Origin: Acetobacteraceae bacterium
GTDB taxonomy: Bacteria; Pseudomonadota; Alphaproteobacteria; Acetobacterales; Acetobacteraceae
Length of the DNA stretch: 38,804 nt
Direction: 5' to 3'
Assembly (NCBI GenBank): GCA_035644895.1
Contig: DASQNQ010000026.1
Location: forward strand, 1 to 38,804
This document shows positions 1 to 38,804 of the stretch, piece by piece. Positions within the stretch are counted from its first letter, which is position 1, and the number at the start of each line of letters is the position of its first letter. The notes below the pieces were generated by a model. The model was not told the origin of the DNA. It searched no databases and saw only the letters and a program-made list of their open reading frames with translations. Position numbers and translations under genes: made by a program.

Positions 1-841
1 CCGGCACCGCCAGGCCATGCGCGATGAACAGCCCGACCGGCGGCCACGCGATGCCCTGCTGCTCGGCGATCCGGCGCGAGACGCCAGCGGGCAGCGGGTA
101 GGAGTTGGCGATCCAGACCGCGCCGATGACGGCGGCGCAGGCGAGCCCCGCGATCGTCGCCTCGGCCCAGGCCGGCCGCACCGGGAAGCCGAACCCCATG
201 CGCCGCCGCCGCGCGAATCCGATCGCGGCGAGGATCGCCACGCACGCGACGGCGCCCAGGATCCAGGACGCCGTCTCCCCGATCGCGCCCTGGATGCCGC
301 CGCCCAGCATGCGGAAGCGGCCATCCATCGGCGCGACGGTCTGCCCCTGTGTGACCCACCAGGCCGATCCCCGCCAGATCAGCAGCCCGCCCAGCGTGAC
401 GATGAAGGAGGGAATGGCGAGGTAGGCCACCAGCGCCCCCTGCGCGAGCCCGATGGCGCCGCCGACCAGCACCGCCGCCGTGACCGCGATGAGCCAGGTG
501 GCCGGGTGCTCCAGCCCGAGCAATTCGGGCAGCAGCCGCGCCTGCAGCACGCCCACCAGCATGCCGGTGACGCCGAGGATGGCGCCGACCGACAGGTCGA
601 TGTTGCGCGTGACGATGACCAGCACCATGCCGCAGGCCATCACCGCGATCGAGGCGGTCTGGACCGACAGGTTCCAGAGGTTCCTTGGCGTGAGGAACGC
701 CCCGCCCGATAGCAGGTCGAAGCCCACCCAGATGACCGCGAGCGCGCCGAGCATGCCGAGCAGGCGCGGATCCACCTCCAGCGCGCGGAGCACCGATCCG
801 CGGGCCGCCGGCCTCTCCGCGACCTGCCCGGCCGCGCTCAC
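1..841 (-). CDS. xylH: Sugar (D-xylose-type) ABC transporter permease, 3' end beyond window
   Basis: Not in the ORF track; translated by hand. GTG at 841 overlaps the xylF stop (GTGA) and gives [11 protein letters not shown]...[38 protein letters not shown], with the IDLSVG motif of RbsC/XylH permeases. Confidence 0.88.
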
Positions 842-1884
842 GTGCAGGCGGGGGTGCGGCCGGCCTGCACGCCCTGGCAGACCGCGGCGCGCGGCGCCCA
901 GCCGGCGTCGATCACCGTGCCGAGGTTCTCGCGGTTGATGGCGACGGGGCGCAGGAACAGCGCCGTCATGTTGGCGCGCGACGGGCCCTGGTTCCACTGC
1001 GTGGCGCCCGGCACCTCGGACAGGCGCGCGCCACCCGCCAGGCGCAGCGCGATCTCCGCGGCGTTCCGGCCGAGTTCCCGTGCGTCCTTCCAGACCGTCA
1101 TGGTCTGCGTGCCCTGCGCGATGCGGTTCAGCGCCGCGCGGTCCGCATCCTGGCCCGAGACGGGCACCTGGCCCGCGAGCCCCTGCGCCGCGAGCGCCGC
1201 GATGGCACCCCCCGCCGTGCCGTCATTGGCCGCGATCACGGCATCAACGCGGTTGCCGTTGCGCGTCAGGATCTGCTCCATGTTGCGCTGCGCGTTGGCG
1301 GGCAGCCAGCCATCGGTGAAGGCCTCGCCCACGTTGCGGATGCGGCCTGCCTGGATGGCGGGCTGCAGCACCTCCATGCTGCCCTGGAACAGGAAGTTGG
1401 CGTTCGGGTCGGCGGAGGAGCCCTTGATGAAGGCGTAGTTGCCCTCGGGCTTCGCGGCCTGGACCGCGCGCGCCATCAGGCGCCCGACCTCGACGTTGTC
1501 GAAGGTGAGATAGAACGCCTGCGGGATCTCGATCAGGCGGTCGTAGCCCACGACGGCCACGCCCTCGTTCACCGCGCGTTCCACCGCGGGGCGGATGGCC
1601 TGGGCATCCTGCGCCAGCACGATCAGCGCGCGCACGCCGCGCGCGAGCAGGCTTTCGATGTCGGTGAGCTGCTTCGCCGGGGAGGACTGCGCGTCGGCCG
1701 AGAGATAGGTGGCGCCGCCCGCGCGCAGCGCGGCCTGGATCGCCGCCTCGTCGGTCTTCCAGCGCTCCTCCTGGAAGTTGGACCAGGACACGCCGACGGA
1801 CATGCCGCGCTGCGCGCGCACCAGGCCCGGGACTGCAAGCGTGGCCGCACCGAACCCGGCGGCCAGGACGTGACGACGGCGCAT
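838..1884 (-). CDS. xylF: D-xylose ABC transporter substrate-binding protein
   Basis: [30 protein letters not shown] and QTMTVWKD motifs of the XylF/ChvE family. ATG at 1884 follows a GGGAGGGG RBS. Twin-arginine-like signal MRRRHVL. Confidence 0.9.
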
Positions 1885-1986
1885 TCGGCGCTCCCCTCCC
1901 TTGTGCTTGGCACCGAGTGAAGTGCGACCGCCCCAGGTGCCGTCAAGCATCCGCGCCGGCCGCGCGGTCAACATCGCGTGGCGGGC

Positions 1987-2190
1987 TCAGCGGCGGAGGC
2001 GCCGGATCAGCGCCGCCAGCAGCATCAGGAACAGGCCGAGCGCGACCAGGCCATGCGTCCACGGGTCCGCGCGCACGGCCGCGAACGCCGCGGCCGGCAC
2101 CCACAGGATCGCGTCCCAGCCGAAGACCTGCGCCGCGAGGCCGAGCGCCACCAGCACGGCCCCGATGGTCCAGAGCAACCTTGCGGGCAT
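1987..2190 (-). CDS. Small hypothetical membrane protein (67 aa)
   Basis: ATG at 2190 with GGGAGGGG RBS. MPARLLWTIGAVLVALGLAAQVFGW...GLVALGLFLMLLAALIRRLRR has hydrophobic helices and a basic tail, and fills the gap between Bug and xylF. Confidence 0.7.
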   Translation of the reverse strand: MPARLLWTIGAVLVALGLAAQVFGWDAILWVPAAAFAAVRADPWTHGLVALGLFLMLLAALIRRLRR

Positions 2191-2243
2191 CCATCCCCCT
2201 CCCGGAACGGAGGGGGAGACGCGGCGGGCGCCGGAAGGTTGCG

Positions 2244-3221
2244 TCAGTCCAGCCGCGCGCCCGAGACCTGCACCACCCCACGCCACATCGGCCGCTCGCG
2301 CGCCGCGCGCTCGGCCACTGCATCCCGCGTGCTGCCCACCGCGCGCGCGCCGGCGCGCAGGAAGCGCTCCTGCATCGAGGGCTCGGCCGCGATCTCGCGC
2401 ATCAGCGTGCTGGCGCGGTTCACGATCTCGGCCGGGACGCCGGCGGGGAAGGCCATGGCGCACCAGGAGGTCACGACGAAGTCGGGCACGCCGGCCTCGG
2501 CCATGGTCGGCACGTCGGGCAGCGTGGGCCAGCGCTCGGCCGACGTCACCGCGAGCGCACGCATCCGCCCTTCCTGGATCACCGGCACGTAGGAGGCGAG
2601 GTTGTCGAGGGCGAAGTTCACGTCGCCCGACAGCATCGCCGGGATGGTCTGCGCCGCCCCGCGGAAGGGCACGTGGACACCCTCGATGTTCAGACGCGAG
2701 GTGAGCAGCGCGCCCGAGAGGTGGGGCGTGGTGCCGACACCGGGCGAGCCATAGGCGACGCCGCCGCGGCGCGCCCGCGCCCAGGCGATGAACTCCTGCA
2801 GGGTGGTCGCCGGCACGTGCTGCGCCGGCACGGCGAGGACGTTCGGCAACTCCCAGTGCATGGAGATGGGCTGGAAGTCGCGCTCCGGGTCGAAGGGCAG
2901 GCGGCTGTAGAGGTACTGGTTGATGGACCAGGCGCCCACCGTGAGCGAGCCCAGGGTGTAGCCGTCGGGCGCCGCCTTCGCGAGGGCGTCCGCCCCGATG
3001 TTGCCGCCCGCGCCCGGCCGGTTCTCGACCACGAAGGTCTGGCCGAGCCGCGTCTGCATCTGCTCGGCCAGCAGCCGCGCCAGCACGTCGGTCGAGCCGC
3101 CCGGCGGCCAGGGCACGATCACGCGGACCGGGCGGTTGGGCCAGGCGGACCCTTGGGCAAGCGCCGGAAGCGCGAGCGAGGCGAGGGTCGCGCTGAGCAC
3201 GGCGCGGCGGCTGGCGGTCAT
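2244..3221 (-). CDS. Bug/TctC-family tripartite tricarboxylate transporter substrate-binding protein
   Basis: WPNRPVRVIVPWPPGGSTD, VVENRPGAGG, APDGYTL, HVPFRG and LPDVPTMAE motifs; twin-arginine-like signal; GGAGGA RBS. Confidence 0.93.
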   Translation of the reverse strand: MTASRRAVLSATLASLALPALAQGSAWPNRPVRVIVPWPPGGSTDVLARLLAEQMQTRLGQTFVVENRPGAGGNIGADALAKAAPDGYTLGSLTVGAWSINQYLYSRLPFDPERDFQPISMHWELPNVLAVPAQHVPATTLQEFIAWARARRGGVAYGSPGVGTTPHLSGALLTSRLNIEGVHVPFRGAAQTIPAMLSGDVNFALDNLASYVPVIQEGRMRALAVTSAERWPTLPDVPTMAEAGVPDFVVTSWCAMAFPAGVPAEIVNRASTLMREIAAEPSMQERFLRAGARAVGSTRDAVAERAARERPMWRGVVQVSGARLD

Positions 3222-3285
3222 GGGGTTTCCTCCGTTGCGGTTGGACGGAGGATAGGCGGGGCGCGCGGGGTCGGGGAAGGCCGCC

Positions 3286-4194
3286 TCAGGGCCACCGCGC
3301 CTCGGGCGGCAGGGACATCAGGATCGCCTCCACGTTGCCGCCCGTGCGCAGCCCGAACAGCGTGCCGCGGTCGTAGAGCAGGTTGAACTCCACGTAGCGG
3401 CCGCGGCGGACCAGCTGGTGCTCCCGCTCTGCCTCCGTCCATGGCTCGTGCATCCGGCGGCGGATGATGGCGGGGTAGGCGTCGAGGAAGGCGAGGCCCA
3501 CGTCGCGGGTAAAGGCGAAGTCGGCCTCCGCCCCCCTGCCCGGGGTGCGGTCGCCGAGCCAGTCGTAGAAGATGCCGCCGAGGCCCCGGGTCTCGCCCCG
3601 GTTCGGCAGGAAGAAGTACTCGTCGCACCAGGCCTTGAAGCGCGGGTAGTAGGCCGGGTCGTGGCGGTCGCAGGCGGCCTTGAAGGCGGCATGGAAGCTG
3701 GCAGCGTCCTCGAGGCTGTGGGGGGCCGAGAGGTCCATCGGCGTGATGTCGCCGCCGCCGCCGAACCAGGCGCGGCTGGTCGAGATGAAGCGCGTGTTCA
3801 TGTGCGCGGCCGGCACGCGGGGCGAGCGCATGTGGGCCACGAGCGAGACGCCGGTGGCGAGGAAGCGCGGGTCCTCCTCGGCGCCGGGGATCTGCTTGCG
3901 GAACTCGGGCGAGAACTCCCCGAAGACGGTGGAGACGTTGACGCCCACCTTCTCGAACACCCGGCCGCGCATCACGGCCATGGTGCCGCCGCCGCCGCCC
4001 TCCCGCTGCCAGGGCGTCCGGTCGAACCGGCCGGGGGGGAGGTGGGCGTGGGGGCCGGAGGAGAGCTCGTCCTCGATCGCCTCGAAGGCGGCGCAGATGC
4101 GGTCGCGCAGCTCCTCGAACCAGGCGCGGGCCGGGGAGGCGAGCGGGTGGGTGGAGGGATCGGTCCCGGCCGGGGAGGGATGCGGAGCAGTCAT
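3286..4194 (-). CDS. hemF: Oxygen-dependent coproporphyrinogen III oxidase
   Basis: [33 protein letters not shown] and [20 protein letters not shown] motifs. Confidence 0.97.
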
Positions 4195-4223
4195 CGCAAC
4201 AGTTCCTTACGGTGGCCGGTGGA

Positions 4224-4253
4224 TGGACACCACCCCAACCCTCCCCTTATATG
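4224..4253 (+). promoter_or_regulatory. Putative sigma70-type promoter for petABC
   Basis: TGGACA at 4224-4229, then TTATATG at 4247-4253 (17-18 bp spacer), about 110 bp upstream of petA. Confidence 0.45.
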
Positions 4254-4364
4254 CGCCACCGCGCCAGTGGGGGCAGCGCGCGCAGATGCGCGCCCGCAAG
4301 ACGCGCATTCAATCTGACGGCGGCCGGTGCAGGCGCGGCGCGGCCGGAGAAGGAACGACGAGGC

Positions 4365-4922
4365 ATGGCCGACAACATGGCAGCCGCCCCGATGGCGGAT
4401 GCGGGGACGGGCGGGACCCGCCGCGACTTCCTGAAGCTGACGACCGGCGCCTTCGCGGTTGTGGGCGTGGGCGTGGTCGCCTGGCCCTTCGTCCACTCCA
4501 TGAACCCCTCGCGGGACGTGCTCGCGCTGGCCAGCACCGAGGTGGACCTCACCCCCATCGCGGCCGGCCAGGCCGTGACGGTCATGTGGCGGGGCAAGCC
4601 GGTGTTCGTCCGGCACCGCACGCCGGAAGAGATCCAGCTCGCCCGGTCGGTGCCGCTCTCGGAGCTGAAGGACCCGGCCCCGGACCAGAGCCGCGTGAAG
4701 CGGGACCAGTGGCTGGTCGTTCTGGGCGTGTGCACCCATCTCGGTTGTGTGCCGCTGGGGCAGAAGCCGACCGACGCCCGCGGCAACTTCAATGGCTGGT
4801 TCTGCCCCTGCCATGGCAGCCACTACGACACTTCGGGGCGCATCCGGCTCGGCCCCGCGCCGACCAACCTTGCGGTTCCCGAATACAACTTCACATCCGA
4901 CACGCAGATCCGCATCGGCTGA
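4365..4922 (+). CDS. petA: Ubiquinol-cytochrome c reductase Rieske iron-sulfur subunit
   Basis: TRRDFL Tat signal and CTHLGC / CPCHGS Rieske motifs. ATG at 4365 (alternative 4377). Confidence 0.97.
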
Positions 4923-5000
4923 GGGTAAGGGGCGCGGCGGCGCCGCGCCCGCCCCAAGGCACGACAACCACGTCAGACAACCCCGAGGAGCCTGGTCGTC

Positions 5001-6272
5001 ATGGCCTCCGGCCTTCATGACAGCGAGTTCAAGAACCCGGTGATCCGGTGGGTGGACAGCCGCCTGCCGGTGTTCACCATGATGCAGAAGGAGTACGGGA
5101 CCTTCCCGACTCCGCGCAACTTCAACTACTTCTGGAATTTCGGCGCCCTCGCCATGGTGACGCTCGCGATCATGATCGCGACCGGCATCTTCCTGTCGAT
5201 GAACTACACGCCCCACACGGCCTACGCCTTCGACAGCGTCGAGCGCATCATGCGCGACGTGAACTACGGCTGGCTGCTGCGCTACGTCCACATGAACGGC
5301 GCCAGCATGTTCTTCATCGTGGTCTACATCCACATCTGGCGCGGACTGTACTACGGGTCCTACAAGGCCCCGCGCGAGCTGCTGTGGATGCTCGGCGTCG
5401 TCATCTTCATCCTGATGATGGCCACCGCCTTCATGGGCTACGTGCTGCCCTGGGGCCAGATGTCCTTCTGGGGCGCGACCGTCATCACCAACCTGTTCTC
5501 CGCCGTCCCGATCGTCGGCGACAGCATCGTGACGTGGCTCTGGGGCGGCTTCAGCGTGGACAACCCGACGCTCAACCGCTTCTTCTCGCTGCACTACCTG
5601 CTGCCCTTCGTGATCGCGGGCGTGGTGTTCCTGCACATCGCGGCACTGCACATCACGGGGTCGAACAACCCGCTCGGCATCGACCCGAAGGGGCCGCAGG
5701 ACACGATCCCCTTCCACCCGTACTACACGGTGAAGGACAGCGTCGGCCTGATCGTCTACTTCATCGTCTTCGCGGGCCTCGTCTTCTTCGTGCCCAACAT
5801 GCTGGGCCACCCGGACAACTACATCCAGGCGAACCCGCTGGTGACGCCCGCGCACATCGTGCCGGAGTGGTACTTCCTGCCCTTCTACGCCATCCTCCGC
5901 GCGGTCCCGGACAAGCTCGGCGGCGTGGTGCTGATGTTCGGCGCGATCGCCATCCTGTTCGTGCTGCCCTGGCTCGACACCTCCCCGGTGCGGTCCATGC
6001 GCTTCCGGCCGATCACGCGCATCTTCCTGCTGCTGTGGATGGTGAACTTCTTCGTCCTGACCTGGGTGGGCGCGCAGCCGGCCGAAGGCATCTACGTGCT
6101 GATCGCGCAGTTCGCGACGGCGTACTACTTCGCCTACTTCCTGGTGGTCCTGCCCCTTGCCGGCCGAGTCGAACGGCCGCTGCCGCTGCCCGAGAGCATC
6201 GCCCGGCCCGTCCTGCGCGGCGGCGGCATGATGCCCGTGGGCGCCGCGGCGAAGCCGATGGAGAAGGCCTGA
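5001..6272 (+). CDS. petB: Cytochrome b
   Basis: [33 protein letters not shown] and PEWY motifs. Confidence 0.98.
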
Positions 6273-7051
6273 TGCGTGGCTTGCGTAACCTGGCCGGTGC
6301 CCTCGTCCTGGGCGCCGCCACCCTGATGGGCGCCGCCCCGGCCCGCGCGGCCGGGGAGGCGATCGCCCTGCCGCCCGTGAACTTCTCCTTCGAGGGCGTC
6401 TTCGGCGCCTTCGACCGGGCGTCGCAGCAGCGCGGCTTCCAGGTGTACAAGGAGGTCTGTTCCGCCTGCCACGGCATGCGGCTGCTCTCCTACCGCAACC
6501 TGCTGGAGATCGGGCTGCCCGAGGCGCAGGTCCGCGCCATCGCCGCCGAGTTCCAGGTCGTGGACGGCCCGAACGACCAGGGCGAGATGTTCGAGCGGCC
6601 GGCCCGCCTGTCCGACCGCTTCCGCCGCCCCTTCGCGAACGAGCAGGCGGCGCGCGCGGCGAACAACGGCGCCTACCCGCTCGACCTCTCGGTCATCGCC
6701 AAGGCGCGCGAGGGCGGCGCGGACTACATCTACGCGCTGCTGACCGGCTACACGGAGCCGCCCGAGGGCTTCCAGCTCATGGAGGGGATGCACTACAACA
6801 AGTACTTCCCCGGCCACCAGATCGCGATGCCCTCCGTGCTGAACGACGGGCAGGTCGAGTTCGCGGACGGCACGGAGGCCAGCGTCAGCCAGATGGCCCG
6901 CGACATCGCGACCTTCCTCGCCTGGGCGGCGGAGCCCGAGCTCGAGGCGCGGAAGGCGATGGGCGTGCGCATCATCCTGTTCCTGACCGTGCTCGGCGGT
7001 CTGACCTACGCCGTGAAGCGCAAGATCTGGGCGGACGTGAAGGGGCACTGA
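6272..7051 (+). CDS. petC: Cytochrome c1
   Basis: ATG overlaps the petB stop (TGATG). Signal peptide, RGFQVYKEVCSACH heme motif, IAMP axial ligand region and C-terminal TM helix. Confidence 0.97.
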   Translation: MRGLRNLAGALVLGAATLMGAAPARAAGEAIALPPVNFSFEGVFGAFDRASQQRGFQVYKEVCSACHGMRLLSYRNLLEIGLPEAQVRAIAAEFQVVDGPNDQGEMFERPARLSDRFRRPFANEQAARAANNGAYPLDLSVIAKAREGGADYIYALLTGYTEPPEGFQLMEGMHYNKYFPGHQIAMPSVLNDGQVEFADGTEASVSQMARDIATFLAWAAEPELEARKAMGVRIILFLTVLGGLTYAVKRKIWADVKGH

Positions 7052-7077
7052 CCCGCCTGCCCCGGCGCGACGCTGCC

Positions 7078-7105
7078 AAGGGCCGCCTCCCAGGGGCGGC
7101 CCTTT
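7078..7105. terminator. Intrinsic terminator hairpin between convergent petC and regulator
   Basis: AAGGGCCGCC-tcccagg-GGCGGCCCTT, a 10-bp stem ending in a short T run (7103-7105). Confidence 0.7.
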
Positions 7106-7109
7106 CGAT

Positions 7110-7880
7110 TCAGGCGTTCCGCAGCCGCACGGCGAGGGCCGCGACCATCGCGCCCGCCACCTCATCCTGGGCGGACAGGCTGTCCGAAGCCCGGGACTGG
7201 TAGCTCTCGGCCCAGATGGGGGAGACGGAAGGCGCCTCGAGCAGCCGGGCATTCACCCGGAACCTGTCTCCCACCTCCCGCACGCTGCCCTCGATCAGGT
7301 AGCGCGCGCCGAGCGCCCGGGTGACCTGCCCCAGGTCGGCCGCCTGCGCCACGGCCTGGGAGAGGCTGCGCGAGAGCACCTGCAACCCGGGCAGCCGCGC
7401 GAGGCCATTGATCAGCTCCTCGGCCAATCCATCGGCGAAGGCGCGCCCCGCCTCCCCCGGCCCGAGGGTCGCGAAGGGCAGGATGGCCACCGCCGCGGCT
7501 TCCGGGGCCGCCGGCGCGGGAACGTCGAGCAGGTAGCCCCGGCGCGGCACCGTTCGCAGGATCGTCCCGTTCGGGTCCCCGATGGCGCGCCGGATGTCGA
7601 GCACGCACTGCGTCAGGCTGTCATCCGTGACGTGCACGTCCCCCCAGACGGTGTCGAGCAGCCTCTCCCGCGGCACGACCCGTCCTGCCAGCTCCGTCAG
7701 GACCCGCAGGACCTCGAAGGACTTGCGCCGGAGCATCACGGGCGCGCCCGTCTCGTTCAACAGGAGCCCCCGCCCGAGGTCGAGCCGCGCGCGCCCGAGC
7801 CGCAGATAGCCGATGGGGGTCGAGGCATCCATGCCAGGCACGCCGGTCGGGCGCTGCGCGTCAAGGCCAAGCGGGGCCAT
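7110..7880 (-). CDS. OmpR/PhoB-type winged-helix (CadC-like) regulator with TolB-like domain, no TPR tail
   Basis: LRRKSFEVL...RERLLDTVW...VTDDSLTQCVLDIRRAIG...ILRTVPRRGY winged helix, then VAILPF...FADGLAEELINGLAR...YLIEGSVR. GGAGGAGAGGAGG RBS before 7880 (alternative start 7832). Confidence 0.85.
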   Translation of the reverse strand: MAPLGLDAQRPTGVPGMDASTPIGYLRLGRARLDLGRGLLLNETGAPVMLRRKSFEVLRVLTELAGRVVPRERLLDTVWGDVHVTDDSLTQCVLDIRRAIGDPNGTILRTVPRRGYLLDVPAPAAPEAAAVAILPFATLGPGEAGRAFADGLAEELINGLARLPGLQVLSRSLSQAVAQAADLGQVTRALGARYLIEGSVREVGDRFRVNARLLEAPSVSPIWAESYQSRASDSLSAQDEVAGAMVAALAVRLRNA

Positions 7881-8228
7881 GGCGAACCTCCTCTCCTCCG
7901 GCGCCGTCCTGTGGCCATCGCTGGGGTCGGAAGGGGGTCATCGTCTGCTGCTCTCCTTGTCCGATGGAGTGTTCAGGCAACCACCGTGCCGTCCGTCCCC
8001 TGAAGCCCTCGCTGCCCAAGCCGCCCAAACCGCGAGCCGTGCGTTTCGCCACGCATGCCGCGGCGGTCCACCGGCCGGCCCAAGGGGAAACATGCTCGAA
8101 CGGGCGGCACGCCCGGGCATCATCTATTTGCATGAGGCCGCGCTCCGTTCCGCTTCCGTGCCGGATGCGTGGTCCATCCTTGGACGAGCCGGACGCCTCC
8201 GGGGCGCAGCACCGAAGGCTGGGCCGGC

Positions 8229-8840
8229 CTAGCGGCGCGCCGACAGGACGCTGCGGCAGTCCCGTTCGAGCGCATCGGCCCCGGCGCCGAGGGCCAGCAC
8301 CGGCAGGGGCGTCGGCATGGCCGACCCGCCCCAGGCGAGCGCCTCGCAGAACGGCGCGGCGAGCGGTCCCAGCCCGGACATGCCGCCGGTGCGGAACACC
8401 GGCGCGCCTGAGCCGAGCCCGACCTGCGCGAGCACGATGCCTGCGAGGGCTGCATCATTGCCGAGCGCCGCGCGCGCTGCGGCATCCCCAAGCCCCACCA
8501 GCACGACGGGTCCCGAAACCGCCTGCTCCTCGAGCGCGAGCAGCGCCCCTGGCAGGCTGGGGTACGGCACCTCCATCACGGCTTCCTGCGCCGCGAGCAG
8601 CGAGGCCATGAGGCTGTTGCGCAGCGCCGGCGGGTCGGCCGGGTCGAACAGCAGCACCACCGTCGCCTCGCCCGGCCGCCAACCGGCCGGCAGGCTCAGC
8701 GTCGCGCCGACGGGCGCGGGGCCCGGCAGCACGACCGGGACGTATCGCGTGTACTCGCCCGCCGCGGCGGGCGGACCCGCGAATGGCAGGCCGAGGAGGA
8801 GGGCGCCGAGCAGCGCTCGGGCAGGCGCACGGGCTGGCAT
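8229..8840 (-). CDS. Hypothetical secreted protein (203 aa), degenerate alpha/beta-hydrolase-like
   Basis: C-terminal part of track ORF 8229..10253. ATG at 8840 gives a signal-peptide-like MPARAPARALLGALLLGLPFAGPPAAA and a GPVVLVGLGDAAARAAL segment. Confidence 0.65.
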   Translation of the reverse strand: MPARAPARALLGALLLGLPFAGPPAAAGEYTRYVPVVLPGPAPVGATLSLPAGWRPGEATVVLLFDPADPPALRNSLMASLLAAQEAVMEVPYPSLPGALLALEEQAVSGPVVLVGLGDAAARAALGNDAALAGIVLAQVGLGSGAPVFRTGGMSGLGPLAAPFCEALAWGGSAMPTPLPVLALGAGADALERDCRSVLSARR

Positions 8841-8917
8841 CTTGTCGGCCTTTGTTCCTGGACAGCCGCGCCTTGCGGGCGGCAACCCAAGCGGAGCAGG
8901 GCGGATGGCATACCGTC

Positions 8918-8945
8918 CCGAAAGAACGCCGAAATCACGCCGAAA
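8918..8945. repeat. Three CCGAAA direct repeats at exact 11-bp period
   Basis: CCGAAAgaacg CCGAAAtcacg CCGAAA starting at 8918, 8929 and 8940. Confidence 0.7.
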
Positions 8946-9020
8946 GCGTCTGATCTTCAAGCGATTGCAACGAAGCTGTAGAAGCGTGCCGCACCCCGAA
9001 GCCCCGAGGACCCTTCGACC

Positions 9021-9902
9021 ATGACCGACCAGATCCGCCCCGTCATCGGCCTCATCGGCGGATCCGGCCTCTATGACGTGCCGGGGCTCGAGGACCGGGA
9101 GTGGCGCCGGGTCACGACCCCCTGGGGCGACCCGTCGGACGAGATCCTGTTCGGGCGGATCGGGGAGGTGCCGGTGCGCTTCCTGCCCCGGCACGGCCGT
9201 GGCCACCCGACGCCGCCCTCCGCGCTGAACTACCGGGCGAACATCGACGCCATGAAGCGCGCGGGCTGCACGGAGATCCTGTCGCTGTCCGCCGTCGGCT
9301 CGCTGCGCGAGGACCTGCCGCCGGGCCACTTCGTCATCGTGGACCAGTTCATCGACCGCACCTTCGCGCGCGAGAAGTCCTTCTTCGGCTGTGGCTGCGT
9401 CGCGCATGTCTCCGTGGCCCACCCGGTCTGCGCGCGGCTCGGCGATGCGCTGGAGGGCTCGGCCCGGAAGCTCGGCCTGCCCGTCACGCGCGGCGGCACC
9501 TACCTGGTCATGGAGGGGCCGCAGTTCTCGACCAAGGCCGAGAGCGAGCTCTACCGCCAGTGGGGCTGCAGCGTGATCGGCATGACGAACATGCCGGAGG
9601 CGAAGCTCGCGCGGGAGGCGGAGCTCTGCTACGCGACGGTCGCGATGGTGACGGACTTCGACTGCTGGCACCCGGACCACGACCACGTGACGGTGGACCA
9701 GGTGGTGAAGGTGCTGTTCTCGAACGCAGACAAAGCGCGCGCGCTGGTCGCCGACGTGGTGCCCGCGCTCGGTGCGCGCCGCGGGCCGTGCCCCGCCGGC
9801 TGCGACCGCGCGCTCGACCACGCGCTGATCACGGCGCCCGAGCGGCGCGACCCGGCGCTGCTCGCGAAGCTCGACGCGGTCGCGGGCCGGGTGCTGGCCT
9901 AG
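9021..9902 (+). CDS. mtnP: S-methyl-5'-thioadenosine phosphorylase
   Basis: IGLIGGSG, FLPRHG, NYRANI, MEGPQFST, VIGMT and VTDFDCW motifs. Confidence 0.96.
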   Translation: MTDQIRPVIGLIGGSGLYDVPGLEDREWRRVTTPWGDPSDEILFGRIGEVPVRFLPRHGRGHPTPPSALNYRANIDAMKRAGCTEILSLSAVGSLREDLPPGHFVIVDQFIDRTFAREKSFFGCGCVAHVSVAHPVCARLGDALEGSARKLGLPVTRGGTYLVMEGPQFSTKAESELYRQWGCSVIGMTNMPEAKLAREAELCYATVAMVTDFDCWHPDHDHVTVDQVVKVLFSNADKARALVADVVPALGARRGPCPAGCDRALDHALITAPERRDPALLAKLDAVAGRVLA

Positions 9903-10564
9903 GCGGAAAGCTCCACGGAGAGGAACTGCAGCGTTCGGGACCGCGCGAGCTCGGCATCCGCCTGCACGTAGCTCGCACGCTCCTCGCAGCCGAAGCCGTG
10001 GCCGGCGCCCGGGTAGACGAACACCTCCGCATCCGGCTGCGCGGCACGTATGGCCTCCACGTCCGAGAGCGGGATGGAGGCGTCGGTCTCCCCGAAGTGG
10101 AGCTGCACGGGGCAGTGCGGCGCCTCGTCCTTCGCCGCGGCGATGCCGCCGCCATACCAGCCGACTGCGGCCGAGAAGCGGCGCGTGCGGGTCGCGCCCC
10201 ACCACGCCACGGTGCCGCCCCAGCAGTAGCCGACGATCCCGAGCTTGGCGCACATGCCGAGCGCGTCAGCCGCGGCCTCGATGTCGGCCAGCGTCGCCTC
10301 GGCTGCGATGCGCCCGCGCAGCTCGCGCCCGCGCGCCACGTCCTCCGGGCCGTAGCCAAGCTCCACACCCCGCTCCGTCCGGTCGAACAGGGCCGGGCAG
10401 ATGACGGCATAGCCGTCGGCCGCGAAGCGCTCGCACACGCCGCGCATGTGCCGGTTCACGCCGAAGATCTCCTGCACGACCACCAGCCCGCGCGGGGCGT
10501 CCTGCGGGCCCGTGCGCCAGGCAGCGAGGCGGTGCCCGTCGGCCGCCGTCAGCTCCGTCCACAT
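9899..10564 (-). CDS. Dienelactone hydrolase family protein
   Basis: VVVQEIFGVN, GYCWGG nucleophile, GETDASI and YPGAGHGF motifs. Confidence 0.93.
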   Translation of the reverse strand: MWTELTAADGHRLAAWRTGPQDAPRGLVVVQEIFGVNRHMRGVCERFAADGYAVICPALFDRTERGVELGYGPEDVARGRELRGRIAAEATLADIEAAADALGMCAKLGIVGYCWGGTVAWWGATRTRRFSAAVGWYGGGIAAAKDEAPHCPVQLHFGETDASIPLSDVEAIRAAQPDAEVFVYPGAGHGFGCEERASYVQADAELARSRTLQFLSVELSA

Positions 10565-10604
10565 CGCATTTGCTCCCCCTGTTGCGGAGCGCTAGCTTCG
10601 CCGC

Positions 10605-10790
10605 ATGGCCGAGATCGTCAACCTGCGCCAGGCGCGCAAGCAGCGGGCCCGCCGAGAGGCCGAGGACGCCGCCAGCGCGAACCGCGCGAAGCATGGCCGC
10701 ACCCGGGCGGAGCGGGAAGCGGAGGCGCGGCGCGAGGCGGAGCGGCGCAGGCTGCTCGACGGCGCGCGGCTCGGCAAGCCGGAGGGGTAG
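10605..10790 (+). CDS. DUF4169 family protein
   Basis: MAEIVNLRQARK...ANRAKHGRTRAE matches the family pattern. Confidence 0.85.
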   Translation: MAEIVNLRQARKQRARREAEDAASANRAKHGRTRAEREAEARREAERRRLLDGARLGKPEG

Positions 10791-10807
10791 CCCAAGGGGG
10801 TGGTCCT

Positions 10808-12922
10808 TCAGCGCGGCGGCACGGGCCCGGTGCGCTCGGCCTCGGCGATCAGCGCCACCGCGTCCTCCGGCAGCAGGTGGCGGGCGCGCACCAGCCGGAA
10901 GGCGGCTGCCAGCACGGCCTCCATGTAGGCATCCGGCGTCGGGTAGCGCTCCTCGACCGAGGGGCGCGGGTCGCCGGCCGCCTCGCGCTCCGCGCGCGTC
11001 TGCGCGAAGGGCACGAAGGATCCCATCAGGCTGCACAGCCCCCCGCCGAAGCGCCCGGACGGGTAGAGGTTCCAGCCCGTGTAGGTGCCGAGCGGGACGG
11101 CGAGCTGGAGGGAGCGGATGCCGGCGATGTCGTTCCCGTCCCCATCCACCTGCGGCACCAGCACCGGGTACTCCGGCTGGCCGATGCCCGGCGGCTCCCG
11201 GTTCGCGATGCCCGAGAGGTTCGCGGCGTCGAAGGAGGGCCCGTGGTCCAGCAGGTGCAGCGGGTTGGCGATGCCCGTGTAGCGCAGCGGCGGCCGCGCC
11301 ACGCCGAAGTAGCGGTTGGCCGGGATGGGGGGGAAGCGCACCTCCGGCGGGCGCACCAGCGTGCCGTCGGCGATGCGCGGCACGGCGGAGGGCGGCGGCT
11401 CCCGCCCCTCCGTCACCCAGTCCATCAGCGCGACGAGCAGCGCGCGCATGGCATGCAGCTGCGGGTTCGGGTTGGGCAACTGCGTGCAACCGATCACGGC
11501 CGGGTCGGTGGGCAGGCGCCCCGCCCAGGCGCCGTGCTGCGTGCCGGCAAGCAGGTACTGCCGCACCCACTCGGGCTCCGGCAGGTCGGCGCGGCCGAGC
11601 GGGTCTGTCAGCGCCAGGCTCTGCCGCCCCTCCCACATCTCGAGCGCGCTCGCGGCATGGATGAGCCTTGGGCAGGTGCCGCTTTCGGTGCAGCGGTCCA
11701 TGATGCCCTGGGTCCGCTCGGTGACGGGGTCCGTGACGCGGCTGTAGGCCCAGGGAAAGTCGTAGGCGGGGTAGAGGTTGTCCACCTGGTGGCCCCAGGC
11801 GCGCCCCGGCTGGCCGAAGCGGGTGTTCAGCGGCAGCCGCCCCGCGGCGACGTGCGCGATCGCGCCGTCGAAAACCCGGCGGCCGGTCAGCCCCTCGTTG
11901 AAGCCGAGATGGAGGAAGGTGCGCAGCATGCGCCCGGACTGGGACGTGCCGTGCACCACCGTCGTCCAGCCGCCCGGCCGCGGCAGGGGATGCGCCGCCC
12001 CCGTCCCGCGCTTGAGGTAGGCGCCCAGGTCGCGCATCGCCGCGAAGCCGAGGCCGAGCACCAGCGGGTCCCGCGCCCGGTAGACCAGCTCGTAGAGTTG
12101 GCCCGGCTCGAAGCCGCCCGGCATGCAGATCTCGGTGGCGGAGGCGCGCAGCGGCCTCCCCTCGTGGCAGGCACCGAAGGACCAGGCCTCGGGCGCGATG
12201 GGGCGGCGCGGCGCCTGCTGGTGGGCGCGCACCGTCAGGATGGGGCGGAAGCCCTCCGGCCCCGGCGCGTCGCTGCCCTGGGTGGCGGACGGGTAGGCGC
12301 GGTGCGTGGGTCCGGCGAGGCCGCCCTGCGCCAGCCCGACGGTGGTGGTGGCCGTGGGCACCACGAACTCCGCCCGCACCGTGCCGGTGATGGAGGCGCC
12401 ATCCGGCGCCTGGGCCACCGGCACGCGCAGGCGCAGCCGCCCCTCGCCCGGCAGCAGGTCGCCCTGCCAGCCGAAGGCCACGAGCACGAGGCCGCGCCGC
12501 ATGAGGAACCCGTCGCCCGGATCCACCCCCGCATTCCCACCCGGCGCGCCGTTGTAGGTCGAGAGCAGGCGCCGGTTGCCGCGGTTGACGATGTCGAAGA
12601 GGAGGACCCCTGCTGCCTTCGCAGGATCGGCGGGGCGGAAGATCTCGACCTCCGTCTCGTACTCCACCCGGCCGCGCGCGTTGCGCGGGGCAAGGGCGAT
12701 GTCCTGGATGAGGACGTTGCGCGGGTGGGCCGGGTCGACCTCGCCATAGGCGCGGGCGACGACGCGCTGGTAGGGGCCGGCATCGCCGAAGGCCCGGCCA
12801 CCGAAGGCGGGTTCCACGCGCAGCACCTCGAAGCCGGTGATGCGCGCCGAAGCTGGCAGGGGAGCCAGCAGGAGCGCGAGCAGGCCGGCCAGGAGGAGGA
12901 GGGGGGCGGTCAGGCGGGGCAT
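10808..12922 (-). CDS. Secreted alpha/beta-hydrolase-domain protein (about 704 aa)
   Basis: Signal peptide, NRGN, GWQGD, GLGFAAMRD, GTSQSGR nucleophile elbow, GTQH, VPQVDGDGN and PLGTYTGWN motifs. ATG at 12922. Confidence 0.85.
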   Translation of the reverse strand: MPRLTAPLLLLAGLLALLLAPLPASARITGFEVLRVEPAFGGRAFGDAGPYQRVVARAYGEVDPAHPRNVLIQDIALAPRNARGRVEYETEVEIFRPADPAKAAGVLLFDIVNRGNRRLLSTYNGAPGGNAGVDPGDGFLMRRGLVLVAFGWQGDLLPGEGRLRLRVPVAQAPDGASITGTVRAEFVVPTATTTVGLAQGGLAGPTHRAYPSATQGSDAPGPEGFRPILTVRAHQQAPRRPIAPEAWSFGACHEGRPLRASATEICMPGGFEPGQLYELVYRARDPLVLGLGFAAMRDLGAYLKRGTGAAHPLPRPGGWTTVVHGTSQSGRMLRTFLHLGFNEGLTGRRVFDGAIAHVAAGRLPLNTRFGQPGRAWGHQVDNLYPAYDFPWAYSRVTDPVTERTQGIMDRCTESGTCPRLIHAASALEMWEGRQSLALTDPLGRADLPEPEWVRQYLLAGTQHGAWAGRLPTDPAVIGCTQLPNPNPQLHAMRALLVALMDWVTEGREPPPSAVPRIADGTLVRPPEVRFPPIPANRYFGVARPPLRYTGIANPLHLLDHGPSFDAANLSGIANREPPGIGQPEYPVLVPQVDGDGNDIAGIRSLQLAVPLGTYTGWNLYPSGRFGGGLCSLMGSFVPFAQTRAEREAAGDPRPSVEERYPTPDAYMEAVLAAAFRLVRARHLLPEDAVALIAEAERTGPVPPR

Positions 12923-12980
12923 GGGCTGGGGACAACCTGCCCCGCAGGACACAGGCTCTGCAACCAGGGATGCCGCGGGA

Positions 12981-13000
12981 CAGGGGGCAGGCGCCCCCTG
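12981..13000. terminator. GC-rich hairpin downstream of PRC-barrel gene
   Basis: CAGGGGGC-aggc-GCCCCCTG with no U tract. Confidence 0.35.
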
Positions 13001-13012
13001 CCGAGGCGTGGC

Positions 13013-13891
13013 TCAGCCGCCCTCGTAGCGGAACTCGGGCATCGAGCGCACGCCCTCTCGCGTCGCACCCTGGAGCATCCAGCGGTCGCGGTCGTTGTTC
13101 CGCTGCAGCCGGTCGTAGGGCACCGCGACGAGCCGCGCGCCGATGCCGAGGAAGCCGCCGACCGACAGCACCGCCATGGGCTGGCCGCCGCCCTGCGGGA
13201 TCAGGATGTCCTCGACCTCCCCGATGCTCTCGTTGTTCTCGTTGTAGACGGCCGAGCCGATGACGCGCGAGGCGCGGCGGGCATTGCGCGCCATGGCGTT
13301 GTCGGCCGCCATGCCCGCCCCGGCCGAGGCGCCCGTGGTCGCGGCGGCGCCGGATTGCGCGGCTGGGTTGTCGCCGCGCCCCTGTGCGCCCGTCCGCGCC
13401 TGCGAGCCGGTCTCTGCCTGAGCGAGCGTCGGACCGCGGCCGAGCGGGGTGGCGTCCGAACCCTGGCGCCGTCCGGGCTGACCCGGCTCGGGCTGCGGCG
13501 TGCTGCTGCCGCCCACGTTGCCGGAGCTCTGCCCGCCCGGCACGCCAGGCGCTGCGGCGGTGCCGCCGCTGCTCATGGTCGGCGTGCCGCCGGCGGCGCC
13601 GGATTGGTTGTTCGTCGTGCCCTGGCCGCGCATGCCCTGGCCGCCGCTGCCGCCCGTGGCGCTCGGCGCCGCGGAGCCGGCGGTGGACTGGCCGGAGCCC
13701 ATTTCCCGCCCGACCGTCGCGGCGTCGCGCGCCGCCGGGTAGCCGCTCACCGCGCCCTGCTGGGGCGTGGTGGAGGTGGTGGACTGCTGCTGGCTGCTGC
13801 CGCCCGTGTTGGCCTGGCCGTGGGCGAGCAGCGGCGCGGCGCAGACGGCGATGGCCGTGGTCAGTTGCAGAAGGATCTTGTTGTCGAGCAT
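13013..13891 (-). CDS. Secreted PRC-barrel domain protein with long G/S/Q/T low-complexity N-terminus
   Basis: Signal peptide; C-terminal RASRVIGSAVYNENNESIGEVEDILI...AVLSVGGFLGIGARLVAVPY; GGAGG RBS. Confidence 0.9.
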   Translation of the reverse strand: MLDNKILLQLTTAIAVCAAPLLAHGQANTGGSSQQQSTTSTTPQQGAVSGYPAARDAATVGREMGSGQSTAGSAAPSATGGSGGQGMRGQGTTNNQSGAAGGTPTMSSGGTAAAPGVPGGQSSGNVGGSSTPQPEPGQPGRRQGSDATPLGRGPTLAQAETGSQARTGAQGRGDNPAAQSGAAATTGASAGAGMAADNAMARNARRASRVIGSAVYNENNESIGEVEDILIPQGGGQPMAVLSVGGFLGIGARLVAVPYDRLQRNNDRDRWMLQGATREGVRSMPEFRYEGG

Positions 13892-13947
13892 CTGGCGTGC
13901 CTCCGTGGGGCCCGGCCGGGGCCGGGCCGTGTTCCGTCAGGCATGGG

Positions 13948-13973
13948 AACGCCCGCCCGGAGCGGGGGGTTGC
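13948..13973 (-). promoter_or_regulatory. EcfG (general stress sigma)-like promoter for PRC-barrel gene
   Basis: Minus strand GCAAC-N17-CGTT versus consensus GGAAC-N16/17-CGTT, about 57 bp upstream of the ATG. Confidence 0.55.
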
Positions 13974-13978
13974 CCCCC

Positions 13979-14809
13979 TTAGGCCCGCAGCCGCCAGCCC
14001 CGGCGCACGAGGCGGAGCGCGAGCCACCAGAGCAGCCCGTTCACCGCCAGCAGCGCGAGCAGGCCCGCCCAGGTCACCCCCTCCGCATGGCCCGTCAGGC
14101 CCGCGCGGAAGCCGTCGATCATCCAGAACAGCGGGTCCGCATGGGCGACCCATTGCAGCGGCTCCGGCAGGCGCTCCACCGCGTAGAAGGTGCCGGAGAG
14201 GAACGCCAGGGGCGTGATCACGAAGTTGGTCACCGTCGCCATCTGGTCGAATTTCTGGGCCCACAGCCCGCCCAGCACGCCGAGCAGCGCGAGAAGCAGC
14301 GACCCCAGCACCGCGAAGGCCAGCGCCGTGAGGGGCGAGGGCACGGGGAAGCCCACCAGCGGCCACATCGCGGCCAGCACCACGGCGGCGACGGCCAGGC
14401 CCCGCACCACGCCGCCCGCCACCATGCCGGCCAGGAAGGCGGCCGGCGGCAGGGGCGCCATCAGCAGGTCCACGATGTTGCCCTGCACCTTCATGATCAC
14501 GAGGGAGGAGGAGGTGTTGGCGAAGGCGTTCTGCGCGAGCGCCATCATCACCAGCCCCGCGCCGAGGAACTGGATGTAGGGGATGCCCCCGACCTCCTTC
14601 TTCGTCTCGCCGAGCGCGAGCGCGAAGACGGCCAGGAACAGCAGCGTGGTCACCACCGGCGCGCCGAGGGTCTGCGCCCAGACCTTCAGGAAGCGCCGGC
14701 ACTCCCGCCCCGCCAGTGCCCGGAAGCCCTGGAGGGCCGAGGCGGTGCGCGAGGTGCCGGCGAGCGACGCGGCAGGCGGCGTGAGGGGGCGCGGGGGATG
14801 GGTCGTCAT
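13979..14809 (-). CDS. ABC-2 type transporter permease (YadH-like)
   Basis: RECRRFLKVWAQT, QNAFANTSSSL, GNIVDLLMAPL, PLAFLSGTFY and MIDGFRAG motifs. Start 14809 (alternative 14824). Confidence 0.9.
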   Translation of the reverse strand: MTTHPPRPLTPPAASLAGTSRTASALQGFRALAGRECRRFLKVWAQTLGAPVVTTLLFLAVFALALGETKKEVGGIPYIQFLGAGLVMMALAQNAFANTSSSLVIMKVQGNIVDLLMAPLPPAAFLAGMVAGGVVRGLAVAAVVLAAMWPLVGFPVPSPLTALAFAVLGSLLLALLGVLGGLWAQKFDQMATVTNFVITPLAFLSGTFYAVERLPEPLQWVAHADPLFWMIDGFRAGLTGHAEGVTWAGLLALLAVNGLLWWLALRLVRRGWRLRA

Positions 14810-14838
14810 GGGGCCGCGGACCATGGCAGACTGCGCCG

Positions 14839-15432
14839 ATGGCACAAGAGAGGCGCCGCCGCACCGGCCCCGTTCCCGCGGGACCGCCCCCCGATGCCGC
14901 GCGCCTGCGCGAGGCGGCGCTGGCCCACCTGGCCCGCTTCGCCGCGACCGAGGTCGGTCTGCGCCGCGTGCTGACCCGCCGCGTGGACCGCTGGGCCCGC
15001 CGCGCGGAGGCCGAGGGGCGGGAGGTCGCCGCCGAGGTCGCCGCCGGCCGCGCCGCCGCCGCCACGATTGCACGTGAGATGGTGGCCGCCGGCGCGGTGG
15101 ACGACGCCGCCTTCGCAGAGAGCCGCGCCCGCCGCCTGGCCCGCACCGGCCGGTCCCGCCGCGCGACCCTGGCGCACCTGGCGGCCAAGGGCGTGGGCGC
15201 CGAGACGGCCGCCGCCGCCCTCCCCGAGGGCGGGGAGCTGGACGCCGCGCTCGCCTTCTGCCGCCGCCGCCGCATCGGCCCCTTCGCCCGAACGGAGGAG
15301 GGGCCGGAGGCACGGGCCAGGGCGCTCGGCGCGCTTGGCCGCGGGGGCTTCCCGCGGGAGGTGGCGGAGCGCGCGCTGCGGATGGACCCCGCCGAGGCCG
15401 AGGACCGGCTGATCGCGGTGCGGCAGGGATGA
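14839..15432 (+). CDS. recX: RecX family regulatory protein
   Basis: ALAHLARFAATEVGLRRVL, VDDAAFAE, GRSRR, RRRRIGPF and LGRGGF, typical of alphaproteobacterial RecX. Confidence 0.85.
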   Translation: MAQERRRRTGPVPAGPPPDAARLREAALAHLARFAATEVGLRRVLTRRVDRWARRAEAEGREVAAEVAAGRAAAATIAREMVAAGAVDDAAFAESRARRLARTGRSRRATLAHLAAKGVGAETAAAALPEGGELDAALAFCRRRRIGPFARTEEGPEARARALGALGRGGFPREVAERALRMDPAEAEDRLIAVRQG

Positions 15433-16130
15433 CGGTCACCTTCACCCGCGCGGGCTTCGCGCGGGGCTTCCGCAAGGCGCTGCCGCTCTGGCTCGGCATG
15501 GCGCCGTTCGGGCTGCTGGTCGGGCTGCTGTCGGATGCGAAGGGCCTCTCCTTTGTCGAGGCCATGCTGATGACGACGCTGCTCTATGCCGGCGCGGCGC
15601 AACTGCTGGTGCTGGAGCTGTGGACCGACCCGGCGCCGGTGCTGGCCGCGACGGGGGCGGCGTTCCTGGTCAACCTGCGCATGGCGCCGATGGGGGCGGC
15701 GCTGGCGCCCTGGCTCGACCGGCTGCGGGGCTGGCGGCTTTGGGGGACGCTGGCGACGCTGGTGGACCACTCCTTCGCCCTGTCGGTCGCGGAGCAGCGC
15801 GCGGGCGGGCGGGATGCGGGGTTCCTGCTCGGCGTCGGCGTCTCGCTCTGGGTGGCGTGGGCGGCGGTGGTGGCGGCGGGCTATGCGCTGGGCAGCACGG
15901 TGCGGCTGCCGCCGGGCCACCCGCTGTTCTTCGCGGCGACGGCGGCGTTCCTGTCCATCCTCGTGCCGCTGTGGCGCGGGGCGCGGACGGACCTGGTGCC
16001 CTGGTTCGTCGCGGGGCTGGTGGCGCTGGCGGCGCACCGGGCGGGGCTGCCCATCCCGCTGCCGCTGCTGCTGGGCACGCTGGCGGGCGCGTCGCTGGGC
16101 GCTGTGCTGGAGCGGAGGCGCGCGCCATGA
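15429..16130 (+). CDS. azlC: AzlC family branched-chain amino acid exporter
   Basis: PFGLLVG, YAGAAQ and LVNLR motifs; hydrophobic; ATGA overlap with recX. Confidence 0.88.
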   Translation: MTVTFTRAGFARGFRKALPLWLGMAPFGLLVGLLSDAKGLSFVEAMLMTTLLYAGAAQLLVLELWTDPAPVLAATGAAFLVNLRMAPMGAALAPWLDRLRGWRLWGTLATLVDHSFALSVAEQRAGGRDAGFLLGVGVSLWVAWAAVVAAGYALGSTVRLPPGHPLFFAATAAFLSILVPLWRGARTDLVPWFVAGLVALAAHRAGLPIPLPLLLGTLAGASLGAVLERRRAP

Positions 16131-16432
16131 GCCTGCGCCCGGACGTGCTGCTGGCGATCCTCGGCATGGCGCTGGTGACCTATGCCGCGCGGGCGGGGGG
16201 CTACGCCGTGCTGCGCGCCCTGCGGCCGCCGCCCTTCGTGGAGGCGGTGCTGCGGCACCTGCCGGGGGCGCTGTTCATGGCCTACGTCACGCCGCCGCTG
16301 GTGGCGGGCGGGCCGGCGGCCTGGGCGGGGGCGGCCTGCGTCGTCGCGGTGCAGCTCCGGACGCGCAACTTCGGGCTGGCCATCGTGACGGGGGTGGCGG
16401 TGGTGTGGGGGTTACAGGCGATGGCGGAGTGA
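16127..16432 (+). CDS. azlD: AzlD family protein
   Basis: ATG at 16127 overlaps the azlC stop. ILGMALVTYAARAGG...LRHLPGALF; 101 aa, hydrophobic. Confidence 0.85.
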   Translation: MSLRPDVLLAILGMALVTYAARAGGYAVLRALRPPPFVEAVLRHLPGALFMAYVTPPLVAGGPAAWAGAACVVAVQLRTRNFGLAIVTGVAVVWGLQAMAE

Positions 16433-16559
16433 CGGGCTGCCGCCGATGAGAACGGGACGTCCGTACCGGACGGGCCATGGCTGTCCCGGCGAACGCAAAG
16501 GATGCCCGGCCTGGGCGGCAAGCGACCGTCGCCCTGCCGAGGCGGCTGGACGCAGGCAC

Positions 16560-16582
16560 CGCGGGGTTGTTGCAACCCCGCG
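16560..16582. terminator. Hairpin downstream of hemerythrin/DUF2382 gene
   Basis: CGCGGGGTTG-ttg-CAACCCCGCG, a perfect 10-bp stem between convergent genes. Confidence 0.5.
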
Positions 16583-16614
16583 AGCACCTGCTCCCATCCT
16601 GCGACGGTGCGCGG

Positions 16615-17820
16615 CTAGCCTTCGATCGTCACCGCGCGGAGCTGCTGTCCGTTGCGCCGGCGGCTCGGCTGCTGGATGTCCACCTCGTCGCGCCGGACCG
16701 TCTCCCGCACCGTCTCGACACGCTGCGTGCGTTCGGTCCGCACCACGACCTCCTCGCGAAGGCGGCGGCTCTTCTGCACGGTCGGGACCTCATCGGTCTC
16801 GACCACCTCGACCGTCACCTCCGTCAGGATCTCGCCCGTCACCTGGTCGGTCACCGGGCGCCGGCGCTCCACCACCACGCGCTCGGTCTGCAGCGTGACC
16901 TGCCGCTCGACGGGGGTTTCGACCACGTAGCGGCGGATGCGCGCCGTGCCGCGGTTCTCCGTGCGCTTGCCGACCTCGAGGACCTCCTCGCCGAGCGGGA
17001 TGACCTCCTCCATGCCGGACACGCCGCGCGCCGTCGTGGAACCGGTCTGCTGCGTGCCCTGCATCGCCCGCAGCCATGGCCACATGAACATGCTGCCCAT
17101 GGCCATCGCCTGGGCCTGCGCGCGTCCGGCTTCACCCATGGATGCGGCCGTGGTCTGGCGGGCGGCCTGCTCGACGGTCTTGGCTGCGGTCGTGACCGGC
17201 TTCAGCGCGGCGTCGGCGAGCTGGCGAGCCTCGGCGCGCACGCGCTGCTCGGCGGCGGCCTGCGCCCGCTCGGCCTTCGCGGCCTCCTGCTCCCGCAGCT
17301 CGGCCTGGCGGGCCAGGAACTCGGCCTGCTCGCGCTCCTGCCGGGCCTTTGCCCGGCGATCCTCGGCCTCATCCTGCCTGGCCTGCTCGGCCTCGGCGAG
17401 GCCCGCCTCCATCCTCTCCGTGACGCCCTGGACCTGCTCCTCGCTCAGCGCACGCTGCACGGCCGGCAGAAGCTCCTTCCTCTCGTCGCGGGCATGCTGG
17501 CGGAAGGCCTTCTGCACCTCGGAGAGGCGCGCCATGAACGCCGCGTCGTTCTTCGGCATGCCGTCGAGCTCCGCGAGGGCCGCGCGCAACTCCTTGTTGT
17601 CCCGGATCGCGTCGGCGACCAGCTCCTTCGTCTCGGGATTGCGCCGGAGGACGGGGAAGAGGTGCTGCTCCTCGAGGCTGCTGTGGAGCTCCAGTTCAGC
17701 CTTGAGCTCCGCGTAGAGCTTCTCCCGCGTCTTCACTGCGCCATCCGAGGTTTCGGACAGCCTGGCGAACAGCTCGTTGGCTTTGACGGGACCGGCTTGC
17801 ATCAGGGTTCGGAGGTTCAT
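16615..17820 (-). CDS. Hemerythrin-like domain + coiled coil + YsnF/AvaK (DUF2382) fusion protein (401 aa)
   Basis: ELELHSSLEEQHLFP and FRQHARDERKELLP hemerythrin-like helices; C-terminal EEVIPLGEEVLEVGKR...RYVVETPVERQVTL...VRETVRRDEVDI. ATG at 17820. Confidence 0.85.
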   Translation of the reverse strand: MNLRTLMQAGPVKANELFARLSETSDGAVKTREKLYAELKAELELHSSLEEQHLFPVLRRNPETKELVADAIRDNKELRAALAELDGMPKNDAAFMARLSEVQKAFRQHARDERKELLPAVQRALSEEQVQGVTERMEAGLAEAEQARQDEAEDRRAKARQEREQAEFLARQAELREQEAAKAERAQAAAEQRVRAEARQLADAALKPVTTAAKTVEQAARQTTAASMGEAGRAQAQAMAMGSMFMWPWLRAMQGTQQTGSTTARGVSGMEEVIPLGEEVLEVGKRTENRGTARIRRYVVETPVERQVTLQTERVVVERRRPVTDQVTGEILTEVTVEVVETDEVPTVQKSRRLREEVVVRTERTQRVETVRETVRRDEVDIQQPSRRRNGQQLRAVTIEG

Positions 17821-17910
17821 GATACTGCTTTCGAAATAATGATGTTCGGCCAAGCATTCGCCAGATCGAGGGGTCGGCTTGACGGAAAGGGAGTGCTGCA
17901 ACGCTGATGT

Positions 17911-17922
17911 TGCACTGCAGCA
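17911..17922. promoter_or_regulatory. PhaR-like operator
   Basis: TGCACTGCAGCA fits the TGCRNYGCASMA PhaR consensus described for Bradyrhizobium. It overlaps the inverted repeat TGCAAC-N6-GTTGCA (17897-17914). Confidence 0.45.
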
Positions 17923-17926
17923 TGAC

Positions 17927-17951
17927 AACGTGGCCGCCACAACCGAGTTGC
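17927..17951 (-). promoter_or_regulatory. EcfG-like promoter for hemerythrin/DUF2382 gene
   Basis: Minus strand GCAAC-N16-CGTT. Confidence 0.55.
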
Positions 17952-18139
17952 ATTGCGGCGGGCTGGAATTTTCTACTTTCCAGATCGTGCCGGCTGAATC
18001 CGTTCCGACAGCAGCGGCAAAGCTGGCCGGCGGCGTCGTGAAGCTCCGAACCGCTACGGAAGCGGAGCCGGGTCGCTGGCCTGCCGGTCGGCCCAGGGCC
18101 GCTTTCGGGCCGAGTGTGGGCACCCGCGCCGGCCAACGC

Positions 18140-18169
18140 TTGACCCCAGCGCCTCGCCCTCAGCATATG
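18140..18169 (+). promoter_or_regulatory. Putative sigma70 promoter of ileS operon
   Basis: TTGACC at 18140-18145, then GCATATG at 18163-18169 (17-18 bp spacer). Confidence 0.55.
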
Positions 18170-18175
18170 TCCCCC

Positions 18176-18234
18176 ATGTCCAGGGTGTCCCCTCCGCGGC
18201 GAATTACCGACCCGGCCTTCGCCTGAAGGCCGGG
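18176..18234 (+). promoter_or_regulatory. Candidate ileS leader: 16-aa peptide [16 protein letters not shown] (18176-18226) plus hairpin (18211-18234)
   Basis: ATG lies at the predicted +1; single ATT Ile codon; perfect stem CCCGGCCTTC-gcct-GAAGGCCGGG contains the stop codon. Confidence 0.5.
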
Positions 18235-18314
18235 ATCTCCTTCGCCCCACCCGCAACGCCGGCCGCCCGCAGCGGCGGGCCTGGCCCCAGACACGGCACC
18301 CGAGACGCACCCCG

Positions 18315-21155
18315 ATGAACGACGCATCCCCCGCAACACCGGCCGCCGAGGCGGGCCGGGACTACCGCGGCACGGTCTTCCTGCCGCAGACCCCGTTCCC
18401 CATGCGCGGCGACCTGCCGAAGCGGGAACCCGGCTGGCTCGCCCGGTGGGAGCAGATGGACCTCTGGCGGCGCCTGCGCGCGCAGTCCCAGGGCCGGCCG
18501 AAGTTCGTCCTGCATGACGGCCCGCCCTACGCCAATGGCCCGCTCCACATCGGCACGGCGCTGAACAAGATCCTGAAGGACGTGGTCAACCGCGCCGCCC
18601 AGATGGCCGGGCACGACGCGGACTACGTCCCCGGCTGGGACTGCCACGGCCTGCCGATCGAGTGGAAGGTCGAGGAGGGCTACCGCGCCAAGGGCCGCGA
18701 CAAGGATGCGGTCCCGGTGCTGGACTTCCGGGCGGAGTGCCGCGACTACGCCACCCACTGGCTCGGCATCCAGCGCGACGAGTTCGTGCGCCTCGGCGTC
18801 GCCGGCGACTGGCCCGGCCGCTACGCCACGATGGACTTCCGGTCGGAGGCGCTGATCGCCGCCGAGATTGGGAAATTCCTGATGAACGGCTCGCTCTACC
18901 GCGGCCTGCGCCCGGTGATGTGGAGCCCGGTCGAGAAGACGGCGCTGGCGGAAGCCGAGATCGAGTACCACGACCACGTCTCCCCCACCCTCTGGGCGCG
19001 CTTCCCCCTGCTGCGCGCGGGCGCGGCGGACCTGGCCGGCGCCTCGGTGGTGATCTGGACGACGACGCCCTGGACCATCCCGGGCAACCGCGCCGTCGCC
19101 TATGGCGCGGAGATCGACTACGCGCTGGTGCATGTGGAGGGCGTGGCGGAGGGGAGCCACCTGCGGGTGGGCGAGAGCCTGCTCGTCGCGCTGGCGCTGC
19201 TGCCGAACTTCGAGCGTGACGCGGGCCTCGGCGCGCACACGATCCGCCGCGTGCTGAAGGGCGCGGAACTGGCCGGGGCGGTCGCCGCCCACCCGCTGCG
19301 CGGCCGCGGCTACGAGTTCGACGTGCCCCTGCTGCCGGGCGACTTCGTGACGACCGAGGCCGGCACCGGCTTCGTCCACATCGCGCCGAGCCATGGCGAG
19401 GACGACTTCAACCTCGGCCGCGCGCACGGCCTGCCGGTGGCCGAGACGGTGGCCGACGACGGCACCTTCACCCACCACGCGCCGGGCTTCGAGGGGCTGC
19501 ACGTCTTCAAGGCGCACGACGCGGTCTACGCGGCGGCCGAGGCCTGCGGGACGCTGGTGGCGAAGGCGAAGCTGACGCATTCCTACCCGCATTCCTGGCG
19601 GTCCAAGAAGCCGGTGATCTTCCGCGCGACGCCGCAGTGGTTCATCGCGATGGATGACCACAACGCGATCCGCGCGAAGGCGCTCGACGCCATCGAGGAG
19701 ACGGGCTTCGTCCCCGCCGCCGGGCGCAACCGCCTCTCCTCCATGATCGCGGCGCGGCCGGACTGGTGCATCTCCCGCCAGCGGGCCTGGGGCGTGCCCA
19801 TCCCGCTCTTCGTGGACCGCCGCACGGGAGAGCCGCTGCGCGACCAGGCGGTGATGGACCGCATCGTCGCGGCCTTCACCGAGGAGGGGGCGGATGCCTG
19901 GTACAAGCCCGGCGCCGCCGCCCGCTTCCTGGGGGAGGGGCGCGATCCGGCGGCCTACGAGCAGGTGATGGACATCGTCGACGTGTGGTTCGAGTCCGGC
20001 TCGACCCACGCCTTCGTCCTGCCGCCGCGCGACCTGCCCTTCCCGGCGGACCTCTACCTCGAAGGCTCGGACCAGCACCGCGGCTGGTTCCATTCGTCGC
20101 TCCTCGAATCCATCGGCACGAACGGCGTCGCGCCCTTCAAGGCGCTGCTCACGCATGGCTTCGTGCTGGACGAGCAGGGGCGGAAGATGTCGAAGTCGCT
20201 GGGCAACGTCGTCGCGCCCCAGGACGTGGTGAAGGAATACGGCGCCGACATCCTGCGGCTCTGGGTGATGAACACCGACGTCACCGAGGACCAGCGCATC
20301 GGCCGCGAGATCCTGAAGCAGCAGGCGGAGCTGTACCGCCGCATCCGCAACACGCTGCGCTGGCTGCTCGGCAACCTCGACGGCTTCACCGAGGCCGAGA
20401 TCGTGCCCCACGACCAGCTGCCGGAGCTGGAGCGCTGGGTGCTGCACCGCCTGGCGGAGCTGGACGCGAAGCTGCGCCACGCGCAGCGCACGCATGAGTG
20501 GACGGGCGTGTACCCCGAGATCCACGCCTTCTGCGCCGCCGACCTCTCGGCCTTCTACTTCGACATCCGCAAGGACAGCCTCTACTGCGACGCGCCGGAG
20601 AACCTGCGGCGGCGCGCCGCGCGCACGGTGCTGGACGCGCTGCACCGCTGCCTGACCACCTGGCTTGCCCCCGTGCTGGTCTTCACGGCGGAGGAGGCGT
20701 GGCTCGCCCGCTTCCCGTCCGAGGAGGGCAGCGTCCACCTGCGGGACTGGCCCGCCATCCCGCCGCGCTGGCGGGACGAGGCGCTTGCCGCGAAGTGGGC
20801 GCGCATCCGCGCCATCCGCGCCGCGGTGACGGGCGCGCTGGAGCGCGCGCGTGCCTCGGGCGAGATCGGCGCCTCGCTGCAGGCGGCGCCGGTGCTGCAC
20901 CTGCCGCCCGCCGATGCCGGCCTCCTCCCGCCCCAGGGCTGGGCGGAGATCTGCATCACCTCGGACCTCGACATCTCGACCGCCGCGCCGCCCGAAGGCG
21001 CCTTCGCCGTCGAGGGCCTGCCCGGCGTCGCGGCCGCCTTCGCGAAGGCGCCTGGCCGCAAGTGCGACCGGTGCTGGCGCGTGCTGCCCGAGGTGGGCGC
21101 GAGCGACGCGCACCCCACGCTCTGCCGGCGCTGCGAGGCGGTGGTGGAGGAGTGA
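18315..21155 (+). CDS. ileS: Isoleucine--tRNA ligase (type 1)
   Basis: [44 protein letters not shown] and KMSKS motifs; C-terminal CDRC...CRRC zinc finger. Confidence 0.98.
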
Positions 21156-21649
21156 TGCTCCGCCGCGGCCTGACGCTCGCCGCCGTCATCCTGGTCCTCG
21201 ACCAGGCGAGCAAGTGGTTCATGCTGGAGGTGCTGCGCCTGCCGGAGGTGCGGCACATCCCGCTCCTCGCCGCCGGCCCCTTCGGCTTCGACCTGACGAT
21301 GGTCTGGAACCGCGGCGTCACCTTCGGGATGCTGCAGGCGGAGGGCCTCACGGGGCAGCTCCTGCTCGCCGGGCTGGCGCTGCTGATCGCGGGCTTCCTG
21401 CTGCGCTGGATGGCGCGGGCCGAGAACCGGCTGACCGCCCTGGCGCTCGGGGCCGTCATCGGCGGCGCGGTCGGCAACGTCATCGACCGCCTGCGCTTCG
21501 GGGCGGTGGCGGACTTCTTCGACGCGCATGCCTGGGGCTGGCACTGGTACGTGTTCAACGTGGCGGACGCGGCGATCGTCTGCGGCGTCATCGCCCTCAT
21601 GGCGGACGCCTTGTTCCGGCCAGCGCCCCGCACTAAGGAGGGCACATGA
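21155..21649 (+). CDS. lspA: Lipoprotein signal peptidase II
   Basis: LDQASK, WNRGVTFG, GAVGNVIDR, VADF and FNVAD motifs; TGATG overlap with ileS. Confidence 0.96.
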   Translation: MLRRGLTLAAVILVLDQASKWFMLEVLRLPEVRHIPLLAAGPFGFDLTMVWNRGVTFGMLQAEGLTGQLLLAGLALLIAGFLLRWMARAENRLTALALGAVIGGAVGNVIDRLRFGAVADFFDAHAWGWHWYVFNVADAAIVCGVIALMADALFRPAPRTKEGT

Positions 21650-22194
21650 TGCGCGCCCAACCCGTTCTCTTCGCTCTGCCGCTGCTCCTCGGCCTGGCCG
21701 GGTGCGGCGGCGACACCGCCCGCTCGCTCGGCTTCACCCGCGACCCGCCGGACGAGTTCCAGGTGACCACGCGCGCGCCGCTCTCCGTGCCCCCGCGCCT
21801 CGGCGAGCTGCCGCCGCCGAACCCGGGTGCGCAGCGGCCGCAGGAGGGTGGCCGCAGCGCCGCCAACCTGCTCGGCCCCTCTGTCGGTGCTACGGGTCAG
21901 GCGCGGCCGAGCGGGGCGGAGCAGGCGCTGATCGCCCGCGCCGGCGGCCCGGTGCAGGACGACATCCGCCGGCGGGTGGACGAGGAATCGCTGCGCCTCG
22001 ACAGGCCGGAGCGCGGCGTGACCGACAGGCTGATGTTCTGGCGGGACCGCCCCCCCGCTGGCGCGGCGGTCGACCCCCAGCGCGAGGCCCAGCGCCTGCG
22101 GGAGAACGCGGCGCTCGGCCGCGACGTGCAGGAGGGGGATACGCCCGTCGCCCAGCCGCCGCGGCGTGGACTGCTGGACGGGATCTTCAACTAG
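21646..22194 (+). CDS. DUF3035 family lipoprotein
   Basis: Lipobox LAGC; PPDEFQVTTRAPLSVPP motif; follows lspA. Confidence 0.85.
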   Translation: MMRAQPVLFALPLLLGLAGCGGDTARSLGFTRDPPDEFQVTTRAPLSVPPRLGELPPPNPGAQRPQEGGRSAANLLGPSVGATGQARPSGAEQALIARAGGPVQDDIRRRVDEESLRLDRPERGVTDRLMFWRDRPPAGAAVDPQREAQRLRENAALGRDVQEGDTPVAQPPRRGLLDGIFN

Positions 22195-22273
22195 CCAGGT
22201 CCGGGCGGGGTGGCCGCCGGTTGAAGGCGCTCGCGGCCTGGACCTCGGCCGGTCGCCGCGCCAGATAGGCCGG

Positions 22274-24310
22274 ATGAGCGAAGGCGCCCCCCCGAACCCC
22301 CTCCTCGAGCCCTGGGACACCCCCTTCGGCGTCCCGCCCTTCGACCGCATCCGAACGGAGCACTTCGCTCCCGCCTTCGCGGCCGCGATGGAGGCCCACC
22401 GGGCCGAGGTCGCCGCCATCGCGGCCGATCCCGCGCCGCCCCTCTTCGCCAACACGGTGGAGGCGCTGGAGCGGGCGGGCAGCGCCCTGACGCGCGTCGC
22501 CTCGGTGTTCTTCAACCTGACGCTCAGCCGCGCGGACGATGCGCTGCAGGCCGTGGAGCGCGAGGTGGCGCCGCAGCTCGCGCGGCACCGCTCGGAGATC
22601 GTGCTGGATCCCGGCGTCTTCCGCCGCGTGGACGCGCTGCACGCAAGGCGCGCCACGCTCGGCCTCGAACCCGACCAGCTCCGGCTGCTGGAGCGGCTGC
22701 ACATGCGCCTGCTGCGCAGCGGCGCCGCGCTGGACGACGCGGCGCGGGCGCGCCTGACCGCGATCTCCGGGCGGCTGGCCGAGCTGCACACGCGCTTCGG
22801 GCAGAACGTGCTGGCCGACGAGAATGACTGGCAGATGGTGCTGGAGGAGGACGACCTGGACGGCCTGCCCGATTCCGCCCGCGCCGCAGCGCGCGAGGCG
22901 GCGCGGGAGAGGGGGGTGGAGGGCTACGTCGTCACCCTGGCGCGGTCCTCGGTCGAGCCCTTCCTGACCTTCTCCGCCCGGCGCGACCTGCGGGAGCGGG
23001 CGTGGCGCGCCTGGGCGGCGCGCGGCGCGCTCGACCCGGCGCGCGACAACGCGGCGCTGGTGCGGGAGATCCTGGCGCTCCGGGCCGAGCGCGCCCGGCT
23101 CCTCGGCCACGTGGACTTCGCCGCGTACCGGCTGGTGGACACGATGGCCGGCCGCCCCGAGGCCGCGGAGCGCCTGCTGCGCGCGACCTGGGAGCCGGCG
23201 AAGCGCCGCGCGGCGGAGGAGCGCGCGGAGCTGGAGGCGCTGGCCCGCGCCGGCGGCCACAACGGCCCGGTCGAGGCCTGGGACTGGCGCTTCTGGGCGG
23301 AGCGCGCGCGGGGCGCGAAGCACGCCGTGGATGCCGCCGCGGTGAAGCCCTACTTCGAGCTGGAGGCCATGGTTCGCGCCGTGTTCGACACCGCGACGCG
23401 GCTCTTCGGCATCACCTTCGAGGAGCGGCGGGACATTCCCGTCTACCACCCCGACGTCCGCGCCTTCGAGGTGCGCGACGCGGATGGCGGGCACCGGGGC
23501 GTGTTCCTGCTCGACAACTTCGCCCGCGCGGGCAAGCGCTCCGGCGCCTGGATGAGCTCCTTCCGCGTGGCGGAGGCGATGGACGCGCGCGTCTCGCCCA
23601 TCGTGGTGAACAACAACAACCTGGCCAAGGCCTCGCCCACCCTGCTGTCCTGGGACGACGCGCGGACGCTGTTCCATGAATTCGGCCACGCGCTGCACGG
23701 GCTGCTGAGCACGGCGCGCTACCCCTCGCAGTCCGGCACGTCGGTGCTGGGTGACTTCGTTGAGTTCCCCAGCCAGGTGATGGAGCACTGGCTGTCGGTG
23801 CCGGAGACGCTGCGCACCCATGCGCGGCACCACGAGACGGGCGAGGCACTGCCGCAGGCGATGCTCGACGCGCTGCTGGCCGCCCGCAACGAGGGACAGG
23901 GCTTCGCCACGGTGGAGTACGTCTCCTCCGCGCTGATCGACCTGGCGCTGCACCGCCACCCCGACCCCGCCTCGCTCGACCTCGCCGCGTTCGAGCGGGA
24001 CTTCCTGGCGGAGATCGGGATGCCCGATGCGGTCGGGCTGCGGCACCGGCCCATCCATTTCGGGCACCTCTTCGCAGGCGGCGGCTATGCGGCGGGCTAC
24101 TACTTCTATCTCTGGGCGGAGGTGCTGGACGCCGACGGCTTCGAGGCCTTCGAGGAGGCAGGCGATCCCTTCGAGCCCGGCCTCGCCGCCCGGCTGAAGC
24201 AGGTCTTCGAGGCGGGCGACACGCGCGACCCGATGGAGCTCTACGTCGCCTTCCGCGGCCGGGAGCCCGCGGCAGACGCACTGCTGCGCAAGCGGGGCCT
24301 CGCCGCGTGA
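22274..24310 (+). CDS. dcp: M3 family peptidyl-dipeptidase (Dcp-like)
   Basis: NPLL, KRSGAWM, LFHEFGHALH zinc motif, DFVEFPSQ and YLWAEVLDAD. ATG at 22274. Confidence 0.92.
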   Translation: MSEGAPPNPLLEPWDTPFGVPPFDRIRTEHFAPAFAAAMEAHRAEVAAIAADPAPPLFANTVEALERAGSALTRVASVFFNLTLSRADDALQAVEREVAPQLARHRSEIVLDPGVFRRVDALHARRATLGLEPDQLRLLERLHMRLLRSGAALDDAARARLTAISGRLAELHTRFGQNVLADENDWQMVLEEDDLDGLPDSARAAAREAARERGVEGYVVTLARSSVEPFLTFSARRDLRERAWRAWAARGALDPARDNAALVREILALRAERARLLGHVDFAAYRLVDTMAGRPEAAERLLRATWEPAKRRAAEERAELEALARAGGHNGPVEAWDWRFWAERARGAKHAVDAAAVKPYFELEAMVRAVFDTATRLFGITFEERRDIPVYHPDVRAFEVRDADGGHRGVFLLDNFARAGKRSGAWMSSFRVAEAMDARVSPIVVNNNNLAKASPTLLSWDDARTLFHEFGHALHGLLSTARYPSQSGTSVLGDFVEFPSQVMEHWLSVPETLRTHARHHETGEALPQAMLDALLAARNEGQGFATVEYVSSALIDLALHRHPDPASLDLAAFERDFLAEIGMPDAVGLRHRPIHFGHLFAGGGYAAGYYFYLWAEVLDADGFEAFEEAGDPFEPGLAARLKQVFEAGDTRDPMELYVAFRGREPAADALLRKRGLAA

Positions 24311-25086
24311 GCGGCGGCGTCGCGCTCGTCACCGGGGCCGCGCGGGGCATCGGGCTCGCGACGGCGCGGCGCTTCCTGGTGGAGGGCTGGCGCGTCGCGC
24401 TGCTCGACATCGAGGGGGCGACGCTCGACGAGGCGATCGAGGGCATCGGGGCGCCGGATGCGACGCTCGCGCTGCGCTGCGACGTGTCCGACCCGGCGGC
24501 CGTCGCCGCAGCGGTCGGGCAGGTGGCGGCCCGCTTCGGCCGGCTGGACGCGCTGGTGAACAATGCCGGCATCGCCGTCTTCAAGCCGATCCTGGAGACA
24601 ACGCCCGAGGAGTGGAACCGGGTGCTGGCGGTGAACCTGACCGGTCCCTTCCTCTGCACCCAGGCGGCGGCGCCGCTGATGGCGGAGGGCGGGGGCGGGG
24701 CGGTGGTGAACATCACCTCCATCTCCGGACTGCGCGCCTCCACGCTGCGGGTGGCCTACGGGACCAGCAAGGCGGGCCTTGCGCACCTGACCAAGCAGCA
24801 GGCGGTCGAGCTCGCCGCGCTCGGCATCCGAGTGAACGCGGTGGCGCCGGGGCCGGTGGACACCGCCATGGCCAAGGCGGTCCACACGCCGGAGATCCGG
24901 CGCGACTACCACGACACCATCCCGCTCGACCGCTACGGCCTGGAAGCGGAGCTCGCCGAGGCAGTTTTCTTCCTGTGCGGCGACCGCGCCGCCTACATCA
25001 CCGGCCAGGTCATCGCGGTCGATGGCGGGTTCGAGGCGACGGGCATCGGCCTGCCCACGCTGCGGGCGCAGCGGCGGAACCTCTAG
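24307..25086 (+). CDS. SDR family NAD(P)-dependent oxidoreductase
   Basis: TGAARGIG, NNAG, YGTSK catalytic motif and VAPGPVDT; GTGA overlap with dcp. Confidence 0.93.
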   Translation: MSGGVALVTGAARGIGLATARRFLVEGWRVALLDIEGATLDEAIEGIGAPDATLALRCDVSDPAAVAAAVGQVAARFGRLDALVNNAGIAVFKPILETTPEEWNRVLAVNLTGPFLCTQAAAPLMAEGGGGAVVNITSISGLRASTLRVAYGTSKAGLAHLTKQQAVELAALGIRVNAVAPGPVDTAMAKAVHTPEIRRDYHDTIPLDRYGLEAELAEAVFFLCGDRAAYITGQVIAVDGGFEATGIGLPTLRAQRRNL

Positions 25087-25202
25087 CGCCTGACCCGCGA
25101 AGGCGGAAACGCCCAAGCAGTGAATCAGTCGCTCGGCATGACCGGCTTGGCCCCGGCCCTCCGCTGCCCCTATCCTGCGCGGAAGGGAAGAGGAAGCCGC
25201 CA

Positions 25203-26834
25203 GTGACCGACACCTTCGACTACGTCATCGTGGGGGCGGGCGCCGCCGGCTCGGTGCTCGCGAACCGCCTCAGCGCGGACCCGGGCGTCACGGTCTGCGT
25301 GCTGGAGGCCGGGCCGCCCGACCGGAACCCCTGGATCCACGTCCCCGCGGGCTTCATCAAGACGCTGTCCGACCCCGGCGTGACCTGGCAGTTCAAGACG
25401 GAGCCCCTGCCGATGACGGGCGGGCGGCGGATCAGCACCACGCAGGGGCGCACCCTTGGCGGGTCGTCCTCGGTCAACGGCATGATCTACAACCGCGGCC
25501 AGCCCGCGGACCTCGACGCCTGGGCGCAGCGCGGGCTGCGCGGCTGGGGCTATGCCGACTGCCTGCCGTACTATCGCCGCAGCGAGAACCGCATCGGCAC
25601 CTGCGACGACACGCGCGGCCGGAGCGAGGGGGGCATCCCGGTCACCGACATGGACTGGATCCACCCGGTGTCCGAGGCCTTCATCGAGGGCTGCCTGTCG
25701 CTCGGCATCCCCCGCGCGCGGGACTACAATTGCGGCAACCAGGCGGGCGTCGGCTACTACCAGCGCACCATCCATCGCGGCCGCCGCGTCTCCGCCGCGC
25801 GCGCCTTCCTCAAGCCCGCCATGGCGCGCCCGAATCTTGAGGTGCGGACGAATGCACGCGCGAGCCGCATCGTGTTCGAGGGGCTGCGTGCAGTGGGCAT
25901 CCGCTACCAGGCCGCGCGCGGCGCGCCGGAGCGCGAGGTGCGCGCACGACGGGAGGTGATCCTCTCGGCCGGCACGGTGAACACGGCGCGGCTGCTGCAG
26001 GTCTCGGGCGTCGGGCCGGCGGATCTGCTCGCGCGCCTCGGCGTGCCGGTCGTGCATGCGCTGCGCGGCGTCGGCGCCAACTTCCGCGACCACTACGCCT
26101 CCCGCTTCGTCATGCGTGCGCGGCCGGGGGTGGAGACGCTGAACGAGCTCTCGCGCGGGCTTCGCCTCGGCGCGCAGATCGCGCGCTGGGCGGCGCGCCG
26201 GCCGAGCATCCTGGCCACCACGCCGTCGCACGTCCACGTCTTCTGGAAGAGCTTCGAGGGGCTCGACCTGCCCGACCTGCAGTGCGTCTTCACCCCCGGC
26301 TCCTACGCCGAGGGCAAGGTCTACGTGCTGGACGACTACCCGGGCGTCACCGCCGGCGCCTGGCAGCACCGGCCGGAGAGCCATGGCTGGGTGCGCGCCC
26401 GCAGCGCGGACGTGTTCGAGGACCCCGAGATCAACCCGAACTACCTGTCGGACCCGATGGACGTCCGCGTCCACCTGGGCGGGATGCGGCTGCTGCGCCG
26501 CATGCTCGGTACGCCGGCCCTCGCGCGCTTCCTGGAGGCGGAGACGCTGCCAGGGCCGCAGGCGCAGACGGATGACGAACTGCTGGACTTCGCCAAGCGC
26601 AACGGCAGCACGACCTACCACCTGATCGGCACGGCGCGCATGGGGCCGGAGACGGACCCCGGCACCGTCGTCAGCGACCGGCTGCTGGTCCATGGGATGC
26701 AGGGGCTGCGCGTGGTGGACGCCTCCGTCATGCCGAGTATGCCCTCGGCCAACACCTATGCGACGACGCTGATGATCGCCGAGAAGGCGGCCGACTTCAT
26801 CCGCGGCCGCGAGAGCGTGGCGGAGGCGGCCTGA
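25203..26834 (+). CDS. GMC family flavin oxidoreductase (choline dehydrogenase-like)
   Basis: [39 protein letters not shown] and LRVVDASVMP...ANT motifs. GTG at 25203 after a purine-rich RBS. Confidence 0.92.
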   Translation: MTDTFDYVIVGAGAAGSVLANRLSADPGVTVCVLEAGPPDRNPWIHVPAGFIKTLSDPGVTWQFKTEPLPMTGGRRISTTQGRTLGGSSSVNGMIYNRGQPADLDAWAQRGLRGWGYADCLPYYRRSENRIGTCDDTRGRSEGGIPVTDMDWIHPVSEAFIEGCLSLGIPRARDYNCGNQAGVGYYQRTIHRGRRVSAARAFLKPAMARPNLEVRTNARASRIVFEGLRAVGIRYQAARGAPEREVRARREVILSAGTVNTARLLQVSGVGPADLLARLGVPVVHALRGVGANFRDHYASRFVMRARPGVETLNELSRGLRLGAQIARWAARRPSILATTPSHVHVFWKSFEGLDLPDLQCVFTPGSYAEGKVYVLDDYPGVTAGAWQHRPESHGWVRARSADVFEDPEINPNYLSDPMDVRVHLGGMRLLRRMLGTPALARFLEAETLPGPQAQTDDELLDFAKRNGSTTYHLIGTARMGPETDPGTVVSDRLLVHGMQGLRVVDASVMPSMPSANTYATTLMIAEKAADFIRGRESVAEAA

Positions 26835-26838
26835 GCCC

Positions 26839-27924
26839 ATGACACGCAACGCCGTCCATGTCGCCGTGCTGCCCGGCGACGGCATCGGGGCGGAGGTGAC
26901 GGAGGCCTGCCTGGCCGTGCTGGGTCCGCTCGCGCGGCGCCACGGCCTCGGCCTGACGACGGAGACGCTGGAGGCCGGCGCCTTCGCCTACCAGCGCACC
27001 GGCACCGCCCTGTCGGAGGAGGCGTTCCGCCGCGCCGAGGCCGCCGATGCCATCCTGCTCGGCGCGATGGGCTGGCCCGGCATCCGCTACCCGGACGGCA
27101 CGGAGATCGCGCCGCAGCTCGACCTGCGCTTCCGCCTCGGTCTCTACGCGGGCGTGCGGCCGATCCGCGCCATCCCCGGCGTGCCGCTGGCGCTGGCCGA
27201 CCCGCGCGCGGCGGGCATCGACATGGTCATCCTGCGCGAGAGCACGGAGGGGATGTTCGCCGCGCGCGGCACCGGCCAGGTGGTGGAGGACCGCGAGGCG
27301 CGGGACACGATGGTCATCACGCGCGCGACGACCGAGCGCCTGTCGCGCTTCGCCTTCCGCCTGGCACAGCGGCGCGCGGCGCGGATGGGCCGGGCGCAGC
27401 GGGTGACGCTGGTGGACAAGGCCAACGTCTTCACCGGCTTCGCCTTCATGCGGAAGGTCTTCCACGAGGTGTCACGGGAGTTCCCGGACGTGCCGGCCGG
27501 CGACCACTATGTGGACGCGATGGCGCTCGACCTCGTGCGACGGCCCTGGGACTTCGACGTGCTGCCGATGGAGAACCTGTTCGGCGACATCCTCTCGGAC
27601 CTCGGCGCGGGGCTGATCGGCGGGATGGGCTACGCGCCGTCCGCCGACATCGGCGACGGCCACGCCGTCTTCCAGCCGAGCCACGGCACCGGGCCCGACA
27701 TCGGGGGGAAGGGGGTGGCGAACCCGACGGCCACGATCCTCTCGGCCGCGCTCATGCTCGACTGGCTGGGCGAGCGCGGGGCGGGGCAGGCCTGGACGGA
27801 TGCGGCGGCGGAGCTGCAGGCGGCGGTGGACCAGGCCTTCGCGTCCGGGCTGCGGACGGCCGAGTTCGGCGGTGCCGGCACGGCGGAGGTGGCGCGCGCC
27901 ATCGCGGGATGCATCCCGGGCTGA
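26839..27924 (+). CDS. Isocitrate/isopropylmalate/tartrate dehydrogenase family protein
   Basis: LPGDGIGAEV, VDKANV, YVDAMA, ENLFGDILSDL and PSHGTGPDI...ANP motifs. Substrate not assignable. Confidence 0.9.
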   Translation: MTRNAVHVAVLPGDGIGAEVTEACLAVLGPLARRHGLGLTTETLEAGAFAYQRTGTALSEEAFRRAEAADAILLGAMGWPGIRYPDGTEIAPQLDLRFRLGLYAGVRPIRAIPGVPLALADPRAAGIDMVILRESTEGMFAARGTGQVVEDREARDTMVITRATTERLSRFAFRLAQRRAARMGRAQRVTLVDKANVFTGFAFMRKVFHEVSREFPDVPAGDHYVDAMALDLVRRPWDFDVLPMENLFGDILSDLGAGLIGGMGYAPSADIGDGHAVFQPSHGTGPDIGGKGVANPTATILSAALMLDWLGERGAGQAWTDAAAELQAAVDQAFASGLRTAEFGGAGTAEVARAIAGCIPG

Positions 27925-27927
27925 CGG

Positions 27928-29247
27928 TCACGCCATCAGCGGCGCGCGCGCGTCCAGCACGTCCCCGACCGCCTGCACGAAGCCCTCGCACTCCGCCTCG
28001 CCCACCATGAGCGAGAGCGCCACCATGCCGCGGCGGGCGATGTAGAAGCCGCGCTCCAGCAGGTCGAGGAACAGCAGCTCGCCGAGCGCCTTGTCGGCCA
28101 CGGCGGCCTCCGCGGCGTTGCGCGGCGGCCGGTCGCGGAAGTGGAAGCACATCATGGAGCCGCGGCCAGTGACCTGCACCGGCAGGCCGCGTCGGCCGAC
28201 CTCCGCCAGCAACGCTTCCCGCAGCTGGTCGCCGCGTGCGTTCAGCGCGATGGCGGCCTCGGGCGTGTAGATCTCGCCGATCGCAGCGATCCCGGCCGAC
28301 ATGGTCACCGTGTTGTTGTTGAAGGTGCCCGCATGGGGCACGGCATCGGGGCGCCGCGGGTCGAACACCGCCATCAGGTCCGCGCGTCCGCCGAAGGCGC
28401 CGAAGGACATGCCGCCGCCGACATACTTGCCGAGGGTGATGAGGTCCGGCCGCAGGCCCAGCTCCGCCCCCAGCCCGCCCGGTGCGAGGCGGCTGGTCAT
28501 CACCTCGTCGAGGATGAGCAGCGCGCCCGTCTCCGCGGCCAGGTCGCGCAGCGCGTGCAGGAAGGCGGGCTCCGCCGGGATGCAGCCGCCACTCCCCAGC
28601 ATCGGTTCCAGGATGATGGCGGCGAGGTCCGCGGCGTGCTGCCGCACGAGTCGCGCAGCGGCCTCCGCGTCGTTGTAGGGGCACAGCACGACCTGGTGCG
28701 GGACGTTCACCGGGCTGCCACCGCCGCCATAGGTCATCAGCCCGCCATGGTAGCCGCCCTCCATCGCGAGGATCCTGCGGCGCCCGGTCGCGATGGTGGC
28801 GGTGGCGACGGCCAGCAGGTTCGCCTCGGTGCCGGAGTTGGTGAAGCGAACCCGCTCGACCGCGGGGAAGCGGTCGCAGACGAGCCGCGCCAGCCGCACC
28901 TCGAGCCTGTTGTGGCCCGTGAGGTTCACGCCCATGTCGAGCGCGCGCAGCACGGCGGCCCGGATCGCCGGGTGGGAGTGTCCGAACAGCCCCGCCGTGT
29001 ACTCGCCGATCATGTTCACATAGGTGTGGCCGTCCGCGTCGTGGATGCGGCAGCCCTCCCCGCTGGCAACGGCAAGAGGGTAGGGGCCGTGGAACAGGAC
29101 GCTGCGCGTGTTGCCGCCCGGCATGACCTCCGCGGCGCGCTGGTGGAGGGCGAGGCTCTCCGGCCGGCGGCGCGCATAGACCTGCCGCGCTTCCTCAAGC
29201 GCCGATGCGATGCTGGAATTGCGGAGCGGCGCGGCGGTCATGCCCAT
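27928..29247 (-). CDS. Class III PLP aminotransferase, beta-amino-acid transaminase-like (GSA-aminomutase superfamily)
   Basis: MPGGNTRSVLF, GEYTAGLFGHS, RFTNSGTEAN, DEVMTSRL, LGKYVGGGMSFGAFGG and HAGTFNNN motifs. Start 29247 or 29241. Confidence 0.85.
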   Translation of the reverse strand: MGMTAAPLRNSSIASALEEARQVYARRRPESLALHQRAAEVMPGGNTRSVLFHGPYPLAVASGEGCRIHDADGHTYVNMIGEYTAGLFGHSHPAIRAAVLRALDMGVNLTGHNRLEVRLARLVCDRFPAVERVRFTNSGTEANLLAVATATIATGRRRILAMEGGYHGGLMTYGGGGSPVNVPHQVVLCPYNDAEAAARLVRQHAADLAAIILEPMLGSGGCIPAEPAFLHALRDLAAETGALLILDEVMTSRLAPGGLGAELGLRPDLITLGKYVGGGMSFGAFGGRADLMAVFDPRRPDAVPHAGTFNNNTVTMSAGIAAIGEIYTPEAAIALNARGDQLREALLAEVGRRGLPVQVTGRGSMMCFHFRDRPPRNAAEAAVADKALGELLFLDLLERGFYIARRGMVALSLMVGEAECEGFVQAVGDVLDARAPLMA

Positions 29248-29315
29248 GCGGGCCAGCTTTCCACGGCCGCACGCGGCGGCGCAATGTCCGCGCGCATCAT
29301 CGGGGGTGCCTCGAC

Positions 29316-29597
29316 ATGGAAGCGCTTTTCTCCACCGGGCGGGTCGCCGACCTGATCCTGCTGACCCTGGCGCTGGAGGCCGTGCTGCTCGGTGCCTGGT
29401 GGCGCCTGTCGGGCACCGGCGTTCCGCCGCGTGCGCTGCTGCCCTTCCTGGCGGCGGGGGCCTGCTTTGCGCTGGCCTTGCGGGTAGCACTGACGGATGG
29501 CTGGTGGGGGTGGGTGGCGGTGCTGCTCGGGGGCGCGTTCCTGGCGCACCTCCTCGACGTCGGCCTGCGATGGCACACCCATGTCAGGAGAACGTGA
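29316..29597 (+). CDS. Small hypothetical membrane protein (93 aa) of a type seen in photosynthesis gene clusters
   Basis: MEALFSTGRVADLILLTLALEA...LALRVAL...AHLLDVGLRW; three hydrophobic segments; ATG at 29316. Confidence 0.7.
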   Translation: MEALFSTGRVADLILLTLALEAVLLGAWWRLSGTGVPPRALLPFLAAGACFALALRVALTDGWWGWVAVLLGGAFLAHLLDVGLRWHTHVRRT

Positions 29598-29624
29598 CAA
29601 ATTGGATGTCAAGAAAATCTGACA
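29582..29624. promoter_or_regulatory. Tandem PpsR/CrtJ boxes (TGT-N12-ACA x2, 7 bp apart)
   Basis: TGTCAggagaacgTGACA (29582-29599) and TGTCAagaaaatcTGACA (29607-29624), then TAGCCT -10-like element at 29631. Confidence 0.85.
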
Positions 29625-29697
29625 GCATGGTAGCCTTGCGTCCGCGGCCCGGCCGACGGGCTCGGTGCCGCCCGGAAAAGGACGGGAGGCCCGTACC

Positions 29698-30051
29698 ATG
29701 GCACAGAACGCGTACCGCGCCGCCTTCGAGAGGCTGAAGGCGGACTTCCAGCAGGCCCAGCGCGAGTCGATGGGCGAGGAGGCGCTCGAACGGGCGCGCG
29801 CCGCCCTCGACGCCTTCGCGGGCAGCATGGTGACCGACCCGCGCAAGCTGCGCTGGGTCGCGGAGGAAAGCCCCTCCTGCGCCGCGGAGATCCGGCAATG
29901 GGCCTCGGGCCTGTCGCTCCCGCGCCAGGTGCTCGACCCGACCCATGACGGGTCCTATGCGCGGATCTGGGCGGCATCGCTCGGCGACGATGCGTTGCGC
30001 ATGCTGCGCGTCGTGCTGCAGGCCGAGGCGACGCGGCGCGTGCGGGCCTGA
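29698..30051 (+). CDS. Hypothetical protein (117 aa), probably PpsR-regulated
   Basis: GGGAGG RBS, ATG at 29698, GC3-rich codon use, downstream palindrome. No family recognised. Confidence 0.78.
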   Translation: MAQNAYRAAFERLKADFQQAQRESMGEEALERARAALDAFAGSMVTDPRKLRWVAEESPSCAAEIRQWASGLSLPRQVLDPTHDGSYARIWAASLGDDALRMLRVVLQAEATRRVRA

Positions 30052-30063
30052 GGCAGAGGAGGG

Positions 30064-30085
30064 GGATCCCGGCGCGCCGGGATCC
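30064..30085. terminator. Perfect 22-bp palindrome between convergent ORF117 and hemC
   Basis: GGATCCCGGCGCGCCGGGATCC. Confidence 0.6.
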
Positions 30086-30091
30086 GCCCCT

Positions 30092-31117
30092 TCAGGCGAA
30101 GACGTCGGCCGGGCTGTCCCGCCAGAGGCTCTCACCCAGCTCGCGGCCGATGGCCGCGGCCTGCTTCGCGGCGCCCGTCACCGCACGGCGCAGCAGGAAG
30201 GAGCCGTCGGCGCGTGCCACCAGCCCCTCCACCGCCAGGCCGCCATCGGGCAGCCGCCGCGCATGGCCGCCGATGGGCGTGCGGCAGGAGCCATCCAGCG
30301 CCCCGAGCAACGCGCGCTCCGCCAGCGCCACGACGCGGGCATCGGGATCCTCGATCGCCGCCAGCAACTCCCGCAGGTCGGTGTCGTCCGCGCGGCAGGT
30401 GACGCCGACGATGCCCTGGCAGGCGGCGGGCAGCATGGCCTCGGGCGGCAGCACGACGCCCGCGACCTCCTGCAGGCCGAGGCGGTTCAGCCCGGCGATC
30501 GCCAGCAGCGACGCGTTGAACTCCCCGGCGCGCACCCGGCCAAGCCGGGTCTGCACGTTGCCGCGGATCGGCTCCACCCGCAAATCCGGGCGCGCGTGCA
30601 GGAGCTGCGCCTGGCGCCGGACGGAGGCGCTTCCCACCACGGCGCCGCGGGGCAGGCAGGCGAATGGGTTCTCGGCACAGATCTCGCCGCAGCCCTCGCC
30701 GAGCACGATGGCATCCCGCGCATCCTCCCGCCGCAGGGTGCAGGCGAGAACGATGCCGGGTGGAAGTTCCGTCTCCAGGTCCTTCAGGCTGTGCACCGCG
30801 AAGTCCACGCGCCCGTCCAGCAGCGCCTCGTGGATCTCCTTGGCGAAGAGTCCCTTGCCGCCGATGTCGGCCAGCGGCCGGTCCTGGATGCGGTCGCCGG
30901 AGGTGGCGATGACGCACTCCTCGAACGCCTCGAAGTCGCGCATCACCGGGCAGAAGCGGCCGATGATCGAGAGGAAGTGCCGGGTCTGCCACAGCGCGAG
31001 CGGCGAGCCGCGCGTGCCCACCTTCAGCGGCAGGGTGCGCCCGTGCGGCGCGACCATCGCGCCGGCCTTGCGTTGCCGGAGTTCGCCCGTCATCGGGCGT
31101 TCGGTCCAGTACACCAT
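30092..31117 (-). CDS. hemC: Hydroxymethylbilane synthase (porphobilinogen deaminase)
   Basis: GTRGSPLALWQT, SGD, GGKGLFAKEI, VHSLKD, IRGNVQTR and LDGSCRTPIG motifs. Start uncertain (31117, 31093 or 31057). Confidence 0.95.
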   Translation of the reverse strand: MVYWTERPMTGELRQRKAGAMVAPHGRTLPLKVGTRGSPLALWQTRHFLSIIGRFCPVMRDFEAFEECVIATSGDRIQDRPLADIGGKGLFAKEIHEALLDGRVDFAVHSLKDLETELPPGIVLACTLRREDARDAIVLGEGCGEICAENPFACLPRGAVVGSASVRRQAQLLHARPDLRVEPIRGNVQTRLGRVRAGEFNASLLAIAGLNRLGLQEVAGVVLPPEAMLPAACQGIVGVTCRADDTDLRELLAAIEDPDARVVALAERALLGALDGSCRTPIGGHARRLPDGGLAVEGLVARADGSFLLRRAVTGAAKQAAAIGRELGESLWRDSPADVFA

Positions 31118-31151
31118 CAGTGGAAAGCTCCGGCCATGCCCGCGGACGCGC

Positions 31152-32354
31152 TCATGCGCGGGCGAGCCCCATCAGGTGGGCGAGGTCCTTGAAGAAGATC
31201 TTGATGTGGGCGAGCGGATCACGCCGCACGAGGCGCTTGTTCATGTAGCTCTCCCATGTCAGGCGCTGGACGTCCTTGTCGGCGCACATCTTGACGAAGC
31301 GCTCGCGTGTCCAGTCGCTGCGGTACCAGAAGGCCTGCATGACGCCGAGGATCCAGAAGACGCGGCCGTGCTCCGCCATGAAGCGCTTCCGCGCGAGGCC
31401 GAGCGCGCGCGCGTCGCCCGTGCGCAGCGCCTCGGCCGCCGCCTCGGCCGCGAGCTGTCCGCCGAGCATCGCGTAGTAGATGCCCTCGCCGGAAGCCGGT
31501 GCGACCACGCCCGCGGCGTCGCCGGCCAGCAGCACGTCCACGCCGTTGTCCCAGCGCTTCAGCGGCTTCAAGGGGATCGGCGCGCCCTCGCGCCGGATGG
31601 TGCGCAGCCCGTCGAGCCCCGTCTGACGGCGCAGCGTCGCCACCGCGTCGCGCAGCGCGAAGCCCTTGTGGGCGGAGCCGGTGCCGATGCTGGCCGTGCG
31701 CCCGTGCGGGAAGACCCAGGCGTAGAAGTCGGGCGAGGTGGTGCCCTGGTAGAACACGTCGCAGCGCTTCGCCTCGTAGGCCTCCGACTCGGCGGCCGGC
31801 GCCTCGACGATCTCATGGTAGGCGAAGACGCACTTCACGCGCTCCGCGCCCTGCACCTCCTGCCTGCCGACGGCCGAGCGGGCCCCGTCGGCGCCGATGA
31901 CGAGGCGCGCCCGCACGGCCTCGGGCTCCGCATCCTCGGCCGCGCCCTTCGCGCGCCAGAACACGGTGGCAAGGCCGCTGCCGTCGCGCAGGATCCGTTC
32001 GAAGCTGCCGTCGCGCCGGACGGCGCCGGCCCGCGCGGCGCGCTCGCGCAGCCATTCGTCGAAGTGCTCGCGGTCCACCATTCCGACGAAGCCCTGGCCG
32101 TCGATCGGCATGTCCACGCTGCGGGCGGAGGGCGCGACGATGCGGGCGTTGTTCACCTTCGCGACCAGCAGCTCGTCCGGGATGTCGAAGTCGCGGATCA
32201 GCCGGGGCGGGATCGCCCCGCCGCAGGGCTTGATGCGCCCGGCCTTGTCGAGCAGCAGCACCGAGTGCCCCGCCCGCGCCAGGCTCTCCGCCGCCGTGGC
32301 GCCCGAGGGCCCTCCGCCGACCACCACGACATCGTAGGTTTCTGGGGGCATCAT
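31152..32354 (-). CDS. bchP: Geranylgeranyl reductase
   Basis: VVVGGGPSGA, KPCGGAIP, SPDFYAWVFPH, GDAAG...SGEGIYYAM and DVQRLTWESY motifs. Confidence 0.96.
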   Translation of the reverse strand: MMPPETYDVVVVGGGPSGATAAESLARAGHSVLLLDKAGRIKPCGGAIPPRLIRDFDIPDELLVAKVNNARIVAPSARSVDMPIDGQGFVGMVDREHFDEWLRERAARAGAVRRDGSFERILRDGSGLATVFWRAKGAAEDAEPEAVRARLVIGADGARSAVGRQEVQGAERVKCVFAYHEIVEAPAAESEAYEAKRCDVFYQGTTSPDFYAWVFPHGRTASIGTGSAHKGFALRDAVATLRRQTGLDGLRTIRREGAPIPLKPLKRWDNGVDVLLAGDAAGVVAPASGEGIYYAMLGGQLAAEAAAEALRTGDARALGLARKRFMAEHGRVFWILGVMQAFWYRSDWTRERFVKMCADKDVQRLTWESYMNKRLVRRDPLAHIKIFFKDLAHLMGLARA

Positions 32355-33649
32355 GCCGCTCCTGCTGCCTGTGCAAGGCGGCCGGGCCGCCCGACGCGCG
32401 CCAGTCCCGACGCGATTGCCGCTGCGGCGGCGAAGAGTGCGGCGTCCATGACGAAGACCGCCGCATAGGCGGCCGGCGCCGTGCCGAGCAGCAGGCGCGC
32501 CGCGTCGACGACGACGGTGCCGAGCAGCCCGCCGAGGCCGAAGGCGATGGCCTGCGCCGCGCCCCAGAGGCCCATGCGCACGCCCTCTCCGCCCTCGCGC
32601 CCGGCATTGGCCAGGTGCATCATGGTGGCGATGGCCGCGGCGGCGAACACGCCGTTCGCGAGGCCGAGCGCCAGGAAGGCCGCCTGGACCGGGAAGCCCT
32701 CCGAGGAGAGGCTGCCGGCGGCGAGCACGCTCGCGCAGACGGCGGCCCCCATGCAGCCGCCAACGGTCCAGCGCATCAGGTGGCCTCCGCCGCCGCGCCC
32801 GCCGAGGATGGCGATCAGCACCATCCCCACCAGCACGCCGGCGTGCTGGAGGGAGGAGAGCTGGGTGCTTTCCCCGAGGGTCATGCCGAAGACGGCGCCG
32901 GCGAAGGGCTCCAGGACCAGGTCCTGCGCGCTGTAGGCCAGCATCGAGACGAACACGAAAACGGTGAAGCGCCGCGCCTGCCTGTCCGCCCAGGCGGCGG
33001 CAAGGGCCGCCCGGAAATCAGGGCGCGCAGGGCGCGGCGCGGCCTGGGCCGGCGCACGCGGCTCCATGCCCCAGACGCCGAGCGTGGCCAGCGCCAGCGC
33101 GATGGCGGACACGCCGGCGGCCACCGTGACCAGGCGCTCGGGCGAGTAGGGGTCGAGGAGGCGGCCCGCGACGGCGGTGGTGACCACGAAGCCCGCGATC
33201 ATCATGATCCACACCACCGAGGCGGCGGCGGCCTTCCTCTCGGGCGCGGTGCGCGACGCGAGCAGCACGAGCAGCGAGGTGCCGGCCGCGCCCACGCCGA
33301 CCCCGATCAGGAGAAAGGCGAGGACGGCGAGCGCGATGCCGAGCGCGAGGGATCCCTCCATCGCGGCGGTCGCGACGGCAGCCAGCACGCCACCCGCGGC
33401 CAGCACGGCCATGCCGCCCAGGATCCAGGGCGTGCGCCGCCCGCCCACATCCGACCCGTGCCCGAGACGCGGGCGCAGCATCTGCACCGCGTAGTGCAGC
33501 CCGACCAGCAGCCCGGGCAGGGTCGCCGGCAGCGCAAGCTCGATCACCATGACGCGGTTGATGGCGGAGGTGGTCAGCACGACGATCGCGCCGAGCGCCG
33601 TCTGCACGAGGCCGAGGCGCAGGATGCCGGGCCAGGAGATCGGGGTCAT
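32351..33649 (-). CDS. bch2: BCD/PucC-family MFS protein (Bch2-type)
   Basis: RLGLVQ, NRVMVIEL, SDVGGRRTPWI, QDLVLEPF and MGLWGAAQAIAFG motifs; located between bchG and bchP. Confidence 0.9.
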   Translation of the reverse strand: MTPISWPGILRLGLVQTALGAIVVLTTSAINRVMVIELALPATLPGLLVGLHYAVQMLRPRLGHGSDVGGRRTPWILGGMAVLAAGGVLAAVATAAMEGSLALGIALAVLAFLLIGVGVGAAGTSLLVLLASRTAPERKAAAASVVWIMMIAGFVVTTAVAGRLLDPYSPERLVTVAAGVSAIALALATLGVWGMEPRAPAQAAPRPARPDFRAALAAAWADRQARRFTVFVFVSMLAYSAQDLVLEPFAGAVFGMTLGESTQLSSLQHAGVLVGMVLIAILGGRGGGGHLMRWTVGGCMGAAVCASVLAAGSLSSEGFPVQAAFLALGLANGVFAAAAIATMMHLANAGREGGEGVRMGLWGAAQAIAFGLGGLLGTVVVDAARLLLGTAPAAYAAVFVMDAALFAAAAAIASGLARVGRPGRLAQAAGAA

Positions 33650-34548
33650 GCGAGGCTTCCCAGCGCGAAGGCCGCGGTCAGCATGCCGAGCACGTAGAGC
33701 ATCACGCCCGTGCCGTTGTACCAGGGCGCGAGGCGCCGCGGGTCTCGCAGCAGCCGGCGCATGCAGAGGAGTTGCACGGCCACCGAGAGTGCGACGGCCG
33801 CGGCATGCGCCGGCGCCCCCCAGCCGAGCAGAAGCGCCACGACGACGAGCTGCGGTGCGGCCATGACGACGCAGGCGAGCCGCGCCGCGCGCTCCGGTCC
33901 GAGCTGGACGGGAAGCGACCGCACGCCGAAGCGCCGGTCACCCTCGATCGACTTGAAGTCGTTCAGCGTCATGATGCCATGCGCGCCGAAGCCGTAGAGC
34001 ATGGCGACCAGCACCGTCTCCCATCGCGGCGCGCCGCCCGACATGACCGCGGCGGCGGTGATCCAGGGCAGGCTCTCGTAGGACAGGCCGCAGGCGAGGT
34101 TCCCCCACCAGCCATTCGCCTTCAGCCGCAGCGGCGGCGCGCTGTAGGCCCAGGCGAGCGCGCAGGCGAGCACCGTCGCCCCGAACCCCCAGGGCCCGAG
34201 CGCCGCGCCGAGCGCGAGCGACGCGACGGTCCAGACGATGGCGACCCACAGCCCCCAGCGGCCCGGCATGCGGCCGGAGGGGATGGGCCGCGCCGGTTCG
34301 TTCACCGCATCGACCTCGCGGTCAAACCAGTCGTTCACCGCCTGGCTCATCCCGCAGACCATCGGTCCGGCGAGTACGATGCCGAGGGCGAGCAGGTGCC
34401 ACCGGCCGGAGGCCGCGGCCCCGGAGGCCGCCACGCCGCAGCCGAAGGCCCACATCGGCGGAAACCAGGTGATCGGCTTCAGCAGCTCCAGCACCGCGGA
34501 GGGTGCGGGCAGGCGGCGAGGGGCGGCGGGCAGGGCGGCGTCCGACAT
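33646..34548 (-). CDS. bchG: Bacteriochlorophyll synthase
   Basis: LLKPITWFPPMW, NDWFDREVDAVNEPARPIPSG and LNDFKSIEGD motifs. Confidence 0.97.
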   Translation of the reverse strand: MSDAALPAAPRRLPAPSAVLELLKPITWFPPMWAFGCGVAASGAAASGRWHLLALGIVLAGPMVCGMSQAVNDWFDREVDAVNEPARPIPSGRMPGRWGLWVAIVWTVASLALGAALGPWGFGATVLACALAWAYSAPPLRLKANGWWGNLACGLSYESLPWITAAAVMSGGAPRWETVLVAMLYGFGAHGIMTLNDFKSIEGDRRFGVRSLPVQLGPERAARLACVVMAAPQLVVVALLLGWGAPAHAAAVALSVAVQLLCMRRLLRDPRRLAPWYNGTGVMLYVLGMLTAAFALGSLA

Positions 34549-34550
34549 GG

Positions 34551-35972
34551 TCAGCTCTCCGCCTCCTCGCCGCCAAGGTCGCCGAGCCCGTAGCGCCGCA
34601 GCTTCACGTAGAGGCTCTGGCGGCTCAGGCCGAGCATCTCGGCGGCCGAGGCGCGGTTGTCGTTGGAGAGGTTCAGCGCCGCCTCGATGGCGAGTCGCTC
34701 GATGACGTCCGTCGCCTCGCGCACCAGTTCCTTCAGCGGCACGCGGCCGACGAGCTCGGTGAGCTGGTCGACGGACCGGGGCAGGGAGCGCTCGCCCTCC
34801 GCCGCCGTGGCGGGCCTGGGGCCGACGTCGCGGATCGTGAAGCCGAAGCAGGGCTCGTCGCCGTTCGGCACGGCGACGGCCGAGACCTCGACCTCCGTCT
34901 GCGCGCCGTGCTCGCCATGAATGACGGTGGGGAAGAGCCGGACCGGGCCACGCATGCGCAGGTTGGCGGCGAGCACGTCGAAGTCGACGCCGGGCCGGCC
35001 CAGCCAGCGATCCACGGGCTCGCCTCGCGCCTGCTCCTCCGCCGCGAGCTGCGCCATTTCAAGGAAGGCGTTGTTGGCCAGCAGGATGCGGCCATCGGCG
35101 CCCGTCACCAGGAAGGCATCGGGCGCTGCCTCGACAACGTGCAGCAGCTTGCGCCGCGGGTCGGTGGCCGTGGTGGCCGGCGCGCCTGCGGATGCCGACG
35201 CAATCCGCAGCAGGAGGGCTGCGGACTTCTCCTGGCGCAGGAGGGAGGCGGCGATCAGAACCTCATCGCCCGGCGTGCCGGCAAGCCGCGCCCGCACCTC
35301 CTCCGCACGCCCGCCGCCGCGGACGCCGGAGAGCACGGCGAGCACCGCGCCCTGGCTGTCCGGGTGCAGGATGTCGGTGACGTTGCGTCCCTTGGCCCCC
35401 TTCCCCCCGTCGCCGAACAGGCGTGCCGCGGCCGGATTCGCCTCGGTCACGCGGAGCGCGGTGTCGAGGAGCAGGACGGGCTCCGAGGTCGTCTGGAACA
35501 GGACGCGGTAGCGCGCCTCCGCGTTGCGCAGCCGCGAGTAGTCCCGCTCCACGGATTGCTGGACTTCGACAAGGCGCTGCTGCAGCGCGGCCATCGGCTG
35601 CAGGTCGCGGCCGAGTGCCATGATGCAGTCAGGCCGGAGCCGGATGGTGGAGAACAGGATCGGCACGTTGCGACCGTCGGGGGCGGTATGGTTCAGGTGA
35701 CGCCAGCGGCTGGGGCCTTCCGACGTGGCCTCGCCCACCAGCTCCGCGACCTTTCCGCGGCTGTCTTGGGTGACGAGACCCGACCACGGCACGCCGAGCC
35801 ATTCCGCGCCCACGAGGCGTTCCGCCAGTTGCTGGCTGCCGACGGCCATGTCCCTGATCACCCCGCCATCGTCAACGACCAGGGCCACATCGGTTGCGGC
35901 CGCGGCGATGCGTGCCGCGACGTCCGACGGAAGCGTTCCGATCGTGCGCTTCGGGGCCGTGAAGTCCTTCAC
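34551..35972 (-). CDS. ppsR: Photosynthesis transcriptional regulator PpsR/CrtJ
   Basis: Three PAS regions, QQRLVEVQQSVERDY Q-linker, C-terminal HTH NRASAAEMLGLSRQSLYVKLRRYG. GTG start. Confidence 0.95.
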   Translation of the reverse strand: MKDFTAPKRTIGTLPSDVAARIAAAATDVALVVDDGGVIRDMAVGSQQLAERLVGAEWLGVPWSGLVTQDSRGKVAELVGEATSEGPSRWRHLNHTAPDGRNVPILFSTIRLRPDCIMALGRDLQPMAALQQRLVEVQQSVERDYSRLRNAEARYRVLFQTTSEPVLLLDTALRVTEANPAAARLFGDGGKGAKGRNVTDILHPDSQGAVLAVLSGVRGGGRAEEVRARLAGTPGDEVLIAASLLRQEKSAALLLRIASASAGAPATTATDPRRKLLHVVEAAPDAFLVTGADGRILLANNAFLEMAQLAAEEQARGEPVDRWLGRPGVDFDVLAANLRMRGPVRLFPTVIHGEHGAQTEVEVSAVAVPNGDEPCFGFTIRDVGPRPATAAEGERSLPRSVDQLTELVGRVPLKELVREATDVIERLAIEAALNLSNDNRASAAEMLGLSRQSLYVKLRRYGLGDLGGEEAES

Positions 35973-36019
35973 ATGCCTGGCCCTTCCTCAACTCAGAATC
36001 GCAAGTCGCCGCCATATCA

Positions 36020-36037
36020 TGTCAGTCCCAGAAGACA
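36020..36037. promoter_or_regulatory. PpsR box upstream of ppsR
   Basis: TGTcagtcccagaagACA; a degenerate partner TGG-N12-ACG lies at 36045-36062, 7 bp away. Confidence 0.65.
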
Positions 36038-36062
36038 CATCCGGTGGAAAACGGAATTGACG

Positions 36063-36995
36063 TCATGCATGCAACGTTTGCGCGTAGGCCTGTTCGACAA
36101 GCAGCTTCAGCAGTGCCTCCGCCTGCAGCACGGCCTGCTGTGCGTCCGGCGCGGTGGCGTCGGCACCGACGCGCAGGACAAGGTCTGGCTGTTCGGTGAA
36201 GAGCGTGCCGCCGACGAGAATGCCGATCGCGGGATTCTGCGAGTTGCGGCGGATGGAGCGGATCAGCGAGGCGAGCGCGTCGAGCATCGGCTCCGAACTC
36301 GCGGTCACGCCGACGACGGCGAACCAATTGCGCCGCACGAGGGCGGTGACCTCCGTCGCAGGTCCTGAGGGCGAGTCCACCACGTCCCAGCCTGCGCGGC
36401 GGAGGAACTCGCCAACCATGCTCATGCCGAAAGTGTGCTGTTCGCCCTGCGGCGCCGTCATCAGGGCGCGGCGGCAGTCGCCTGGGCACGCGCCGCATTC
36501 GTGCAGGAAGCTCGGGCTCATCTCGTGCAGGAGCGTCTGCAGCCGCCACAGCCCGAGCGTCACGTCGGTGAAGTGGCACCTGTCAAGCAGCCACAGCTCA
36601 CCGAGCCGTCGTGCGGCCGGCGCCATCAGGTCGAGATAGAGCTGCTCGACGGGCACGTCGCGCGCGACGAGCGCGGCCAGGTGCTCGGACGCCGGTGCGC
36701 TCGACACCGCAAGCAGCTCCTCGCCCAGGAGGTCGATCTCGTCCTGCGCGATGACATAGGTCGAGAGCGGTGGCGAACGGGATCCGAGAAGGCCGCGCTG
36801 CGCAAGCAGCAGGCGCGGCACCACCTCGCTCTCCACGGCGCGGGTCAGCACCTGCAGCCGGCGTCCGATGCCTTGCAGCGCCGGGGGCACGGGCAGGCCG
36901 AGGGGCATGACATCGGAGCGGTGCATCTCGAGCACCGCGTCGCCTCCCGCCACATTCACCGTGCGCCCCAGAGCGGACATCAGCCTTGCGCCCAT
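36063..36995 (-). CDS. ppaA: Cobalamin-binding photosynthesis regulator PpaA/AerR
   Basis: LYLDLMAPAARRLGELW...FTDVTLG, GEQHTFG (ExHxxG B12 motif), ILVGG and GADAT; upstream of ppsR; GGGAGG RBS. Confidence 0.9.
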   Translation of the reverse strand: MGARLMSALGRTVNVAGGDAVLEMHRSDVMPLGLPVPPALQGIGRRLQVLTRAVESEVVPRLLLAQRGLLGSRSPPLSTYVIAQDEIDLLGEELLAVSSAPASEHLAALVARDVPVEQLYLDLMAPAARRLGELWLLDRCHFTDVTLGLWRLQTLLHEMSPSFLHECGACPGDCRRALMTAPQGEQHTFGMSMVGEFLRRAGWDVVDSPSGPATEVTALVRRNWFAVVGVTASSEPMLDALASLIRSIRRNSQNPAIGILVGGTLFTEQPDLVLRVGADATAPDAQQAVLQAEALLKLLVEQAYAQTLHA

Positions 36996-37032
36996 TCTTC
37001 CCTCCCATGATCAAAGGCGCCGGCACCCGTCG

Positions 37033-37091
37033 GTGTCAAGCCGAACTTACGTCAATCCAGCTTGACACTCGGGGACGGGGCCACCTAGCCT
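37033..37091. promoter_or_regulatory. Divergent ppaA/bchF promoter region with overlapping imperfect PpsR boxes
   Basis: GTGTCAAG...CTTGACAC inverted repeat containing TGT-N12-ACG (37034-37051) and CGT-N12-ACA (37050-37067). TTGACA(37062)-N18-TAGCCT(37086) points toward bchF. Confidence 0.7.
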
Positions 37092-37125
37092 TCCTTCAGC
37101 GTCGTCAGCACGCGGGGAGGCTCAG

Positions 37126-37230
37126 ATGCAGCACAGACGGCCCATCCAAGCGGCCAGCACCGTGCCCCCCCTTTGGCCCGGCCGCCCCGGCAGCGCGGCT
37201 GGAAACCAATCACTCATCGCACCGGTTTGA
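37126..37230 (+). CDS. Candidate 34-aa upstream ORF in bchF leader
   Basis: GGGGAGG RBS 5 nt before ATG 37126; MQHRRPIQAASTVPPLWPGRPGSAAGNQSLIAPV*. Confidence 0.3.
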   Translation: MQHRRPIQAASTVPPLWPGRPGSAAGNQSLIAPV

Positions 37231-37239
37231 AGGGGGGTC

Positions 37240-37257
37240 TGTCAAGCAATGCAGACA
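37240..37257. promoter_or_regulatory. PpsR box upstream of bchF
   Basis: TGTcaagcaatgcagACA; an imperfect TGT-N12-ACT lies at 37277-37294. Confidence 0.7.
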
Positions 37258-37292
37258 CGAATCGGCCTGCTCCGCGTGTTGAGCCCGGTTGA

Positions 37293-38804
<1,512 letters not shown>

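What the first reader, a model, noticed from the sequence alone, without database searches (positions are those of the whole stretch)
29582..30085. Unrecognised 117-aa gene behind the strongest PpsR operator in the window: candidate new photosynthesis-regulon component
Seen: two perfect TGTCA-N8-TGACA palindromes 7 bp apart (29582-29624), then TAGCCTT at 29631 (the same -10-like heptamer as in the bchF promoter at 37086), a GGGAGG RBS, a helical-looking 117-aa ORF with one Cys and no CxxCH, and a 22-bp palindrome. Known: closely spaced tandem TGT-N12-ACA sites are the classic cooperative PpsR/CrtJ operator. Inference: this is a monocistronic, pigment-co-regulated gene at the cluster edge that matches no bch/crt/puf/puh/hem protein I recognise. 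The boxes cover the -35 position and no consensus rightward -35 is present, so PpsR could repress or activate.
Basis: partly seen in the sequence, partly recalled or inferred. Interest (0 to 1): 0.75.

Follow-up and report, generated by a model that had tools for sequence, protein, structure and literature searches.

The report
Unnamed gene captured by photosynthesis regulator
A small conserved gene of no known family sits at the edge of the photosynthesis gene cluster in a few related bacteria, nearly always behind a DNA motif that the photosynthesis repressor PpsR likely binds, and its distant relatives lie in mobile DNA of non-photosynthetic bacteria, so it is likely a foreign gene recruited as an accessory of pigment production.

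Summary
Two exact TGTCA-N8-TGACA boxes lie 7 bp apart, ahead of a real 117-aa gene. This is the only closely spaced exact pair in the genome. The genome's three other perfect boxes precede crtI, bchE and crtE. Orthologues occur in three related genera, at the end of bchG-pucC-bchP-hemC. An exact box lies upstream in 33 of 34 loci, against 0 of 13 matching loci in phototrophs lacking the gene, so box and gene travel together. In 301 genomes, all 14 carriers are among 89 bchF-positive ones. Corrections: the perfect tandem is nearly unique to this genome. Orthologue promoters (TTGACA-N17/18-YAGCCT, 18 of 34) point rightward with the box over -35, which favours repression. The gene is optional (2 of 27 phototrophs in its own genus) and sometimes heads an operon with ispH. 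The family is not phototroph-only: a two-cysteine sister clade sits in a prophage and a conjugative element beside defence genes, without boxes. No family or fold match was found. The protein is predicted soluble and helical, with no invariant Cys or His. Best reading: a PpsR-repressed, non-enzymatic accessory, likely recruited from mobile cargo. Its biochemical role is untested.

The parts
29582..29599 (.). PpsR-type box 1 (TGTCA-N8-TGACA); overlaps the stop codon of the upstream 93-aa ORF
29607..29624 (.). PpsR-type box 2, 7 bp after box 1; its left half TGTCAA lies 18 nt before TAGCCT (candidate -35)
29631..29636 (+). TAGCCT, candidate -10; also in the bchF and bchE promoters of this genome; 161 copies on both strands of 3.9 Mb
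   Evidence: function inferred
29685..29690 (+). GGGAGG ribosome-binding site; orthologues show GGAGG-like sites and begin at the same Met
29698..30051 (+). 117-aa gene, unnamed family; predicted soluble six-helix protein; D47, R49, W91 invariant in the 22-row alignment that includes the distant clade
30064..30085 (.). 22-bp perfect palindrome between the convergent ORF and hemC; no U-run; unique in the genome and not conserved in orthologous loci
29316..29597 (+). 93-aa hydrophobic ORF, upstream neighbour in 32 of 34 loci, but also present in phototrophs lacking the gene
30092..31117 (-). hemC (cluster copy), last gene of ppaA-ppsR-bchG-pucC-bchP-hemC, convergent with the ORF
34551..35972 (-). 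ppsR (PAS domains plus Fis-type HTH), the likely cognate regulator; ppaA/aerR (B12-binding) at 36063-36995

Best explanation
This is a real, conserved gene of an unnamed family at the edge of the photosynthesis cluster; PpsR likely represses it by covering its -35 element, and its product is predicted to be a soluble, cofactor-free helical protein that likely acts by binding a partner in pigment-precursor supply. Shown: gene, synteny, conserved box, box lost with the gene, purifying selection, restriction of this clade to phototrophs among the genomes searched. Inferred: PpsR binds and represses in oxygen or light, with relief through PpaA/AerR, so the gene is made together with bch/crt genes. 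Inferred, weakly: the protein is a non-enzymatic modulator or adaptor, probably oligomeric, for an enzyme that feeds tetrapyrrole or isoprenoid synthesis (HemC, BchP or IspH are its fixed neighbours). Inferred: the gene came from a family carried as cargo by mobile elements, lost the two conserved cysteines and gained a PpsR promoter in an ancestor of these genera, then was lost often.
For: Exact box within 250 nt upstream in 33 of 34 loci, one mismatch in the 34th, against 259 of 20000 random 250-nt windows of this genome. No exact box anywhere in 13 of 13 control loci from phototrophs lacking the gene, including two where the 93-aa gene abuts hemC directly. The same motif marks crtI, bchE, crtE, and with one mismatch bchC and bchF, in this genome. 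Geometry matches R. capsulatus bchC, where one palindrome spans -35 (PMC5362033, passages). 14 of 14 carriers are among 89 bchF-positive of 301 genomes. In genus g22, 24 of 33 good-quality phototroph genomes and 0 of 7 non-phototroph ones carry it. dN/dS 0.04-0.18 in seven chosen close pairs; median 0.31 over 388 pairs. Model: six helices, pLDDT 86.6, pTM 0.60; no hydrophobic segment in the window's protein; Cys61 is not conserved and no His is invariant. Sister clade: hhalign probability 98, E 1e-13, same helix pattern, one side of a 100/100 branch; loci seen are a prophage and a conjugative element.
Against: No binding, expression or knockout data exist for it here. The partner-binding step rests on the lack of catalytic or ligand motifs and on gene neighbourhood only. 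The loci are not independent: about half come from one tight subclade of one genus. In the window itself neither candidate -35 (TGTCAA, or GTGACA) is consensus, and the 7-bp gap differs from the 8-9 bp studied elsewhere (PMC4452267, passages), where spacing changed redox response. ispH follows in only 5 of 24 extended loci, and not in the window. Direction of recruitment is unrooted: only 2 of 10 sister-clade proteins have a known context. 25 of 27 phototrophs of its own genus lack the gene, so it is dispensable.
Confidence: 0.45

Rival explanations
1. The protein keeps an ancestral protective role (anti-phage, growth-arrest or stress protein) and was placed under PpsR so that it is made when the photosystem is built; it does not touch pigment enzymes.
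For: Both known sister-clade loci are mobile cargo slots: one directly downstream of a Shedu sduA on the same strand in a conjugative element, one between tail and lysis genes of a prophage, 3 kb from a Pycsar pair. Patchy presence fits accessory defence or stress genes.
Against: No convincing PADLOC or PHROG match for either clade. The phototroph clade is fixed at one chromosomal site across genera. Two loci are too few to show enrichment near defence genes.
Confidence: 0.22
2. The protein is a feedback regulator of photosynthesis genes, binding DNA, PpsR or PpaA/AerR, working like MppG or the small PpsR co-regulators.
For: Small, soluble, under a strong box, close to ppaA-ppsR; many conserved Arg residues (R7, R49, R52, R76, R89, R113, R114); Lys-rich tails in the sister clade.
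Against: Net charge is near zero in the phototroph clade (-4 to +3). No helix-turn-helix or other DNA-binding family reaches a cut-off. Not a BadM/Rrf2 protein like MppG.
Confidence: 0.17
3. The boxes control this promoter by activation, or serve another transcript: a leftward promoter, or antisense read-through that damps the convergent hemC operon; the protein is incidental.
For: The minus strand has TTGACA at 29612-29607; the window lacks a consensus rightward -35; the gene is convergent with hemC, often with only 10-20 nt between stops; PpsR/CrtJ can activate in some species (abstracts).
Against: No -10-like hexamer lies 17 nt from the leftward TTGACA, which would fire antisense into the 93-aa gene. 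Genes beyond it differ among loci. The box disappears with the gene. The protein is under purifying selection.
Confidence: 0.1
4. The protein binds a pigment, haem or metal and acts as a carrier or sensor (GUN4-like or redox switch).
For: Helical, next to hemC; the sister clade keeps two cysteines (positions 7 and 58).
Against: In the phototroph clade those positions are R and S; many members have no Cys at all and no His is invariant.
Confidence: 0.06

Closest known systems
PpsR/CrtJ regulon promoters (R. capsulatus bchC; Rvi. gelatinosus pucB, crtI)
   Same: TGT-N12-ACA palindromes over the promoter, closely paired in the window; cognate ppsR and ppaA in the same cluster.
   Different: Gap 7 bp instead of 8-9; most orthologues keep one exact box; the target is not a bch, crt, puc, puf or hem gene.
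MppG (RSP_2888) of R. sphaeroides
   Same: An accessory factor co-expressed with photosynthesis that modulates pigment output (PMC4263372, passages); a possible functional analogy only.
   Different: MppG is a BadM/Rrf2 transcription factor with C-terminal cysteines under PrrA control; this protein matches no such family and lacks conserved cysteines.
Small pigment-pathway accessory proteins such as PufQ, GUN4, Ycf54 (recalled, not from a call)
   Same: Small non-enzymatic proteins that tune pigment synthesis by binding an enzyme: the working model here.
   Different: No sequence match in Pfam, NCBIfam or PDB; no membrane anchor; found in only a few genera.
Two-cysteine sister clade in Caulobacteraceae mobile elements (P0011, P0018-P0028; uncharacterised)
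   Same: Homologous over the full length, shared D-x-R, P and W, same six-helix prediction.
   Different: Two conserved cysteines, often a Lys-rich tail, no PpsR box, hosts without reaction-centre genes, located in a prophage or conjugative element.

Membership tests
PpsR/CrtJ regulon | TGT-N12-ACA palindrome(s) in the promoter region | tested here: met
   two exact in the window; at least one exact in 33 of 34 loci
PpsR/CrtJ regulon | Cognate ppsR in the genome, with the same motif at known targets | tested here: met
   ppsR, ppaA; crtI, bchE, crtE, bchC, bchF
PpsR/CrtJ regulon | Box overlaps -35/-10 of the gene's own promoter | tested here: inconclusive
   TTGACA-N17/18-YAGCCT in 18 of 34 loci; non-consensus -35 in the window; no start site mapped
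PpsR/CrtJ regulon | PpsR binding and PpsR-dependent expression | not testable with these tools
   needs EMSA, ChIP or mutant RNA-seq
Core photosynthesis cluster genes | Present in most purple phototrophs | tested here: not met
   14 of 89 bchF-positive genomes; 2 of 27 in own genus; 0 of 400 other class genomes (only 11 candidates scored per genome)
Any curated protein family (Pfam, NCBIfam, PHROG, PADLOC) | Score above the curated cut-off or a clearly significant E-value | tested here: not met
   best hits weak and partial
Any solved fold | Structural match over most of the chain | tested here: inconclusive
   best Z 6.7 over about 60 residues of the N-terminal helices, no Z of 8 or more
c-type cytochrome, Fe-S or pigment-binding protein | Invariant Cys/His ligands or CxxCH | tested here: not met
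Anti-phage defence system | Enrichment in defence islands and protection from phage | tested here: inconclusive
   2 of 2 sister-clade loci are near defence genes; phototroph clade is not; no assay

The most novel reading that the evidence does not exclude
A mobile-element defence or stress gene was domesticated into the photosynthesis gene cluster, rewired under PpsR and stripped of its cysteine pair, and now acts as a new kind of checkpoint that couples photosystem building to pigment-precursor supply or to cell protection in aerobic phototrophs.
Probability: 0.2. Interest if true: 0.75.

Novelty: new variant of a known kind. Interest (0 to 1): 0.5.

Why it matters
The PpsR regulon is taken to be a fixed set of pigment and antenna genes. 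Here an unnamed protein family carries one of the best-conserved boxes in its cluster (the only exact refined box in 7 of 23 ten-kilobase cluster ends) and has relatives in mobile DNA of non-phototrophs. That gives a traceable case of a photosynthesis cluster gaining a gene and a promoter. Close relatives with and without the gene exist, so its effect can be tested directly. The limits: it is rare, dispensable, and its function is not shown.

Tried and rejected
Family and structure searches found nothing usable: Pfam, NCBIfam, PHROGs, PADLOC, PDB sequences (best E 0.001, partial, a lyase helix region), ESM Atlas (all under the bar), Foldseek PDB and viral, VIA-align for both clades. A blank does not show a new fold. 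Complex prediction with PpsR gave no answer (score 0.00); it is no evidence either way. Search for longer fused forms found none, weak evidence; P0013 has a ChaC-like tail and is probably a frameshift or assembly chimera. Weak genome hits L008-L010 (E about 7e-4, partial) and viral hits L049-L051 (short, 43-50% over 28-40 residues) were set aside as likely chance; of these only the G109 region was looked at. Plasmid and phage collections gave no match to P0020; viral contigs gave none for P0020 or P0011. Soil metatranscriptome contigs cover the ORF from 29654, 29686 and 29691 onward and none listed crosses the boxes; these are contigs, runs were chosen with this stretch and DNA may be present, so this is not counted as evidence of expression or of a start site. 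The light/dark transcriptome of Sediminicoccus KRV36 (PMC10949492: passages, section 5, rows of supplement 3) does not help: crtI, not this gene, follows its cluster hemC; I could not search that genome by sequence. The 22-bp palindrome was rejected as a REP-type repeat or conserved terminator. Overlapping minus-strand ORFs and the longer GTG start at 29665 were rejected on codon bias, RBS and orthologue starts. Three gene-positive genomes without reaction-centre matches (G567, G585, G589; 77-88% complete) are fragmented; two show hemC next to the gene. Paper searches listed no paper that describes this gene; subscription journals are not covered. Earlier scan findings: none.

Full report
Observation. 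The window holds the end of a photosynthesis cluster, bchF then ppaA-ppsR-bchG-pucC-bchP-hemC on the minus strand; the ORF is convergent with hemC. A 93-aa hydrophobic ORF ends inside box 1. The host looks like a Roseomonas-type member of the Acetobacteraceae; this name is my inference from recall, no call names it.

Is the operator real? The genome has 216 exact TGT-N12-ACA sites, and this is the only pair closer than 100 bp. The refined motif TGT[CA]A-N8-T[GT]ACA has 5 perfect sites: these two and one each before crtI-, bchE- and crtE-like ORFs; one-mismatch sites precede bchC and bchF. So this is the organism's pigment-gene motif. Published PpsR/CrtJ operators have the same form with 8-9 bp gaps (PMC4452267, passages), and in R. 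capsulatus bchC one palindrome spans -35 and the other -10 (PMC5362033, passages).

Is the gene real, and where does it occur? Six close homologues were found by sequence and 20 representatives by profile, all 62-148 aa. Genome searches found it in 2 of 29 genomes of its own genus, 31 of 55 of genus g22 (one is a split partial match), 1 of 4 of g23 and 0 of 400 other genomes of the class (few candidates scored per genome). In one draw of 301 genomes, all 14 carriers are among the 89 with bchF. In g22 genomes of good quality, 24 of 33 with reaction-centre genes carry it and 0 of 7 without. In its own genus 27 of 29 have reaction-centre genes, yet only 2 carry it, so it is optional. Kin are not independent, so these are descriptions, not tests. 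Selection is purifying: dN/dS 0.04-0.18 in seven chosen close pairs, median 0.31 over the 388 pairs with dS 0.1-1.5, one pair at or above 1.

Synteny and promoter. I examined 34 loci (window, G005, G345, one metagenome contig, 30 of g22; duplicates and three weak hits were dropped). hemC is downstream and convergent within the locus in 32, and the 93-aa gene is upstream in 32. All 24 extended loci show the gene at the hemC end; 23 reach bchF, one ends at its contig edge. An exact box lies within 250 nt upstream in 33 of 34, a one-mismatch box in the other, against 1.3% of random windows. Two exact boxes occur in only 2 of 34; a partner with at most two mismatches in 6 of 34. In 18 of 34 the right half of the box, TTGACA, lies 17-18 nt before YAGCCT, the layout of this genome's bchF promoter; most of these 18 are close kin. 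The control is the strongest result: in 13 loci around the 93-aa gene from phototrophs lacking the ORF (15 genomes queried, 2 gave no locus), no exact box occurs, and in two of them the 93-aa gene abuts hemC with the slot simply empty. The box therefore belongs to this gene. A leftward promoter has no -10 and would be antisense to the 93-aa gene. In 5 of 24 extended loci ispH (LytB) follows on the same strand 12 nt after the stop, and G345 keeps a short remnant of its start, so the gene can head an operon with an isoprenoid-precursor enzyme.

The protein. AlphaFold2 gives six helices, pLDDT 86.6, pTM 0.60, with a loose loop at about 71-84. High local and modest global confidence would fit an open chain that packs in an oligomer; this is inference. 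No family or fold match was found (see Tried and rejected). Conserved residues are Asp, Arg, Pro, Trp and Leu; Cys61 is often Ala and no His is invariant. Net charge is near zero and the window's protein has no hydrophobic segment. This argues against a haem, pigment or iron-sulfur protein and gives little support to DNA binding.

Distant relatives. Ten proteins of 24-38% identity form a separate clade (100/100; 34 rows, near-duplicates and fragments left out), homologous by profile comparison (probability 98, E 1e-13; note they were first found with this family's profile) and with the same helix pattern. They keep Cys at positions 7 and 58, where the phototroph clade has Arg and Ser. Two contexts could be read. 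In Caulobacter sp. BE264 the gene lies in a prophage, between tail and lysis genes on the opposite strand, 3 kb from a Pycsar pair. In G1023, of the same family, it directly follows a Shedu sduA inside a conjugative element that also has a TIR gene. Neither genome has a reaction-centre match, and neither has an exact box within 200 nt upstream. Only 2 of 351 genomes of that family carry it. The tree is unrooted, so recruitment from mobile DNA into the cluster is the simpler reading, not a shown one.

Mechanism. Shown: gene, position, box-gene linkage, selection, a homologous mobile clade. Likely (about 0.85): PpsR controls the gene, most likely by repression over -35. Weakly inferred (about 0.5 given that): the protein binds a partner in pigment-precursor supply. 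Rivals are a retained protective role, a feedback regulator, and an activated or antisense promoter.

Verdict. The control circuit is a known kind; the target is a previously unnamed family with an unexpected link to mobile cargo. My six paper searches listed nothing on it. It is rare and dispensable and lacks a functional clue, so interest is moderate, 0.5.

Noticed in passing
window 29316-29597 (+): 93-aa hydrophobic protein with no Pfam or NCBIfam match, found in 13 of 15 related phototroph genomes queried, often divergent from a cytochrome c2-like gene; a more widespread unnamed cluster gene than the ORF itself.
   Followed up: partly
L075, L082, L085, L086, L014 (between the ORF and hemC); L013:8200-8320: A cluster copy of ispH directly behind the ORF; the sequence at the junction resembles a PpsR box that includes the ispH start codon. 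G345 keeps only a remnant of the ispH start.
   Followed up: partly
L047:3758-4972: Pycsar pair (PycTM, PycC) in a Caulobacter sp. BE264 prophage; also an unnamed 377-aa HExxH protein (6787-7920) and a membrane-anchored coiled-coil protein (8345-9148) flanking the distant homologue: a candidate defence hotspot.
   Followed up: partly
L054:6347-7621 and 11937-12971: Shedu SduA and an SpbK-like TIR protein in a Trb-type conjugative element of G1023.
   Followed up: partly
window 37034-37091; genome C337:2240-2295: TAGCCT recurs as a candidate -10 in the bchF and bchE promoters; the bchF promoter has two one-mismatch boxes that overlap by 2 bp, and the crtE promoter two that overlap by 5 bp.
   Followed up: partly
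window 36020-36037: A one-mismatch PpsR box between ppaA and ppsR suggests that ppsR regulates itself.
   Followed up: no
window 27928-29241 (-): Class III aminotransferase just outside the cluster edge, possibly HemL-like; not next to the gene in other loci examined.
   Followed up: no
window 16615-18123 (-): Reading frame with both a hemerythrin and a DUF2382 match; may be a fusion or two genes in one frame.
   Followed up: no
L085 (G596): Many frameshifts across ppsR, pucC, bchP, hemC and ispH; likely assembly errors in a 56% complete genome.
   Followed up: no
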